From the NCBI GenBank assembly GCA_965214835.1, contig CBDCCK010000002.1, forward strand, positions 1,632,001-1,696,000: a stretch of DNA of 64,000 nucleotides. The letters run 5' to 3'. The position numbers were made by a program, and so were the translations under genes. This DNA comes from Nitrosopumilaceae archaeon. GTDB taxonomy: Archaea > Thermoproteota > Nitrososphaeria > Nitrososphaerales > Nitrosopumilaceae. Below the pieces are notes generated by a model. That model was given only the letters and a program-made list of their open reading frames with translations, did not search any database and was not told where the DNA came from. Position 1 is the stretch's first letter. Every line of letters begins with the position of its first letter. Below, in pieces: positions 1 through 64,000 of the stretch.

Positions 1-121
1 GGAAAGAGACAGGCCAAATAAAATCCCAAGCGTGGCAAAAGAGTACGGCATAGAGAGCATAGGGATCGTAGAGGTCTTTAGCAGAGAAGGCTGGACGTTT
101 TACAATAGACCTTATGCGTAA
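1..121 (+). CDS. 3' end of a DUF4411 (PIN-like) family protein, partial; last codons run into a MITE
   Basis: Frame 2 reads ERDRPNKIPSVAKEYGIESIGIVEVFSREGWTF, resembling the KIP..C/A...G......F..EGW.F C-terminus of DUF4411 proteins. Confidence 0.55.
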   Translation, partial: ERDRPNKIPSVAKEYGIESIGIVEVFSREGWTFYNRPYA

Positions 122-158
122 TCGGTTCAGATCTGGGACTATTACGAACAAATTCATC

Positions 159-251
159 GTATGTGGTCACGTCCCCCCGTTGGCCAGGCGTGAAAATCAT
201 AACCATACATGCCAATTCGTGCCTGATTGGTAGGGGCAGGTGACCTCGTAC
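159..251 (+). mobile_element. MITE family B, 93 bp, IS66-like ends, 8-bp TSD AATTCATC
   Basis: GTATGTGGTCAC...GTGACCTCGTAC; AATTCATC at 151-158 and 252-259. Confidence 0.92.
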
Positions 252-264
252 AATTCATCTCACT

Positions 265-344
265 AGACCTTATGCGTAATCGGTTCAGATCCAGGATTAC
301 TACGAACAAATTCATCTCATTCAGGTTAATTACGCATAAGGTCT
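265..344 (+). mobile_element. MITE family A, 80 bp, nested in another MITE A
   Basis: AGACCTTATGCGTAAT...ATTACGCATAAGGTCT; flanks ACT/ATT (host copy reads ATT). Confidence 0.88.
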
Positions 345-483
345 ATTCAGGTCGATTACGCAAAGTCTATTAGGCGACAACCCCGGTAATAACAACAGGT
401 GGGTAAGGTCTGTTGAGCAATCAATAGGATCTTGGCCGAACCGATGATGCCTGTTGGGCAGGCTGGGAGAAGTAGGTCGAGAG

Positions 484-790
484 TCACCATATTATCTTGT
501 CATTCCAATCCCATTTTTCGCGGTACTTCAATTTGTTACTGTACGCATCGTAAAACGTCGTGTCTCTATGAACGAGAAATCTCTGGGTTGCGCTTGCAAT
601 GTAATCTGCAACCTGAAGCATGGGCACACTTCTTGAGTCTTCATGATGAATAGACTTTATGTGTAATCTATTCAGATCTAGGATTATTACGAACAAATTC
701 ATCTCATTCAGGTCGATTACGCATAAGGTCTAATATTTGCAGTAAAATCCACCTTCAAATTTTTTTGCTTTATTCTATCATGAATTTTAC
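484..790 (-). pseudogene. DUF3800 family protein, C-terminal remnant interrupted by MITE A
   Basis: IHHEDSRSVPMLQVADYIASATQR contains the DS..LQxAD motif typical of DUF3800. Confidence 0.65.
652..731 (+). mobile_element. MITE family A, 80 bp, 3-bp TSD AAT
   Basis: TIRs AGACTTTATGTGTAATC / GATTACGCATAAGGTCT; AAT at 649-651 and 732-734. Confidence 0.9.
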
Positions 791-792
791 TT

Positions 793-1077
793 TTACAGTA
801 TAGGAGCTCTCTTTTTTGGAACAATCTCATCTTTGTGAATGTTTGATGAAGCCAGAGTTACATAACCTATTGTTTCGTTTTTGTAATTAACAAGGTATGT
901 TGTACCCAAATGCGCCTTTTGATTCTTCAATGCTCTTTTTTCAATAAAGTTTTGTAAAAATTGAGAATCTTGACCTTTGTTATCTGTGCAATCAAGACAT
1001 GGTTTAGTTTTTGAGTTTATTTGTGGAAAACTAAAAGCAGTTGTATCAATTACATCTTTTCTGGAAGAGCCACTCAC
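793..1077 (-). pseudogene. GNAT-family toxin-like acetyltransferase, C-terminally truncated
   Basis: DC...LQNFIEKRALKNQ...TTYLV...IGYVTL resembles the N-half of TA-associated GNATs; stops before the acetyl-CoA motif; AT-rich. Confidence 0.6.
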
Positions 1078-1128
1078 AAAATTGTGAAAGTATGCAGGTA
1101 ATTATTTTTTGCTTTGCTGAGGAATTGG

Positions 1129-1320
1129 CTATGAGCAATTATTGCGATAAAATTCTTCAGATTCTGCCATGAATTGCCGTTCTTTTTTTGTAGATTTGCT
1201 TTTTTGATATTTATCAAAGGACTTTGCATTTTTATCCTTTAGAACTATAGGATCATTTGGATTCATTCCAACATCGTCTCCAGTAGAGGGACTTTCTATG
1301 CTCTTTATTAAATTAAGCAT
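1129..1320 (-). CDS. Small putative antitoxin upstream of the GNAT gene
   Basis: Short charged ORF (PIVLKDKNAKSFDKY) directly upstream of the GNAT, same AT-rich island. Confidence 0.4.
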   Translation of the reverse strand: MLNLIKSIESPSTGDDVGMNPNDPIVLKDKNAKSFDKYQKSKSTKKERQFMAESEEFYRNNCS

Positions 1321-1388
1321 TTCATTATCCTGTTTCTTTTATAGATTCCGCCCGGATCAGGCATTTTGATCAGAAAGGAGGTGATAAC

Positions 1389-1590
1389 ATGATCAACGTA
1401 GGAATAGACGTACACAAAAAGACATGCGTTGCAGCAGTGAAGGGCGACTCTGGCAAGATGCTAGAGCGATCCACGTTTGAGAACAGCGTTTCTGCAACAA
1501 CGAATTTTGTAACAGACCTCAAGGCACAATACCATGGACAGCTGTCAATCATGGCAGTATGCGAGTCCACTGTCACGCAGAGAAAGTATG
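1389..1590 (+). pseudogene. IS110 transposase remnant with internal deletion
   Basis: GGAGGTGA RBS and MINVGIDVHKKTC..AVCEST, joined directly to TCACGCAGAGAAAGTAT (TQRKY), which matches the 3' end of the 18.8-kb copy. Confidence 0.8.
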
Positions 1591-1702
1591 AGGATGCATC
1601 GCATAGCAACATCGTCCTGATTCGGAACATCACGCTGGCAAGGGTCCGCGGTAGGATTAGGTACGATTTCATATGGGAGATCTCCACCATGGCCCTTCTG
1701 AC

Positions 1703-2692
1703 ATGAACAAGACGAAAATCCTCACGGATGCCATGCGTGTGGAAAAGGATACCAGGATCCATACCAGAATCCTAGCGGTGCGCTCCGTACTGCTTGGCAA
1801 CACCACTGCACAGACCGCAGAGATTGCCGACGTGACACAGCGTACCGTACAGATGCGGGTTGAGAGGTTCGAGCTTGACGGCGTTGACGGTCTCCGTGAC
1901 TCCCCCAACAGGGGCAAAAAGCCAAAGGTCCCAGTCGGCAGGATAAAAAAGATCGCCACAAAGTTGCGCAGGATGGAAAAGATCACCCCGAAGAAGATGC
2001 GCAACTGGGTGCGCCGCAGGCTGCATGTCACATACGGCGCGGGATGCATCAGAAGAATCCTGCGCACGATGGGATTCTCGCTAAAGACATCAACTGCCAG
2101 GCTGGTAAATGCTGCCGACGCAAAGGAGGTAAGACGGTGGCAAAGGGAGGCAAGAACCGCGATTAGGCTTGCAAAAAGGCGCGGATTCAGGATAACCGTA
2201 CAGGACGAGTCGGCATTCGTCAGTACGGGAAGGGACGGCAGAAAGTTCTGGTCGCCGGTGGGGGACAGAATCAAGGTGCAACGATCCGGCAGGAGGGAGC
2301 GCGTCGTGGTATACGGAACGGTTGCAGACGACGGAACCAGGCTGATGCGCACATACGACAGGTTCAACGGCGCAAACCTTGCGCGTTATCTCAAGCAGGT
2401 GCACAAAAAGTGGTGAAAGGTTCTGATTGTGATGGATAACGCATCGCAGCACAAGGCCGAAAGGGTCTGCAAATACCTGAAGAAAAACCCCGACATTGTC
2501 CTGCCGTGCCTGCCGGTAGCCAGGCCGGAGCTGAGCGCCATAGAGGCAGTCTGGAAGGAGGATGCCAAGTACAGGCTGGTCACGTCGGCCTTTTACGACC
2601 CGGCAGATCACCTCAAAAGGGCCGTCTCAGAATACTTTAGGACGTGTTCCATCAAGGTTGACATCCACAGGTATCTTGAGCGACGCGTGTAA
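1703..2692 (+). pseudogene. IS630-family transposase with one in-frame TGA (2414-2416)
   Basis: HTH region, QDES, MDNASQH and ELSAIE motifs; ORFs 1673-2416 and 2429-2692 share a frame. Confidence 0.85.
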
Positions 2693-2723
2693 TCAGGCGA
2701 AATTTTCAATGATCGTCAGTATA

Positions 2724-2749
2724 GTCAACAGGGGGACGTGACCACATAC
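2724..2749 (-). mobile_element. MITE B half copy
   Basis: CAGGGGGACGTGACCACATAC. Confidence 0.7.
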
Positions 2750-2831
2750 TATCATTTCAATCCAGAGAAGATCCAGGCTTCATGTCCCGAAGATTACACA
2801 GAACCATATGGGGTTTCGGAATGCGCGGCGA

Positions 2832-3695
2832 TCACAGGCTCTGCAGGATAGAGTCACACGTACTGCGGACCGCCCCCAAGTCCCGCCGCAGTTTCTCCCG
2901 ATCGCCTTCAAGGTCAAATGCAACCCTGAGGATGTAGATGAGATCGGGTCTCTTGTGTATCGAGTCTTTTAGCGATACAAAGTTTGCGTGGTTTATGCAG
3001 CTAAGGTACATGTAACAGTCAGCCAGCATGGAGTTTTTGATGAAATACCGGGTTTTTTCCCGGATGATTCTTGAGTGGTGGCTGTGCTTGACTTTGTCAG
3101 AAAAGCCCACGGTGGACTTGCACATTCGCTCCAGGAGGGACGTAGTGGCTCGCTCGACGCCTATGCAGTCGTTGACTATGGAGGCCCTGTCAGAAACGGG
3201 GCTCGGGGCAAGGTTTCGAAGCCTGTCCAGACAGTGGGCAGGCGTGGGCCCCTGCAGATTCAGCGCAAGCAGGGAGTTTGCAAGGTAGATGAGCGAGGAC
3301 TTTGCCCAGCACGGAGCAAACACGTCAGAACCAAGCCCGTCCCCTGCCCTGGTGACGCAGAAGATGGAGTTTATCAGGCAGTCTCTTGCATAGTCCCGGA
3401 AGATTGCGGTGCGCCTGTCCCGGACCCTAGAAAGAAGCATCTGCAGCTCCCAGGAGGGATCCTGCAGGATCCTCATGCTGTCATAGCTGACCAGTGTGTC
3501 AGAGTCAAGATCATCCAGCGATCCGTGGCCTATCCTTACGGATGCGTCATTTGCAAAGACGACCTCGTCTGGCTTGTTTGAGCCGTCAAATATGGTAACG
3601 TCATATCCGCATGCATCAGAACCGCCGCTTTGACACCCTCCGACACCCACTGGATGCCCAGTGGATAGCAGTCTCAGCAGCTCCCCGTCGTCCAT
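2832..3695 (-). CDS. Hypothetical protein, nucleotidyltransferase-like N-terminus
   Basis: 287-aa ORF, GVGGC..YDVTIFD; TTTATA upstream on the minus strand. Confidence 0.75.
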   Translation of the reverse strand: MDDGELLRLLSTGHPVGVGGCQSGGSDACGYDVTIFDGSNKPDEVVFANDASVRIGHGSLDDLDSDTLVSYDSMRILQDPSWELQMLLSRVRDRRTAIFRDYARDCLINSIFCVTRAGDGLGSDVFAPCWAKSSLIYLANSLLALNLQGPTPAHCLDRLRNLAPSPVSDRASIVNDCIGVERATTSLLERMCKSTVGFSDKVKHSHHSRIIREKTRYFIKNSMLADCYMYLSCINHANFVSLKDSIHKRPDLIYILRVAFDLEGDREKLRRDLGAVRSTCDSILQSL

Positions 3696-3806
3696 CAGGT
3701 AAGCTACGGCGGGGCTTTCTATAAATGAGGCAGCCGACTAAATTTTACCATTCGATGTACTCAAAGCATTTCCTTTAAATTAAGAGCGGTGGGATCCTTG
3801 ATCAGT

Positions 3807-3881
3807 GCTCCTATAGTGTAGTCCGGTTAAGCATACAGCCCTCTCAAGGCTGTGACCCGGGTTCAAATCCCGGTGGGAGCA
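3807..3881 (+). tRNA. tRNA-Glu(CTC)
   Basis: GCTCCTA/TGGGAGC acceptor stem, CAGCC-CTCTCAA-GGCTG anticodon arm, TTCAAAT T-loop; TTTAAA box upstream. Confidence 0.95.
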
Positions 3882-3896
3882 TCCCTTTTGTGTCAC

Positions 3897-4023
3897 AGGC
3901 ATGTCTAAAAAATCGTATAGCATCAGATCCTCCGTAAAATCAGGCGTAAGCAGGAAGTTTGGATGGATGTTTTACGCCTAGAAGGTTGAGGATCTTATGT
4001 TATACTTTTTTAGTAACATGCCT
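3897..4023. mobile_element. MITE family G, 127 bp, ~35-bp imperfect TIRs
   Basis: AGGCATGTCTAAAAAATCGTATAGCATCAGATCCTC versus the reverse complement of the right end, AGGCATGTTACTAAAAAAGTATAACATAAGATCCTC; internal AGGCGTAA/TTACGCCT. Confidence 0.75.
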
Positions 4024-4034
4024 ATAGTTCTTCC

Positions 4035-5443
4035 ATGATTAAACCCTTTGTCGCAGCAGGATTCTTTCTCGCTCTGGCTGTGGCCCTTACTGCCGACGCA
4101 CACGCTGAGGTGCCGCCCCCGCTAAAGCAGCTTGCAGCCGGCGTCTCTCCAGAGGGAGTTCTGTGCAGGGAGGGGCTCGCGCTGGTCGTGCGCGGCACAG
4201 ACAGCGCCATGTGTGTGTGAGTACAGAGACTGCCGAAAAGAAGGGGTGGACCGTAACCATACCTGATGCCGGCACCGCCGAGTCCACGCACCTGCTGCTG
4301 CAGGCAGGTGGCCTGGCACCGGCCGAGATTTCGGACTATTCTGGGATCGTGGCAGCAAACAACGGCTTTGCAGTCGACTTTTACTCGCACGCTGCCGGAC
4401 AGGAGGACACAAACATCGTATTCTCACCGTGGAGCATCTTCAGCGCCTTTGCGCTTGCACACGAGGGGGCGGGGGGAGGCACGAGAGACGAGCTCACAGA
4501 TGCGTTCGGGTTTCCGGAGGAAAAACACGTGCAGTTTGGCTCGGCAATGGCGGATCTGAACAGGCCAGATGCCGAGTACAGGCTGTCGGTTGCAAACGCG
4601 CTGTGGCTTGCAGAGTGGCTCGAGCCGCTAGAGGAGTACGTGCAGACCGCAAGGATATACTACGACAGCGGCGTGGAGAAGGTGGACTTTGGATCCGGTG
4701 ATGCGGTCAAGACGATTAACGGGTGGGTGTCAGATAACACCGGAGGCAAGATAGACGAGGTTCTGGCGCCCGACTCCGTCGGCCCCGCAACGGCTATGGT
4801 CATAACAAACGCAGTATACTTCAAGGGCGACTGGGTGTATACCTTTGACGAGTCCGGAACAATCGAGGACGGCTCGTTCTGGGTTACCCCCGACAAAAAG
4901 GTGGCAGTCCCGATGATGTACGGAAAGGAATATTACAGGCATGCGGACGTGGGCACGCACCAGGTCCTTGAGATGCCGTACGTGGGCGACCGCATCTCCA
5001 TGCTCGTGCTACTGCCAAACGAAAAGGGCGGGATAGACGAGCTGGAGGGGCTGCTGAGCGCCGAGAGCCTCGAGGAGTGGAGGGGGGATCTTGTAGGACG
5101 ACAACTAGAGGTCTATTTTCCAAAATTCAGTCTTGACGTCTCATACAATCTAAGAGAGGACCTGTCCGCGATGGGCGTGACCTCGCTCTTTGAAGGGACG
5201 GCAGACCTTTCTGGCATAGCCGGGGACGGGCAGCTGTACGTGTCAGACGCAGTCCACAAGGCGTTCATAAACGTAAACGAAAAGGGGACAGAGGCAGGTG
5301 CTACAACTACAATAGAAGCTACGGTATCAGGGCCTCAACTGTTTATAGCAAATCACCCGTTTGTCTTTGTCATACAGGACACGGAGACGGGCAACATACT
5401 GTTCATCGGAAGGCTGTCCGACCCGTCTCAGGGCGGCATGTGA
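4035..5443 (+). pseudogene. Secreted serpin with N-terminal PPLKQ module, frameshifted at a (TG)5 run (4210-4219)
   Basis: Signal peptide ORF 4035-4220, then serpin motifs NIVFSPWSI, NAVYFKGDW, EKGTEAGA and FIANHPFVF in ORF 4163-5443; removing one TG fuses them (MCVSTE). Confidence 0.85.
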
Positions 5444-5500
5444 GCCGGCATGTGGTACGCCACATGGGCGTGCCGACATACACTGCCCTGCATGACTGCT

Positions 5501-5576
5501 AGACTTTGCGTAATCGGTTCAGATTTGGGACTTACGAGCAAATTCATCCCATTCAGGTCGATTACACATGAGGTCT
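5501..5576 (+). mobile_element. MITE family A, decayed
   Basis: AGACTTTGCGTAATCGGTTCAGAT...CGATTACACATGAGGTCT. Confidence 0.8.
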
Positions 5577-5652
5577 AGTGCAAACTATGGATGCGCAGAT
5601 ATTCATGAAGGCGACGACTCGTCCTGGCCGCCTTGATCTACGTCATGCACAT

Positions 5653-5730
5653 AGATCTCATGCGTATTTGCCAAAAATGACGTAAAAGCTGCCTGATTTT
5701 TTTGATTTGCACCGATTACACACAGGGTCT
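5653..5730 (+). mobile_element. MITE family A2 (A-type TIRs, different core)
   Basis: Core TTTGCCAAAAATGACG..GCTGCCTG also at 52046-52123 and 56732-56810. Confidence 0.8.
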
Positions 5731-5868
5731 AGTGCCCAGCTTGGATGATCACCCGTCTTGGAGATCCTGGCCTTGCCTTTGTGCAGCATGGCATGCACGG
5801 GCGTCATCGGGTGTCTCAAGAGTTTATGACTGCCATCATGGCACGTGCCTTTGGCCAAAAAAATGGGT

Positions 5869-6642
5869 CTAGTTGCTTCCTATCAGGAATACAACGTTTG
5901 CGGTGGCCCTGACGTCTTGATCCGATGAAAAGATTGGTGCAGACTTGGCTACAAATCCCGCAGCTCTGTCCGAGTCGGCATATACGGCCACAGGCGGGGA
6001 GGTGCCAAATTCCGAGAGCGAGACTGCCTTGACGCCGATGATCTGGTGATCAAGTGGGGCAAGCGCACTCTGGGCCTTTGCCCTCGCATTGATCACGGCC
6101 TGTCCAAGGAGCTCGTCCCTGACTTTAAGCTGGGTCTCAGGGGACAGTGAAAAGTACACGCCGTCCACCCTGTTTGCGCCGGCGCCTACTGCGTTATCGA
6201 TGATGTCAGCAGCAGAGTCCAGCAGGGACGTCTCCACGCTCAGCGTATTGACCACCCTGTAGCCGACCAGATCCTGCCGGTACGTGTCGCCGTCCATGTA
6301 TCCCTCGTAGACGGGATGGATGCCCAGCTGGGAGGTGCCGAGATCGCCTTCAGATACGCCTGCCGACCTTACTGCAGAGACGACTGCGCTCATTGACTCG
6401 GAGTTTGCGGCAAGTGCCTCCTTTGCGGTTTTTGCCTGCGTTTCAACGCCAAGGGTGACCGTCAGGAGATCAGGATCCACCGCGGCAGCTGCGATGCCGG
6501 TAACGGAGATCACCTTTTCCCTTGAGGGGAATGGGACCGTGACCTGTGCCAGTGCCTGGTTTTCAACAGAAACAAGACCCGCTGCAAAGGCCAAGACCAG
6601 CATGACGCAGGCCAGGCCCGCAGCAGGAACTATTTTGTTCAT
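5869..6642 (-). CDS. SIMPL (DUF541) domain protein
   Basis: Signal peptide; ISVTG...PD...LGVET, GANRVDGVYFSLS. Confidence 0.9.
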   Translation of the reverse strand: MNKIVPAAGLACVMLVLAFAAGLVSVENQALAQVTVPFPSREKVISVTGIAAAAVDPDLLTVTLGVETQAKTAKEALAANSESMSAVVSAVRSAGVSEGDLGTSQLGIHPVYEGYMDGDTYRQDLVGYRVVNTLSVETSLLDSAADIIDNAVGAGANRVDGVYFSLSPETQLKVRDELLGQAVINARAKAQSALAPLDHQIIGVKAVSLSEFGTSPPVAVYADSDRAAGFVAKSAPIFSSDQDVRATANVVFLIGSN

Positions 6643-6742
6643 TGGAGGTGGTTTTGGCTTTGGGTATTTATGAAGTTCGCAAGCAGCACCGTAGGGACGG
6701 GGCGGAAATTTTCTTTAAATAACTAGCGCCGTATTTTTGTAT

Positions 6743-7393
6743 GTGGGGCTGCGAGACATCATCCTAAAGGAGGAGTACCGCTCAGACAGGGACGACATCG
6801 TCACGGAGTTTTTCGTGCCATGCCTGAGCAACTGCATAGAGTATGACAGGTGCATAGAGTTCGTATCGCTCAAGAGCCTGACCACCCTGGCGCTGGGATT
6901 TGACAACTTTATCAGCCACAAGGCAAGGATGAGGATAGTGACGGGCCACAGGTTCGGGGCATACGATCTGAACATGATATCGAGGCTGTATGAGACAGAG
7001 AACCTGTTCAGAAGCAGGAACATACGGGACGCCAAAATCAAGATGCTAAAGCAGGTCGTAGACAACCACCAGCTGGAGATGAAGATAGCGATTCCCAGCT
7101 CCGAGGATGTCGCAGGCTCGTTTACAGAGAAAATCGGAATATTCATAGATGACAATGGCGATGCCGTCGCATTCACAGGCACGTCAAATGAGACCTTCAG
7201 TACGCAGAGCAAAAACTTTGAGTCAATTGACGTATTCACGTCATGGAACGACAAGTCCAGGGTGGAGACCAAGGTCAGGGACTTTGAGGAGCTGTGGGAG
7301 AACAATACGAGGTACCTGGAGGTCTTTGGCTTTGAGAATGCAATCAGGCGCAACCTCGTAAAGTACTCGTCGCGCTGGGCACTGCAGGACTAG
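6743..7393 (+). CDS. Stand-alone PLD-like nuclease domain of the type found N-terminal to SF2 helicases
   Basis: YRSDRDDIVTEFFVPCL, EKIGIFID..VAFTGTSNET..NFESIDVF; GTG start ~25 nt after TTTAAA. Confidence 0.75.
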   Translation: MGLRDIILKEEYRSDRDDIVTEFFVPCLSNCIEYDRCIEFVSLKSLTTLALGFDNFISHKARMRIVTGHRFGAYDLNMISRLYETENLFRSRNIRDAKIKMLKQVVDNHQLEMKIAIPSSEDVAGSFTEKIGIFIDDNGDAVAFTGTSNETFSTQSKNFESIDVFTSWNDKSRVETKVRDFEELWENNTRYLEVFGFENAIRRNLVKYSSRWALQD

Positions 7394-7977
7394 GGACCGG
7401 CCTTGGCCCGGAACCTGTTCTCCAGAAAGCTCATTCCAGATATCTTGTAATAGATCACCTCGCCGCGCCGCTCGATGACGGCAAGTATCGGTTCCTTGCC
7501 CATCTGGGTTATCTCGGAGATTTTTTTCTGAAGCAGGCCGATTCTTTCCTGCCGGCCCTCGTTTAGCGCAAACACCAGATACCTTGCGCCCTTTTGGCCA
7601 AAATGCCCCCTCTCATAGACCCTAAAGTCAGAGCCGAATCCGAACCCGTCCTTTACCACGTATCCCCTTGTTCTCAGATCCCTGTAGACCAGGAACCTGG
7701 TCAGTATGTCCCGGTCGTTTTTCTGGTAGACTCGGATCAGGCGATCAAAGTCTAGGGTCAGGCCTCCCCTTTTCAGGGTCAGGCGGCCGATGTAGACAAG
7801 ATAGAGCGCCTCAAAGCTTGCCAGGACGAACCGGTTTTCCTCAGGCTCGCCGTATCCCCTGGCTTCCAGCGCGTGGCGCATGTCGGGGTTTTCGATGAGG
7901 ATCTGCCCCCTGACGAGCTTTCCTTCCACCTGCGGCTCTTCGGATGACAAGATGTACAGTGGTGGGTGATTTTCCAT
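7390..7977 (-). CDS. endA: tRNA-intron endonuclease subunit
   Basis: VYRDLRTRGYVVKDGFGFGSDFRVY motif. Confidence 0.9.
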   Translation of the reverse strand: MENHPPLYILSSEEPQVEGKLVRGQILIENPDMRHALEARGYGEPEENRFVLASFEALYLVYIGRLTLKRGGLTLDFDRLIRVYQKNDRDILTRFLVYRDLRTRGYVVKDGFGFGSDFRVYERGHFGQKGARYLVFALNEGRQERIGLLQKKISEITQMGKEPILAVIERRGEVIYYKISGMSFLENRFRAKAGP

Positions 7978-8142
7978 ATAAGGCTACATTATTGCCGCAA
8001 TGCGCGCACGTCCGGCTGGCCTGTCGCACGACCCCGGTTTTAGGCACAAAAGACCAGCTGTTTTTATGCGCTCAGGCACGGTTGTGCAACAAGCCACGTC
8101 CGGCTAACCGTTAAAATATGGGCCTCGGAGTCTTATGATAAA

Positions 8143-8643
8143 ATGCACGGTGCAAACTATAGAAGGAGCAACGGACAGCCCTATGCGCGAAAAAAGTACA
8201 TCAAGGGCAAGCCCCAGTCAAAGATCGCAAAATATCATGGCGGAAAGAGGGGCGACTATGACTATGTCGTTCAGCTGCTGATCAACGAAAAGATCCAGAT
8301 CAGGCACATGGCCATAGAGTCGTGCAGGCTTGCCGCAAACAAGCGTCTGGAAAAGACAACCGGTGAGGGCGGCTACTTTTCAAGACTGAGGATTTACCCG
8401 CACATCCTGCTGCGTGAGAACAAGATGATTGCGACGGCAGGCGCAGACAGGCTGCAGGAGGGGATGAGAAGGGCCTTTGGAAAGGCGGTAAGCCTGGCAG
8501 CAAGGGTCAGAATAGGCCAGTGCATCATGGAGATGGAGGTAAAGGAGGAGCACGTGGATGCCGCATCAAAGGCGCTCAAGGCAGCATGTGTCAAGCTGCC
8601 CGGGACGCCGTCAATCAAGGTCATTCCAATCAGCAGGAACTAG
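8143..8643 (+). CDS. rpl10e: 50S ribosomal protein uL16 (L10e)
   Basis: AGADRLQEGMRRAFGK motif. Confidence 0.97.
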   Translation: MHGANYRRSNGQPYARKKYIKGKPQSKIAKYHGGKRGDYDYVVQLLINEKIQIRHMAIESCRLAANKRLEKTTGEGGYFSRLRIYPHILLRENKMIATAGADRLQEGMRRAFGKAVSLAARVRIGQCIMEMEVKEEHVDAASKALKAACVKLPGTPSIKVIPISRN

Positions 8644-8725
8644 GGATTTCAGCTCGGACAATCTTAAAAAAACCCCAAGCTTGATCAGTAGGATTTTAAT
8701 AGCCAGAATCAGGATTGACGGATGG

Positions 8726-8802
8726 GCAGTTGTAGTATAGTTTGGTTATTATTCGAGCTTGCCAAGTTCGTGACCCGGGTCCGAATCCCGGCAACTGCAC
8801 CA
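8726..8802 (+). tRNA. tRNA-Gly(GCC), encoded CCA
   Basis: GCAGTTG/CAACTGC acceptor stem, CGAGC-TTGCCAA-GTTCG arm; T-loop reads TCCGAAT. Confidence 0.92.
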
Positions 8803-9234
8803 CTAGCCTTCAGGCCCGGCCGCCAGCCCCCTTTTGATGATCTCAAGGGCATTTACTGCCTTGTCCGGCCTTGGCAGCTGAATCATGAACACGTTGTCCT
8901 GTCCAAGCTTTGACTTTGGCGAGGACAGTGTCAGGATGGACGTCCTTGCAAGCAGCTCAAAGAAGCTCAGGGACTCGTTTGCGTTTACAATGATCCTCTC
9001 TACAAAGCCGCCCCTTGAGAAGGTCAGGACTATCTCGACAAAAACGTGTCCCAGGCCGTCCTGCAGTATGTTCAGGTCGGTGTTGATTGAGAGTGCCTGC
9101 CCTGCCACCTTTTGCAAAATGGCGTCAAACCTTTCCTCCTCAAGCAGTATGCAGGGGGTCGGCCTGCCGTCAAAGTCAAACGTGGTTATGCCGTCATGGG
9201 CCCTCTCCAGCAGGGAGTCCAGGTCATCAGGCAT
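8803..9234 (-). CDS. Hypothetical protein
   Basis: 143-aa ORF overlapping the antiporter stop, host-like codon usage. Confidence 0.8.
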   Translation of the reverse strand: MPDDLDSLLERAHDGITTFDFDGRPTPCILLEEERFDAILQKVAGQALSINTDLNILQDGLGHVFVEIVLTFSRGGFVERIIVNANESLSFFELLARTSILTLSSPKSKLGQDNVFMIQLPRPDKAVNALEIIKRGLAAGPEG

Positions 9235-10546
9235 CCTTTTCCCCCACCTTTGGGACGATCTTGTCGCTGGCCTTTACCAAAAACGGGGAGATAAACGCGG
9301 TGATTATGGAGATTATCCCTATCAGCGGGAAGAGAAATGCGCTAACTGCACCGATGTCCACGCCGGCCTTTACGATGACAATTGAGAACTCGCCCCTGGG
9401 CGCGCCCAGCGTAAATGCGGCACGCAGCGACTTGGAGCGCTTTTGCCTGAAGATGATGTTGCCCAACATGTTGCCGCCAAACTTCATGCCTGTGGCAACG
9501 GCAATCAGGCCGATTGCGACGTAGATATAGTTGCCAAGCTGGCCGATGTCCATCAGGGCGCCCACGGATACGAAGAATATCGCAACGAACATGTCCTTGA
9601 TCGGGCTGGAAAGCAGCTTGGATACCTCGGCGGACTTTGACTCGGCGACCAGGACGCCTGCAAGAAACGCGCCAATGGCAACGGAGAGCCCCACCACGTT
9701 TGCCAGTAGCGCGTATCCAAAGCACAGCCCCAGAACGCTGAGCAGGAGGATTTCGCGGTTTTCAGCAGCTGCCACCTTGTCGATCATGGGCGGGAGGATC
9801 CGGGTCCCGATCGTAAAGGTTCCGGCAATCAGGCCCGATGCAACGAGCACCACCACGATGATGCCCTCCACGGAAACGGAGCCGACTAGGGCAATCGACT
9901 GCAGCGACGAGATCAGGATGACTGCGATGACGTCCTCTACAATCAGGATTCCCAGCACCATGATTGACGACTCTTTACGGATCTTTCCCATATCCTCCAG
10001 GATTTTTACGATGATTGCAGTGCTAGATATGGAAAGGGCGGCCGCAATGAACAGGGAATCCATGAAGTTTAGCCCAAACATGCTTGCGGCATAAAAGACG
10101 ACTCCCAGGGTCGAGAACAGCCCGATGGTTCCAACGCCTACGGCCACCTTACCAATCGAGCGGATCTTTGCATACGGAAACTCGATTCCAATGACGAACA
10201 GCAGCAGGATTACGCCGATCTCTGCAAAAAGATTAAGCGCAGAGATGTCAGATAGAATCCCAATCCCCTCTATGCTAGAGGGCCCGCCCTCTGGCAGAAA
10301 CCAGGACCAGAGGGGTGAGAGGGGGCCGATCAGCATCCCGGCAAAGAGGTAGCCGATGATGAGAGGCTGCCTGATTTTGAAGAATGCAAGCGTGACGATT
10401 GAGCCAATAATCATGATGATTGCCAGATCCGTGACAAACGTGGTGTGGGGCAGCTCCGGCTTTAGCTGCTCGACTATGGTGCTTACGCTCTGATTCAGAG
10501 AGTTCTGAATCCCAAAGGAATCAATTTGCAGGGTTGTGTTTATCAC
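9227..10546 (-). CDS. CPA2-family cation:proton antiporter
   Basis: Multiple TM segments; AEIGVILLLFVIGIE, SISSTAI, ILIVEDV, PRGEFS. Confidence 0.93.
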   Translation of the reverse strand: MINTTLQIDSFGIQNSLNQSVSTIVEQLKPELPHTTFVTDLAIIMIIGSIVTLAFFKIRQPLIIGYLFAGMLIGPLSPLWSWFLPEGGPSSIEGIGILSDISALNLFAEIGVILLLFVIGIEFPYAKIRSIGKVAVGVGTIGLFSTLGVVFYAASMFGLNFMDSLFIAAALSISSTAIIVKILEDMGKIRKESSIMVLGILIVEDVIAVILISSLQSIALVGSVSVEGIIVVVLVASGLIAGTFTIGTRILPPMIDKVAAAENREILLLSVLGLCFGYALLANVVGLSVAIGAFLAGVLVAESKSAEVSKLLSSPIKDMFVAIFFVSVGALMDIGQLGNYIYVAIGLIAVATGMKFGGNMLGNIIFRQKRSKSLRAAFTLGAPRGEFSIVIVKAGVDIGAVSAFLFPLIGIISIITAFISPFLVKASDKIVPKVGEKDA

Positions 10547-10598
10547 CTAATTGACTAGAAGATTTTGTTTTAAATTATTTGCCATTCCGGGGGGGGGG

Positions 10599-10727
10599 GG
10601 GGCTGTCGCCTAATTCCACTTGTTTGACCCAATCTGCACGTTTTTCTGAATTTCCGCCATTTTGCACGCCTGATCATATGGCATCTCAACGGTTTTCGGG
10701 GATTCTAGCGAATTAGGCGACAACCCC
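10599..10727. mobile_element. MITE family C (~130 bp, GGG-terminal TIRs)
   Basis: GGGGCTGTCGCCTAATTC...GAATTAGGCGACAACCCC flanked by duplicated CCATTCCGG; G14 run at 10589-10602. Confidence 0.85.
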
Positions 10728-10781
10728 CATTCCGGGGGGTGCCGGATCAAAGCTCTTTATGCCCAAGTAATCCGATACAGG

Positions 10782-10847
10782 CTGCAGGGTGATGAGTGGG
10801 TCATCTGAAACTTGTGTGGAGATATGACCTGGGGTATCTGACTGCAG
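10782..10847 (+). ncRNA. Box C/D guide sRNA
   Basis: C box GTGATGA (10789), D' CTGA (10805), D CTGA (10838), terminal CTGCAG/CTGCAG stem, TTTAT box ~25 nt upstream. Confidence 0.75.
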
Positions 10848-10898
10848 GTAATTTGATAATAACCCGGTTATTAATAGTACGGTACCATACGGTAATAC

Positions 10899-11006
10899 AT
10901 GATTCAGTGTGAATACTGCACAAGAGGCTTCGTCGAGAGCTCAAACGGGCTTGTCGAGAAGACATTCCACGAGATCCTGCACGAGCCAGAGGTTGTAAAC
11001 CAATAA
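10899..11006 (+). CDS. 35-aa zinc-finger-like microprotein
   Basis: MIQCEYCTRGFVESSNGLVEKTFHEILHEPEVVNQ: CxxC..F..HxxxH; TTATTAA upstream; below the ORF-track cutoff. Confidence 0.7.
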   Translation: MIQCEYCTRGFVESSNGLVEKTFHEILHEPEVVNQ

Positions 11007-11066
11007 CCACTTTTATCTCTTATTTTTGACCACTATTTTTTAATCTAAACAAAGCGGTGTAAAAGT

Positions 11067-12524
11067 ATGGCTACAAAAAAGGCCGCAAGCGCCAAGCCGG
11101 CAAAAAAGGCCGCAAGCGCCAAGCCGGCAAAAAAGGCCGCAAGCGCCAGGCCGGCAAAAAGGGAGCCTACTCCTGCAGCGATGCTAAAAAAAGTGGCCTC
11201 AATATCTGACACGGCCAAGCAGCTATCAAAGGAAATCAAGGTAGTGGGCAAGATATTTGCAGACAACCAGAAGGTTCTCATATCAATGAAGACGATGATG
11301 GATGCTATTGCCGTATCACTAGAACAGATCCAAAAACAGTCAAAGCAGATCAGCATCCTAGAGGACGACAGCGGCAAGCTGTTTGCGGGACTAAACCAGG
11401 TGAGGGGGCAGGCAGACATCATTGCCAAGATAAACTCCCAGACGGCAAGGCTAGAGGACGAGGTTTCCAAGATTCAAAAGTCGGCCCCAAAGACGGCGGA
11501 GCTGGCACAGCAGGTCGGCGACAGCATGGACTCGATACGGAACAACTCGCAGATGATCATGAAGATTGCCCAGAGAATAGACGGCGTCAGGGATCAGCTG
11601 CGGGAGGTGTCCACAAAGACAGAGTCACTGGCAGGCATAGGCGACGAGATCGAGTCGTTAAAGAAAAGCATTGAATCCGGAATCGACGCCTCGGAGCTAA
11701 GGGCAGAGCTGGAAAAAATATCGCAAAAGGCAGACGCAACAGAGTTCCTCAAGGGGGAGCTGGTAGAGATCAACAAGACTATCAGGGGCATATCAGAAAG
11801 GGCAGAGGGCATCGACGGCATAGAGGATGTGATTGGCGGGCTAAGGCGGGAATTTTCGGCCATTGCAGAAAAGGCGGCGCCGATACCGTCAATATCTGCA
11901 GAGCTGGACGCAATCAAGGACAAGATAGAGAAGGTATCGCAAAACGCCGGAAAAATAGACGCAGTCGAGGGCCAGGTAGAGTCGCTGGCCAGGAGGGCAG
12001 ACGCCGCGGCACTAGTAGGCGAGGGCGTAAAGTCGGTCCAGGAGGGCATGGGTGAGCTCAGACAGAGCCTGGCAGACAAGACAAACACAATTGAGCAGAA
12101 AATTTCTGCCCTTGCAGGGGCAGTCAGGAGGACAGACGAGTCATCCTCAAGGGATGTAGTTGTGCTGCTAAGGCTGTCCGAGTTCCAGTCAAAGATCAGG
12201 ATGAATGCCGAGTCAAAGTACGGGGAGCTAAGGGACATCGAGGGCATGGCAGAGCAGACCCGCGACATTACCAGGCTGTTCGGGGAGACGTACAGGGATA
12301 CGGAGGGGGGCGTGGAGATGCCCTCAGATGTCCAGCAGTGGGCGATATCGAAGATATTTGACTGTGCAGACAGGTGGGAGATCAGATTCTCAGACGTGTT
12401 CAACATACTGTACGACAGGATAGGCAGGGAAAACCTCAAGGAGATGATCCGGATCCGCCAGATCAGGGACATTTACGGGATAAGGGCAGTAGACGAGATC
12501 AGGGGGGAGCTGGGAATCCCCTAG
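11067..12524 (+). CDS. Long coiled-coil (MCP-signal-like) protein with basic N-terminal repeats
   Basis: 485 aa, heptad-rich; (KKAASAKPA)x3. Confidence 0.85.
   Translation: MATKKAASAKPAKKAASAKPAKKAASARPAKREPTPAAMLKKVASISDTAKQLSKEIKVVGKIFADNQKVLISMKTMMDAIAVSLEQIQKQSKQISILEDDSGKLFAGLNQVRGQADIIAKINSQTARLEDEVSKIQKSAPKTAELAQQVGDSMDSIRNNSQMIMKIAQRIDGVRDQLREVSTKTESLAGIGDEIESLKKSIESGIDASELRAELEKISQKADATEFLKGELVEINKTIRGISERAEGIDGIEDVIGGLRREFSAIAEKAAPIPSISAELDAIKDKIEKVSQNAGKIDAVEGQVESLARRADAAALVGEGVKSVQEGMGELRQSLADKTNTIEQKISALAGAVRRTDESSSRDVVVLLRLSEFQSKIRMNAESKYGELRDIEGMAEQTRDITRLFGETYRDTEGGVEMPSDVQQWAISKIFDCADRWEIRFSDVFNILYDRIGRENLKEMIRIRQIRDIYGIRAVDEIRGELGIP
11075..11160 (+). repeat. 27-bp coding tandem repeat x3
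   Basis: AAAAAAGGCCGCAAGCGCCAAGCCGGC units. Confidence 0.9.
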
Positions 12525-14536
12525 ACTGCGTCGGTCTCGTCGTACTTTGCAAGCTGATCCTTCTTTCGCTTCAGAACCGCAAAGATGCCGATGATTGCCG
12601 CAATCCAGACCGCGCTGAAGATTATGTTAGAGACGCTGACATACATGTACGGGGTGGCATCCATGATGTTCTCCCGGATCTCGGATGCCTGGTTGTCGAT
12701 GTTTAGCATCGCAGTGTGATACGAGGAGCTGTCCATCGGGACGGCTGCAATCTGCTCGGCATAGTCTATCATCGAGCCCAGCTCGGCCTGTATTCTCCCA
12801 AAGTCGGTATCGGCGGTGGGGAACAGCCACACGGGGTTGCCCTCTGCCGGAAGGCTTGCCTTTGCGTCCCTGAGGTGCTCTATGATGATGCCGGTATCGG
12901 CAGAGCCCACGACTGCGGCCATGTTTCCGCGCGCCAGATCCAGCGGATACACGTCAGTCGAATAGCCCTGCATGGCCATGTATGCGCCAAAGCCGATGAT
13001 CGTAATGATGCCTACCATTGCAAGCTTGTATGAAACATTTGCCATCCTTTCTGCCCTGGTTGGGGGCAGGCTGCCGCTGGATTTATTTCTTTTAAACTTG
13101 GAGTGGGACAGGCTCAGGTACGCTATGTACATGAATCCGACCGTCTGAAGGCCTATAATCGGCGCAAAGAACGGATTGTTTGAGAAGATGGCAATCAGTA
13201 TGCCAAGCAGGCCGTATACCCCAAAGAAGACCTCAAGCAGCGTCGTCTTGGTAAAGGGCAGGTTGTACGCCTTACTCTTCCAGTCGTCGCCGTTTTTGAC
13301 GATGCCGTACTTTGGGGTCCGGAGGAACTCGTTTTTCTTGCCAAAGACCGCGTCAAAGACTGCGACCGTGTTGTTTACCGACATTCCTGCGTTGTAGACA
13401 AGCAGGGACGGGAGTACCTTTGACTTGGACTTCCAGGAGGAGTTGTACATCTTTTGCATGATGAGCAGGTATGCGACCGGACCCATGGCAAGGTATGCCG
13501 CGATAGTCAGCGCCGGCAAAAAGCTTATCAGATAAAGGTTGACGTCGGAGGCAAGCAGGACCGGCAGTGCCAGGAACTGGATCAGCATAAGCGGATAGAC
13601 GATGTGGCGCGTAAGCTGGATGAACGCCTGGAACTTTGCCTCAATGGCCACCTTGCGCTTGACGGCAATGTCGGCCAGGAGCTTGATGGCGCACTGGATG
13701 GAGCCCTTGGCCCACCGAAACTGCTGCCGTTTGGCGGCGTTCATTTGGACGGGAAGCTCCGCATCGACTACTATGTCAGGCAGGAAGAGGCACCTCCATC
13801 CCCTCATCTGTGCGCGGTAGCTCAGGTCGAGATCCTCGACTAGGGTTGCGGTGTGCCAGCCTCCGGCGTCCTCTATGCATTGGCGCCGCCATATGCCCGC
13901 GGTCCCGTTAAAGTTCATGAACAGGTGTGAGTTGCTTTTTGCCTTTTGCTCTATCAGGAAGTGAAAGTCCAAGCTCAGTGCCTGCGCCTGGGTGATGGCA
14001 GAATAGTTCTCGTTGACATGGCCCCACCGGCACTGGACCAGGCCGATTTTCTCCCTGGCAAAGTGGGGAATGGCGCGCTGCAGGAACCACCTTGGGGGAA
14101 TAAAGTCGGCATCAAAGATGGCCACAAAGTCAGTGTCGGTAGTCTTCATGGCATGCTTTAGCGCGCCTGCCTTGTATCCGGACCTCGTGCCGCGCCTGAT
14201 GTGCTCTATGGCATATCCCTGCTTTTGATAGTTACGTACGGTTCTTTGCATCAGCTCTACCGTATCATCGTCAGAGTCATCTAGCACCATGATTCTCATC
14301 CTGTCCATCGGATAGTCCATCGCGCAGACCGCGTCCACTAACCGCGCTGCTACGTACTTTTCGTTGTAGATTGGAAGCTGGATCGTAATCGATGGCTCGT
14401 CAAGCTGCGTGGTGGGATTCTTGCCGTTTTTTTTGGATGCCAAAAACGTAAGATAGTAAAGGTTGCAGGTATACAGCGCGATGAGTCCTGCACATGCCAA
14501 AAAGACGTCAAAAACCAAGCTAGTGAATGGATTCAT
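12521..14536 (-). CDS. GT2 cellulose-synthase-like glycosyltransferase
   Basis: QLPIYNE, DDSDD, KAGAL, FDADF, VEDLD, QQFRW motifs plus TM segments. Confidence 0.93.
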   Translation of the reverse strand: MNPFTSLVFDVFLACAGLIALYTCNLYYLTFLASKKNGKNPTTQLDEPSITIQLPIYNEKYVAARLVDAVCAMDYPMDRMRIMVLDDSDDDTVELMQRTVRNYQKQGYAIEHIRRGTRSGYKAGALKHAMKTTDTDFVAIFDADFIPPRWFLQRAIPHFAREKIGLVQCRWGHVNENYSAITQAQALSLDFHFLIEQKAKSNSHLFMNFNGTAGIWRRQCIEDAGGWHTATLVEDLDLSYRAQMRGWRCLFLPDIVVDAELPVQMNAAKRQQFRWAKGSIQCAIKLLADIAVKRKVAIEAKFQAFIQLTRHIVYPLMLIQFLALPVLLASDVNLYLISFLPALTIAAYLAMGPVAYLLIMQKMYNSSWKSKSKVLPSLLVYNAGMSVNNTVAVFDAVFGKKNEFLRTPKYGIVKNGDDWKSKAYNLPFTKTTLLEVFFGVYGLLGILIAIFSNNPFFAPIIGLQTVGFMYIAYLSLSHSKFKRNKSSGSLPPTRAERMANVSYKLAMVGIITIIGFGAYMAMQGYSTDVYPLDLARGNMAAVVGSADTGIIIEHLRDAKASLPAEGNPVWLFPTADTDFGRIQAELGSMIDYAEQIAAVPMDSSSYHTAMLNIDNQASEIRENIMDATPYMYVSVSNIIFSAVWIAAIIGIFAVLKRKKDQLAKYDETDAV

Positions 14537-14599
14537 GGTTATCCCTGCTAGTCAGATGGTTTCTGGCTATAAATAGTTGAAAGCATGCTGCCCGGCAAG

Positions 14600-14680
14600 A
14601 GCCCTGCCCTTGGCAGCTAGAAACGGTTTTGCACGTGACTGTGATTTTCATGCCCGGCTGGCAGGAGGACGTAGCCCCAG
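14600..14680 (-). mobile_element. Decayed MITE B
   Basis: GACTGTGATTTTCATGCCCGGCTGGCAGGAGGACGT aligns to the MITE B core. Confidence 0.55.
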
Positions 14681-14688
14681 CATGGCTG

Positions 14689-15642
14689 TCACTTTTGCTC
14701 GAAGATCTTGATTGCCTTTGGCGGACATACGCCCTCGCAGGCAAGGCAGAAGATGCAGTCGGGCTCTTTTGACATCAGCGGCTTTTTCTCAGAGGCGGGA
14801 TTTCCGGGAGAGTCAAACCACTCGTACACGCTGACAGGACATGCCTCAATGCACGCGCCGTCTGCCACGCAGATATCATAGTCTACTGAGACAAACTCCC
14901 CCCACACGCCCATGATTCCGTTGCTGGTCCCCTTTCTGCCCCAGGTCTTGATTGTGTGGCCGCCCTCTGCTGCAAATGGCGCAGATGGCTTCATCTTTGA
15001 CTTGTATTCAACGTCAATAGGCCCGGGCTTGGCGCCATCGGGAATCTCTACTACCTCGTCATCGGACTCTTCGACGACCTCCTCCTCCTTTGCGCCAAGC
15101 TGTGGCTTTGCGTTGGGCACAATCTTTGCAAGTGGGGTCATCTCGTCTAGTTTGTTTAGTGCAGCTATCTCGGGAATCTTTTCGTTTTTAATCATGGACT
15201 CGACCATCTTGTCTTGCAGTATGGTGTTGCGAAGCAGTGTGTCAATGATCATTTTTGCAAAGTGATCTGCCTTTTTTCGATAGTCCCTAACCCACTGTGG
15301 ATCGCCGAACTTTTCAATCGGGAAGATCTGGTATATGATGTCGACGACCTCTCCGGTTACGACCTCCACGGTAACGCTGAGGTCTACCTCCTCGTATCCC
15401 CGTGCATCCGGATCATCCATGTTTCTCTCAGTCCAGGTATAGGTTGCAAATACCCTGTCGGCATAGGCATCCATCTCAAAGGTTTTCTTCAGTCCGGTGA
15501 CAATGGATTTTATCTCGTCCGGATCAACTAGCTCAATCGGCAGCCTGTACAACCCTAGCTTGTAGCCGTGCAGCGGATATACCCCTCTCTTGGCAGTCGG
15601 GGACTCCATTGTGTATACCCGATCCTTGAGCAACAGCGACAT
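14689..15642 (-). CDS. Protein with C-terminal 4Fe-4S dicluster ferredoxin domain
   Basis: CVADGACIEACP and CIFCLACEGVCP. Confidence 0.9.
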   Translation of the reverse strand: MSLLLKDRVYTMESPTAKRGVYPLHGYKLGLYRLPIELVDPDEIKSIVTGLKKTFEMDAYADRVFATYTWTERNMDDPDARGYEEVDLSVTVEVVTGEVVDIIYQIFPIEKFGDPQWVRDYRKKADHFAKMIIDTLLRNTILQDKMVESMIKNEKIPEIAALNKLDEMTPLAKIVPNAKPQLGAKEEEVVEESDDEVVEIPDGAKPGPIDVEYKSKMKPSAPFAAEGGHTIKTWGRKGTSNGIMGVWGEFVSVDYDICVADGACIEACPVSVYEWFDSPGNPASEKKPLMSKEPDCIFCLACEGVCPPKAIKIFEQK

Positions 15643-15692
15643 TTGATTATGGTATTTTGGGATTATTTAAAAATCTTATCTACTCATGGAAT

Positions 15693-15785
15693 GTACGAGG
15701 TCACCTACCCCTACCAATCAGGCACGAGTTGGCATCTATGACTGTGATTTTCACGCCTGGCCAGCAGGGGGACGTGACCACATAC
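15693..15785 (-). mobile_element. MITE B, 93 bp
   Basis: GTACGAGGTCAC...GTGACCACATAC. Confidence 0.92.
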
Positions 15786-15928
15786 AAACCATCCATTTCT
15801 TTTATGAGTTTACTATGGGTCAAAACCTGCTAATTACGAATCGCTTCTCTGCGCACCTAGCCCGTATAACGTCTCACGGTTTTCAGGAGTCTGACGAATT
15901 GTGTGGCAGCCCCCGTGTCATGCGTGGG

Positions 15929-16062
15929 AGGCCGTTTCCTAGTTCCGCTTGCTTGACTCAATCTGTATGCCCTTCTAAATTTCCGCCATTTTGCACGCCT
16001 GATTCGTATGGCATCTCGAAGGTTTTCAGGAATTCTGGCGAATTAGGCAACGTCCAACCCCC
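15929..16062. mobile_element. MITE C (preceded by a partial C end at ~15872-15914)
   Basis: Core TTTCCGCCATTTTGCACGCCTGA..GGCATCTC..GAATTAGGC shared with the 10599 copy. Confidence 0.8.
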
Positions 16063-17157
16063 GTGCGCGGCGGCGGGCAGGCGCCTAGGTCGGCACCGCA
16101 GGCGTGACTGCATCCAGCATCTGCGTTCTCTGCTCCTCTGGAATTGCGTCCAGTGCCTTTGCAAGGATGGAGTTTAGCACCGTCTGATCCTTTGGAAATC
16201 CAACCGACAGCATTATGTCGTGCCCTACCGGGCCGGCGTCGTATATGGGGCCCACTTCTGCGTTCTCTGCTGCGTGGGCTGCTGCCACCACGTATACCTC
16301 TATGAACACGTCTATGCTGCCGTCACCTAGTGCGCCAAGCGCCGTCGCGTGATCCTCAAAGGACGTATAGGCTATGCCGTTTTCATCTAGCCATTCCTCT
16401 ATCTCGTAGTCCGCAATCGTTCCGACCTTGAGGGTCGCGATCTCTTCTGCGGCAACGGGCATCTCGTCGGATGTTATCATGTCCCATGACAATGTGGTGT
16501 GCGGCTCTGTAAAGTCCATGTATTCGGACCTCTTCTCGGTCATCCCGACCATGAACATCACGTCGGCCCTCCCGTCCCTGATGGCATCCAGCGCGTCAGT
16601 CCAGCTGTCCAGTTCCGCCGGGACAAAGTCTGCACCAGTCAGCGCTTCAAACTCTGCAATATACCCTTTCGTGATTCCCTGAACGCTTCCAGAACCGTCG
16701 ACAAACTCTATTGGGGCCCAGCCGGGATCATATGCGACGCTGATTGCAGTCGTGCTGGCAAGCAACCGGGCCTCTTCTTCTGTAAGATCCAGTGATGACG
16801 CCTCTTTCGCCATCATGTTGCCGGTGCGTGCCACTTCCACCGGACCGTCTTCTGCCATGCCTGCGGTTGCGTTGGCTTTTACTGTCCCGACTGCTTTGCT
16901 GGCGTTCATCGCATCTTTGGCGTCTTCTATCGCGTTCTCTTCCATGGCGTCTTCCATCGCATCTTTGGCATGGCTGAGATCCTGACGGGTGATGACGTCG
17001 ATGCCCCAGCCCCTGGCGATCAGTATGACCTTTGTGTCAGGCTTGACGCATGCTGGGGTGCGGTCATGGGACTTTAGCACGAGTTTGGTGAGGACCCCAT
17101 AAAATTCGAACCACCCAAATGCGTAGAATTTGTATGTGACAGGAGGGCATACGGGGC

Positions 17158-17445
17158 ATGAAAAAACAAAAGTTCACATTGGCCGAAAAAACAGACATAG
17201 TGATGGAGTCCATCAAGACCAGCATCAGCACTGCCGAGCTGTGCCGCAAGCACAACATCGCGCCCACCACGTTTGGCAGGTGGATGGACAGGTTCGTCGA
17301 GGGCGGCAAGGCATCCATCCTGGGCCGGAATGACAAGGCAGCGGCTGCCCTGCAAAAGGAGAACCAGAATCTCAAACGCATCATAGGCGAGTATGCAGTG
17401 GCCTGTGACGCTTTAAAAAAAACAATGGAGCTGAGCAAAGGATGA
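17158..17445 (+). CDS. IS3 OrfA (HTH)
   Basis: ELCRKHNI..W; TTTAAAAAAAAC slippery run at 17412-17423. Confidence 0.9.
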   Translation: MKKQKFTLAEKTDIVMESIKTSISTAELCRKHNIAPTTFGRWMDRFVEGGKASILGRNDKAAAALQKENQNLKRIIGEYAVACDALKKTMELSKG

Positions 17446-18278
17446 ATGCCGTACAGATCTGCCACCAGAAGATGAGCCTCAATACAGCCCTGGAATACTG
17501 CGGCGTCTCAAAGGGCACCTGGTATTACGCCAGGAAGGACGCCGACAGACGAGCCAGAAAAGCCGACCCCGGGACGGTCTCAATCATACGTACCATAGGC
17601 AAGAAAAGGCCGACGTACGGAACCCGGAGGATGGCAAACCAGATATTGCGCGAGACTGGCGTGCGCGTAAACCGCAAAAAGATACAGCGAATCTACCGCC
17701 AGATAGGCTGGATCGAGCCCAAAAAGACCAAAAACGACATAATACGGGCCTCGCGCAAGCTTACAAGGCCAGATGCCCCCAACCGGCTGTGGCAGGCAGA
17801 CATCACATACGTGGACTGCGGCGGGGACGGCTGGTGCTACTGTTTCAACGTACTTGATGCCTTTTCGCGCAGGTGGCTTGCATACTCCTTTGATACCACG
17901 GCGCAAAAGGAGAATGCGGTTCAGGCCGTACTCGATGCGGTATCGGCAGCAGATCCGGACTGCAGCATGCTGACCCTGCGGACAGACAACGGTTCTCAGT
18001 ATACGTCGCGCATGTTCAGGGAGTCCCTGAAACAGCTGGGAATAAGACACGAGCTCATAGCATACAGGACGCCAGAACAAAACGGCCACATAGAGTCGTT
18101 TCACGGAAGCATCAAGAGGGAATACCTGTGGCCCCATGAATTTGACTCCTTCCAGGACGCCTCAGACGTCATAAGGGAGGCATTTAGGGACTATAACCAT
18201 GACAGAATACACTCCTCACTTGGATATCTCACTCCGATGGAGTTCGTCGTACGGCACCAAAGGGAGGCAGGCAAATGA
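17442..18278 (+). CDS. IS3 OrfB DDE integrase
   Basis: WQADITY, TDNGSQY, QNGHIESFH, YNHDRIHSSLGY. Confidence 0.93.
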   Translation: MNAVQICHQKMSLNTALEYCGVSKGTWYYARKDADRRARKADPGTVSIIRTIGKKRPTYGTRRMANQILRETGVRVNRKKIQRIYRQIGWIEPKKTKNDIIRASRKLTRPDAPNRLWQADITYVDCGGDGWCYCFNVLDAFSRRWLAYSFDTTAQKENAVQAVLDAVSAADPDCSMLTLRTDNGSQYTSRMFRESLKQLGIRHELIAYRTPEQNGHIESFHGSIKREYLWPHEFDSFQDASDVIREAFRDYNHDRIHSSLGYLTPMEFVVRHQREAGK

Positions 18279-18548
18279 TGATGCCAGAGCTACGCAAAAA
18301 CGCCCAAAAAGTGGTTCGAAAATACGGGGTCCAGATCAAGTTCTAGTCCGTCATTGCACACTATGACGCCTCCGGTAGGCATGCTCTTCATCTGCTTTAG
18401 TGGGGGCTCTACGTTGGCACCTAGCACATAGACTGACGTTGCGGGAACTATCAAAGCCATAAAAACTGAGACTGTCAAACAAGCGCGGACGGATCTGTTC
18501 AATGCACTCTTGCTCTAGAACTGGCATATTTAAGCGCCTCTTTTCACC

Positions 18549-18567
18549 CAGTAGACGGAAATGTACC
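18549..18567 (+). repeat. Isolated ISH3-like left end
   Basis: CAGTAGACGGAAATGTACC matches the reverse complement of 47397-47415 (18/19). Confidence 0.7.
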
Positions 18568-18573
18568 CGTATG

Positions 18574-18760
18574 AGACGTTATATCAAATCTTATCTGTAG
18601 CGGATGCCATATATTCCATGTTGGGCCCAAGAGCCGAAGTAACCTTGCCACGTATGAGGGCGTGTATGAGACTGGCTCAGAGTAGGCGGACAACAAAATG
18701 CCACATCGAGGGCGAATGGGAGTTTTCCGTTCAGTTGGGCACACACACTTTGATCAACAA
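18574..18760 (+). ncRNA. Candidate IS110 bridge RNA in the left non-coding end
   Basis: ~200-nt conserved non-coding leader shared with 49371-49577; ATCAAA/TTTGAT closing stem, TTGGGCCCAA palindrome. Confidence 0.55.
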
Positions 18761-18772
18761 GGAGGTGATACA

Positions 18773-19969
18773 ATGATCAACATCGGAATAGACGTTCATA
18801 AAAAGACGTGCGTAGCAACCATCAAGGACGATACTGCAAAGATTCTGGAACAGACGGAGTTTTCCAACACGGCCGACGGAATAAGAAAATTTGTCGGACG
18901 GATCAACGAGAAATATGCAGGACACGAGATCCGTGCAGTCTGTGAGGCAACGGGGAACTACTGGATCCTGCTGCATGACATGCTTGAGGATAAGCAAATA
19001 GACACACTGCTGGCGCATCCTGCCAAGACCCGGGCCATAGCGCAGGCAAGGCTAAAGGATGATAAAGTAGACTCGGAGGTACTGGCAGATCTGCTCAGGA
19101 TGGACATGGTGTACGAGTCGTTCGTGCCTGACAGGTACTATAGGGACCTGCGCGGCCTCTCAAGGGCCAGGATCGACGCAGTACGCCTGGGAACAGCCGA
19201 AAAGAACAAGATAACTGGTATGTGGTCACGTCCCCCTGCTGGCTAGGCGTGAAAATCATAGTCATAAATGCCAACTCGTGCCTGATTGGCAGGGGTAGGT
19301 GACCTCGTACGATAACTGCAATACTTGCAAAGTATGCGGCAAGGCCGCCCACCAAGGGCAAGTTTACCGTACAGGGAATCCAATGGATGCATGAGCTCTG
19401 CAGGGATGACGGGGACTGACATCTCGGAGATGGATAAAATGATGATAGGCACGGGACTGGACAGGATTGAAGTGACGCAGCAGCAGGCAGCAGGATTTGA
19501 GCGCAAGATTGCAACCATCTGCAGAGACGATCCCGGAACCAAGCTCCTGATGACGGTTCCCGGAATAAGCCACGTGATCGCACTTGCCATAATATCTGAA
19601 ATAGTAAACATACAAAGATTTCCCACCACAGAAAAGCTTGCATCATACGCGGGCCTGATATCGTCACACCGCAACAGCGGCGAGACCGTACGGGGAGGAT
19701 CAATAACCAAGACCGGCTCTGCATGGCTGCGATACGCCATTGTCAACGCAGCTACCGTAGCGGTGCAGCACGATAGCAGGATGGGTGAAAGGTACAGTAG
19801 AATAGCCAAGCACAGGGGAAGGCAAAAGGCCAAGGTGGCCGTGGCCAGAACGCTTGCAAAGGTGATCTGGCACATGCTGACCAATGAAACGGAATACCGC
19901 ACGCAGAACAAGGAGCTCACGCAGAGAAAGTATAAAGCGATGGAATGCCTAGTGAATGCGTCTGACTGA
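18773..19969 (+). pseudogene. IS110 DEDD recombinase disrupted by MITE B and a further frameshift
   Basis: GIDVHK, CEATG, KDDKVDS, TVPGI, YAGL..SHRNSG, KVAVARTL. Confidence 0.9.
19218..19310 (+). mobile_element. MITE B, 93 bp, TSD GATAACTG
   Basis: GATAACTG at 19210-19217 and 19311-19318. Confidence 0.95.
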
Positions 19970-20020
19970 AAAACGCACACTCGCAGTGGCCCGTGCAGGG
20001 AATCAGCACCGTTTGATATG

Positions 20021-20445
20021 GGGGTCACCTACCCCCTAGATTATCTTGGCCACCTCGACCATTATGGACTTGCCCTGCATCCTCCACGTCGACGTGCATG
20101 TCGTGAACCATCCGTGCCTTTCCATCCAGACCAGGCCGCCCTTGATCTGGCCGCTTATCTTGCGGTACAGCACGACGGGACGCAGCGCCCGCTCTGCATA
20201 TCCATTACGAGGATGCAGAATACAGACTAGCCAGCGGTACAACACGACGGGGGCGAGTTCTCGTTCTCGTAGTACCTGAGCCTGCCGCCCTGCTCCCCGA
20301 TGGTCTTGTCCTTTTCATTGATGGTCTTGTTTAGCTGATCAATGGTCTTGTCACGCTCCTTGAGATCCTTCCTCAGACTCATCGTCTCCGAGGTTAATGC
20401 TGCAGATGCCTCGATCTTGCGATGTGTGGGGGGTTGGCCCTTCAT
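20021..20445 (-). pseudogene. Internally deleted IS66 (single-ORF type) remnant with right TIR
   Basis: Coiled coil plus YENENSPPS fused to N.YAERALRPVVLYRKISG..TWRMQG; end GGGGTCACCTACCCC resembles the MITE B end. Confidence 0.75.
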
Positions 20446-20479
20446 AATGCCTAGTCTACGCGATCATAGTATAAGGATC

Positions 20480-20572
20480 GTACGAGGTCACCTACCCCTA
20501 TCAATCAGGCACGAATTGGCATGTAGGGTTATGATTTTCACGCCTGGCCAGCAGGGGGAAGTGACCACATAC
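20480..20572 (-). mobile_element. MITE B, 93 bp
   Basis: GTACGAGGTCAC...GTGACCACATAC. Confidence 0.92.
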
Positions 20573-20580
20573 CATGGAAT

Positions 20581-21015
20581 TGGTGTGGGATCCGAATAGT
20601 TCACCCCCCATCTGACATGATACTCCTCCCCAGTCTGCCCATCTATGACCGTTTCGCCCGCAGGAGGCATCTTGCGCTCATATGCCTGCGCCAGCGTCTC
20701 CTGGTTCTCCCGGTCAAGGGACATGTGGGGCCTGTCGTAGTTGTACCATTTCGTGAACAGATCCACGGGATCGCTTGTTCTCATCATTATATCCTCAAAC
20801 TCGTGCAGCTTGCGCTGTATCTTGCCGTGCAGCCTCTCTACCTTGCCGTTTGTCTGCGGGTGGCGCACCCCGGCAAGAACCTGCCGTATGCCTAGGGCCT
20901 CCAGGCTGATCATTCCGACCAGCCTTGCGCCCTCCTCGGTAACCGGCAAGAACCTGCCGTATGCCTAGGGCCTCCAGGCTCTCCTCGAACCTGCTGCACC
21001 CCTTCCTTGCACCAT
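20581..21015 (-). pseudogene. IS481-like integrase-core remnant
   Basis: RHPQTNGKVERLH, WYNYDRPHMSL. Confidence 0.8.
20870..20980. repeat. 38-bp perfect direct repeat around a 35-bp insert
   Basis: CCGGCAAGAACCTGCCGTATGCCTAGGGCCTCCAGGCT at 20870-20907 and 20943-20980. Confidence 0.9.
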
Positions 21016-21698
21016 GCTTGCACATCAAGAGGAAGTTCGACGTGCAATACAGCAAGAGCGGCACGCGGCTACTGGCACGCAATCTTGGGTTCTCTTGGAA
21101 AAAGCCGAGGCCTAGGAACCCAAAGGCCGCCTCAAAGCACAGGCAGAACGAGTTCAAGGAGGCGGCGCAGAAGTTGATACGGGAAAAGACGGCGCAGGGT
21201 TACACGGTGCTGGCAGAGGACGAGTCCTCCGTCCAAAAGACCTCAGACAGCCCCAAACACGGGTGGGTCAGTCGCGGCATGAGCGTCACGGCGCCCCTGT
21301 CGCTGTCACGGCAGCGCCGGTACATGTTCAGCGTGCTGGCAGTCGGCACGTTCTACTTTATGCTCTATGGCAAGATCAACACCGGCAGCTTTTGCGACTT
21401 TTTAGAACGGGTGCACCAGAGGTACGGCAAGGTGCTGATATTCCTAGACAATGCGTCATACCACAAGTCCGGTGGCGTAAAGGAGACGCTGGAAAAGTAC
21501 GATGGCGAGATAATGCTAGAGTACCTGCTTCCGTACACGCCGGAGCTCAACCCAGTCGAGATACCGTACAGGGAGATAAAGCAGAGGCTGTCTGTCCGGA
21601 TATTTGACACGCTTGATGACATGGAGCGGTCAGTGCGAAGGCTGTTTGCCAAGTGCGAACTCCTTCCGATAAAGCTGTTCCAATACCTGATGGGCTGA
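21015..21698 (+). pseudogene. 5'-truncated IS630-family transposase
   Basis: LGFSWKKPRP, AEDES, LDNASYH, PYTPELNPVE. Confidence 0.85.
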
Positions 21699-22001
21699 CC
21701 GCAGCAGCCTGTCGCGTTCTCCCCTGTGGGTCCCCCCCTGTACGCCTTGCGGAGGTGTGGATGCCTTGCATGGCAGGAATTTACCCTTTGATGCTACGAA
21801 TTCTGTCTGTTTTCTAGTGCATGTGAGTATGGTCTGCCTGATCTTAGATCTTTGGGCCAAAAACAGCTGTCAAAACAATCCGTTTTTTTATGTGTTGACT
21901 ACAGGGTACGGCTATACAAAGGGATTACAGAGGCGCCTGCCGTCTAGTCAAAACCGCACTCCAGACATTATCCGGGCGGGTCGACTGCGGGAGCGGCGCG
22001 A

Positions 22002-22307
22002 CTAGTCGCTAGGGCAGGTAAGCTCCCGCAGCTCGGCGTATTTTTTCTCCATTGCCTCGGCATGGACGGCCACCTGATCTAGGACAAAGCTGGACTTTGG
22101 GAAGAACCACCGGATCGCCACCCAGTGGCCGATTCCGTCCGCGTCATGGATCATGCCCTTGTCGGCATCGACGGCAAGCCTCTCGTCTACGGAGCGCTCA
22201 CGGACTTTGAGGCCCCTTTTGGTTCTGTCCTCAAGCACCAGATCGGTGTCGGACTCTTTGACATAGTAGAAACTGCCACTTTTTAGAATTGGAAGATCCA
22301 GCGACAA
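22002..22307 (-). CDS. Hypothetical protein downstream of the sulfurtransferase
   Basis: 101-aa ORF starting immediately after the rhodanese stop. Confidence 0.75.
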   Translation of the reverse strand: MSLDLPILKSGSFYYVKESDTDLVLEDRTKRGLKVRERSVDERLAVDADKGMIHDADGIGHWVAIRWFFPKSSFVLDQVAVHAEAMEKKYAELRELTCPSD

Positions 22308-22308
22308 C

Positions 22309-23154
22309 TTACCTTTCTACGGGGTTGCCAATCATGTTGCCCCACTCGGTCCAAGAACCGTCATAGTTTCGAACCCTCGGGTATCCCAGGAGGTACTTTA
22401 GGACAAACCAAGAGTGGGACGACCTCTCGCCGATTCTGCAGTAGCAGATGACATCCTTGTCTGCTGTGACTCCCTTTGGCTCATAGTTTTGCCTCAGCTC
22501 CTCTACACCCTTGAACGTGCCATCTGCATCATTGACTGCGGTGGCCCACGGGATGTTGTTGGCGCCGGGGATGTGTCCTCCCCGCTGTGCGTGCTCCGTC
22601 GGATACTCTGGAGGGGCGGTGATCGAGCCGGTGAACTCTGCAGGGGATCTTACATCCACCATCACGGTATCGTCTTTTTCCAGTGCGCGCCTTGCATCGG
22701 CCAGATATGCACGAAGCCCCTCGTCTGGGGGCTGCGCCCGGTATTGTGAGGCCGGAATCTGCGGCTCCTCGGTCGTATACTCTTTATTTTCAAGCTCCCA
22801 TTTTTTTCTGCCGCCGTTCATAATCTTGATATTTTCATGCCCATAGTACTTGAAGACCCAAAAGACAAACGCGGCAAACCAGTTGTTAAAGTCCCCGTAA
22901 AGAACCACCTCGGTGTCGGGGGTAATCCCGTTTTTAGACATCAGTTTCTCAAACTGCCTTTTGCCTATGATGTCCCTGGTTACAGGGTCGTTGATGTCGC
23001 GCTTCCACCAGATCAGGCTTGCTCCCCTGATGTGGCCCCTGCGATATCCGTTTTCGGGGTCATAGTCGACCTCCACCATCCTCCTGTTATCGCCGGGGGG
23101 GTTCTGAGACACCCACTCGGTATCGACTAGTACCTCCGGATGTGCATAACTCAT
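22309..23154 (-). CDS. Tandem-rhodanese sulfurtransferase
   Basis: MSYAHPEVLV, GHIPGA, YCRIGERSS, YDGSWTEW; true start ATG at 23154. Confidence 0.95.
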   Translation of the reverse strand: MSYAHPEVLVDTEWVSQNPPGDNRRMVEVDYDPENGYRRGHIRGASLIWWKRDINDPVTRDIIGKRQFEKLMSKNGITPDTEVVLYGDFNNWFAAFVFWVFKYYGHENIKIMNGGRKKWELENKEYTTEEPQIPASQYRAQPPDEGLRAYLADARRALEKDDTVMVDVRSPAEFTGSITAPPEYPTEHAQRGGHIPGANNIPWATAVNDADGTFKGVEELRQNYEPKGVTADKDVICYCRIGERSSHSWFVLKYLLGYPRVRNYDGSWTEWGNMIGNPVER

Positions 23155-23198
23155 GCATACCAGATTTTCATTTCTATACTTAATTGTTTTTACAGGCA

Positions 23199-23381
23199 CA
23201 GCTAAGTGAAAAGTACCCAGGATGAAATCAACAGGAAGCTGAAACAGCGCTATAAAATCCTGGCATGTCCTGTACCCCAGCGTGGTGATGCCTGCAGCAT
23301 GTATGGAGGGCATGACGGCTTATCTCAGGGAGCCCAAACCCCCTCCATGACGTCAGATCCGGGATACTTTTCACTTGGCTG
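23199..23381. mobile_element. MITE family E (ISH3/IS4-like CAG ends), 183 bp, 5-bp TSD AGGCA
   Basis: CAGCTAAGTGAAAAGTA...TACTTTTCACTTGGCTG; AGGCA at 23194 and 23382. Confidence 0.9.
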
Positions 23382-23432
23382 AGGCAATGGCAAAAATATG
23401 ATTTTTATGCCAAGGGAGAGTAGGAAAAACGC

Positions 23433-24248
23433 TTGAAATTAGGCAGGGTTGCAATAGTAAGCAAGGTAGGCTCCAAAGAGTCCGAAGAGGCCGCAGTAAG
23501 CGTTGCCAAGAAATTCCTAAAAAACAGGAGCAGGGTCTTTACGATATCCCCGGTTTCAGTCACGGGGGCCAGCAGGGTAGACTCCCTGGACGAGCTCAAA
23601 AAGGAAAAACTGGATCTTGCAGTCACGCTCGGCGGAGACGGGACCACGCTTAGGACGTTCAGACAGCTGGAAAACGACACGCCGATTCTTACGATCAACG
23701 TGGGCGGAAACAGGGGGATTCTGGCAGAGATCACGCTAGACGAGATCGACTCGGCAATAAGGCAGATCAAGGCCGGAAAGATAATACTAGAGAAAAGAAC
23801 CCGCGTCGCGGCCTCATGCAACGGCAAGGAGTTTCCCCCCGCACTAAATGAGATCTATATCAGCAGGCAGAACATGACAAAGACCTCAGAAATCGAGATC
23901 AAGTTCCAAAACGATACGGTGAGGCAGAAAATGGACGGGGTGATCATCTCCACCCCCAGCGGCTCGACGGGGCACTCGTTCTCACTCGGGGGGCCGATAC
24001 TGCACGAGAGTCTTGACGTGCTCATAATCACGCCCGTCGCCCCGGTATACAGGCTGGCATCGCTTGTTGTGCCCGACGAAAAAATCGAGATCCAGTGCTC
24101 CCACGACAGCAACATCGTAATGGATGCGCAGGTAGTAAAGTCGGCAGGCTTTGAGGACGGCATTACAATCAAAAAGTACAAGAGGCCGGCAGTCTTTGTC
24201 CGGCTAAAAAAGCGGGGACTGAGGCAGATGAGCAAGCTTGGATTCTAA
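23433..24248 (+). CDS. nadK: NAD(+) kinase
   Basis: LGGDGT, ALNE, DGVIISTPSGSTGHSFSLGGP. Confidence 0.95.
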   Translation: MKLGRVAIVSKVGSKESEEAAVSVAKKFLKNRSRVFTISPVSVTGASRVDSLDELKKEKLDLAVTLGGDGTTLRTFRQLENDTPILTINVGGNRGILAEITLDEIDSAIRQIKAGKIILEKRTRVAASCNGKEFPPALNEIYISRQNMTKTSEIEIKFQNDTVRQKMDGVIISTPSGSTGHSFSLGGPILHESLDVLIITPVAPVYRLASLVVPDEKIEIQCSHDSNIVMDAQVVKSAGFEDGITIKKYKRPAVFVRLKKRGLRQMSKLGF

Positions 24249-24720
24249 GGTTCTGGATGCCAGCGCGTTTTATGCGGGGGTTCCCTTCGGGGCAGACGAC
24301 AGATGGTATACGACCCCGCTGGTCTTCGAGGAGGTCAGCCACATCAAGAAAAACCAGGACGTATTGTACACGATGATCGAGGCAGGCAGGCTGCAGGTCA
24401 GGGAGCCCGGGGAGGAGTCAAGCGCCAGGGCGACAGAGGGCTCAAAGAGAACGGGGGACTTCCAGCAGCTGTCAAGGCAGGACATCTCGGTTCTGGCGCT
24501 GGCGCTGGAGATGGGAGCCCAGATAGTCACGGACGACTTTGCGGTCTCAAACGTGGCAAAATCGCTCGGGATTGCGGCCCTGCCCGTCATGACGGGCGGG
24601 ATCAGGTACGAGGGCACGTGGATTCACTACTGCCCGGGATGCAAAAGGAACTTCAGGAACCAAAAGGAATGCCCGCTGTGCGGCACAAGCCTGAGGCGAA
24701 AGCTAGTCAGGAAGGGCTAG
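24238..24720 (+). CDS. nob1: NOB1-family PIN endonuclease with Zn ribbon
   Basis: VLDASAF, LSRQD, TDDFAV, CPGC..CPLCG. Confidence 0.9.
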   Translation: MDSKVLDASAFYAGVPFGADDRWYTTPLVFEEVSHIKKNQDVLYTMIEAGRLQVREPGEESSARATEGSKRTGDFQQLSRQDISVLALALEMGAQIVTDDFAVSNVAKSLGIAALPVMTGGIRYEGTWIHYCPGCKRNFRNQKECPLCGTSLRRKLVRKG

Positions 24721-25400
24721 CCATGGAGGGTCTTTTGGCCCGATGCCTTGTAGTGCCTGCTTTTTGAGCCCAGCATCCTCTTGATTTTTTTTGCACGCTG
24801 GCCTCCCAGTCCCTCGACCTTGGCAAGATCGGCTGCCGTCGAGGTCATCACGCCCCTCGGGGTTCCGAACTTTTCCAGCAGCCTAACTGCCAGCTTCTCG
24901 CCGACGCCGGGAAGGCTGGCCAGAAGGGAGAGCTGCTGCTGCTGCAGGTCGGAGGATTTTTTTATCTTTTTGATAAAGGGCCCCCTTGCAGAGGCCCTCT
25001 TTGAGCACATCGAGACTAGGAGCTTTGCAGTGTGCGAGGCGCTAGGCGTCGGGACTATGGGTATCTTAAAGTCAAGCGCGACAGTTGAGACTGCGCCATA
25101 AAATATCAGGGAGTTCTCAGTCAGGTCTTCGATCTCCTCAACATTTCCCTCCATCAGGATTACCGGGTGCCCAAAGTGCTCCCTGAGCCTGCTGCACTGA
25201 TCAAACAGCCTGCCGTCAAACACGGAGGAGAGCAGGTCCCGGATGCTTTTTCGCTCCACCACGGTCTCCGGGCCCACGATATAATCGCCGACGGGGAGGG
25301 TTTTGATCTCCATGCGCAGGCCGACTGAGCGCAGCAGGTCAGGAATGCCGCTCTTCTTTTCACGCTCGTCTACAACAATGCGGAGATCCCTCAGGTTCAC
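24717..25400 (-). CDS. xpf: Short XPF/ERCC4 nuclease with HhH2
   Basis: IVVDERE, GDY..VERKS, LPGVG, VEGLG. Confidence 0.92.
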   Translation of the reverse strand: MNLRDLRIVVDEREKKSGIPDLLRSVGLRMEIKTLPVGDYIVGPETVVERKSIRDLLSSVFDGRLFDQCSRLREHFGHPVILMEGNVEEIEDLTENSLIFYGAVSTVALDFKIPIVPTPSASHTAKLLVSMCSKRASARGPFIKKIKKSSDLQQQQLSLLASLPGVGEKLAVRLLEKFGTPRGVMTSTAADLAKVEGLGGQRAKKIKRMLGSKSRHYKASGQKTLHG

Positions 25401-25439
25401 AATTAGGCCTGCTCTTGTCTGCTAATATCTTGTTTGCGC

Positions 25440-25820
25440 CTAGTCCTTGGGCTGGTGCTGGCCCTGGTTTGCGGCACTGCCCATCATCTCCTTGAGCTTG
25501 GCCTCGTACCCGCGCAGGCTTTCTTGCACCCTGGCCTCCTGCTTTTGCAGGACGGTCGTCCTGGTCTTTGCCAGCTCCTTTTTCTCCTCCAATTCGGAGA
25601 CAAGGGAGTCCCTTGTGGATCTTATCAGGACGGAGCCTGCATGCTTGTATACTGCGTCCCCGTCCCCGGCTTTTTTCAGCTCTTCTAGGGCCTTGTCGGT
25701 CTCGATCCTCTCGATTTCAAGCTGCTGCTTTTGGGCCATGATTGACTGCATGTTCTGCTGGGCCTGCTGAAGCCTCATCAGCTGCTCTTGCACCTGCGGC
25801 GGAAGCTGCGGGGTCGACAT
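25440..25820 (-). CDS. pfdB: Prefoldin beta subunit
   Basis: Coiled coils around VYKHAGSVLI. Confidence 0.93.
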   Translation of the reverse strand: MSTPQLPPQVQEQLMRLQQAQQNMQSIMAQKQQLEIERIETDKALEELKKAGDGDAVYKHAGSVLIRSTRDSLVSELEEKKELAKTRTTVLQKQEARVQESLRGYEAKLKEMMGSAANQGQHQPKD

Positions 25821-25842
25821 GCTTCGTTCAGGCCAGGTTTTC

Positions 25843-26088
25843 TTATATCTTTACCGATTCGATGGTGTCATTGCACGCCTGAATCAGGCGGAGCGTGGAG
25901 TTCAGGTTGGCGCGCAGGTGCGGAAGGTGCTCGGACTCTATCTCTATGCACATGGTCTCGTGCAGGCTCATTTTGGTCCGGGTGGGATGTTCGGGATGGT
26001 ACTCGTTGTCTGTGCTCATCGAGTCAAAGATTGCCTTTGTATTGTCCCCGGCATCAACTGTGATCTTTGCATCAAACCTTGACGTCAT
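25843..26088 (-). CDS. pcc1: KEOPS subunit Pcc1
   Basis: LRANLNSTLRLI; position in the exosome superoperon. Confidence 0.85.
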   Translation of the reverse strand: MTSRFDAKITVDAGDNTKAIFDSMSTDNEYHPEHPTRTKMSLHETMCIEIESEHLPHLRANLNSTLRLIQACNDTIESVKI

Positions 26089-26281
26089 ATGCCGTTCCAG
26101 CTATCTTAAAGCCGCACTTTTTGCAGGAAAATATCCCAATAACATCGCGGCCAAAGGACTTGGAGCCGCATTCCGGACAGGTGCGTTCTGCCTTTAGGGT
26201 CCTGTGAACCTTGGTGTACTGCTTCCGGATTTTGATTCCGTACCTGGCGCCTAGGCCCTTGAGTGATTTCTTTTTTGCCAT
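26072..26281 (-). CDS. rpl37ae: 50S ribosomal protein eL43 (L37ae)
   Basis: GARYG..IRK, CPECG, CKKCG..AGTAY. Confidence 0.93.
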   Translation of the reverse strand: MAKKKSLKGLGARYGIKIRKQYTKVHRTLKAERTCPECGSKSFGRDVIGIFSCKKCGFKIAGTAYDVKV

Positions 26282-26286
26282 TCCGG

Positions 26287-27093
26287 TCACTTGACCTGCT
26301 TGATGGTTTCCCTTACCTTCTTGCCTGCCTCAACTGCAATCCTGCCGGCCTTTTTGACATCCTCGAGGGTAAGCCCGTCATGACCGCCCTTTTGCAGGGC
26401 GCAGATGTTGCCCTCAGAGTCGGTGGTAATCGTGATTCGGGCGTCCATGCAGTCCCACTCATCGGCGTTTGGATCCACTATGAGGTGCCCCCCAATTTTT
26501 GCCATGGTGATTGAAACTGGGACGGTCGTCGTCGGAACGTCCTGGCTGACCCCCTCCACAAGGGTCGGCACGCCGTCCCTCATCTCCCATTTCGGGGACT
26601 TTGCAGTCAAAAGGGCCGCAGTTGTCGCATAAGAGCAGGCATCAAAGAGATTCCCGTCGTAATCCACTACGGTGTTGTCGGCAAACACGCCGACCACGGA
26701 GACGTCCTTTTCAATTACCAGCTGCGATGTGTCTACCATGTGGGACTCTCTGATGCCCCTGTCCACTACTCTGGCCAGCTCGATTACTGCCTCGCCGGGT
26801 GGGCCGGTCTCTACGCTTGGATGTGACAGGGGCAGCAGCTCTGCGGTACATATGAAGACGCCCTTGTCACCCATGTCTGGAAACGGCTTGTCCGGCTGGA
26901 TTTTTACTCCACAGATGACCTCAGAATCGCCCAGCCTGACCCTTGCCGAGCCCTCCGCCTTTGGAATGACGTTTGCCTCAATCACAATCGCACGCATTTC
27001 ATCTAGTGCGCGTCCGTCAGCCCTCTGGCCCTTTTCCAGCAGATCCATGATACGCTGTCTTTTCAGGTCGTCGATGACAGGTGAGGATGTCAT
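26287..27093 (-). CDS. rrp42: Exosome subunit Rrp42
   Basis: RADGR, AEGSA, IELARVVDRGIRES, DGNLFDA. Confidence 0.95.
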   Translation of the reverse strand: MTSSPVIDDLKRQRIMDLLEKGQRADGRALDEMRAIVIEANVIPKAEGSARVRLGDSEVICGVKIQPDKPFPDMGDKGVFICTAELLPLSHPSVETGPPGEAVIELARVVDRGIRESHMVDTSQLVIEKDVSVVGVFADNTVVDYDGNLFDACSYATTAALLTAKSPKWEMRDGVPTLVEGVSQDVPTTTVPVSITMAKIGGHLIVDPNADEWDCMDARITITTDSEGNICALQKGGHDGLTLEDVKKAGRIAVEAGKKVRETIKQVK

Positions 27094-27830
27094 TGCGAGC
27101 CCTCACCGTTTGTAAAGAACCTGTCACGCAGTGCCTTTTTTTGTATTTCATAGACCTGCAGGCAGCCGTCAATTGCGGTCTCTATGCACTTTTCATATTC
27201 TGCGGGGCCAAGAACGCCGTCAAGCTGCATCAGGGTGATTTTTCCCAGGTTCGGCATATATCCCACCGGCATGTCTGCCTGACCTGCCTGATCCTCTTCG
27301 TTGTTTACATCCAAAACAATGGTATCTGCAACCTTTCCTGCCGCACACGCGCAGACCATGTCGCGCATGGGAATTCCGGCGTCTGCCAGCGCCACTGCCG
27401 CCGCATCTAGGGCCGCGCAGCGCGAGCCGCCGTCGGCCTGCAGGACCTCTATGTAGACGTCAACTGCAGTACGTGGGAACTTGTCTAGCATGACTGCAGG
27501 CGCCAAGGCCTCCTTGATGACCTTGGAGATTTCGATCTCCCTGCGCGAGGGGGCCGGGTTCTTTCTTTCAGTGACCGAGAACGGCTCCATGTGATACCTG
27601 CATCTGAGGATTCCGGTGTCGGTGTTTGCCATGTGTTTTGGATGCACGTCGCGCGGGCCAAACACCCCCGCCAGGATTTTGTTGTCGCCAAACTCAATGT
27701 ATGCAGAGCCGTCTGCATTTTTCAAGACGCCTGCCTTGATTGTAACCCTTCTTGGCTCGCCTACCTTGCGTCCATCACAGCGAATTCCATTCTCATCTAA
27801 TAGCACTACGTCTGTGTCTCGTCCACCCAC
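27090..27830 (-). CDS. rrp41: Exosome subunit Rrp41
   Basis: ADGSAYIE, PSRREIEISKVI, QADGGSR. Confidence 0.96.
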   Translation of the reverse strand: MGGRDTDVVLLDENGIRCDGRKVGEPRRVTIKAGVLKNADGSAYIEFGDNKILAGVFGPRDVHPKHMANTDTGILRCRYHMEPFSVTERKNPAPSRREIEISKVIKEALAPAVMLDKFPRTAVDVYIEVLQADGGSRCAALDAAAVALADAGIPMRDMVCACAAGKVADTIVLDVNNEEDQAGQADMPVGYMPNLGKITLMQLDGVLGPAEYEKCIETAIDGCLQVYEIQKKALRDRFFTNGEGSQ

Positions 27831-28513
27831 TAGGATTCACCCTTTGATTCTAACATTTCTTTCACTTTGTCGGTAAGATTTGCAAGGTGTGCCTGCCCGT
27901 CTACCATCTCAATGGCCTTTTTGGCCTTTAATAACCCATTTGGATCCTCGCCGGCAACTACCACCCATCCATTCTGGCCTATTGTGACCCCGACATCGGT
28001 GGCCTCCTCAATGGCCTGGATCATGGTTCCCCTCTTTCCAATAAGTCTGGGAACCTTGCTTGGGGATATTGCAATCAGCTCGCCAGAGTCAATTCGTCCC
28101 AGATCCCTGTCTGCAATGGTCACAAGCGGATCCCGCGTCCTGTCAAAGTTTGCAATGCGTGCGGCGACCAGATCGCCGGCGGTTAGCTTTGTGGCCAACT
28201 CGTCTGCATGGGCAGAAAAGTCGCGGCCAAACACGTCCTGTGCTGGCAGGAACCCCACATAGGCAGAATTGATGTCAAGCTCCCACGACAGGGAGGTGTG
28301 GGATATGACCTTGCCAATTACCAGATCGTTGATTTTAGGAAAGTACTTTCCCGTCAACGGAATGACCTTGACGCCGTCGTCATAGATCTCCGAAATCCCG
28401 ACTGCGGTGGCCACTATTTTGTCCCCTATCAGGGTAACGTTTTGCTCTGGCCTGTACGGGCCGGCGGTGATTACGTCCCCGGGGATGACGTACTTTCTTT
28501 TTGTGTTCTCCAT
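27830..28513 (-). CDS. rrp4: Exosome RNA-binding subunit Rrp4
   Basis: S1 plus KH domains; KVPRLIGKRG, GQNGWV. Confidence 0.95.
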   Translation of the reverse strand: MENTKRKYVIPGDVITAGPYRPEQNVTLIGDKIVATAVGISEIYDDGVKVIPLTGKYFPKINDLVIGKVISHTSLSWELDINSAYVGFLPAQDVFGRDFSAHADELATKLTAGDLVAARIANFDRTRDPLVTIADRDLGRIDSGELIAISPSKVPRLIGKRGTMIQAIEEATDVGVTIGQNGWVVVAGEDPNGLLKAKKAIEMVDGQAHLANLTDKVKEMLESKGES

Positions 28514-29199
28514 TACTGCTGCACCTCCACCGTGGCGGTGCCCTTTGTAATGGATCCTAGCCTATCGATCACAGTTGGTCTTGCAGCTGCCGGTATTTCT
28601 AGTATTGCTTTGAGGGAGCCATTTGCCTGCCATTCCTCTTTTTTAAGCGACCCCACAGACTTTAGAACAGAATAGGACTGTGCTGCAAACTGTGCCGGAA
28701 CGACAATCTCAAGGGACAGGTTTTCTGACTTTAACGGGATTATGGAACGGAGTTTGTCAACCAAGTCCTTGACCTGCTCGTCGACGGATCTTTGGGGATC
28801 AACGGAGACGCGCGCATCCTTCATCGCCTGCTCAATCCTGAGGGGGGGATGCGGAAGGTGGGATCTGGGATCAACGTAGGTTTTGGCTACAAATTCCACG
28901 ATCTGCTTTCTTTTCTCCTCTGTCATCTTTCGCCGCTGATCAGTAGTAAGATTGAGATCCCCCTTTTGCATGATTTTCTCAGCTACTGCAGTCGGGTCGT
29001 CGGTCTGAAACGCCTTGAGGAGCTTTTCAGTTGACGCCCTCGTCCCCTTTCCAGAGTCACTGTAGATCTCATCGGAAACCAGTACGGCCGAGACGTCTTT
29101 TTTCCTGCCAAGCTTGTATTCCAGGGCAGGGTCGGGCTTTACAAGGATTTCAAACCTTTCTCCCTCAAATGAGTAGCGCACTACGGTTACATCTGCCAT
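28513..29199 (-). CDS. Ribosome maturation factor SBDS/SDO1
   Basis: FEILVKP, HPPLRIEQAM. Confidence 0.95.
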   Translation of the reverse strand: MADVTVVRYSFEGERFEILVKPDPALEYKLGRKKDVSAVLVSDEIYSDSGKGTRASTEKLLKAFQTDDPTAVAEKIMQKGDLNLTTDQRRKMTEEKRKQIVEFVAKTYVDPRSHLPHPPLRIEQAMKDARVSVDPQRSVDEQVKDLVDKLRSIIPLKSENLSLEIVVPAQFAAQSYSVLKSVGSLKKEEWQANGSLKAILEIPAAARPTVIDRLGSITKGTATVEVQQ

Positions 29200-29286
29200 G
29201 ATGACAGTTGTATAGCAGCTTGGTATTTATCTATGCGCAAAATCACGTTAGACTTTTATGGGGACTTTGGAGATTTTCGGTGAGAT

Positions 29287-29925
29287 TTGTCCTCCCTAGA
29301 GATTATTGACAAGGATGAGCAAAAACTGTCCGTCAAGCTAAAAGACATTCCGCTGCAATATGCAAATGCAATCAGGCGTATTTGCCTAAACGGGGTTCCT
29401 GTATTTGCAATCGATACGGTGGATATCATCGAGAACTCCTCGGTTTTGGCCGATGAGGGACTGGCCCACAGGCTGGCCCTTGTTCCGCTAAGGACGGATC
29501 TGTCAGGATATGTCGAGCCCTCAAAGTGCGACTGCAAGAGTGAGACTGGGTGCTCTAATTGCAGGGTGATGCTAGTCTTAGACTCCGGGGACACGGATGC
29601 AACGAGGACTGTTCTGTCCGGCGAGCTGACATCAGAGGACGAGGCCGTCAGGCCGACCTCTGGAAAAATTCCGGTTGTAGATCTGGCCCCAGGCCAAAGG
29701 GTCAAGGTCGAGGCATATGCAAGACTTGGGAGGGGATCAGAACATGCAAAATGGAATTCTGCAAATGTCGCAACGTTGACGGAGACGGGCAAGGAAAACG
29801 AGCGAGTCCTCACGGTTGAGACTACCGGCGCATTAAGACCAGAGCAGATTGTCTTGTCGGCACTGACAGAGCTCTCGCACAGACTCAAAGACTTCAGGGC
29901 GACCATGGAACAAGTCAGCACATAA
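29287..29925 (+). CDS. rpoD: RNA polymerase subunit D (Rpo3)
   Basis: ANAIRR, NSSVLADEGLAHRLALVP, GSEHAKW. Confidence 0.96.
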   Translation: MSSLEIIDKDEQKLSVKLKDIPLQYANAIRRICLNGVPVFAIDTVDIIENSSVLADEGLAHRLALVPLRTDLSGYVEPSKCDCKSETGCSNCRVMLVLDSGDTDATRTVLSGELTSEDEAVRPTSGKIPVVDLAPGQRVKVEAYARLGRGSEHAKWNSANVATLTETGKENERVLTVETTGALRPEQIVLSALTELSHRLKDFRATMEQVST

Positions 29926-29958
29926 CCTGCAACGAACATTCTGTTGCATAGCTCCAAC

Positions 29959-30115
29959 TAGAGTCTAGTCGATCCGCCCGGATCATGACCGGCGTGCGTT
30001 CCTACACGGCAGCTACCTTTGCAACCCACTGGTTGTACGTACACATCTTCAGATTTACCTCCTGCGCCATATTGAGCCACTTGCGATTCAGGTTTCTCAG
30101 GCGATAAAACTCCGC
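29959..30115 (-). pseudogene. Transposase C-terminal remnant with IS end (IS5-like)
   Basis: Minus frame ..QEVNLKMCTYN..stop; end motif AGTCGATCCGCCCGGA recurs at 21971 (reverse) and 1347. Confidence 0.45.
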
Positions 30116-31735
30116 GTAATAGGATAGCCCCTGCCTAGTTAATTTTTCGTGACCGTCTGATCTATAAACTATCAATACCAAGAAAATACATGCCTACAGC
30201 CTCGGAATTCAAGGCATTAAGCAAAGAGATGGCCTGCGCCAGGGCGGAGCTTCAGAAGACGCAGGAGGAGCTTGACACAGAAAGGATGGCATCTGCCATA
30301 AGGCAGGCCGATGATGCCGCACTAGTCGAGATGCAGGTGTCACAAATCAAGCAGCTCAAACACCGCATCGAATTTTATGAGCCCGCACAGCCTGTCATCA
30401 CAGAACTCGATACCGACCAAGCAGAAAAAGGCGACTGCGGCAAGGGAATCAGGCAAGGCACCGGCAAGGCCGGGCCAAAAACCCGGACACAGGGGCGTAT
30501 CACACAAGAGGCGCCCTACCCAGTACAAGACGCACGTGCCTGACAGGTGCGGCGCGTGCGGCTGATGCGACCTGACAGATCCGGTTCCCGCCGGAACCAG
30601 GATGGCTACTGACATTCCAGAGATCCCAGAGCCGGTCACGACACAGCACTACTCTACTCGCCGCAGGTGCCGCGGGTGCGGCGCCGTCACCGAGACAAAC
30701 GGGGGCGGACTGGTCGTTCCGGGCACCGAGTTTGAACCCAACATGGCCTCCTATATCTGCACCCTGCACGCCATGCCTGCCTCCATCGGTTCCATCAGGC
30801 GCATCGTAAGGGAGGTCTTTGGGATTGACGCCAGCAAGGGAATGATACAGAGCTGCCTCAAGGCTGCCGCAAAGGCGCTCGATCCGTGCGTGGAGGACAT
30901 CAAGACGGAGATTGCAGGATGCGACCACGTCCACATGGGCGAGACGGGGATGCCGTGCAACGGCAGAAGCGGCTACCTGTGGGGGGGTTGTTTCCTAATT
31001 CGCCAGAATTCCTGAAAACCGTTGAGATGCCACATGGATCAGGCGTACAAAAGGACAGAAATTCAGAAAACATGCAGATTGAGTCCGGCAGGTGGAATTA
31101 GGAAGCAACCCCATCTGTGGGTGGCAGTGAGCGTCAAGGACGGCGCGCCCGTCGGCGCGCACATGGTGGCGACCGACAGCAGGAGGGCATCCGTACTCGA
31201 CGAGTACCTTTCATACGTGCCCAGGATCGGGGTGACCGACGGGTACCCCGGGTACGAAAAGTTCTTCGGCAAGAACAGGTAGAGGTGCTGGGCCCACATG
31301 ACCTGGGAGGCAGACGCCCAGAGCGAAAAATCCGACTCTGGAGATCCGGGCCGCCGGCGAGCGACTCAAGGGAAGGCTGCACCACGCCAAGGGACTGGGC
31401 CGCCGGAGGGCGTCCGGTAGCACGACGGGCCGGTGGCAGAGACGCGCTAGATTGCCGCCATATGCGAGAGGAACGGGTGCAAGAGCTATGCCAAAGCTTG
31501 GGAACGCCTCGGGATTTCTCTACACGTTCAAGCTGCATCAGGGCATGGATCCCACCAACAACCTGGCTGAGCGCATGCTGAGACCCGGCGTGATCGCATG
31601 CAAGATACGGTTCGGGCTGCGGACTGCAGGCGGACTGAAGATGTTCGGCACCATATCTACGTGCTCTATAACTTGGCGCCTCCAGGGGCACAACGTGACG
31701 GACATGATCAGGGACGCGCTGATCAGAAACCCCGG
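30116..31735 (+). mobile_element. IS66-family element, inactivated copy 1
   Basis: Left TIR GTAATAGGATAGCCCC; GQKPGHRG, CxxC fingers, TDGYPGY, PTNNLAERMLRP; frameshifts and stops. Confidence 0.88.
30983..31112. mobile_element. MITE C inside the IS66 transposase, TSD ACCTGTGG/ATCTGTGG
   Basis: GGGGGTTGTTTCCTAATTC...GAATTAGGAAGCAACCCC splits codons YLW|VAV. Confidence 0.9.
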
Positions 31736-31827
31736 GTACGTGGTCATCTGCCCCTATCAACCATGTACGGATCTGCCTGCATCTGTGATCTTCATGCCTA
31801 GATGGAAGGAGGACGTGACTTCAATTC
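31736..31827 (-). mobile_element. Decayed MITE B
   Basis: GTACGTGGTCATCTGCCCC...GGACGTGAC. Confidence 0.65.
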
Positions 31828-31849
31828 TGGCTAGGGACTATCCTATTAT

Positions 31850-32046
31850 GGGACGTGGTCCTGCGGTACCTGCCGCCGTACACGCCGGATCTGAACAACA
31901 CGGAGGGGCAGTGGCGCGGGCTAAAGAAGGCGACTTCAAACTGCCTTTACAGGACCGTCGGCGGGATGCAGAGATCCCTGCACAATATGACGCGCAGAAG
32001 CGAGTTAAAGGTGGTAAAGATGAGCAAATGGCTGACGTAGATACTA
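31850..32046 (+). pseudogene. IS630 3' remnant with right end
   Basis: YLPPYTPDLNNTEGQW; ends GACGTAGATACTA followed by CG. Confidence 0.8.
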
Positions 32047-32224
32047 CGCATGGTCTTCTACACGACAGTGTCGTCCTCAGCCTTCCAAGTGTACGCGATT
32101 CACGATGCTGACATACGGATCTGCAGGCAGCATAATTTGAATCATTTTGAATATGGATCTGTCTTGTGGGGCACTTTTGGGAAGGCTTGATCTAGTTTTT
32201 ATAACATTTTTTGAACATCTACAT

Positions 32225-33199
32225 ATGAACACTAGGCTTGGGGATGACGAGCATCCAACGGAAATTGGTTTAATGATTGATGCTGAGGAAGAAAGAGATG
32301 AGGAACTACAAAAATTTGCCAATGATCAAAATGTGGTGTTACTGTCATTTATTGGATCCTATGTAGCACGAAGATATAACCCAGCAACCTCTGCAATGGC
32401 TACTATGAATATAGTGGATGAGTTTGGAATAGAAACCATCCTGACAGATCTTAAGAAGAAGATTCCATCATTAAAAGAAAACAAGGCATATCTGTTAGTA
32501 AATTCAACAGGTGGTAACGTCAGTTCTGCATATAAAACAGCAAGAGCACTACGTGAAGCATTCAAGGACATTACGGTGTTTGTTCCCCATTATGCTTTGA
32601 GTGGGGGAACGATGTTGGCACTGATCGGAAATAGGATTAGAATGGGAATGATGAGTCAGCTTAGTCCGTTAGATGTCCAGCTGTATTATCGCAGTCAGCA
32701 GGTGTCCGTTAATTCGTTGTTTAGAGCCAAACAGGCTTTAGATGAAGAATTTCAAACAAAAAAACCCGAGGAGATTCCCTATCCTGACAAGCACATGGTA
32801 GAAAGTTTGGATCCCATAATATTACAGGAGTGGGGTGGAATTCAAAAAGAGGGAATGGTTTACTTGGAAGAGATCTTGAAAAGTAGCGGATATAGTAAAA
32901 AACAAACCAACGCGTTAGTTGACAAATTAGTTTTTCAATTTCCAACACACGGATATGTAATTCATCGTGATCATGCAAAGACACTAGGGATCAAAGTAGA
33001 GTTTGACGACGAAGATGATGACGCGTGGAAGAAAATGCGATACTGGTTATCAAAATATGTGGTTAGGCAGACTGATCGCCATTTTATTCGATACGTAATT
33101 CCAAAGAAAGCAAAAGAGGCCGAAAAAAATTCCAAAACAGCAAAGGGAATAAAAACAACAAGAGTTGCAAAAACTCGTAGAGCTAAGAATCAAAAATAA
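32225..33199 (+). CDS. SDH_sah / ClpP-SppA-like serine peptidase (start uncertain, 32147-32273)
   Basis: VNSTGG, VPHYALSGGTMLAL, LSPLD, THG (Ser-Asp-His); AT-rich. Confidence 0.85.
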   Translation: MNTRLGDDEHPTEIGLMIDAEEERDEELQKFANDQNVVLLSFIGSYVARRYNPATSAMATMNIVDEFGIETILTDLKKKIPSLKENKAYLLVNSTGGNVSSAYKTARALREAFKDITVFVPHYALSGGTMLALIGNRIRMGMMSQLSPLDVQLYYRSQQVSVNSLFRAKQALDEEFQTKKPEEIPYPDKHMVESLDPIILQEWGGIQKEGMVYLEEILKSSGYSKKQTNALVDKLVFQFPTHGYVIHRDHAKTLGIKVEFDDEDDDAWKKMRYWLSKYVVRQTDRHFIRYVIPKKAKEAEKNSKTAKGIKTTRVAKTRRAKNQK

Positions 33200-33205
33200 A
33201 TAAAG

Positions 33206-33313
33206 TTATTTTTTTATCCATTTATCAAACACAATTCTTGCGTCATCATTTAGAATATTCTCCAACTGTGTTTTGAGTTTACGGTTTCCAGAATCCTGCG
33301 AGTGTGTCTTCAT
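33206..33313 (-). CDS. 35-aa small ORF convergent with the peptidase
   Basis: MKTHSQDSGNRKLKTQLENILNDDARIVFDKWIKK; TTAAATA ~25 nt upstream. Confidence 0.4.
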   Translation of the reverse strand: MKTHSQDSGNRKLKTQLENILNDDARIVFDKWIKK

Positions 33314-33444
33314 TGATTACCTTATGTAAAATAATTATTTAAGAATGTTTGGCACAGGCCGAACCGATTACGCATAAAGTCTATTGTAAAACCGGTTTTT
33401 CTTCCTTGTATGTAGATGGCATATCTGCCCATGATTTTGCCACT

Positions 33445-33520
33445 AGACTTTATGCGTAATCGACCTGAATGAGATGAATTTGTTCGTAATAATCCCCCAG
33501 ATCTGAACCGATTAAAGTCT
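33445..33520 (-). mobile_element. MITE A (plus an isolated A end at 33361-33382)
   Basis: Reverse complement of the family A core. Confidence 0.85.
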
Positions 33521-33885
33521 AAAGAATATTAAAAATTCAGAAAATAACATAGTTTCTGTATGCAACTGTTTATGATTTAAACAAAAAACATGGAATAGTT
33601 TTGCGCCACGTTTATCCAAATACGCATTGTGTTTAATGAGTGTTGAATCTAAAGTGTTTTATAGATTTTTTAATTGATTGAATTAATGGGAAACGAAATT
33701 GAAACAAGAATATGTGCAAACTATAGAAGTAAAGCAAAAAAACTTGGTCTTGAATTCCTTCAAACGTTTGGATTTTACCTACAGGTTTTGAACAATTACA
33801 AACAAGTGAAGATGTTCTCTATGCTTCTGATTGTGATTTAGTAACAAAATTACTCCGAAAAAAGGAATATCATACTCATTGATGG

Positions 33886-34561
33886 ATGAGAATAAAGACT
33901 CATCCAAAATTAAGTCAGCACGGTTTTGAATTAGTAACTCTTCCATTAATTGCATTTCTAATTGAAAGTATGCAGAACAATTCAGAAATCATCACATCAA
34001 CGTTAAATCCATTAAGCGGGTTTCTTAAGCAAAAAATAAAAAGAGAACCAAATAAAGAAAAGTATATAGTAAAACCAAAGATTGTAAAAGAGATAAAAAA
34101 TTCTAGTTTCAAAGAATATTCGTTTGAAGGATCTCCTGACAAATATGATGATTTCATTACTTTTGTAAAAGAGGATTGCAAGGATGATTGAAGAAAAAAT
34201 GGTCTTAATTACATTAAAAGATAAGAGACGTTGTTTGTATGTCACTAGGGACATAACAATTCTTGAAGAATGTGAAAATGTGTTAAAAGTACTACAAAAA
34301 GAAATTCTAGAGACGAAACAGCATTTTATTGATGGGCAAAATGAAGAGGAAGCTAACAAATTTTTATCTTTAGAGAACCGGTGTTCGACAATAACATGTG
34401 GAATCCATATCTTTAAACAATTAAAACAAAACAAGCCTTCTGAGGCTTGGGCTAGCCTTGTTGCAGCACAAAACCATGCTCATCGGAGTAATGCCGCATA
34501 TGAATTATCAGGCACATTACAGTGTGAGATCATTATTCATTTTGACAATATAGAAACAGTT
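33886..34561 (+). pseudogene. Two AT-rich hypothetical ORF fragments, the second truncated by IS66
   Basis: ORFs 33886-34191 and 34184-34573; very low GC; degraded frames upstream. Confidence 0.45.
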
Positions 34562-36148
34562 GTAATAGGATAACCCATGCCTAGTTAATTTTTCGTGACC
34601 GTCTGATCTATAAACTATCAATACCAAGACAATACATGCCTACAGCCTCGGAATTCAAGACATTAAGCAAGGAGATGGCCTGCGCCAGGGCGAAGCTTCA
34701 GAAGACGCAGGAGGAGCTTGACACAGAAAGGATGGCATCTGCCATAAGGCAGGCCGATGATGCCGCACTAATCTAGATGCAGGTGTCACAAATCAAGCAG
34801 CTCGAACAGCACATCAAATACTATAACCCGCACAGCCTGTCATCACAGAACTCGATACCGACCAAGCAGAAAAAGGCGACTGCGGCAAGGGAATTGGGCA
34901 GGGCACCGGCAAGGCCGGGCCAAAAACCCGGACACAGGGGCGTATCACACAAGAGGCGCCCTACCCAGTACAAGACGCACGTGCCTGACAGGTGCGGCGC
35001 GTGCAACGGGCGCGACCTGACAGATCCGGTTCCCGCCGGAACCAGGATGGCTACTGACATTCCAGAGATCCCAGAGCCGGTCACGACACAGCACTACTTT
35101 ACCCGCCGCAGGTGCCGCGGGTGCGGCGCCGTCACCGAGACAAACGGGGGCGGACTGGTCGTTCCGGACACCGAGTTTGAACCCAACATGGCCTCCTATA
35201 TCTGCACCCTGCACGCCATGCCTGCCTCCATCGGTTCCATCAGTCGCATCGTAAGGGAGGTCTTTGGGATTGACGCCAGCAAGGGAATGATACAGAGCTG
35301 CCTCAAGGCCGCCGCAAAGGCGCTCGATCCGTGCGTGGAGGACATCAAGACGGAGATTGCAGGATGCGACCACGTCCACATGGGCGAGACGGGGATGCCG
35401 TGCAACGGCAGAAGCGGCTACCTGTGGGGGGGGTTGTTTCCTAATTCGCCAGAATTCCTGAAAACCGTTGAGATGCCACATGGATCAGGCGTACAAAAGG
35501 ACAGAAATTCAGAAAACATGCAGATTGAGTCCGGCAGGTGGAATTAGGAAGCAACCCCATCTGTGGGTGGCAGTGGGCGTCAAGGACGGCGCGCCCGTCG
35601 GCGCGCACATGGTGGCGACCGACAGCAGGAGGGCATCCGTACTCGACGAGTACCTTTCATACGTGCCCAGGATCGGGGTGACCGACGGGTACCCCGGGTA
35701 CGAAAAGTTCTTCGGCAAGAACAGGTAGAGGTGCTGGGCCCACATGACCTGGGAGGCAGACGCCCAGAGCGAAAAATCCGACTCTGGAGATCCGGGCCGC
35801 CGGAGGGCGCCGCCCAGTGCGACATGCTCGTGGCCGAGACGCGCGCGCTGGGCGCCGCATTCAGGGAGGCCGGGTGCGAAGGCTTTGCCACAAAGCTTGA
35901 GAGCACATCGGGATTCCTCTACACGTTCGTGCTATGCTAGGACATGGATCCCATCAATAACCCGGTCGCGCGCATGCTGAGGCCCTCTAATTGTGCGCAA
36001 CATACGCCAAGGGCTCCGTACCGAGGAGGACATCGAGATGTTTACCGTACTGATGACGTGCACTGAGCTGGCGCGTCTAGGGGACGGCATAAGGGAGATG
36101 GTCGTCAAGACCCTGACTGGCCACGTCGCCTAGGGGGCAAACCCTTAC
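34562..36148 (+). mobile_element. IS66-family element, inactivated copy 2 with both TIRs
   Basis: GTAATAGGATAACCC...GGGGGCAAACCCTTAC; near-identical to copy 1 over the first ~1.2 kb. Confidence 0.88.
35428..35558. mobile_element. MITE C at the same site as in IS66 copy 1
   Basis: Identical insertion point and flanks. Confidence 0.9.
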
Positions 36149-36203
36149 GTTCAACAGACTACAAGCATACATATTATATTTGGGTTCTAAAACGCATATT
36201 CAA

Positions 36204-36551
36204 ATGACAAGTCAGATAACTATTCGGCTGGCAAAGGATCTCAAAAGGGCCTCAAGGGTAAATGAGGCGCCAATCTGGGGAAAACTGGCAGAATACGCTC
36301 TAAAACCCTCGATTGCCAGAAGAATCATCAACATCAACAGGATTGGAGAGCTGACAAGTGACGGGGACGTTGTCGTATTCCCGGGCAAAGTGCTGGGCAC
36401 CGGAAGCATTTCACACAAAATCACACTGTTTGCATTTTCAATTTCACGCACCGCGGCAGGCAAGATTAACGGCGCCGGCGGAAAGATAGTATCACAAAAA
36501 CACATCATAGAGCAAAACCCGACAGGTAGGGGAGTGGTTTTGCTTGGATGA
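36204..36551 (+). CDS. rpl18e: 50S ribosomal protein eL18
   Basis: APIW, INRI, VVFPGKVLGTG. Confidence 0.95.
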   Translation: MTSQITIRLAKDLKRASRVNEAPIWGKLAEYALKPSIARRIININRIGELTSDGDVVVFPGKVLGTGSISHKITLFAFSISRTAAGKINGAGGKIVSQKHIIEQNPTGRGVVLLG

Positions 36552-37137
36552 AGACACCAAAATCTCGGAAGCCGTAGCTGACAGTCAAGAGGATCTACAA
36601 GGGCAGCCAGGTGATTCAATAACCGAAGACGCCAGGGAGACCGTAGCTGACAGTCAAGAGGATCTACAAGGGCAGCCAGATGATTCGGGTGATGAGAATG
36701 CCAAGGCGGCGCAGGTTGTAGTTGATGGGACGGATCTTATTGCCGGAAGGCTTGCGTCAAACGTTGCAAAAATGCTCCTGCAGGGAACAAGGGTCTCAAT
36801 CGTAAACTGCGAGAACATAATGATTAGCGGTTCTAGAGGCAACATCGTCAAGGAATACAGGGACTTTCTAGAGATTGCAAGCATCCTGAATCCCAAGCAC
36901 GGACCATACCATCCAAGAAGGCCAGATACAATGATTGCCAGGATGGTCAGGGGAATGCTGCCCAGAAAAAAGCCGTCTGGAAAAACCGCACTGAGCAGGC
37001 TGAGGACCTACATAGGGACGCCAAGGGAGGCAAGGTCACTGGAAAGGGTGGAGCTGCAAAAGGCAAAAATAACAAGGACGTCGGCAAACTATACGACCAT
37101 GGCCGACCTGGGCAGAACGATAGGGTGGACCGAATGA
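36544..37137 (+). CDS. rplM: 50S ribosomal protein uL13 with acidic repeated N-terminal extension
   Basis: VVDG..IAGRLAS, GPYHPRRP, RGMLP. Confidence 0.93.
   Translation: MDEDTKISEAVADSQEDLQGQPGDSITEDARETVADSQEDLQGQPDDSGDENAKAAQVVVDGTDLIAGRLASNVAKMLLQGTRVSIVNCENIMISGSRGNIVKEYRDFLEIASILNPKHGPYHPRRPDTMIARMVRGMLPRKKPSGKTALSRLRTYIGTPREARSLERVELQKAKITRTSANYTTMADLGRTIGWTE
36572..36686 (+). repeat. 46-bp repeat x2, period 69, in the uL13 N-terminus
   Basis: CCGTAGCTGACAGTCAAGAGGATCTACAAGGGCAGCCAG(G/A)TGATTC. Confidence 0.9.
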
Positions 37138-37580
37138 CGGTAAAGACAGAGATTTACTTTGCGACAAGAAAGACGTCTAGCGCGCACGTATACATCACAA
37201 AGGGCAAGGGAAAGATCAGAATCAACAACATTCCAGTGGAGATGATCCCGCAAGAGCACGCAAGGGAGACAATTCTGGCCCCGCTTGAGGTTGCAGGGGA
37301 CATGAGGGGGAGGATAGACATCTCCGTAAGAGTGAGGGGAGGCGGATTCATGGGCCAGGCAGGTGCTGCGGCAACTGCGATCTCCAGGGCCCTTACCGGA
37401 TGGACGAAATCCAAAAAGGATCCCAGGGATCACCCGCTTTCCAAATCAGCCAGGGAGGATCTGAGAAAAAGAATTTCAGAGTTTGACAAGTATCTGATAA
37501 GCGGCGATGCCAGGCGGAAGGAGCCAAAGAAGTTTGGCGGGCCCGGCGCAAGAAGAAGAAAGCAGAAATCATACCGTTAG
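37134..37580 (+). CDS. rpsI: 30S ribosomal protein uS9
   Basis: GGGFMGQA, EPKKFGGPGARRRKQKSYR. Confidence 0.96.
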   Translation: MTVKTEIYFATRKTSSAHVYITKGKGKIRINNIPVEMIPQEHARETILAPLEVAGDMRGRIDISVRVRGGGFMGQAGAAATAISRALTGWTKSKKDPRDHPLSKSAREDLRKRISEFDKYLISGDARRKEPKKFGGPGARRRKQKSYR

Positions 37581-37583
37581 ACC

Positions 37584-38309
37584 GTGAAGGCCATAATCTT
37601 AGCAGGCGGCAAAGGAACCAGGGGCAGGCCCTACACCGATTACTTTCCAAAGGCCATGATACCAGTAGACGGAATGCCGCTGATTCAGTACGTCGTAGAT
37701 CACCTCAGCGCGTTTCCAGTCATAGGGGAGATCATCATAGTTGCCGATTTCAAGGGACTGGGCGCACAGATACGAAACCACTTCCAGGGACAGAGGATCG
37801 CCAAAAGGTTGAAATTCGTGCAGGACTCCCAGAGCGGGACCGGGGGGGATCTGATCCATGCAGCCGGGGCGCTTGGAGGCGCCAGGGAGTTTATCCTGTG
37901 GTTTGTCGACAACTTTTGCGCCCTGGATGTGGACTCTATGAAGAGGCAGTTTGAGGCGCAAAAGAGCATGGTGTGCATTGCCACTAGGACCAAACGGAGT
38001 GAGGAGACGGGTTTTGCCAAGGTAGTCGATGGAAAGGTCGTGGAGTTCAAAGAAAAGCCCGTCATGGATCTGCCGCTGTCAGAGTGCCTGGGAATCTACA
38101 TGCTGGATGCAGGGATCCTGAGTCTTGTAAGAAAGGCCAAAAAGGCAAACGTGGATTTCTCGTTTGACGTGCTGGAGGGCCTTTCAAAAGAGTCGCAGGT
38201 CAGCACCTACGACATCGGGGATATCGGGTGGCTGGACGTCGAGTCGCCGGTCATCATAGACAGGAACAAAAGACAGGTAAGGAGGATCATAAGACAGATG
38301 GGATTCTAG
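37584..38309 (+). CDS. Sugar-phosphate nucleotidyltransferase
   Basis: IILAGGKGTR..PKAMIPV, FKEKP. Confidence 0.9.
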   Translation: MKAIILAGGKGTRGRPYTDYFPKAMIPVDGMPLIQYVVDHLSAFPVIGEIIIVADFKGLGAQIRNHFQGQRIAKRLKFVQDSQSGTGGDLIHAAGALGGAREFILWFVDNFCALDVDSMKRQFEAQKSMVCIATRTKRSEETGFAKVVDGKVVEFKEKPVMDLPLSECLGIYMLDAGILSLVRKAKKANVDFSFDVLEGLSKESQVSTYDIGDIGWLDVESPVIIDRNKRQVRRIIRQMGF

Positions 38310-38880
38310 ACTCCCTCTCAAAGGAGTCTATTTCCTGCTCGTACTGAAGGGTCAGGGCGATGTCGTCTAGTCCCTCAAGGAGGACCTTCCTTTTGTACGG
38401 GTCTATTTCAAACGGGATCGACTCTCCGGGTACTGAGACGGTCTGGCTCACCAGGCTCACCTCGACGGGCTGCCGCACTTTTTGTATCCTCTGGACGGTT
38501 TGGGCAGGCAGTGATACTGGCAGGATCCCGTTTTTGAAGCAGTTGCTGTAAAAGATGTCGGCAAACGAGGGGGAGATCACCACGTCAAATCCATAGTCCT
38601 GAAGGGCCCAGACCGCGTGCTCCCGGCTTGAGCCGCATCCAAAGTTATCGCCGGTGACCAGTATTCTCGAGGAGGAGTATTTTGGATCATTGAGTACAAA
38701 GTCCGGATTGGGCCTCTCCCCGGAAAGAAACCTCCAGTTGTAGAAAAGATACCGCCCAAAGCCGGACTTTTGGACCAGTTTCAGGAACTGCTTGGGTATG
38801 ATCTGATCGGTGTCGACGTTGACCTTGTCAAGCGGGGTGACAACCGTCCTCACGGTGGCGAATTTTTTCACAGATCCCAC
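38287..38880 (-). CDS. leuD: 3-isopropylmalate dehydratase small subunit
   Basis: [29 protein letters not shown]. Confidence 0.93.
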
Positions 38881-40280
38881 TCCCTTACGTCCACAAAGTG
38901 CCCGGCAACTGCGGCAGCTGCTGCCATTACGGGGCTTACCAGGTGGGTCCTGCCTCCCGCACCCTGCCTTCCCTCAAAGTTTCTGTTCGAGGTGCTAGCA
39001 CAGCGCTCCCCGGGCTGCAGGATGTCGGGGTTCATGCCCAGGCACATGCTGCATCCCGAATGGCGCCACTCAAAGTCGGCATCCTTGAAGATTTTGTCAA
39101 TGCCAAGCTCCTCTGCCTGCCTCCTGACCATCTGTGAGCCCGGCACCACCATTGCCCTGACGCCCGGCAAGACCCGCCTGCCCTTGATCACGCGTGCGGC
39201 ATCCCTGAGATCCTCAAGCCTTGCGTTGGTACAGGAGCCAATAAACACCCTGTCGATCGAAATGTCAGTTATCGGGGTTCCGGACTTGAGATCCATGTAC
39301 TCCAGGGCCTTTTGAACGCCGAGTCTCCGGGATTCGTCACCGGGGGAAACGTCCTCGGGATACGGGACAGAATCGGTCACGTCGCAGGTCATTCCGGGAT
39401 TCGTGCCCCAGCTTACCTGAGGGGCAATGTTGCTGGCATCAAGGGTGTATGACTTGTCAAACCGGGCGTTTGGGTCCGTCCTCAGACCGATCCTCCAGTC
39501 ATCGACTAGCTCGTCATAGTCTTCGGGGGTGAACCTGCGCCCGCGCGAGTACTCAAACGTCTTTTCATCTGGGGCGATCAGGCCCGCGCGGGCCCCGCCC
39601 TCTATGGACATGTTGCAGACAGTCATTCGCTGCTCCATGGACAGCTCCTCAATTGCCTCCCCGCGGTATTCGACTATTGTTCCCGTTCCGCCTGCGGTTC
39701 CGATGTTTTTGATGATTGACAGGATTATGTCCTTGGCAGTAACCGCAAGAGGGTTCCTGCGCCTGCCCTCGACCCTGATCTCAAAGGACCTGGGCTTGCT
39801 CATCCACAGGGTCTGGGAGGCCAGCACATGCTCGACCTCGCTTGTTCCAATGCCAAATGCCAGCGCACCAAATGCCCCGTGGGTGGAGGTGTGGCTGTCG
39901 CCGCAGACGATCGTGGTTCCGGGCAGCGTCATGCCCAGCTGGGGCCCTATTACGTGCACGATTCCCTGGTCCGGACTGCCAATTCCAAACAGCCTTATTC
40001 CAAAATCCCGGCAGTTCTTGGCCAGTGTCTTGATCTGTATTTCCGAGGTCTGATCGACTATCGGCAGCGACCTGCCGGTGGTAGGCACGTTATGATCCAT
40101 GGTTGCAATCGTCAGGTCGGGCCTGCGCACCCCCCGGTTGCTCACCCTCAGCCCGTCAAAGGCCTGTGGGGAGGTGACCTCATGGATCAGATGCCTGTCA
40201 ACGTAAAGCAGCGACGGCCCGCCTTTTTTTTGGACAACGACGTGGCTGTTCCAGATTTTCTCAAATAGCGTCTCGGGCAT
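38868..40280 (-). CDS. leuC: 3-isopropylmalate dehydratase large subunit
   Basis: [42 protein letters not shown]. Confidence 0.95.
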
Positions 40281-40282
40281 CT

Positions 40283-40768
40283 TCACTCGGGCTTGAACTT
40301 GAACAGACCGCCTGCGGCAATGATCCTTCCGATAATCTCTGAGAACGGCTTCATAGGATATGCCTCGTTTTTTGTAATGTTGGTGATTTTATTTTCATCG
40401 GTGCTGATGTCAAGCTCGTCGCCTGCAGAAATCCTCCCGTACGTGTCCTCGTCAACCTCAATCGGCAGCAAAAACGCGCCGTCAACTGAGTTTCTGTAAA
40501 AAATCCGGGCAAAGGATACGGCAAGCACCGCCCGGATTCCAGAGTGGGACAGGGCTATAGGGGCGTGCTCACGGCTGGAACCGCAGCCAAAGTTTTTGCC
40601 TGCCAGGATAAAATCCCCGGGCCTCACCTTGGAATGAAAGTCTGGATCCAGTCCCTCCATCGCATGGGCCGCCAGCTCCTCATAGTCGTGTACCTTCAGG
40701 TACTGGCCGGGGATTATGACGTCTGTGTCGATGTTGTCTTGCTCGTACTTTATCACGTTTCCCCTCAT
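40283..40768 (-). CDS. LeuD/HacB-type dehydratase small subunit
   Basis: [24 protein letters not shown]; ATG at 40768. Confidence 0.9.
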
Positions 40769-42036
40769 GACAGATCCCTCGGATCGGTGATTCTGCCGGT
40801 TACGGCGGAGGCCGCTGCAACCAGGGGGGACGCAAGGTAGGTCTGAGAGTCCACGTGGCCCATACGTCCGGGAAAGTTCCGGTTGGTGGTGCTGATGCAC
40901 ACCTCGTCTTTTGCCAGGACGCCCATGTGGGCTCCACAGCAGGCGCCGCAGGTGGGCGGTCCCACCGTCGCGCCGGCATCCAGGAATATCTTGATCAGGC
41001 CGTTCTCCACTGCCTGCCTGTAGATGGAGATGGCCGCGGGAAGCACCTCGGTCCTGATCCTGACCCGGCGTCCCTTCAGGATTCTCGCGGCAGCCTCGAT
41101 GTCCTCGTACTTTGCCCCGGTACAGGAGCCGATGTATGCCTTGTCCAGCTCGACTGAGGGGGCCTCCCTGACTATGGAGATGTTTTCCGGCGAGAACGGT
41201 CTTGCAACGACGGGCTCCATCTCGGATCCCTCGTATTCGAGGACTTTTGCATATTGTGCATCATCATCACCCCTGACCGGGACATAGTCTGCAGCCCCGC
41301 GTGCTGCCAGATAGTCAAACACCTTTTGATCAGGCTCTATAATCCCGTTTTTTGCACCGGCCTCTGTAGTCATGTTGCAAAGCGTCAGCCTGCCCTCTAC
41401 TGACATTTCATCTATGCCGGTGCCGCCAAACTGCATTGATCGGTAGGCACCGCCGTCGGTTCCAATGTCTCCGATGATCCTCAGGATGAAATCCTTTGCC
41501 ATCACGTGATCTGGCAGTCCTCCATTGAGTCTAAAGTACACGGTCTCGGGAACCTTGAACCAGATCTGGCCGTTGAGCAGCACGTATGCAATGTCGGTGT
41601 GTCCTAGGCCGCACGCAAAGGCCCCCAGTGCGCCAGTCGTGTTCGTATGCGAGTCACCGCCGACATAGACCTCTCCAGGAAGGACCATGGCCTCCTCATG
41701 GGACAGCGTGTGGCAGATTCCATACTGCCCCATCCCGTACTTGAAGTGCCTTTTTATGCCGTAATTCTTTGTAAAGTTTGACAGCTTTACGATGTTTTCC
41801 GCAGAGATCTTCTCGGCAGAGGGGACAAAGTGATCCTCGGCAACCCAGACACGTGCAGGATCCCAGAGTTTGTCGGTCCGAATGCCCTGCTTTTGCAGCC
41901 TGTCAAATACCTTGAGCACCCCGGGTCCGGATACGTCATGCACCATTACCTTGTCTACCTTGGCAAAGACCACATCGTCAGGGGCCAGGCTCCCTCTTCC
42001 GGAGGCGCGTGCCAAAATTTTCTCTACAACATTCAC
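40765..42036 (-). CDS. LeuC/HacA-type (homoaconitase-like) large subunit
   Basis: GDSHT, GSCTG, CGACCGAH, NRNFPGRMG. Confidence 0.92.
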   Translation of the reverse strand: MNVVEKILARASGRGSLAPDDVVFAKVDKVMVHDVSGPGVLKVFDRLQKQGIRTDKLWDPARVWVAEDHFVPSAEKISAENIVKLSNFTKNYGIKRHFKYGMGQYGICHTLSHEEAMVLPGEVYVGGDSHTNTTGALGAFACGLGHTDIAYVLLNGQIWFKVPETVYFRLNGGLPDHVMAKDFILRIIGDIGTDGGAYRSMQFGGTGIDEMSVEGRLTLCNMTTEAGAKNGIIEPDQKVFDYLAARGAADYVPVRGDDDAQYAKVLEYEGSEMEPVVARPFSPENISIVREAPSVELDKAYIGSCTGAKYEDIEAAARILKGRRVRIRTEVLPAAISIYRQAVENGLIKIFLDAGATVGPPTCGACCGAHMGVLAKDEVCISTTNRNFPGRMGHVDSQTYLASPLVAAASAVTGRITDPRDLS

Positions 42037-42108
42037 AATCCCAAAATCTTTGCCTAGTGATTAAAAGCTTTTCAGAAGGATAAAAAGACACGATGCTGGA
42101 TCAGGTGC

Positions 42109-42888
42109 ATGGCATTGGAGGCTCATCCGCTAGCTGTTGACAGAAGGTCTGACGAATTCCCGCTGCTTGACGACCTGGTTTTGGCCCTGGAAAAAAACGG
42201 CGTCAGGATGGAGGACGGCGACGTACTGGTCATATCAAGCAAGTATGTTGCAAATTCACAGGGCAGGGTCATAAACCTGGAAAATGTCAGATCATACCCG
42301 GACGGGGCAGGGATCTCAGAAAGGTTCCACATCCCAGAAAGACTTGCAGAGGTGGTTCAGAGAGAGTCGGATTTGGTGCTTGGGGGGATGGCCGGCTTTG
42401 TCATGGCGGCGATCGACGGCATACTGGCCCCCAATGCGGGAATCGATAGATCAAACTCAAAAAGAGACGAGGTCATTTTGTATCCAAACAACCCGTACGA
42501 GACGGCCGAGGAGCTAAGAAGGGGGATCTTCTTGAGGTTCCTGGTCAGCGCAGGGGTGATAATCACAGACAGCAGGCTGATGCCGGCAAGGGTCGGTACA
42601 GTCGGGGTTGCAATCGGGTGTGCAGGAATCGAGCCGGTCAACGACATGAGGGCACAAAAGGACTTGGACGGAAACCCGCTAAAGGTCACCATGCAGGCCG
42701 TTGCAGACAGCCTGGCAACGGTGGCAAACCACAGCATGGGCGAGGGCTCCGAATCAAGGCCGTATGTTGTGATAAAAAAATCAGACGCAAGGCTGACGAC
42801 AAGAAGGATTCCTTCAAACGAGATTTCAATAGCGCACGATCAGTGCATATATGTGCGCAGTTTGAAAAAGCAGTCCAGTTTTAAATAA
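42109..42888 (+). CDS. cofE: Coenzyme F420-0:L-glutamate ligase
   Basis: ISSK, NAGIDRSN, IITDS, DLDGNPLKVT, GEG. Confidence 0.92.
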   Translation: MALEAHPLAVDRRSDEFPLLDDLVLALEKNGVRMEDGDVLVISSKYVANSQGRVINLENVRSYPDGAGISERFHIPERLAEVVQRESDLVLGGMAGFVMAAIDGILAPNAGIDRSNSKRDEVILYPNNPYETAEELRRGIFLRFLVSAGVIITDSRLMPARVGTVGVAIGCAGIEPVNDMRAQKDLDGNPLKVTMQAVADSLATVANHSMGEGSESRPYVVIKKSDARLTTRRIPSNEISIAHDQCIYVRSLKKQSSFK

Positions 42889-42910
42889 GGCCCAGGGTAC
42901 AGAAGCTCCG

Positions 42911-43462
42911 TTGGAGTATCATACAAAATATCCAAAAACAATAGTCCTAGAGAAGGGCAGGAAGGAGAGGCTGGCTGCAGATTCCAGGCAAGGGGTAGAG
43001 CAGCTGCACGTCATTGCAAAGGAGAGATTTGAGAGGCTGTACCGTGTTTTTAGGGACGAGGGGTTTACCAGGGTAAAATTTGAGCACAAGCGGCCGCTCC
43101 AGCTGGGAAGCGGCCTTTCATTGAAGCTAGGCAAGCCTTGGGAGATGCATGTAAGGATGTCAAGGATGGACGGGGAAAGAGTCATGATCCATGCAGAGGT
43201 GGAGGTCTCCAGGGACTATATGCAGCATTTGTTTTCCCAGAGGACTCCGGTAGTTTATGAGGTGATAAAAATTCTGGAGGGAAACCAGATAGAGTGCAGA
43301 ATATGGAACCAGAGAATAAAAAAATACGTCTCTGCAGTTATGGAAAACTACAGGATCAGGTTATCCACTCCGAGCCTGCCTGCGTTTGCATGGAAGCCCA
43401 TGGTATTCTCAATCGGAACCGTGGGGCTGTTTTATTTGATAAAGTATCTTCTGACCATTTAA
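42911..43462 (+). CDS. Hypothetical protein with C-terminal TM segment
   Basis: 183-aa ORF, PWEMHVR..HAEVE. Confidence 0.75.
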   Translation: MEYHTKYPKTIVLEKGRKERLAADSRQGVEQLHVIAKERFERLYRVFRDEGFTRVKFEHKRPLQLGSGLSLKLGKPWEMHVRMSRMDGERVMIHAEVEVSRDYMQHLFSQRTPVVYEVIKILEGNQIECRIWNQRIKKYVSAVMENYRIRLSTPSLPAFAWKPMVFSIGTVGLFYLIKYLLTI

Positions 43463-43465
43463 AAG

Positions 43466-43792
43466 TCAGACGCCAAGGCCTTCGGCTTTGGTCAAGTCAA
43501 GGTATACCTTGTCTCCGACGGAGAGGTTCATCACCTTGTACTCGTGCATGTCAAGCTTGATGGATGTGACGCCGGAGGCCATTCCGGGTCCCCCCATTCC
43601 AGAAAGCATCTTGTTAAGATCCTTCATCATGTCATTCATGTTTGAAAACCCCATTACCTTCGGGCTGCCAAACGGGCTTTGCGGCTGTCCTGACCCCTCC
43701 CGCATGTCCTTTGAAGACATTAACGACACTACGACATAGGGCTGTCCGTCAGGTGCAGAATCGATGCTCTTTACGACGTATTCCTTTCTCAT
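43466..43792 (-). CDS. Hypothetical protein
   Basis: MRKEYVVKSID..; TTATAA upstream. Confidence 0.75.
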   Translation of the reverse strand: MRKEYVVKSIDSAPDGQPYVVVSLMSSKDMREGSGQPQSPFGSPKVMGFSNMNDMMKDLNKMLSGMGGPGMASGVTSIKLDMHEYKVMNLSVGDKVYLDLTKAEGLGV

Positions 43793-44091
43793 GCCTGTTG
43801 AATGCAAGGTGCCCTTATAATTTTAATTGTATGCAGTCTTCCCAGAAGTTCCCCGTAAGATGGCTCCAAATTCGATGCAACTCGGTTTAGACTGCCTGCA
43901 GATCCACGCACCACCATCCGCACCGCCATGGGCTGGACTACTGGGAAGATGTGGGCCCGCGCCGGGTTCATGTCCGATATGAGACGACACATGACGGCAG
44001 AGGGCGACTGAGAAGCGATTCTTAATTAGCAGATTTTGACCCACTTGGGCACTAATCTATGCCTGACGGATCAAAATACCTGTAAAACCAT

Positions 44092-45809
44092 AGACCTTAT
44101 GCGTAAACGAAATTAGCGGCGATGCCCCCGGCGCACGGGCTACAAATGAGGCAAGTCAGGGCCGGCGCACGCGCGACTGTACCTTACAACGTTGAAAATA
44201 TTTGATCAAAACCACAACTATTTTCAGACGATTGATTTAGATCCGGGATCCATTCTCGCATAAGAGTAATGGCAAAGTCCGAGACCGAGCAGATACGACT
44301 GCTGAAGAAGAGAATCGAGCAGTACGAGAAGGAGAAGGTACAGGACAGGAAGGAGAAGGCGCGGGACAAAAAGAAGATCAAGAAGTATGAGAAGAGGATC
44401 AAGAGGCACGAGAAGAAGAGCAGGCAGGACAGGAAGGAGAAGGCGCGGGACAGGACGGAGAGGATGCAGTACAGGAAGGAGATCAGAGAGTACGAGAAGA
44501 AGAGCAGGCAGGACGGCAGGAGGCAGGAGCGGGATCAGGAGAGGATAGGGCAGCTGGAACAGCAGCTGGACGCCGAGCGCCGGATGTGGCCCGCAACCTG
44601 GGATGACGACAGGCGCTCCGCGGACAACGCCGCCCTCATGCACAGGCTCGAGGTGCTCGATGACATAATCGGTGGCGGGTCCCTGCAGCCCACCACGTCG
44701 ATGAACCTCCGCCAGTTTGACTACATATATGACCGGTTTACGAAGCTTGCCAAAAAGCACACAGAAGGCCCCCTGTTCTCAGAAGACGAGGACAACTTGC
44801 CCGGAAACCGGTGCAAGCTGTCCTACCGCCACGCCCTGCTGATGTCGCTGATGCGCAAGTACGGAAACCCGACACAGGAGCAGCTTGCGGCATTCTTTGG
44901 CATAGACCAGAGCACCGTATGCAGGTACCTCAGGTATTGCGACATGATATTCACCAAGATACTGCCCACGCCGGACGCCGTATCGCGAAAGATACAAAAC
45001 GCCCGCACGATCAAGGAAGTCAAGAAGATCGTCCCGGATCTGACCGTGATTGTAGACGGCACGCACATCGACATACAGCGCCCCACAGACAAGGAGCCAA
45101 GAAAGGAGGCATACTCTGGCAAGAAGAAGAGCTTTACGCGCAACACCCAGGTGATTGCCGACAAGAAGGGACTGGCGATGTATGCAAGCAAGTCGGCGCC
45201 CGGAAGCACGCACGACCTCACCATGATAAAGAACAACCCACCGGATCTGGGAATCCTGACTGCCAGGATGCGCAGCAACAGAAAGCACCCCGAGGACGAG
45301 AAGGTAAAGATGTTCTCTGATCTGGGATACATGGGAATCGAGGAGGTGTATCCCGGGGCCACATCCGTGCAGCCCGACAAGAAGCCAAGGAAAGGCAAGC
45401 TTACAAAGAAACAGAAAGCGCAGAACAGGAGGATAAGCAGCAAGAGGGTGACAGTAGAGCACGCCATAGGACGGATAAAGCAGTACAAGCGGATGCGTGA
45501 TCCGTACGACGGGACCGCCGAGGAGTTCGACAGGGAGTTCCAGGTGACGGCCGGGCTTGCCAACTTTAGGCTGCTGTGGGACAAGCGGAACAAGAAGCTC
45601 ATGCATGGGTTCTGATACCACGATACGGAGCGCATTGCGGCGCCACACGATGCCGCACTATACTGTAGTTTTTACCAGCTGTAATGGCTCGTAGCTGCAC
45701 TATATACGGACTCTGCCGCCCTCATACACGTCATGTGATGCCGTCAGCCTTGCATGTATGGCCGGCCACCGTCGGAATATTTCGATCCGGTCGATTACGC
45801 ATAAGGTCT
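44092..45809 (+). mobile_element. Intact IS5/ISL2-like element, 1718 bp, 3-bp TSD CAT; probable driver of MITE A/A2
   Basis: AGACCTTATGCGTAA...TTACGCATAAGGTCT; CAT at 44089-44091 and 45810-45812. Confidence 0.9.
44269..45615 (+). CDS. DDE_Tnp_4-type transposase with repetitive charged N-terminal coiled coil
   Basis: FGIDQSTV HTH, IVDGTH, YSGKKK, HDL, SDLGY, RVTVEHAIGRIK. Confidence 0.92.
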   Translation: MAKSETEQIRLLKKRIEQYEKEKVQDRKEKARDKKKIKKYEKRIKRHEKKSRQDRKEKARDRTERMQYRKEIREYEKKSRQDGRRQERDQERIGQLEQQLDAERRMWPATWDDDRRSADNAALMHRLEVLDDIIGGGSLQPTTSMNLRQFDYIYDRFTKLAKKHTEGPLFSEDEDNLPGNRCKLSYRHALLMSLMRKYGNPTQEQLAAFFGIDQSTVCRYLRYCDMIFTKILPTPDAVSRKIQNARTIKEVKKIVPDLTVIVDGTHIDIQRPTDKEPRKEAYSGKKKSFTRNTQVIADKKGLAMYASKSAPGSTHDLTMIKNNPPDLGILTARMRSNRKHPEDEKVKMFSDLGYMGIEEVYPGATSVQPDKKPRKGKLTKKQKAQNRRISSKRVTVEHAIGRIKQYKRMRDPYDGTAEEFDREFQVTAGLANFRLLWDKRNKKLMHGF

Positions 45810-45821
45810 CATGTACAAATC

Positions 45822-46755
45822 ATGTGTTTGATCGATAGACTGACAAAAAACCCACGGACGTTCCGGATGTTTGCAGGAATGACCGAGGCAGAGTTTGACC
45901 AGCTGTGTACCGAGGTGCAAAAGAAATTTCCAGATACCGAGAAGAAGAGGCTCTCAAGGCCCGACCGTGTGCGGGATATAGGCGCAGGCAGGCCCTTTGC
46001 CCTGGATCTGAGGAACCGCGTACTGCTGGTCTTGTTCTACTACAGGACGTACGTCTCCCAGGACGTGGCTGGCGCCATGTTCGGTATAGGACAGGCGTCG
46101 GTCTCGCGCTCCATAAGCCTGACTGAGCCCCTGCTAAAACAATGCCTGCCGATCCCCGAGAAGATCTACAAGGACTCCAAGAGGATCTCCTCAGTCGAGG
46201 AGCTGGCCGAGATCTTCCCGGGGATGGTGTGCCTGACTGACGCCTCCGAGCAGCCCACAAACAGGCCCAAGAGAAAGGACATGGAAAAGTCGCACTATTC
46301 GGGCAAGGCAGGCACGCACACGGCCAAGGTCCAGTATACGGTCAACATACACGGTGCCATAGTGCACAAGACCCCGCACTCGCCGGGGCGCGTAAACGAC
46401 GTCAAGATATACCAGATGAAGCACCCCACGTTCTGGAGCGGTGAGGAGGACGGCGAGGAGCTGCGGCACTATATGGATCGCGGATACCAGGGTGCGCAGC
46501 ACATCGATGCAGGGACGAAGGTTATACTTCCAATCAAGAAGAGTCCTGGCGGCAAGCTGACCGACGATGAAAGAGTACAACAGAACACACTCAAAGATAC
46601 GGGTGTACGTGGAGAATGGCATACGCAGGGTCAAGACATTCAAGATAATGAGCTACAAGTACAGAAACAGGCTCAGAAAGTACGATCTGGCCAACAGTAT
46701 CGTGTGCGGGCTGGTCAACCTGAGGATACTGGAACGGATAGCTGCTGTGGCCTGA
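45822..46755 (+). pseudogene. Second DDE_Tnp_4-type transposase, frameshift near 46570
   Basis: GAGRPF, TDASEQ, YSGK, MDRGY, then RVYVENGIRRVK in another frame. Confidence 0.85.
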
Positions 46756-46793
46756 AAAACACGGCAGAAAACAACTGCAACCTGCCACTCGTA

Positions 46794-47415
46794 ATTTAAT
46801 TACGGATTGCTTCTCAGGGGAGTCGACTGCTTGCATGGCCGCATACGCCTCGAACCTGCTTGTTCCCTTTTTGTGCTTTGATCGTATAAGGTACTTCATG
46901 TTGTCCTTGTCGTATTTGGGTATCTCGTGCCTAGTCTATTGCAATCATGACCGGGCCTTTTTTGTGAATGCCGCCCTTTTTAGCAGGACTGCAGTCTCAA
47001 TCATGTCAGCGCAGATCTTTCTTATCCCCTCAAGACCCGCGGTTCTGACCTGCCCGTGAAACCATCTTGCGGTGGGCAGGTTCTCGCTGTCTTCAAACTC
47101 CAGCACCGCCTCTGTCGCAGTCTGGCCCGATCTGCACATGGAGGACAGAATCATCACAAACTGGGGTAGTCCGTATAGTGCGTTATGCTGTTTGGAGAAC
47201 TTGATTCTGCCCCTGCCTATGATGTCTGCCAAGGTATTGGGTACCCTGTTGTCCATGTTGATGCGGTGCTTTTGCCCACTTTTGTTCACGCACTATGGCG
47301 GACAGGGGCGCCTTGCAGTTGATCTGCATGATCCAGATTTGCTTGCATTTTTGGTGGATTTTTTTATGCTGTCGTCTGCTAGGCGTGTTTAAAGTAGGTA
47401 CATTTCCATCTACTG
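46794..47415 (-). mobile_element. ISH3-like remnant (left end plus truncated transposase)
   Basis: End CAGTAGATGGAAATG; fragments LPTARWF, HEIPKYDK, SKHKKGTSRFEAYA. Confidence 0.7.
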
Positions 47416-47487
47416 AACAATGCAAATTGCATAAAAATTAGGCCTAATTCTAAGAGGGCGTGAATTCATACACCGAATTTTCGTATG

Positions 47488-47496
47488 TTTATAAAA
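47488..47496 (+). promoter_or_regulatory. TATA box of the AT-rich three-gene cassette
   Basis: TTTATAAAA about 25 nt before ATG 47519 (leaderless spacing). Confidence 0.6.
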
Positions 47497-47518
47497 GGTT
47501 TCTAGGCAGTAAAATTGG

Positions 47519-48304
47519 ATGTCAGCCGAACAAACTCCGGACGGTTTTTCATTGCAGCTTGGTACAGGCCTTCATCCAAAAGAATCTACAAGTGAGCTGT
47601 TCTTAAAAACTGCTACCAACCCTACATTTCCATTTTTACATATGAAAATAATCGAGGATGAAACAATTGGGGACGTTTCGATTGATATCAAAGTAAACAA
47701 AAAAATTTATGAGTTTTTGAAAACATTTGCTCAATCTGAAGACATTGTATTTTATTTTACAAACAATGGAGGATTATCTCAATGGACATTCGATATGATA
47801 GTCACCATGAAGATTCTCTCTGAATTAGAAATAATGCCAAAAATTGATAACTGGACAAAAACTGCACGAGAATGTTTGACTAAAGTAATGAACAATGAAA
47901 AGTTTGATCCTGTTTTTAACAATGAAAATGCATTGGCAAGCTCAAAAGAATTACTATCTTCATTTGAAATTTTAGATCACGTGGAAAAAACCGAGCTGCT
48001 TTTTTTGACAGCTGACGAAGCATTGAAAGAGAGAGTCATGGATTCGGGAACGCTGATTTACAGATTGGCCATGGCCATTTATCATTCTGATCGTGGCGTA
48101 GGCAGATCAATTCTAACTGCGATGGATGAGCCAAGCTCCGTATACCTTAAATTGATCAAAAGCTCCTCATATAGCAAGTGGGAATCAAAGTTTTCCGAAA
48201 TGATGAGTCTGCCACTAGAATCAAGAATAAAAATTACCAAAGTGTTAACCGCGTTTACGGTTGCGTCTTACGTCTATCATAAAACAGTAAAAGGCGATAA
48301 TTAA
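47519..48304 (+). CDS. Hypothetical protein, cassette gene 1
   Basis: 261-aa AT-rich ORF, TAATG-coupled to gene 2. Confidence 0.75.
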   Translation: MSAEQTPDGFSLQLGTGLHPKESTSELFLKTATNPTFPFLHMKIIEDETIGDVSIDIKVNKKIYEFLKTFAQSEDIVFYFTNNGGLSQWTFDMIVTMKILSELEIMPKIDNWTKTARECLTKVMNNEKFDPVFNNENALASSKELLSSFEILDHVEKTELLFLTADEALKERVMDSGTLIYRLAMAIYHSDRGVGRSILTAMDEPSSVYLKLIKSSSYSKWESKFSEMMSLPLESRIKITKVLTAFTVASYVYHKTVKGDN

Positions 48305-48990
48305 TGGGTGATAAAACAAAGTTTTCAAACAGAGTTCGACCAAAGGATGTTGAAATTGTTAAAAATACCATTGGCGATGAATTGAATGTGCTCAACGCAG
48401 ATGAAACTGCATGGGAAGGACTAGTTGATCCTCCTGTGGATCCAGCCGTTGAAGGCACTACACCACCACCTATTGACGAATTGCAGTCATTCCATCGCAG
48501 TGTTTTTATTGGATCTGTTTCTGGTTTTAGATACGCACCATCAACCATTCCAGACGAACAAGAAAGTGAAATTGAAAAAATCGTAGATAGAAAAATGGCG
48601 AAAAATATGCCGATGTTTCAACGCATCATGAGTTCTATGGTAGATAAGAAATTACAATCCTTGGAAATGTCTAACACCCGCCTACAAGGCGTGTTTGGTT
48701 CTAGGAATGCATCTCAACACAATGCCGAAACGCTAGAATCCACCATAAGAGACTCGTTTAATGACATGGATTTTATAAAGCAAGTATGCTATTTGGATAC
48801 TGGCGATGATCTCCGATTAATCGTAATTCTTGAAAGTGAAGATCTTGAACCTGCTTTTAGCGCAATAATTGACAGAGTCATAGAACTAGAAGAATTGCTA
48901 TGTGATATCAGCATAGAACCGTGGGTATTGCGTCAATCCGAAGTTGAACCACATCACTTAACCAACGCAAAAACCGTTTTCAAGAAATAA
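48304..48990 (+). CDS. Hypothetical protein with possible degenerate MNT-like C-terminal domain
   Basis: IKQVCYLDTGDDLRLIVIL..IELEELL..ISIEPWVL pattern; precedes the HEPN gene. Confidence 0.55.
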   Translation: MGDKTKFSNRVRPKDVEIVKNTIGDELNVLNADETAWEGLVDPPVDPAVEGTTPPPIDELQSFHRSVFIGSVSGFRYAPSTIPDEQESEIEKIVDRKMAKNMPMFQRIMSSMVDKKLQSLEMSNTRLQGVFGSRNASQHNAETLESTIRDSFNDMDFIKQVCYLDTGDDLRLIVILESEDLEPAFSAIIDRVIELEELLCDISIEPWVLRQSEVEPHHLTNAKTVFKK

Positions 48991-48999
48991 AGTGATTAA

Positions 49000-49347
49000 A
49001 TGACGTCCATGTCTTGGCATGAATCACAAAGTAACCACAACAAAAACACATGTGATTTTCTTCATACTGAAAACCCTAGGCATATAGATTGGGAGGTAAC
49101 CACACTGTTCTATTCTGCATTACATTTAGTTAACAATTATTTTGAAAAAAACAACATTGCACTACCAGAAACCCACAACGCCCGGGAAAAACTAGTAAAA
49201 AAAGAATTACCTTCCATACATCCACACTATCGCAAATTACATTCCTTGAGCCTCAGGGCACGATATACAGTAGGACATAAAATGCAAGATTCTGACCGAC
49301 AAATTGCAACAAATAATTTTTCGTTTTTAAAAACAAACATTCCATAA
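49000..49347 (+). CDS. HEPN-domain protein
   Basis: DWEVTTLFYSALHLV, THNAR, LSLRARY. Confidence 0.75.
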   Translation: MTSMSWHESQSNHNKNTCDFLHTENPRHIDWEVTTLFYSALHLVNNYFEKNNIALPETHNAREKLVKKELPSIHPHYRKLHSLSLRARYTVGHKMQDSDRQIATNNFSFLKTNIP

Positions 49348-49370
49348 CCTATCACACACTACGTTTGACT

Positions 49371-49722
49371 GTATGAGACGCTGTATCAAATCTTATCCGT
49401 AGCGGACGCCATATCATCCGCGTTGGGCCCAAGAGCCGAAGTAAACTTGCCACGTATGAGGGCGCGTAAGAGACTGGCTCAGAGTAGGCGGACAACGAAA
49501 TGCAACATAATCGAGGGCGAATGGGAGTTTTCCGTTCAGTCGAGCGCACACGCTTTGATCAAAAAGGAGGTGATATAATGATCAACATAGGAATAGACGT
49601 TCATAAAAAGACGTGCGTGGCAACCATCAAGGGCAGGGCTGCCAAGATCCTGGAACAGACGGAGTTTTCCAACACGGCCGATGGAATAAGGGGATTTATT
49701 GGGCAGATCAGAGAGAAATACG
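49371..49722 (+). mobile_element. IS110 copy 2: full left non-coding end plus truncated recombinase (ATG 49578)
   Basis: Aligns with 18569-18918; cut by an IS630 end at 49723. Confidence 0.85.
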
Positions 49723-50012
49723 TAGTATCTAGCTAAGATAATCGCTCATCTCGCAGATCTTGATCTCGCCCCTGCGCAACATGACGCGTATGGACTTCTG
49801 CATCTCGTCGACGGTCTTGTAAAGGCGGTTTGCAGTCGCCTTTTTGAACCCGCGCCACTGCCCCTCTATCTTGTTCAGCTCCGGCGTGTACGGCGGCAGG
49901 AACTTTAGCACCACGTCGCCATTCCATTCTGTTAGCTGCTCCCTGACCAGTGTGGCCCTGTGATACGATGCGTTGTCGACAAACAGCAGCACCTTGTCGT
50001 ACTTGCGGCGTA
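49723..50012 (-). pseudogene. IS630 3' remnant with right end
   Basis: FVDNASYH, LPPYTPELNKIE; end TAGTATCTAG preceded by CG. Confidence 0.82.
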
Positions 50013-50022
50013 GCAGCATCTA

Positions 50023-51909
50023 CAAAAAATATGGGAAGACAACGAAGGCCTGAAGCATTTTCTAAAATCCACCAGCACGACAAAATCCATACAGGTTTTG
50101 CCCTTCATACAACTAAACCAGGAATCGTTTGAGGGCACTCTGTCTGAGCTGGACAGCCTGATTACGGCTGTGAACGGAAACGACGTGGAATCCGTCAAAG
50201 AAATCCTTCAAACGAATCCGGAAAAACAACACGAATATGTCCTAGAGCTGTGCCGCCTCGCAGAAGAATACATAGAATCCGAAAGAACCGTGGTTGCAAA
50301 CAATACAATCAACGTACTGGTAAACATACACGATGCTGTAGAAGATCCCTCTCGAGAAGGGATCACAAAACTACTTGACAAGTTTATGACGGGCAGTGAG
50401 ATTCTCAGCAACCTGATGATGTTTGATGTTGACATCCTGTTTCCCATCACGCTTTCACTAAATTCGGATGTCGGAGAAACTATCCATAGGAGATATGCGC
50501 AAAACATGTCTGCGCCAAACTATGCTCCAATGATCATCAAGAAGTTTATCGACAACATCGCATCGATCAGCGACTCGGTTTGCCAAGACGTTGACGAGAA
50601 TTTGGGAAAGCTGGGTGGATTGAACCATGTGGAACAGTTCTACTACGTATTGGAGCGGTTGATGGAAAGCAGTACGGCTGCAGAAAAGTTCGCCAAGAAG
50701 AGCACACTGAGGGAGGTGATAAGCCTCATCCATCCCAGTACTGAGGACAGATGGATGTCGGCATATATGAAACTGAAGCACCTTGCCGGCGAAGACAACA
50801 AACTGGCGTTTGTAGAAAAGATGCTTTCCGCAATCAAGACAGAAGAGGGGCAGAACATGCCTCCTGACAGCGAGACAGTATGCAGAAAGCTCATGGAGAT
50901 GACCGCGGATGATTTTGCAGGCGGCGCGGCCAAATACACATACGATTCTCTAAAGAAGCCTGCACTAGACTATGCCGACACAGGCGGGAGGGCACTGGTC
51001 TCAGCGATCATATTAAAGGCATACACAAAACTGGATCATCCAGACAGGGAAGAGTTTGCCACCGAAATCCTTTCCTCGCTGATAGCACAAATCTCCCCAG
51101 AACAAATCTCTCCCATTGTAAAGATCGTCCGGGACGAAAACGTACCAATTCTTGAGTTTGCGCCGGTTGCAGACGCGGTTTTTTCCCTGCTACGCGACAA
51201 CCCGTCACGCGAATCAGTCGATCTCCTGTATGCTGGCACCTCGGAAGACAAGTGGGAGGATCTTGAGGACAGGATAATCAACATACACAGTGAGGATGTC
51301 AGCCGAGTCAGCATCCTCTCGTCTGCATTTGATCTGTCGGCCAGTGCACCCGTGGAATTAAGGGCAAGGATTTTCAGACGGATTCTGCAGTCCTGCGAGC
51401 AGTTTGACCACGATGCCAAGTTGTCGATTTATCAGAATCTGGCGAAAAATCTGGATGGCCTTGGCAAAACCCCAATAGACGCGCTTGCCGACGGATTGCT
51501 GCAGGAGCTCAGGCCGGATGACAATGTACAAGTCGATGCGTGTCTGGAACTGATCAGCGGATGTTTTGGCAAAACCACGGAAGCCAAACAAATGGAGGTG
51601 ATCTCCAATCTCCTAACCAAGGTGCAAGAATACATGCAGTCAAAGCCAAACTTTGCGATAGCCGTAATAAGATTTCTAATATCAAAAAACAAGGATATGG
51701 TCCGGGACGGAAGGGGCCAGTTTGTCGACTTTGCGGTCAAAACCCTTGAAAGTGAAGACAATGTCCCGGTACTGACAGAGATTTTAGACCAATTCGACAG
51801 CATTGAGTTTGGAGACAGGAGGGAATACGCATACGAACTTGTTGCCAAGTTATGCGAGTCGTCAAATGAAGACGTTAAGAGCAAAGCCCAAGAGATCATA
51901 AACGGATGA
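50023..51909 (+). pseudogene. 5'-truncated large alpha-helical (HEAT/ARM-like) protein
   Basis: Frame is open upstream of 50098 (KIWEDNEGLKHFLKST..LPFIQLNQ) back to the IS junction; 603+ aa helical. Confidence 0.65.
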
Positions 51910-52045
51910 TGGTTCGGACGCATGTGCCAAAAAAAATCAAAGTGAAAGCAGAAAGCCAAGGCAGAAAAGATGTCACAATTCATGCCAAATAACAAGACAT
52001 CTATGCTAAAAACACCCGCTCGTAGGACGGCGATGTTCCTATGCT

Positions 52046-52123
52046 AGGCCTTATGCATAATCGATGCAGATCAAAAAAATCAGGCAGCTTTTGCGTCATT
52101 TTTGGCAAATACGTATAGGATCT
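52046..52123 (-). mobile_element. MITE A2
   Basis: Reverse complement of 5653-5730. Confidence 0.82.
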
Positions 52124-52250
52124 ATGGGTTTTGGAATGCTGAGAGTTCAAGTTCATCCTATGGCAACGGGCAGAAGTCTTTGAGTCAAAGTAGGTCATAA
52201 CTACACGTAAAAAACCTCAATTATTTCTGCTCGTTGCTATAGGGATAGTC

Positions 52251-52547
52251 ATGGAGCATCTTAACACCAACATCGAGACGGCAGAGCTATGTCGCCGCCA
52301 CAACCTAGTCCATAGGACGTTTTATCAGTGGAGGGAGCGCTTTTTGCAGGCCGGACGCGCGTCACTGTCGGGCAGGGGCCACAAGTCAACAGAGGAGCGG
52401 CAACAAAAGGAGATCGAGTCACTCAAGAAAATAGTCGGGGAATACGCCGTGGCCAACGCGGTATTAAAAAAAACCTTGGAGGCAGGCAAAAGGTGATGGC
52501 CGCAACCGAGCTGAAGAGCAAGGGATGGAGCACACGCACGTCACTGC
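52251..52547 (+). pseudogene. IS3 OrfA plus start of OrfB, truncated
   Basis: AELCRRHNL..W, LKKIVGEYAVAN; similar to OrfA at 17158. Confidence 0.8.
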
Positions 52548-52688
52548 AGAGAGTTGATTCGAAATTAACAAACTCTGATTATCTGTGAACGAATCTGCAT
52601 AAATCAGCTCAAAACACCAACAAAATACAGATTATCTGTGAAATTATCCAAAAAATTTGTTTGGTTTCTAATTTCGGATCATCTCTCA
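52548..52688. mobile_element. MITE family D, ~140 bp
   Basis: AGAGAGTTGATTCGAAATTA vs reverse complement TGAGAGATGATCCGAAATTA (17/20); internal GATTATCTGTGAA x2 (52577, 52630). Confidence 0.7.
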
Positions 52689-52790
52689 GGGGGACGTGAC
52701 CACATACCAAGAATCGTATGTGGTCACCTGCCCCTGCCAATCAGGCACGAATTGGTATGTGCAATTATGATTTCCATGCCTGGCCAGCAA
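52687..52790 (-). mobile_element. Two partial MITE B copies separated by 8 bp
   Basis: ..GTGACCACATAC (52707) CAAGAATC GTATGTGGTCACCTGCCCC.. (52716). Confidence 0.7.
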
Positions 52791-53120
52791 GTGACGGGCC
52801 TAGTCGATACCGCCTACAAGAGAATCACCAAGAAAGGAATCGAACACAGGCACTTTAGAATACCCAAGGGACTGCTTGCGTTGCCGGGCATGCAAAAGGA
52901 GGACGAGTATAGATTGCTGAAACGGATTCTAGGTGGCGTGCAGTTCGTGGTGATCGGCATTGCAGGCCTAGTGCCGCCGGCGCTCCGGACTGTCAATGTC
53001 AGGATGGATCCCGGCTCCGATTCGGATGCCGACCTGTCGCTGACAGGCGCCCTAGTGATGGGCCTGCTCATCGTGGTCATAGGACTCGTGGCAGAAAGGA
53101 TCTATGTGCATGGAAAAAAA

Positions 53121-53213
53121 GTATGTGGTCACGTCCCCTTGCTAGCTAGGCACGAGGATCACAATCATTCATGTTAATTCATGCCTAACTGATGATGGTA
53201 GGTGACCTCGTAC
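53121..53213 (+). mobile_element. MITE B, 93 bp, TSD GAAAAAAA
   Basis: GAAAAAAA at 53113 and 53214. Confidence 0.9.
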
Positions 53214-53458
53214 GAAAAAAAATAAGGATGCCTCAGTCGAGACCCTGTGCTGCCTTGACTGCTTCCCTCAGGCTCCCCGCCGCTATCGACATTTCCTCGT
53301 GGTAGTGCTTGGCAGAGTCTCCTTCGATCAGATACATTCCAGATGTGGGGCCGACCAAGGCATAATTATCACCAGTTATGCCGTCCGGATTTTTCTCCAG
53401 GAGCATTATGACATCATCATTGATCTCGACGTCATGTCTCTCAAATACAGCTATCACG

Positions 53459-54590
53459 TAGTATTCACGGCTACCAATTGATCACAAAAAGGACAATTTT
53501 TTTCAACCAAAGGATCCAAGATCTGCCAGTCCCATACATACACATGAAAGGAAAAAAGGAACTGCCGGCGGGAACGCAGTTCCTGTACGGGATAGCAAGC
53601 AAGGACAGGCTTTTTAGGATGCACAAGTCCGAGAAGAACGCCAAGGCGGCCATCAGGCTCCTGGTCTATTATATGAGAAAGTGCGGCATGAGCATATACC
53701 AGATTGCCGAGAAGCTGGACAGGCCGTATGGAACCATACGGTACTGGCTGGTGCGCGCACACGAGCACGGCCTGGAGGGCAGGTTTGACATAAGGCACGG
53801 CGCCCCGTGCAGGCTCGACAGGAAGCAGCTTGGGCAGCTGCGCGCAGACCTGATTGAAGGCCCGCAAAACTGCGGCTTTGAGGCGGCAACATGGACCGGA
53901 CCGCTGGTCATCGCCCACGTCAAAAGGAGGTTCGGCATCACGCATGCGTCCATGGGCATATACGACCTGCTGCACAGAATCGGCTTTTCGTGAAGGCCGC
54001 GCCCAAAACACCCAAAATCATCCACGGAATCCGAGAAAGAGGAGTTCAAAAAAAAAGCTGGGCGGTGCACGGGGTACTATTCGAAGAAGGAATACACGGT
54101 AATGATAGGGGACGAGTCCTCGTTCATCCTGGGATGGAACGTCAAGAACAGCTGGTACCCTGTAGGAGAGCCTGTCTTCACGCCGTCCAACCTGTCAAAG
54201 GAGAGGTTCTATGCCATAGGGGCCCTCTCAAGGAACGGCCTTGACTGCCGCTTTTACAAAAAGGCCGACACGTACACGTTCTTCAAGTTTCTCAAGGCGC
54301 TGCGCCGCAAGTACGGCAAGGTGCTGCTGTTCGTGGACAATGCATCGTACCACAAGTCTACAGAACTCAAGAGAAAGATGGCCGGGTGGAACGGGGATGT
54401 GGTGATACGGTACCTGCCGCCGTACACGCCGGAGCTGAATAACTCGGAGGAGCAGTGGCGCGGGCTGAAAAAGGCGACTGCAAACTGCCTTTACAAGACA
54501 GTCGACGCGATGCAGAAATCCCTGCGCGTCATGCTGCGCAGGGGCGAGATAAAGGTGGTGGAGATGAACAAATGGCTGACGTGAATACTA
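53459..54590 (+). mobile_element. Full-length IS630-family element (1132 bp), transposase 53544-54584 broken
   Basis: TIR TAGTATTCACG/CGTGAATACTA flanked by CG; GDES, VDNASYH, PELNNSE; TGA at 53991; A-run near 54050. Confidence 0.88.
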
Positions 54591-54721
54591 CGGCGGTGCC
54601 GTGCCCGGTCTGCAAAAGCACATCTGGGAGCTACCGAGTCCCCGATCTAGCCTGATCAAAAAGGAATACATGGTGGGCGGTATTCGGTTGGCTTTTTATC
54701 TGGAAATTTCTTAACAGTACC

Positions 54722-55363
54722 ATGGCAATGCCGATGGACTATGATGGAGCGCGCACCGATGACTCGGAGCGTACCGACAACCCGACTGACTACAAGCGGA
54801 CCTGCATTGGCTTTATAGAGGACATCTCCCGTGACTACAAGGCATGGGTTGACTATTACCGCCTGCCAGAAGACGAGGACAAAAGGCGCAGATCCGAGAT
54901 TGACGCCACCATAGCCAGATCCAACGAATGGATTGCCAAAGTCGCAACCTCGATAAAATCAATAGACGTTGTCATGAACGACGGAATCCAGAAGATGGCC
55001 GAGGCCACGGCTGGGAGGCCCTTTCAGATCGGCGTGTTTGTAAACGGCAAGTCAAGCTACACCCTTGCAAGGCCCGGGATCATCGATGTCAATGTAAAGG
55101 CGGCAGGCCGGGGGGACAGAAAGACAAGGCTGGGATTCCACTTCAAGGACGACCGCTTTAGGATAGAGTCTACCTGCAGGGCATTCCTAGACGAGGACGG
55201 CCTGCCCGCCGGGGAGCACGACCTGATGGACATCCACCTCAGGCTGCACGCCGAGAAGGCAGCGGCACGTGACGTCATATCATTTACCGTGACTGTCATT
55301 GAGACCGAGAACGGGACCGAATACGACAAGCGCGGCGTCTCTACCATTGTTCACATAACGTGA
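54722..55363 (+). CDS. Hypothetical protein
   Basis: 213-aa ORF; TTTTTAT box upstream. Confidence 0.75.
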   Translation: MAMPMDYDGARTDDSERTDNPTDYKRTCIGFIEDISRDYKAWVDYYRLPEDEDKRRRSEIDATIARSNEWIAKVATSIKSIDVVMNDGIQKMAEATAGRPFQIGVFVNGKSSYTLARPGIIDVNVKAAGRGDRKTRLGFHFKDDRFRIESTCRAFLDEDGLPAGEHDLMDIHLRLHAEKAAARDVISFTVTVIETENGTEYDKRGVSTIVHIT

Positions 55364-55670
55364 CCTCTACGGCGACCCGCCTTTCTCTTGCCCTCTCTTC
55401 CCCGGGATACTTTAGCTCGGAAATCTTTTGCGACAGCGGGCCGTCACCGACTATCCTTGCATCGCCCCGGATCCTCCTGCCCCCAAGCTGGACTGTGACG
55501 CCTGGGTTCTTTGCAATGTTCTTGAACCAGTCACTGTCTGGCCTGTGTCTTGAAAAGTATATCCTGCCGTCGTACATTACCGCCTTTAGCGTCTTGGAGT
55601 GCTCCCTTCCGGTAACCCTGCCAGTTGTAGTCAGAACCGCAATGAATGTAGAACCGTTCTCAGGGCCCAT
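55341..55670 (-). CDS. F420-dependent nitroreductase-family / split-barrel protein
   Basis: LTTTGRVTG, SDWFKNIAKNPGVTV. Confidence 0.8.
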   Translation of the reverse strand: MGPENGSTFIAVLTTTGRVTGREHSKTLKAVMYDGRIYFSRHRPDSDWFKNIAKNPGVTVQLGGRRIRGDARIVGDGPLSQKISELKYPGEERARERRVAVEVTLCEQW

Positions 55671-55758
55671 GCCCGGATATGCCCGGTCAAGTAATTTAAC
55701 CCCATTGATGGAAATTTCTAATACTGCCTCAGATAAGCCAACTTCTGGATCCTGTACC

Positions 55759-56211
55759 ATGTCTACAAAGCTAGCAGGCATGTCGCCTAAGATGACCGTG
55801 GCAGACACGTTTACCGGAAAGCGCGTAGTCGACCGCGAGGGCATCAGGTACGGCAGGGTAAAACACATTCACATCAACCAGGATACCCTGAAGGTCTCAG
55901 GCGTAACGGTTCATCAGGGATTCAGGAAGGACTACTTTTTGTCAGACGAGTACATTGACAGGTTCACAGAGGAGACCCTGCTCTTGAGCACCTCGCCGGT
56001 ACGGACCAACGTCGACGTGACCGATATCGACGGACACAAGATCGGCAGGGTCAAAAAGATCCACAAGAATCCACAAACCGGCGATCTCGAGTCAATTGAG
56101 GTGCAAGACGGAATCGTGCACACCAAGGTCGTATCCAAGACCGAGATCTGGGGCGTGGGAGAGAAAATCATTCTCAAGGCCACCCGGGACGAATACAAGC
56201 AGATGGAGTAG
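55759..56211 (+). CDS. Tandem PRC-barrel protein
   Basis: GKRVVDREG..GRVK and VTDIDGHKIGRVK. Confidence 0.85.
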   Translation: MSTKLAGMSPKMTVADTFTGKRVVDREGIRYGRVKHIHINQDTLKVSGVTVHQGFRKDYFLSDEYIDRFTEETLLLSTSPVRTNVDVTDIDGHKIGRVKKIHKNPQTGDLESIEVQDGIVHTKVVSKTEIWGVGEKIILKATRDEYKQME

Positions 56212-56243
56212 GGATTTTCCGCTTCTATTATTTTTAAGAAAGC

Positions 56244-56348
56244 CTAGCCCCTGACCTGCCTTTCCAAGCATTCCTTGCAGGTTGGAACGCCCCCCTTGAT
56301 TTCGATATTGACATTTGACGTATTGCACCTGTGACACAATCCCTTCAT
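56244..56348 (-). CDS. 34-aa zinc-ribbon microprotein
   Basis: MKGLCHRCNTSNVNIEIKGGVPTCKECLERQVRG (CxxC x2); TTTAA box ~25 nt upstream. Confidence 0.7.
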   Translation of the reverse strand: MKGLCHRCNTSNVNIEIKGGVPTCKECLERQVRG

Positions 56349-56396
56349 GGTCTGAGTCAAGACTCTACGCTTAAATTTTTTATGACGATCGTAACA

Positions 56397-56479
56397 TGCG
56401 TGGCCGTCTCCATTACGATTGCACGCGTTTGCATGCAGCTGTGATCCTTGCGCTTGGCCGGCAATGGACGTGACCACAC
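56397..56479 (-). mobile_element. Highly decayed MITE B
   Basis: CTGTGATCCTTGCGCTTGGCCGGCAATGGACGTGACCACAC. Confidence 0.5.
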
Positions 56480-56543
56480 AATCGGCGATACCCGACACTT
56501 TTCAGACCCGTGTCATGCTGTGATCCCTACAGTAGAGGGCACA

Positions 56544-56728
56544 TGTGGCCGTCATAACTCCAGATGAGGTAGACGGGGGTTTTTGTCGGGATCTGCGACG
56601 AGCTAAACGCCTTTTCGCAGGGATAGACGTACGGGGAGATGATGGAGAATATGAGCAATGTAGTAGAGCCTGCAGCAAAAGAAGCCGGCAGCGCTGATGA
56701 TTTTAACGTGCTGGCTGCCCAAAAGTGC
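56544..56728 (+). pseudogene. HicB-like antitoxin pseudogene
   Basis: VAVITPDEVDGGF/VGICDELNAFSQG*TYGEMMENM with a frameshift and a TAG. Confidence 0.6.
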
Positions 56729-56731
56729 AAT

Positions 56732-56810
56732 GAACCTTGTGTGTATTTGCCAAAAATGACGCAAAAGCTGCCTGGTTTTTTTGATCTGCACCGATTACGC
56801 ATTAAGGTCT
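56732..56810 (+). mobile_element. MITE A2, TSD AAT
   Basis: AAT at 56729 and 56811. Confidence 0.82.
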
Positions 56811-56845
56811 AATGACTGGTTCCGAGTATTTCATGCAGTGCAAGG

Positions 56846-56972
56846 GGGTTTCCTAATTCGCCAGAATTCCTGAAAAACATTGAGATGTCACATGGATCAG
56901 GCGTGCAAAAGGGCGAAAATTCAGAAAAACATATTGACTGAGTCAAATAAGTGGAACTAGCAAACAGTCCCC
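56846..56972. mobile_element. MITE C, TSD GTGCAAGG/GTGCAATG
   Basis: Same core as the 30983 copy. Confidence 0.85.
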
Positions 56973-57151
56973 GTGCAATGACAAAATACCCTGCCAGAGG
57001 TGAACCACACTGGCAGGTGGCACCTTCGGCGTATGGCACATGCATGCCACTCGGCTGCCGCGATTCTGGCATGAGGATCACAAACAGGGAAAAGAGACAG
57101 CCCGTTTTACTGCGATTTGCCGCTACTGGATTCACTGCTTGGCAGACACAG

Positions 57152-57263
57152 CAGCCAAATGAAACGTGCCAGAAAATCGAGCAAAAACAGAACCTAGACG
57201 AGAGGCACGACGCCTCAATAACAAGACAAAAAACAGCAATCCCATTTGAGTTTCACCTAGCTG
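57152..57263. mobile_element. MITE family E (112-bp variant), TSD CACAG/CACAA
   Basis: CAGCCAAATGAAAC...GTTTCACCTAGCTG; core shared with 63318-63547. Confidence 0.8.
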
Positions 57264-57290
57264 CACAACCTGATACGAATATATGCCGAC

Positions 57291-57749
57291 ATGATGGGAA
57301 AACACTACTTGGCCACACTCCGACAAATAGCATTTGTTACCGGAATAGCCATATCAATCTCAGTTTTCGGACTGTTTGTCTACTGGTTTCTCCCAGCCCT
57401 GATTTCAGGGGAGCAATGGGACAGGCTTGACCGTGAGGACATTACCGAGGAGAAGCTATACGAGATATTCTCCACACATCCCGGATATGTTGCAATGTAT
57501 GAGAGGTTTCCCGAGGCCCAAGAGCAATTCGGCTTCAATCGACACAGGAATGGTGGCAGCATGATCGTAGGTACCATAAACATCGAGACGGGCAATACAC
57601 TGACGCTGAGCATGCATTATGATTCGCACGGTTCCCGCGTAAACGGCCATGTCACTTGCCAGCATGCAACTGGAAACGAGCACCACCATGGCTATCAGGA
57701 TCTCCTGTTTGCAAAGTCAATCATAGAGGCTACAGACTGTTTGGAGTAG
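57291..57749 (+). CDS. Membrane-anchored hypothetical protein
   Basis: One N-terminal TM segment, 152 aa. Confidence 0.7.
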   Translation: MMGKHYLATLRQIAFVTGIAISISVFGLFVYWFLPALISGEQWDRLDREDITEEKLYEIFSTHPGYVAMYERFPEAQEQFGFNRHRNGGSMIVGTINIETGNTLTLSMHYDSHGSRVNGHVTCQHATGNEHHHGYQDLLFAKSIIEATDCLE

Positions 57750-57837
57750 GGCCTGCAAACAGCCCGGCCGGAGGCAATCAGCAGCATGCCAGATTCCAAC
57801 CAATGTGTATTTAAGGTTCAATGCACAACAAAACCAC

Positions 57838-58329
57838 ATGCCAGCCGAACTGGATACCGCCGATGCCAGCCCGCAGCACGCCGTCCAGATCCAATCCGAG
57901 CGGCCCGCAGACTATTGGTACGAGCTGGGACGGTGGGCCGATCTAGGAGTACAGGAGGATCAGGACACCAAGCATCAGGGCATCGTATATTTTATGGTGG
58001 ACGGAGAGGTGTCTGTCAAAGAGACGCCCACAGACCTTCGCGAGGCCAGGCTGAGGATAGACGGGCTGGGATATGGTGAATATAACCACTTTATCGGCTT
58101 TGTTAACCGGAAGACGTGGACAACGCTCCAGTTTGCTCATTATGACTACGACGGCTGGTATGCTGACGCTCCAATCGCCTCGGGACGTGAATGGGACGGA
58201 TACACGTGGGGATGCCATACCGACAAGGAGTCGGTACTCAACACTGTGGGCCTGTTCTTTGAGGAGATGCGATGGTTTGACTCGCTCCCATTTACGATGA
58301 GGCGGCACACTAGGTGGGCAACAAGATAG
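57838..58329 (+). CDS. Hypothetical protein; C-terminus altered by an insertion
   Basis: ORF 57805-58329; likely ancestral end WKYKA-stop at 58381-58398. Confidence 0.6.
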   Translation: MPAELDTADASPQHAVQIQSERPADYWYELGRWADLGVQEDQDTKHQGIVYFMVDGEVSVKETPTDLREARLRIDGLGYGEYNHFIGFVNRKTWTTLQFAHYDYDGWYADAPIASGREWDGYTWGCHTDKESVLNTVGLFFEEMRWFDSLPFTMRRHTRWATR

Positions 58330-58380
58330 TCGATCTCATCTATGACGACGCGATGGTTTGACTCGCTCCCATTTACGATG
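58269..58380. repeat. 31-bp perfect direct repeat around a 50-bp insert
   Basis: GCGATGGTTTGACTCGCTCCCATTTACGATG at 58269-58299 and 58350-58380. Confidence 0.9.
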
Positions 58381-58539
58381 TGGAAGTACAAGGCGTAAGG
58401 TGTGGTGGCGACGGCCTCGACCATGCCGGGCCTGCGGTGGGCACTCCTGACTCTTGCCAAACGGGGGCGATTCCCTCGTCTGAGCTGAATTACCCCGGCA
58501 CCTCATAGCAATTTATAACTGAAAAAACCGATCACATCA

Positions 58540-59529
58540 TTGAACTCAATCGAGACCAGATCCGTCTCAAAGTTATTTGGTGATGTAAGGGCCGTAGACG
58601 ACGTATCATTTGAGATCGGCGAGTCCGAGATATTCGGATTTCTGGGACCCAATGGCGCCGGAAAGAGCACGACAATGATGATCCTCACCACCCTTCTAAA
58701 GCCCAGCTCCGGGGATGCCCTGGTTGCCGGATATGATGTTGTAACCCAAGCAAACAGGGTGCGCCAGAACATAGGCTATGTCCAGCAGGAGACTACCGCC
58801 GATGAGTACCTTACGGGCCGGGAGAACCTGCTCTTGCAGGCAAGACTCAACCACATAGACAAAAAGCACATTGACGGCAGGATCGACGAGATCCTGGATC
58901 TAATCGAGCTGTCCGACAAGCAGCATGACGCCGTGATTACATATTCTGGCGGCATGAGAAAGCGCCTGGACATTGCCGGCGGCCTGATGCACAGGCCCAG
59001 GGTCCTGTTTCTAGACGAGCCCACCGTGGGGCTGGACATCCAGACCAGGCGAAAAATCTGGGACTATATCAAGCAGATTCACAGGGAGTACAACATGACG
59101 ATCTTTCTCTCGACCCACTATATGGAGGAGGCCGACCGGTTGTGTGACCGGGTCGGCATCATTGATCACGGGAAGATACAGGCCATTGACACGCCTGCTT
59201 CCATGAAGAGCGCACTAGGCCAGGAAATCATCCAGGTTACCGTCGGTTCTGAGCCTGACTCGGTCATAGCTGCCATCAGGGGCGTCCCTGACGTCAAGGA
59301 CGTCAAAACCCAGAATGAGAAAATCACCATATATGCCGCAAACGGAACCGAGGTGATCCCGCAGATCTTCCAGATCTCTGTGGATGCCGGAATCAAAATC
59401 AACTCCATCTCCCTCACACAGCCCACTCTGGACGATGTCTTTATCTCCTATACTGGACATGAGCTCAGGGACGGGGGGGAGTTCAACCGCAAGCGGGAGC
59501 ATGCGAGGACAAGGAGGATGATGGCGTGA
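58540..59529 (+). CDS. ABC transporter ATP-binding protein (DrrA-like)
   Basis: GPNGAGKST, YSGGM, LDEPT. Confidence 0.95.
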   Translation: MNSIETRSVSKLFGDVRAVDDVSFEIGESEIFGFLGPNGAGKSTTMMILTTLLKPSSGDALVAGYDVVTQANRVRQNIGYVQQETTADEYLTGRENLLLQARLNHIDKKHIDGRIDEILDLIELSDKQHDAVITYSGGMRKRLDIAGGLMHRPRVLFLDEPTVGLDIQTRRKIWDYIKQIHREYNMTIFLSTHYMEEADRLCDRVGIIDHGKIQAIDTPASMKSALGQEIIQVTVGSEPDSVIAAIRGVPDVKDVKTQNEKITIYAANGTEVIPQIFQISVDAGIKINSISLTQPTLDDVFISYTGHELRDGGEFNRKREHARTRRMMA

Positions 59530-60302
59530 TTATAGGCGATACGTACTCTGTCTTCTGGAGGGAGATGAAGAGGTACAAAAAATCACGCAGCGGCGTTCTG
59601 ATACGCCTGATCCAGCCTGCAGTCTGGATCATAGTAATCGGAAACACGTTTGCGGGAACCCAGCCCCTGATAGAGTCCGTCGGCTTTGAGGGCGAGTACA
59701 TAGAGTTCATGGCGCCCGGCGTCATAGTCCTGACTGCGATCTTTACCAGCATATTTGGCGGCGTCAACACGCTGTGGGACAGGCGGTACGGGTTCATGAA
59801 CAAGGCTCTGACCTCGCCGATCTCCCGCTCGTCGATTGCGCTGGGCAAAATGCTGGCAATCTCCATGATTGCAGCACTGCAGGCAAGCCTGATAATCGGC
59901 ATCGCCCTTGCAATAGGCGTCACCTTTGAGAATCCTGTCATGATTGCGCCAATCATGGCAATCGTGGTTTTATTCTCGCTGGGCTTTTCGGGGATATCTG
60001 TCACGGTAGCTGCCACCGCAAAGTCCCAGGAGACCTTCTGGGGAGTCATAAACTTTCTCGGCATGCCCCTGTTCATGCTGAGCCCCGCGCTGTTCCCGCT
60101 AGAACTGCTGCCTGACTGGCTGGAGGCCCTTGCCAGGCTCAATCCGGTAACCTATACCGTACTGCTGGTCCGTGAGATGATGACCGGGGTGGGGGAGGGC
60201 GTCTCTGCTGCCCTGAGCATCGGCATCATCGGAGCCTTTGTTCTTGCAATGGTCCTGATAGCAAGCTATGTTTTCAGGCGTGACGTCAACAAGCCATTCT
60301 GA
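59526..60302 (+). CDS. ABC-2 type permease
   Basis: FMAPG, LPDWL..NPVTY, six TM segments. Confidence 0.93.
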   Translation: MIIGDTYSVFWREMKRYKKSRSGVLIRLIQPAVWIIVIGNTFAGTQPLIESVGFEGEYIEFMAPGVIVLTAIFTSIFGGVNTLWDRRYGFMNKALTSPISRSSIALGKMLAISMIAALQASLIIGIALAIGVTFENPVMIAPIMAIVVLFSLGFSGISVTVAATAKSQETFWGVINFLGMPLFMLSPALFPLELLPDWLEALARLNPVTYTVLLVREMMTGVGEGVSAALSIGIIGAFVLAMVLIASYVFRRDVNKPF

Positions 60303-60380
60303 ATTCTGCCAAAAAATTGACCAAAAATGCAAAAACTACTGACTCTTGCTGACTTTCTCAAACTTTGAGACCCCATACCG

Positions 60381-61769
60381 TTGAAGGCAGCAGTACCCGT
60401 CATTGCAGTGGTCTTTGGAGTCTTGCTGGCAGGCGGCATTGCGCCCGGTGCCTATTCGCTGTTCAATTACGAGTATGTCTCGGATTTTGGAAGGTTTGGA
60501 ATCCACACCGAGGACAGGTTCTCCCACCCCCAGTCGATAGCGCAGGACGGGGAGGGAAACCTGTACGTCAGTGACCTGGGCAACAAGAGAATTCAAAAGT
60601 TCGATTCCGAGGGCACCTACCTGGATCAGTGGGGCAGGAGCGGCAAGGGCAACAGCGAGTTCCACGAGCCTGCCGGAATCGCAGTACATAAGGGCCTGGT
60701 CTTTGTCGTAGACCGGGATCTGCACAGGATGCAGGTCTTCGATCTTGACGGAAGGTACGTCTCGCAGTGGGGCGAGCGCGGAGGCGGCGACGGGCAGTTC
60801 TCGTATCCCACCGACGTCGCAATCGGGCCAAACGGCACTGTACATGTCGCAGACTTTGGCAACCAGAGAATCCAGTCCTTCTCACCGTCAGGCGACCATA
60901 TAATCTCAATGGGCGCCGCCGGCCCCGACAGCGGGGAGTTTCTGCACCTGGTAGATGTCGCGACCGACTCTGAGGGAAACGTGTATGCGGCCGACAAGGG
61001 AAACGGAAAGATTGAAAAGTTTGACTCCGGGGGGAACCACACTGCCACGATAAGGTTTGATGCAAGCAACTGGAGGTTTGCCCCCTATTCGATAGCCGTG
61101 GCACCTGACGATTCGCTATTCATTTTAAACTCTGCTGATAACCGAATCCTGCACCTGGAACAGGATGCGCACAGTATCCTTATGGTACATGAAAGGCTGG
61201 GCCCGTTCCAGAACTTTCTTGCCTCCGGCTCTGACATTGCCCTGAGCAGTGCGGGCCACCTGCTCACCGTGGATTCGCTGGGACACAAGGTATTCAAGCA
61301 CAACACCCCGTTTGTCGTGGCAGCCGAGCCCTCTGCTGAGGGGGAATCCCGGCAGGCCGCTGAGGATGCGGGGGAGGCCGCGCAAGGGGAGGAGGACCCG
61401 GGCGCAGCATATGACGCGTGCGGCCTGGATGTTGCAAGCTACAACGTGATTACAGGAACCGAGTCAGATGATGTCATAGAGGGAACAGACGGGGACGACC
61501 TGATCTTTGCCCTGGGCGGCGATGACATTGTATCGGGATACGGCGGAGACGACTGTATCTTTGGAGGCGACGGCGACGACATAATATTTGGAAACGAGGG
61601 CTCTGATGGGATATTTGGCGACCGGGGGGATGACATCCTGAGGGGCTCCTCCGGCGATGACGTAATCTATGGAAACTATGGGCTGGATTCCATCGACGGC
61701 GGAGGCGGGGTTGACGCCTGCATGTCTGCTGACACGTCCGATCAGGACATGATCTCAAACTGCGAATAA
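60381..61769 (+). CDS. Secreted NHL-repeat protein with C-terminal RTX Ca-binding repeats
   Basis: Repeated F..P..IA..G..YV.D..N.RIQ.F; GGDGDD nonapeptides. Confidence 0.9.
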   Translation: MKAAVPVIAVVFGVLLAGGIAPGAYSLFNYEYVSDFGRFGIHTEDRFSHPQSIAQDGEGNLYVSDLGNKRIQKFDSEGTYLDQWGRSGKGNSEFHEPAGIAVHKGLVFVVDRDLHRMQVFDLDGRYVSQWGERGGGDGQFSYPTDVAIGPNGTVHVADFGNQRIQSFSPSGDHIISMGAAGPDSGEFLHLVDVATDSEGNVYAADKGNGKIEKFDSGGNHTATIRFDASNWRFAPYSIAVAPDDSLFILNSADNRILHLEQDAHSILMVHERLGPFQNFLASGSDIALSSAGHLLTVDSLGHKVFKHNTPFVVAAEPSAEGESRQAAEDAGEAAQGEEDPGAAYDACGLDVASYNVITGTESDDVIEGTDGDDLIFALGGDDIVSGYGGDDCIFGGDGDDIIFGNEGSDGIFGDRGDDILRGSSGDDVIYGNYGLDSIDGGGGVDACMSADTSDQDMISNCE

Positions 61770-61857
61770 CACCCAACTATATAGTGGACTGTACGATACC
61801 GTTTCCTCGTAATCTATTATTGAAATATGTATATCTGGATCATTCTGACTCTCTTCA

Positions 61858-63105
61858 ATGACTTTTCGCAAACTGACAGCCGTGTTTGCCATATCTGTGC
61901 TACTGGCCGTTCTGCCTCCGCTAAGCGCCGGTGCGCTGGAGGCTCCAGAGCTGCCGAACCCCTCACAGGAGTTCAGCATCGTCGGGGCAGGCGCCTCGTT
62001 TCCGTATCCTCTGATTGACCTGTGGAGGGTGGAATACAACAAGGAGTTTAGCAACGTGGATCTGAACTACCAGTCAATAGGCAGCGGGGGCGGAATCACG
62101 CAGCACATTGAAAAAACCGTGAATTTTGCCGCCTCTGACAAGCCGCTGGGCAGCGAGGCAAGACTGGCCCCTGGAACACTGCACATTCCCGAGGCCATAG
62201 GCGGCGTCGTTATAGCATACAACCTACCGGAGTTCCAGCAAAGCGGGCTGAAGCTTACCGGCGATGTCCTTGCAGACATCTTTCTAGCCAAGATTACAAA
62301 GTGGAATGATCCCCGCATTGCCGAGACCAATCCCGGCGTAAATCTGCCTGATGAGGACATAGTTACCGTCCAGCGCTCGGACGGCTCGGGGACTACGTTT
62401 GTCTTTACAGATTATTTGACAAGCGTCAGTCCCGAGTTTGACGAGGCCGTGGGAAAGGGCAAAAGCGTCCCCTGGCCTAGCGGTCTGGGCGGCAAGGGCA
62501 ACGAGGGAGTCGCATCCCACGTACGCGATACGCCATATGCGATTGGATATGTCGAGCTGGCCTATGCGTTTCAAACCGGCCTGAACTATGCCTTTGTTGA
62601 GAATGCCGACGGCACCGCATTCATCGAGCCGTCCCTTGATTCAATCTCTGCGGCATCTGCCGGCGTCTCCACGAACCTGCCTGATGCAGACGGCGACTGG
62701 AGCGGGGTTACCCTAGTCAGCGCGCCGGGTTCTGACTCGTATCCCATTGCCAGCTTTACGTACCTGCTGATCTATGACGACCTTGCGCAGGTTGTTGATT
62801 CCAAGGAAAAGGCAAAGGCCATAATCCACCTGATCAACTGGATGATCACCGACGGGCAGGAATTTTCACCAGATCTGCTGTATGTTCCCCTGTCTGATCC
62901 TGTTGTCAAAGTCGGACAGGCCGGACTGTCGATGGTCACCTATGACGGGGAGATTTTATGGGAGCGAGGCACTTCAGAGCCTGAGTACCAGATCCCGTCC
63001 TGGATTAGGGACTCTGCAAATGCATGGGGTCAGGGACTGATCTCAGACGAGGCGTATATCATGGCACTCCAGTGGCTGGTAGATAACGGCATACTCAAAA
63101 TCTAA
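61858..63105 (+). CDS. pstS: Phosphate ABC transporter substrate-binding protein
   Basis: GAGASFP, GSGGG, RSDGSGTT, GNEGV, YPIASFTY. Confidence 0.95.
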   Translation: MTFRKLTAVFAISVLLAVLPPLSAGALEAPELPNPSQEFSIVGAGASFPYPLIDLWRVEYNKEFSNVDLNYQSIGSGGGITQHIEKTVNFAASDKPLGSEARLAPGTLHIPEAIGGVVIAYNLPEFQQSGLKLTGDVLADIFLAKITKWNDPRIAETNPGVNLPDEDIVTVQRSDGSGTTFVFTDYLTSVSPEFDEAVGKGKSVPWPSGLGGKGNEGVASHVRDTPYAIGYVELAYAFQTGLNYAFVENADGTAFIEPSLDSISAASAGVSTNLPDADGDWSGVTLVSAPGSDSYPIASFTYLLIYDDLAQVVDSKEKAKAIIHLINWMITDGQEFSPDLLYVPLSDPVVKVGQAGLSMVTYDGEILWERGTSEPEYQIPSWIRDSANAWGQGLISDEAYIMALQWLVDNGILKI

Positions 63106-63317
63106 GCCCCATTTTTTTTCATTTTGTGTTTGGAGTAATACCTGAAGAAGACGCCGCATGGGAAGCAGAAAAGATTGCGGCTCACAGGTACACGGCTTGC
63201 TATAGTATGACACCCGTCTGAGTATGAGTTCACCCCTCAGACTACACTGCTAGTCGGAGCCTTCATGATCACGCCTGCCACGCCGTATCTCGAGGGAGGG
63301 GTAGACTCGCGCAGGAA

Positions 63318-63547
63318 CAGCTAAGTGAAATGTGCCAAAAAATGTATCAGGTCGGGCTCTGGAAGCTGCTCATGATTTTAGGCACGAATCTACACGGGAG
63401 GTCTCCCCAAGATAGCAAAATTCACGCCTGGACTTCCAGAGCCCGACCTGCTACCAAAAAATCGAGCAAAAACCGAAACTGGGTAGGAGGTACGACGCCT
63501 CAACAACAAGACAAAAACAGTAATCCAGTTTACATTTCACTTAGCTG
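63318..63547. mobile_element. MITE E carrying nested MITE F
   Basis: CAGCTAAGTGAAATG...CATTTCACTTAGCTG. Confidence 0.85.
63344..63454. mobile_element. MITE family F, 111 bp, IS66-like GTA ends, TSD CAAAAAAT
   Basis: GTATCAGGTCGGGCTCTGGAAG / CTTCCAGAGCCCGACCTGCTAC; TSD at 63336 and 63455. Confidence 0.9.
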
Positions 63548-63654
63548 TACAATGCCATCCTTCTATATAGACTCCATACCGCTCTGAATCTATATTTTAT
63601 GATTGTAAAGTGTATGGCAAGCCGTTATAGAGCAATCCCCCCGTCTTCCATCTG

Positions 63655-64000
63655 ATGACTAACAACAACGCAATAACCACACTATCTGGCATTGTCGCCC
63701 TGGTAGTTGCCACATCGCTCACATCTGCCGCATTTGCATCTGAGGATCCAAGATACAAGTATGCAGACGGGCTAAGGCCGATCGTTACATTCGAGTTCAA
63801 GGACGGAATGGAGACCCTTGAGTTCCCAGTTTATATCATGGAGGATGATTTTGTTGCCAACGCCGGCTCTCCGGGCTTTACGCTTCAGGGTACAGTTGAC
63901 ACTGCCCCCCACCTGCACGAGGCCCTAGATGAGGCCTTCAAGCACAGGCAGAGCCTCCAGATCCAGTGGGACTACAAGTACTTTGACGTTCAGATCGACT
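63655..64000 (+). CDS. Secreted hypothetical protein, partial
   Basis: MTNNNAITTLSGIVALVVATSLTSAAFA signal peptide; frame open to the window end. Confidence 0.7.
   Translation, partial: MTNNNAITTLSGIVALVVATSLTSAAFASEDPRYKYADGLRPIVTFEFKDGMETLEFPVYIMEDDFVANAGSPGFTLQGTVDTAPHLHEALDEAFKHRQSLQIQWDYKYFDVQID

Follow-up and report, generated by a model that had tools for sequence, protein, structure and literature searches.

The IS110-family element and its recombinase

The window, that is, the whole 64,000-nt stretch of DNA analysed, comes from an ammonia-oxidiser-like archaeon, for whose SSU rRNA the archaeal model was the best. It carries a decayed IS110-family element that consists of a non-coding left end (LE) of 197 nt, a recombinase gene and a right end (RE) of 53 nt (Table 1). 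The gene is broken by a 103-bp MITE and by a frameshift, and because of these two lesions the copy is unable to make recombinase. The MITE is missing from the twin copy at C2:962977-964326, and a 115-nt query across it (window 19206-19320) gave 134 BLAST hits in the genome; in the contigs of four DNA runs, the only relevant joint, from 19209 to 19311 (101 skipped), fits the MITE-free paralogue. The window element is thus a dead copy, with an RNA fold and ends that look intact save for a 1-nt irregularity at the right junction. The region around it is densely packed with IS remnants.

Table 1. Coordinates of the IS110-family element, its predicted RNA and its target in the window
Feature	Position	Strand	Remarks
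Left half of the target	18569-18575	+	IS66-type repeat nt 1-5 (GTATG) and core AG (18574-18575)
Decayed IS110-family element	18576-20022	+	limits from the comparative model; 2-nt core AG at the left junction
Non-coding left end (LE)	18576-18772	+	subterminal inverted repeat ATATCAAA at 18581-18588
Predicted bridge (seek) RNA core	18625-18740	+	closing stem P0, target-binding loop, donor-binding loop
Predicted guide g1, GTAACCT	18639-18645	+	5′ side of loop 1; reverse complement of core and right target (AG+GTTAC)
Hairpin P2, loop CGTATGA	18647-18661	+	includes CGTATGAGGG; structural, not a guide
Predicted guide g2, GTATG-AG-AC (GTATGAGAC)	18664-18672	+	3′ side of loop 1; reads as left target and core in the same sense, then LE nt 1-2
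Predicted guide g3	18691-18699	+	5′ side of loop 2; right donor: antisense to LE nt 2-7, match imperfect
Predicted guide g4, AATGGGAG	18715-18722	+	3′ side of loop 2; left donor: reads as right-end terminus ATGGG and core AG in the same sense
DEDD recombinase gene, broken	18773-19969	+	from the ORF list; MITE inside; frameshift, stop at 19417-19419
MITE B, 103 bp, within the recombinase gene	19218-19320	.	8-bp target duplication GATAACTG at 19210-19217 and 19321-19328
Right end (RE)	19970-20022	+	subterminal repeat TTTGATAT (20012-20019), terminus GGG; conserved in relatives
Right half of the target	~20023-20460	-	IS66-family element with an internal deletion; remainder of its terminal repeat (GG-TCACCTACCCC...)
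Second copy, same subfamily, 3′-truncated	49371-49720	+	starts after G-TATG-AG; covariance model match C2:1681422-1681553

As had been predicted originally from the sequence of the window, a second, truncated copy begins at 49371/49372 after an unrelated flank, and the leader is conserved between the two copies. The second copy has guide variants of its own (g1 GTAAACT, g2 GTAAGAGAC). A right-end remnant upstream of it, suspected from a shared CGTTTGA, was rejected, as its local alignment score of 16 was equalled by 89 of 300 shuffles. Subfamily B, which is 75% identical, yielded no right end in this genome; its member B1 is cut by MITE C and B3 by an IS3-type element. The sole copy of the subfamily with an open frame in the genome lies at C2:311705-313056 and has a reading frame of 365 aa, its recombinase gene being at C2:311759-312853.

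The product of this open-frame paralogue (P0001) matches Pfam PF01548 and PF02371 (E = 1.5e-25 and 8.7e-25, respectively), which bears out the assignment of the broken gene in the window to the IS110 family, and scores 243.9 bits against NF033542, ‘IS110 family RNA-guided transposase’ (cutoff 140). In its alignment with the IS621 structure (PDB chain; E = 4e-14), the E, D, D and S positions correspond, and the first catalytic D (GIDVHK), which lies outside this alignment, was judged from the Pfam match beginning at residue 4; this result on the catalytic residues covers P0001, the window copy being broken. To judge from these alignments, the family encodes a DEDD/Ser recombinase and belongs to the IS110 family in the broad sense. 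The best plasmid matches to the recombinase, a haloarchaeal element and a Rhizobium element (38% each), bear generic names only. The relatives used below were taken from a search of a genome collection.

A predicted two-loop RNA conserved in the left end

A common fold of 24 pairs in five helices is kept in the left ends of 25 relatives, where 88.9% of 594 cells are paired, against 29-48% in controls with slid partners. Compensatory change on both sides is found in 13 of the 24 pairs, and helix 2 is paired at 99.2%. The predicted RNA is about 116-130 nt long, contains two internal loops and is encoded upstream of the recombinase gene, and its G-U pairs are consistent with the + strand as the RNA sense. 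The start of LE is at a fixed distance of 44 nt from the fold and has a YTATRYG consensus in the relatives; some 25 nt before the fold begins there is an A/T-rich motif resembling TTAT(A/C), possibly an archaeal TATA box. When the leader was folded by MFE as a single sequence, another structure with long-range pairing resulted, which was set aside in favour of the comparative fold. The existence of the RNA, its ends and its binding by the protein are inferred, and the left-end structure is, on comparative grounds, a bridge (seek) RNA.

Covariance model R1, built on this fold, has 13 matches in this genome and finds matches in 10 of 151 sampled genomes of the class. The Rhizobium relative had no match to it, and the match upstream of the haloarchaeal one was only marginal (E = 0.028). 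A scan of 18300-20300 with Rfam 15 at E up to 10 recovered no curated bridge-RNA family, the only hit being a chance snoRNA-like match inside the MITE.

The original prediction had pointed to two motifs of the leader as internal matches, and their fates differ. CGTATGAGGG (18651-18660) is present but belongs to hairpin P2, whose loop CGYAYGA is retained in relatives with unrelated flanks and whose stem covaries, the closing pair being GC in 15 rows and AU in 10. GTATGAGAC is by contrast a real guide, of the same sense as the left target and extending through the core into 2 nt that match the left end. The antisense guide GTAACCT had been overlooked. The same-sense polarity noted at the time is what is expected for a guide that pairs with the bottom strand, and it is the 5′/3′ order of the guides that differs from IS621.

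Guides, flanks and element ends

Alignment of the relatives shows that, in the predicted loop 1, the 5′ strand is complementary to the core and the right flank, and the 3′ strand repeats the left flank, the core and 2 nt of the left end; the 5′ strand of the predicted loop 2 complements the beginning of the left end, and the 3′ strand repeats the right-end terminus and the core. For g2 and the left flank, 116 of 168 positions match in 24 relatives (54.0 expected), and for g1 and the core plus right flank, 94 of 135 match in 15 relatives (64.0 expected), with 0 of 20,000 permutations as high in either test. The tail probabilities of the permutation tests are overstated because the rows are related, which the reduced sets cure only partly (78/112 against 37.1 expected in 16 rows for g2; 77/108 against 51.5 in 12 rows for g1). 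In an out-of-sample test of the left flank, with 18 elements outside the training set of the model, 79 of 126 positions match (42.8 expected; 0/20,000 as high). The left-flank test left out L036, which has no left end; the right-flank test left out L029, L035, L050 and the motif matches near B1 and B3, which have no subterminal repeat, and L021, L028, L037, L038 and B2 are without the right-end motif. The final two nt of g2 equal LE nt 1-2 in 19 of 24 rows, and by analogy may be called handshake-like.

Between g3 and the left end the pairing is imperfect, in most cases 4-5 of 6, and the core lies outside it; in 23 relatives (all but L036 and L032) 101 of 138 positions match against 77.1 expected, with 0 of 20,000 permutations as high, the clear cases being L023, L030 and L034. 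As g4 is nearly invariant in the 25 relatives, and the right-end terminus YRTGGG-AG likewise, the two offer little covariation. They change together to ATGGATG in a more distant clade (~40% identity), which follows the same rules with TG as the core.

The guides also differ within this genome together with their sites. The pair GTAACCT/GTATGAG is located in GTATG-AG-GTTAC, and GTAACCT matches exactly the right flank of the twin copy at C2:962977; the pair GTAAACT/GTAAGAG is located in GTAAG-AG-TTTAC, GTAAACT being the g1 variant of the open-frame copy, which fits its flank AG+TTTAC. In the copy at C2:2366155/2364440, GTAACCT adjoins AG+TTTAC, which amounts to one mismatch.

Of the left junctions in the relatives, 22 of 25 have AG as the core, and of the right junctions 13 of 15; every right end that is recognisable, in 15 relatives, has YRTGGG. 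LE nt 6-13 are the reverse complement of RE just inside GGG, and the subterminal inverted repeats of 8-10 bp thus formed covary (ATATCAAA, ATACGAAA, ATATGAAA, ATGTGTT). The right junction of the window copy is irregular: it reads TATGGG-GG-TCACC, where GG takes the place of AG and one base of the model is missing. The contigs of the four DNA runs, which are a weak test, contained neither a circle junction nor an empty-site polymorphism.

Terminal repeats of IS66-type elements and MITEs as the probable target

Taken together, the guides of loop 1 spell GTA(T/A)G-AG-(G/T)TTAC, which corresponds to nt 1-12 of the terminal repeats of IS66-type elements and their MITEs. The genome contains the repeat GGTCACCTACCCC 90 times. 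For GTAAGAGTTTAC, the 12-mer that belongs to the open-frame copy, there are 45 exact sites in the genome against 0.3 expected, and 142 sites at one mismatch or fewer, of which 122 are MITE-C repeat ends. The 12-mer specified by the guides of the window copy, GTATGAGGTTAC, has no exact site in the genome and 73 sites at one mismatch or fewer (12.7 expected). The right-hand neighbour of the window element had been recognised as an IS66 remnant, rightly so: it is internally deleted, with two ORF pieces that correspond to the N- and C-terminal parts of a 510-aa PF03050 transposase; the parent IS of this transposase is 1635 bp long and present in at least eight near-identical copies.

All 5 right junctions of the subfamily in this genome run on into an IS66-type or MITE repeat, and all 13 left junctions carry repeat nt 1-7, reading G-(T/C)-A-(T/A)-G-AG after unrelated DNA. 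Since loop 1 spells repeat nt 1-12, insertion would take place after repeat nt 7 and in one orientation, and the repeat would therefore be split.

A model of RNA-guided insertion and its alternatives

We regard it as very probable that the window holds a dead IS110-family copy with an upstream two-loop bridge (seek) RNA, loop 1 of which targets the outermost 12 nt of IS66/MITE repeats. By analogy with IS621, ISEc11 and ISEc21, such an element would excise as a circle that joins ...TATGGG-AG-ACGTT..., with a predicted junction of ...TTTGATATGGG-AG-ACGTTATATC... (also written ...TTTGATATGGGAGACGTT...). In the complex of recombinase and RNA, loop 2 would pair with the circle junction and loop 1 with the target, and strands would be exchanged at the 2-nt core AG, or CT on the other strand. 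In its main point, an RNA-guided IS110 recombinase that enters an abundant IS66/MITE end, the model upholds the original prediction, which is favoured by the conservation of the fold and by the covariation of guides and flanks in two sets of relatives. The junctions of the subfamily in this genome, 5 right and 13 left, speak for it as well, all of them lying in IS66-type repeat ends.

The anatomy drawn at that time was another one, with an element AGAC...TTTGA bounded by a 4-nt TATG as core or target duplication, and with CGTATGAGGG directed to the target and GTATGAGAC to the element end as guides. TATG does stand at both ends of the window copy (18570-18573 and 20017-20020) and of the twin copy, and both motifs exist in the leader. 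The open-frame copy, however, has TAAG on the left and TATG on the right, the right-hand YRTGGG is kept in relatives irrespective of the target, and one of the supposed guides is the conserved loop of P2. The two TATGs are thus of different origin, the left one being target DNA (IS66-type repeat nt 2-5) and the right one part of the conserved right end, and they are not a shared core or duplication. With AG as the core, the restored site is therefore GTATG-AG-GTCACC... and not GTATGGGGGTCACC, as had been proposed and for which there is no empty counterpart. The sites restored under the TATG anatomy (GTATGGGAGGTTAC, GTA(A/T)GGGAGTTTAC) exceed any empty repeat end found by 2 nt, whereas the AG core restores the canonical repeat, the one with 45 exact copies, in two cleaner copies. 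This anatomy, which we hold to be highly improbable, predicts the circle junction GTTTGA-TATG-AGAC (that is, ...TTTGATATGAGACGTT...) in place of the corrected one above.

It is very unlikely, too, that contacts between protein and DNA find the repeat end, the conserved leader then being no more than a regulatory structure or 5′ UTR that resembles the flanks as a by-product. Such a reading gains from the fact that expression and binding of the RNA are inferred from sequence, and from the near invariance of g4 and the right end, which leaves them little covariation of their own. On the other hand, the unpaired strands of loop 1 vary with both flanks across unrelated targets while the stems are held by compensatory change, and the same logic was shown experimentally for IS621, ISEc11 and ISEc21 in the experiments described in PMC11208160 and PMC11187229. 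The adjacency might also be reversed, with IS66-type elements and MITEs inserting beside the right end of IS110, in a region rich in IS remnants where MITE B has indeed entered IS110 elsewhere with an 8-bp duplication (19218-19320). We consider this extremely improbable, as the repeat is split, with nt 1-7 on the left and the remainder on the right of the same IS110 copy, these repeat ends have no flanking 8-bp duplication, and both halves of the repeat end are present as guides in the leader.

Relationship to known IS110-family elements

RNA-guided insertion as modelled here has its closest counterparts in IS621 of the IS110 group with its bridge RNA (Durrant et al., 2024, PMC11208160; Hiraizumi et al., 2024, PMC11208158) and in ISEc11, ISKpn4 and ISPa11 of the IS1111 group with their seekRNA (Siddiquee et al., 2024, PMC11187229). 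An RNA in a non-coding end, with two loops that match flank and element ends around a short core, is predicted here, in keeping with the IS110 family at large. The elements share with IS621 as described in these papers a DEDD and Ser recombinase and, as predicted, an RNA that is encoded in the left end, upstream of the gene, and has one loop for the target and another for the donor; each loop holds one guide of top-strand sense and one antisense guide that overlap at a 2-nt core (CT on the other strand here). Like the handshake guides described there, the 2 nt beside the guide that pairs with the CT strand match the other DNA partner. The differences from IS621 lie in the protein (~26% identity, E = 5e-9), in the archaeal host and in the guide order, which is reversed in each loop, the guide complementary to the recombinase-sense strand being 5′ here and 3′ in the published IS621 RNA. 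Descriptions of the IS110 group place the same-sense guide, which pairs with the bottom strand, 5′ of the guide for the top strand (PMC11208160; PMC11187229, section 12), whereas both loops here have the antisense guide 5′ and the same-sense guide 3′. The long upstream non-coding region of that group is found here as well, but the subterminal inverted repeats of 8-10 bp contrast with the none or 2-3 bp reported for it.

With the IS1111 group the present elements share subterminal inverted repeats in the 7-17 bp range and the guide order, the top-strand match lying 5′ of the bottom-strand match in the RNA (PMC11187229, section 9). They differ from it in that the RNA is upstream of the recombinase gene and not downstream as described there, although rare exceptions in RNA position, such as ISMtsp17, are mentioned for that group (PMC11187229). 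Guide order and subterminal repeats are thus IS1111-like, and RNA position is as in the IS110 group, the comparison of the protein being with IS621.

A target inside another mobile element has parallels among IS110/IS1111-family elements. IS4321 and IS5075 are directed to the 38-bp repeats found in transposons of the Tn21 family. For ISEc21 the target is a conserved site within transposase genes of the IS3 family (PMC11187229, section 12). Elements with such specific targets therefore accumulate in transposon ends or genes. Unlike those of IS4321/IS5075 and ISEc21, the present target is made up of the outermost nt (1-12) of IS66-family repeats, which leaves only 5 nt of conserved sequence to the left of the core.

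Implications

In PMC11208160, PMC11208158 and PMC11187229, as far as their accounts are drawn on here, recombination guided by bridge or seek RNA is demonstrated only for bacterial elements; the present archaeal elements may already be included in the supplementary data of Durrant et al. (2024). The present locus and its roughly 40 relatives make a purely comparative case in mesophilic archaea, in which the fold, the target guides, the donor guides, the core and the handshake-like bases are all readable from the sequences, and in which natural reprogramming is seen inside one genome (GTAACCT versus GTAAACT, each with matching targets). The family offers compact candidate recombinases for testing, and as one open-frame copy exists, no repair is needed.

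The mixture of IS110-type and IS1111-type features bears on the divergence of the two groups, and the IS-inside-IS relation, with IS110 entering the ends of IS66-type repeats, may be relevant to how IS elements behave in an archaeal genome rich in them. It is conceivable, though on balance rather doubtful, that the Nitrososphaeria elements represent a distinct IS110 architecture, with an upstream RNA, IS1111-type polarity, long subterminal repeats and an archaeal promoter of their own, one lineage of which is an RNA-guided hyperparasite that splits IS66/MITE repeats. If this is true, the hyperparasite lineage would disable the terminal repeats of IS66-family elements and MITEs by splitting them, and the IS load of ammonia-oxidising archaea that are unusually rich in IS would be shaped in this way.

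The element and its copies

An IS110-family element lies within the stretch 18549-20040 of the window, and its recombinase gene is disrupted at two points, by a MITE insertion and by a frameshift. Searching the whole genome (3.22 Mb, two contigs) with the two element halves by BLAST returned a twin copy at C2:962977-964326 (C2:x denotes a position on contig C2), which lacks the MITE and carries the same frameshift as the window copy, a single copy with an open frame of 365 aa at C2:311705-313056 (protein P0001, ~90% identical), and numerous fragments. The window copy is dead, and the genome holds one open-reading-frame copy elsewhere. P0001 contains PF01548 and PF02371, scores 243.9 bits (cutoff 140) against NF033542, 'IS110 family RNA-guided transposase', and matches the solved IS621 recombinase at E = 4e-14, in an alignment that brings the E, D, D and S positions into register. 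The archaeal model is the best match to the SSU rRNA of this genome.

Features of the window element and its right-hand neighbours, and right junctions of subfamily A
Feature	Position	Strand	Detail
Recombinase gene start	18773		MINIGIDVHKK; preceded by GGAGGTGAT motif
MITE in recombinase gene	19218-19320		103 bp; 8-bp duplication GATAACTG
Stop from frameshift in recombinase gene	19417-19419		
rve_3 fragment	20488-20949	-	
IS630-like DDE_3/HTH_33 ORF	20961-21698		
Right junction, window copy			GG-TCACCTACCCC
Right junction, C2:962977 copy			AG-GTTACGTCCCCC
Right junction, three copies			AG-TTT(A/G)CCCCTC

Another short relic of an IS110 recombinase N-terminus is found at 1362-1571 of the window; its DNA is 79% identical to 18746-18849, and over 61 aa the protein identity is 51%. 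About 20 more IS110-family genes (about 25-37% identity; tblastn with P0001), falling into several multi-copy families, are present in the genome, one of them on the small 13-kb contig C1. Their leaders gave no match to the covariance model described below, and these genes may carry other types of bridge RNA.

The predicted leader RNA

Protein matches at E ≤ 1e-30 occur in 67 of 401 genomes of the same class, the present one included, and the set of relatives comprised 30 loci returned by the protein search plus L021. Among the closer relatives, at about 41-83% protein identity, a common leader pattern is obvious. Aligned with MAFFT, 25 leaders support five helices, namely a closing stem (P0), an outer stem (P1) and a hairpin (P2) in loop 1, and likewise P3 and P4 in loop 2. 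Standard pairs fill 88.9% of the 594 alignment cells, compared with 29-48% after the 3′ partners have been shifted by 1-3 columns; both sides have changed in 13 of 24 pairs, and P1 and P4 are paired at 99.2% and 97%, respectively. The G-U pairs present in the alignment are consistent with the recombinase-sense strand.

The covariance model built from this alignment (R1) matched 13 copies in this genome, every one of subfamily A, to which the window copy belongs, or of the 75%-identical subfamily B, and of 151 genomes sampled from the class, 10 gave matches. Further matches lie upstream of relatives at a greater distance (about 36-40% identity; E 6e-14 to 9e-6), and a marginal one (E = 0.028) precedes a haloarchaeal copy on a plasmid; beside a Rhizobium relative there was no match. 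About 25 nt ahead of the fold stands a conserved A/T-rich motif, TTAT(A/C), possibly an archaeal TATA box, in which case the RNA would have its own promoter inside the left end. Six relatives (L029, L034, L035, L039, L040 and L050), whose true right ends are mostly not placeable, carry, downstream of the recombinase gene, a long palindromic stretch that is very rich in GC (GGGGCGTT(T)CGCCGCCCC...GAGGGGCGGCTCAACGCCCC).

Junctions and target repeats

Seventeen left ends and eight right-end rows were listed in the genome, 13 of the left ends belonging to subfamily A and four to B. At every A-type left end, G-TATG (7), G-TAAG (5) or G-CATG (1) is followed by AG and then by the element, which starts with ACG... 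(GCG in one copy), and the DNA preceding these 13 ends is mutually unrelated. Of the right-end rows, five represent real A-type ends and three are extrapolated positions in truncated copies; at all five real ends a repeat end comes after ...TTTGATATGGG. In the window, the target is the end of a 1635-bp IS, present in at least eight near-identical copies, which encodes a 510-aa PF03050 (IS66-family) transposase and whose repeat, GGTCACCTACCCC, occurs 90 times in the genome; the right neighbour of the window copy (about 20023-20460) is an IS66-type element copy with an internal deletion. The copy at C2:962977 adjoins the other repeat type of MITE B, and the remaining three copies adjoin the end of a ~95-bp MITE ('MITE C') with the repeat GTAnGAGTTTACCCC.

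Taken together, the guides and the repeat-end sites place insertion directly behind nt 7 of the repeat, nt 6-7 being the core, and under this AG-core model both cleaner copies leave canonical repeat ends on excision. At its right junction the window copy lacks one base and carries GG in place of AG, an irregularity for which we can offer nothing beyond decay of a dead copy.

Covariation of guides and DNA

In the aligned relatives, left ends were placed without the guides, by a fixed 44-nt distance to the fold and the consensus YTATRYG, and right ends by the conserved motif YRTGGG. AG stands directly ahead of the left end in 22 of 25 rows, with L032 (mis-registered), L044 (TG) and L036 (left end lost) as exceptions, and directly past the right end in 13 of 15, with the window copy (GG) and L027 (TG) as exceptions. 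L032 is the worst-fitting row and supports no claim.

Across 24 rows, the 3′ strand of loop 1 (g2) is identical to the 7 nt left of the core at 116 of 168 positions, against 54.0 in permuted pairs, and none of 20000 permutations reached the observed value, tails that are overstated here and below because the rows are related; in a reduced set of 16 lineages the count is 78/112 against 37.1. In 19 of 24 rows, the two bases of g2 after the core are identical to the opening two bases of the left end. Reverse-complemented, the 5′ strand of loop 1 (g1) agrees with core plus right flank at 94 of 135 positions (15 rows; expected 64.0; 0/20000) and at 77/108 in a 12-row set (51.5), registers 0-2 being permitted for real and permuted pairs alike. 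For loop 2, the 5′ strand (g3), again reverse-complemented, agrees with nt 2-7 of the left end at 101 of 138 positions in 23 rows (expected 77.1; 0/20000), and the 3′ strand (g4, AATGGGAG), nearly invariant, equals the right-end terminus plus core. Among 18 elements outside model building, from which two exact duplicates had been removed and some of which are further copies of training lineages, g2 agreed at 79/126 against 42.8 (0/20000). As read from the sequences, in the distant clade L041-L043, where the core is TG, the right end (CATGGA-TG) has altered together with g4 (ATGGATG), and g1 together with the right flank.

The window-type guides spell GTATG-AG-GTTAC and those of the open-frame copy GTAAG-AG-TTTAC, and each pair lies in its own matching site (C2:962977-964326 and C2:311705-313056, respectively), which makes this a natural case of reprogramming. 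GTAAGAGTTTAC has 45 exact sites in the genome (0.3 expected) and 142 with at most one mismatch, 122 of them MITE-C repeat ends. GTATGAGGTTAC has no exact site and 73 with at most one mismatch (12.7 expected), including 27 IS66/MITE-B ends and 22 MITE-C ends.

The original prediction, an IS110 with a candidate bridge RNA set in an IS66/MITE-B terminal repeat, holds in substance; its anatomy of the window junction, namely the TATG boundary, the core and the leader motif, needs correction. It pointed to two same-sense leader matches and left the assignment of guides open. GTATGAGAC is a guide, namely g2. CGTATGAGGG lies in the P2 hairpin and is not a guide, because the loop CGYAYGA is kept in relatives with unrelated targets.

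Neighbouring and other mobile elements

Immediately left of the IS110, an IS3-type element (17158-18335) encodes orfA (HTH_Tnp_1) and orfB (rve/rve_3). The reverse complement of its right end truncates B3, a subfamily-B copy, at C2:~1909960. To the right, a further MITE B copy (20480-20572) adjoins the IS66 remnant, and the region beyond that remnant (20480-21698) is a pile of IS remnants.

B3 is inserted ~60 nt inside an abundant IS found at 57 places on C2 (e.g. 245782, 958790 and 2246408, strand-specific coordinates; end CTATACTGATG(A/G)(T/C)CATTGAAAATTTCGCC). Its site, GGTTTATAG|ATC..., agrees with its own guides (g2 TTTTATAG; reverse complement of g1, AGATCAC), so that a second IS110 lineage of this genome also targets another IS. 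The two B1 copies of subfamily B (C2:1917000-1917720 and 1962550-1963270), ~45 kb apart, have identical flanks on both sides and are probably a segmental duplication and not two insertions. Two 32-nt fragments of subfamily-A left ends (C2:639949-639980 and 1909305-1909336, the latter nested in the recombinase gene of another A-type copy) are both followed by TAGTTTGTTG..., which suggests a further element that inserts in the left end of the IS110 at one and the same position.

Comparison with known systems

In IS621, each loop is described as pairing through its 5′ strand with the bottom strand, which makes the 5′ strand same-sense with left half and core, and through its 3′ strand with the top strand; the core there is CT, and handshake bases adjoin the right guides (PMC11208160, PMC11208158). 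Compared with that description, the guide order here, taken on the recombinase-sense strand, is reversed. On the other strand the present system reads like IS621, with CT as the core and the two extra bases of g2 at the handshake-guide position, and its cargo would then be inverted relative to the recombination site. Such a reversal between families has been reported by Siddiquee et al.: the top-strand match lies 5′ of the bottom-strand match in IS1111-group seekRNAs and 3′ of it in the RNA of ISEc21, of the IS110 group (PMC11187229). The element is IS1111-like in its covarying subterminal inverted repeats of 8-10 bp and IS110-group-like in having the RNA upstream of the recombinase gene, an arrangement approached by rare IS1111-type exceptions with an upstream non-coding region in the same account (PMC11187229).

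Full-text searches for IS110 elements in archaea gave no paper on bridge RNAs of Nitrososphaeria or on an IS110 aimed at IS66 repeats; supplements may list such elements. IS4321/IS5075 insert in Tn21-family repeats and provide a precedent for mobile-element targets. Another is ISEc21, reported to target IS3-family transposase genes (PMC11187229). Archaeal IS110 recombinases are known, with 662 reported in 2,835 archaeal genomes and falling into several clades mixed with bacterial ones (bioRxiv 10.1101/2024.06.21.599552).

The circle junction was not seen in contigs of four DNA runs, contigs being a weak test. Comparative evidence gives good support to the view that the element is a new archaeal member of the bridge/seek-RNA IS110 family, with a predicted RNA and putative binding by the recombinase, and to the view that this family would target IS66-type terminal repeats at their outer end.

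Follow-up and report, generated by a model that had tools for sequence, protein, structure and literature searches.

Insertion at TA counts as a hallmark of the entire IS630/Tc1/mariner superfamily, and annotation pipelines rely on it when they set the boundaries of elements. In the window, by which we mean the whole stretch of 64,000 nucleotides that was analysed, an IS630-type element is bordered on each side not by TA but by CG, and the sequence across it reads ...GCTATCA CG TAGTATTCACGG...CGTGAATACTA CG GCGGTGC.... The earlier note on this DNA had described the full element in this way, and we confirmed the reading, with the two CGs at 53457-53458 and 54591-54592. The question raised by this locus is whether CG, and not TA, is duplicated when such an element inserts. 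From the comparison of sequences it is very probable that the window element is a degenerate member of an IS630/Tc1-type clade of ammonia-oxidising archaea which integrates at CG with a 2-bp stagger, duplicating CG and not TA. Elements of this clade end TAGT...ACTA, and filled sites of the form X-CG-element-CG-Y are matched by empty sites of the form X-CG-Y.

The element in the window

The element is an inactive copy of an IS630-family transposon (family 1, subfamily i) of 1132 bp on the plus strand (53459..54590). Its 26-bp terminal inverted repeats were located on the plus strand at 53459..53484 (left, TAGTATTCACGGCTACCAATTGATCA) and 54565..54590 (right, ending ...GACGTGAATACTA), using an inverted-repeat finder and an alignment of copies, in which the left ends of seven copies from the window's own genome (G000) align. 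With the CGs included, the finder returned arms of 28 nt (53457-53484 and 54565-54592) which are 82% complementary. A transposase reading frame of 346 codons (53544..54584, plus strand) starts at ATG 53544, encodes an N-terminal helix-turn-helix and a C-terminal DDE_3 domain of the DD36E type, and terminates at a stop codon (54582-54584) lying inside the right inverted repeat. The frame is broken by one in-frame TGA (53991..53993; ..HRIGFS*RPRPK..), at which intact relatives have Cys-Arg. Contigs from four public runs, representing other copies or strains, carry three extra letters behind 53991, and because of this the TGA of the window can be described as a 3-base difference from its relatives. 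One run also holds a contig identical to the window version at this position. A second copy in the same genome (C2:2298329-2299462) is 95% identical to the window element.

Both junctions of the window copy are spanned by short-read contigs from the runs of two studies (53314-53497 and 54563-54800, with 0-1 differences), and the junctions are real and no artefact of assembly. Contig loose ends arising from other insertion sites leave the window sequence just outside the CG, at 53456-53457 and 54592-54593. No joint across the element, as expected of an empty allele, was seen in the read contigs, in which rare variants can hide.

For profile searches the window protein was read through the in-frame stop with X. 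It was matched by the NCBIfam model of the IS630 family transposase (NF033545, transpos_IS630) with 160.1 bits against a cut-off of 100 over residues 39-331, and by the Pfam models DDE_3 (2e-23, 83 bits against a cut-off of 28.6), HTH_33 (2e-10, 40.8 bits against 25) and HTH_23 (27.3 bits against 24.6); a match to HTH_32 fell below its cut-off. Motif matching counted 36 residues from the second D (LFVDNASYH) to the E (PELNNSE). The same spacing was observed in the other 14 proteins of the archaeal clade in which both motifs were found, out of 29 proteins examined, and the first D of the triad (MIGDESSF) was placed by eye only.

Protein searches identified two homologues, an intact one of 344 aa (P0002; 80% identity), which has 19 cluster members and lies on a 2.83-Mb contig, and one of 53% identity (P0004) on a contig of 2.51 Mb. 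The AlphaFold model of the intact homologue (mean pLDDT 78, helices in residues 20-145) found its best structural matches in full-length complexes of the Mos1 mariner transposase (5hoo, 4u7b and 3hos; E ~3e-10), and also matched the catalytic domains of Mos1, Metnase and Sleeping Beauty (2f7t, 3k9k and 5cr4) with TM values of 0.5-0.6 by target length. The sequence profile matches the catalytic domain of Sleeping Beauty with an E value of 0.003, and identity to the solved structures is only 15-18%. We conclude that the window element is an IS630/Tc1-type transposon with a DDE transposase of Mos1-like fold. The family model, the paired helix-turn-helix and the D,D(34-37)E domain by which IS630 members are recognised were all found, as were a size of ~1.0-1.4 kb, short inverted repeats and a single gene (here 1132 bp, 26-bp ends and one frame), and a 2-bp duplication was seen in the filled/empty pairs of its relatives. 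The TA target with TA duplication was looked for as well and was not observed, CG being duplicated in 17 of 17 and 13 of 14 complete copies of the two families described below.

Flanks of the window copy and copies in its own genome

The earlier note had also argued that removal of the element together with one CG joins the flanks in frame with a minus-strand ORF. The frame is indeed open across the excised element, but it does not attest a true junction. The ORF (53233..53457, minus strand) is the C-terminal fragment, of 74 codons, of a host gene which is cut off at the element, and the N-terminal part is absent from the locus. In its orthologue from the close relative G002, in both of its G000 paralogues and in its G031 homologue, this gene continues as GCTATCA(CA/TG)TCGTCAGTTTCCCC... 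or ...GCTATCA(CA or TG)TCGTCAGTTTCCCCGCC..., so that the CG at the left end (53457..53458), which is host sequence, corresponds to CA or TG in the flank homologues. After the element the window instead reads CGGCGGTGCC.... Its right flank (CGGCGGTGCCGTGCCC..., 54591..54655) is a short piece of a multi-copy repeat with 33 matches in G000 (47-65 nt, 78-87% identity), and not the continuation of the left-flank gene. The CG at the right end (54591..54592) is likewise host sequence, as seen in the six right-flank paralogues displayed of the 33 matches (...GGAAAGTAG CG GAGGTGCCG...). The expected continuation of the left-flank gene was absent within 15 kb downstream of the element. Since the homologues continue otherwise and the right flank is a separate repeat, the open frame is a coincidence.

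Accordingly, we found no empty site for the window copy, whose flanks are contiguous in no homologue, and in four other full-length copies of G000 (b, c, d and g) the flanks were likewise not contiguous. Because its flanks come from different sequences, the duplication is not demonstrable on the window copy itself. The window copy sits at a rearrangement breakpoint, which probably resulted from recombination between two copies, and the flanks of copies b, c, d and g fit old copies which have recombined with each other. With its in-frame TGA and its rearranged flanks, the window copy is unable to move by itself.

G000 is a genome of 3.22 Mb in 2 contigs with 52.6% G+C, and it encodes an archaeal AmoA. 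A DNA search of this genome with the element gave 51 matches, in which three end subfamilies could be distinguished (...GACGTGAATACTA, ...GACGTAGATACTA and ...CAGCTAGATACTA), and the reading frames of all nine full-length copies of family 1 were broken. CG was observed outside 10 of the 17 left ends and 15 of the 23 right ends that were located. CG accounts for 6.2% of the dinucleotides of G000, so that these counts far exceed what chance would give. The remaining flanks (7 of 17 left, 8 of 23 right) read CA, TG, TA, CT, AA, AC, AT or AG. TA is the rarest dinucleotide in this genome, at 3.9% against 6.2% for CG.

Two remnants of related elements in the window, which the earlier note had picked out for CG at 32041-32048 and 49721-49730, do carry it at those positions. 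The first (31850..32048, plus strand, recovered by DNA search) has the right end ...GACGTAGATACTA with ATACTA at 32041-32046, followed by CG at 32047-32048. The second (49721..50014) lies on the minus strand with the right end ...AGCTAGATACTA, having CG at 49721-49722 and TAGTATCT at 49723-49730; in the nearest paralogue of its flank, which shares 96% identity and has no insertion, a single CG occupies this position.

Young copies and empty sites

Twenty related loci were found in the sister genome OZ243974.1, of which 17 complete copies were compared and three partial ones left out. The 17 copies measure 1133-1136 bp, are more than 99% identical to each other, and all are flanked by CG on both sides with unrelated sequence beyond (CG|TAGTATCCTCGG...GACGTAGATACTA|CG; the ends read CG|TAGTATCC...GATACTA|CG). 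There has thus been a recent burst in one ammonia-oxidiser genome, represented by 17 near-identical copies, and the relative G000 contains broken and rearranged ones.

Empty sites were sought by comparing 400 bp of each flank of the OZ243974.1 insertions with G000. An uninterrupted site was obtained for 10 of the 17 insertions, and in all 10 the best matches of the left and right flanks overlapped by exactly 2 bp. The shared dinucleotide was CG in seven (L063, L064, L066, L071, L072, L075 and L078). For L063, flank identity to the empty site was 99.5/99.8%, and alignment by MAFFT showed G000 to consist of the left flank and the right flank sharing only CG, with 100% identity. The three empty sites lacking CG had TA (L067, 86% identity), TG (L074, ~80%) and AG (L068, 99%).

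A second family, in OZ245003.1, has a transposase that is 53% identical, ends TAGTGAATTGGATTAAC...CTAGTCACTA, and a length of 1130-1133 bp. Here 16 related loci were found and 14 complete copies counted; CG lies outside 13 of the 14 left ends and all 14 right ends. This family yielded four clean filled/empty pairs, with a single CG in the empty site. Filled and uninterrupted sites were compared for L086 and L091, for L092 and L094, and for L095 and L097 (100/99.3% identity), and L087 is inserted in another copy of the same element, for which 15 uninterrupted copies were available for comparison. The first of the two readings offered by the earlier note, a CG-targeting clade with TAGTA termini, is therefore upheld by young copies from two related genomes, set against uninterrupted sites.

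One-sided comparisons gave a similar picture. In G000, uninterrupted paralogues with CG at the junction were found for seven left and eight right ends, and in G002 for two of the three left ends having paralogues (11 and 4 paralogues). Following the junction CG, the paralogues from these two genomes read CCTGG, TCGAA, TCTCA, TTTTA, ATGCA, TCATA, TGTTT, TTTTG or CCCGG. Four ends in G000 were non-CG in the filled and the uninterrupted copies alike, with CA (13 paralogues, 98% identical), GA (33 paralogues), AT and AG. CG specificity may not be absolute, or the non-CG flanks may have been replaced later.

Of the 31 copies that are complete in the two CG families, 16 have A immediately before CG, 11 have G, 4 have C and none has T; immediately after it, 16 have T, 8 have C, 6 have G and 1 has A. 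Symmetrised, this amounts to a weak target context of about KKR-CG-YMM.

Sister families and phylogeny

Related families with TAGT/TAGC termini, as in the CG families, were found to carry other duplications. The P0016 family of OZ245003.1 (40% identity, 14 copies) is flanked by TG/TG in seven copies, CG/CG in four, CA/CA in one and TA/TA in one, and the remaining copy has a mismatched pair. An IS630-type family of ~1424 bp in G000, with ends TAGTCAATTCATAAAAAAACG, shows AG/AG, CG/CG twice, CA/CA and one TG/TA; the duplications listed for the copies at C2:1624158-1625189, 2343546-2344577, 2691052-2692083 and 1308388-1309419 (L216, L220, L223 and L225) are AG, CG, CG and CA. The frames are intact in three of these four copies, and one has a single in-frame TAG. 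A copy of this ~1424-bp element was the site of one CG-family insertion in OZ243974.1 (L072).

In G004, family a is flanked by TA/TA twice and AA/AA once, and a related single copy by TA/TA. Family b of the same genome (~1549 bp, ends TAGTGATTTTAAAAAAGAATGG...) shows 4-bp direct repeats of the form YRYR in all five copies examined of the six returned, namely CGTG, TGCG, TGCA, CGCA and CACA at L224, L226, L230, L232 and L234. A 4-bp stagger in this family would be unusual for the superfamily.

We constructed a maximum-likelihood tree of 29 transposases, with a midpoint root for drawing only. All of these families fell in one archaeal group (support 96/98), separate from the TA-type metagenomic relatives. 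The two CG families shared one clade (98/92); the variable 2-bp families formed another clade (98/99), and the TA/AA and 4-bp families two further ones. It would be reasonable to suppose, with somewhat better than even confidence, that target choice has been re-programmed several times within this well-supported archaeal DD36E clade of IS630-type elements, giving a CG-only clade, one using TG, CA, CG, AG or TA, one using TA or AA, and one with a 4-bp YRYR duplication and hence a changed stagger.

The distant metagenomic relatives, mostly 22-38% identical and classical TA-type elements, served as a control. Of 60 loci tried, 20 yielded an inverted repeat, and in 15 of these 20 TA was outermost, which agrees with the TA rule. 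The closest of these loci (L125 and L129) had no clear ends by which the CG clade could be extended. The motif PELNNSE/PELNTTE (in place of PELNPIE) by the catalytic E was considered as a cause of CG specificity but probably does not account for it, as other members of the CG clade keep NPV/NPI.

Alternative explanations

PiggyBac is a DDE cut-and-paste transposon of a different superfamily, which duplicates a fixed palindromic 4-bp target, TTAA, and carries it as an overhang. CG might similarly be carried along as a 5' overhang from the donor and imposed on any target, an idea to which we give a small chance. What speaks for it is L068, which is flanked by CG on both sides although its target is a repeat with AG or AA at this point in the first paralogues inspected (11 of 11 in OZ243974.1, 7 of 7 in G000). 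The repeat has about 26 near-complete matches in OZ243974.1, and a further paralogue among them reads CG, which makes a CG-bearing target copy for L068 plausible. Moreover, CG was already present in seven of the ten family 1 empty sites and in all four of family 2, compared with 6.2% by chance, and the 5' cut of ISY100 lies inside the element and not outside it (PMC2170065).

Still less probable is that CG belongs to the element, as the outermost part of an inverted repeat CGTAGTA..., and that insertion occurs without any duplication. In favour of this, CG is its own reverse complement and is conserved in three diverged subfamilies, but the uninterrupted sites already hold CG. In addition, relatives with TAGT ends carry TG/TG, CA/CA and AG/AG repeats, which are impossible in an inverted repeat. 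Since these direct repeats of the sister families are not palindromic, the flanking bases must be a duplication and no part of the inverted repeat.

The earlier note had offered a strict palindromic target, CGTAG-TA-CTACG, as the other way of reading the ends. Here a classical TA duplication would surround an element GTA...TAC with a preference for CG-TA-CG, and the filled site taken alone fits, CG-TA-GTA...TAC-TA-CG being palindromic; for one insertion in G002, the orthologous site of G000 also happens to read ...GGCCTA TG GCC.... This reading predicts empty sites of the form X-CGTACG-Y, but neither CGTACG nor CGTAGTACTACG occurred in any of the empty sites, whose usual form is X-CG-Y with one CG. 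The overlap of flanks was 2 bp and not 6 in all ten family 1 pairs, the four empty sites of family 2 had a single CG, and TACG never followed the junction CG in the one-sided comparisons in G000 and G002. That the uninterrupted sites could be products of excision is argued against by their presence in many paralogues. A search of G000 for the predicted excision footprint, CGTACG opposite a paralogous CG, gave two weak, misaligned cases among 361 sites with a spanning paralogue and 0-1 for five control hexamers, which amounts to no signal. We regard the palindromic target as ruled out and a TA duplication of this kind as scarcely credible. Neither a palindromic empty site nor plain TA with variable flanks, the two patterns which the earlier note had set against duplication of CG, was encountered.

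Chance or faulty assembly, under which the CG flanks of the window would mean nothing, can be given practically no weight, for although a single copy with non-contiguous flanks is weak evidence alone, CG borders 25 of the 40 ends located in G000, all 34 of family 1 in OZ243974.1 and 27 of 28 of family 2, against 6.2% expected, and contigs from the runs of two studies bridge both window junctions.

Proposed mechanism and relation to known elements

Insertion at CG with duplication of the dinucleotide is thus the explanation that we prefer, and its simplest account is the standard IS630/Tc1 pathway acting on a different target dinucleotide. The outcome is a 2-bp duplication of CG; for the cleavage positions and the protein determinants we reason from relatives. 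The ISY100 transposase is described in PMC2170065 as cleaving the 3' ends precisely at the terminus and the 5' ends two bases within the element, and as joining the 3' ends to sites at TA that are 2 bp apart. By analogy with the biochemistry of ISY100 and Tc1/mariner, the helix-turn-helix domains would bind the 26-bp inverted ends, and cleavage would take place precisely at the terminus for each 3' end and two bases within the element for each 5' end. The exposed 3'-OH groups would then attack the phosphates that flank CG, which lie 2 bp apart, and the gaps would be filled by host repair.

For its integration Sleeping Beauty requires a target that is strongly bent, and DNA in which pyrimidine-purine steps alternate bends readily (PMC7827188). 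The set of pyrimidine-purine steps consists of just CG, TG/CA and TA, and YRYR comprises two such steps, from which we infer a possible rationale for the observed spectrum of targets.

Like IS630 of Shigella sonnei and ISY100 of Synechocystis, the archaeal elements are ~1.1 kb long, have short inverted ends, encode a single transposase of ~345 aa with a helix-turn-helix at its N-terminus and DDE_3 at its C-terminus, and duplicate 2 bp; they differ in that CG is duplicated and not TA. With the Tc1/mariner elements (Mos1, Sleeping Beauty and Tc1) they share a predicted fold, for which the Mos1 complexes were the best structural matches, and their xAGT termini are similar to the ends of Tc1-like elements, which read CAGT. 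In contrast to that group, CG is the rule in the archaeal clade, and the low identity to the solved structures noted above sets it apart. PiggyBac and the archaeal clade are both DDE cut-and-paste systems with a palindromic duplicated target, but of 4 bp (TTAA) in the former and 2 bp (CG) in the latter. For the superfamily PMC7827188 gives TA as the target, and it records rare non-TA events for Sleeping Beauty.

We found no report of CG duplication in the IS630/Tc1/mariner superfamily in the literature searched, and earlier curation in ISfinder or TnPedia is possible. The sections consulted of PMC6563490 mention IS630 in a single thaumarchaeal species and give no target data, those of PMC11544213 only list a Tc1-like protein of Nitrososphaera, and those of PMC3379541 contain one passing mention. 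What emerges, as far as sequences can tell, is a CG-specific clade within the DD36E archaeal IS630 radiation that has departed from the TA rule, and the window copy is a dead and rearranged representative of it.

The existence of a CG clade beside relatives with other pyrimidine-purine or 4-bp targets shows that evolution can alter both the bases which are read and the distance between the points of strand transfer, and closely related enzymes with different specificities offer material for swap and structure experiments. Boundary calling based on TA will mis-annotate such archaeal elements. If the target differences are intrinsic to the transposases, these enzymes would form a natural series in which to study target recognition and spacing by the Tc1/mariner type, and CG-targeting transposon tools for GC-rich genomes could be derived from them.

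Other mobile elements in the host genome

The flanks of nearly all IS630-type copies in G000 have several to dozens of paralogues, and in every full-length old copy tested the two flanks came from different repeats. The genome has the appearance of a patchwork of mobile elements that are nested in, or have recombined with, one another. A repeat family starting TGTATACCTGACGTCCCCGTGCGCCGTGCC, mostly preceded by CTA, occurs at C2:1852007, 1845669, 1919265 and 1964816 and in paralogues, and in four places an IS630-type remnant directly adjoins it with its right end, the first TG of the repeat being replaced by CG or CT. At C2:1908998 and 1931640, two paralogous sequences each contain an element left end, at CGs which are 25 bp apart (gttgttgCG|TAGTA... 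and gttgttgCGTTTTAACCACGGGTGTGAGGTCACG|TAGTA...); this pair reflects either two independent insertions or a 25-bp deletion.

Upstream of the IS630-type element, a miniature element of ~95 bp was noticed in the window at 53121-53215, with ends GTATGTGGTCAC...GTGACCTCGTAC and an A run at its flank. The matching site in G031 is empty. Well over 100 relatives of this miniature element are present in G000, and one copy sits within an IS630-type copy at C2:1876256-1877493.
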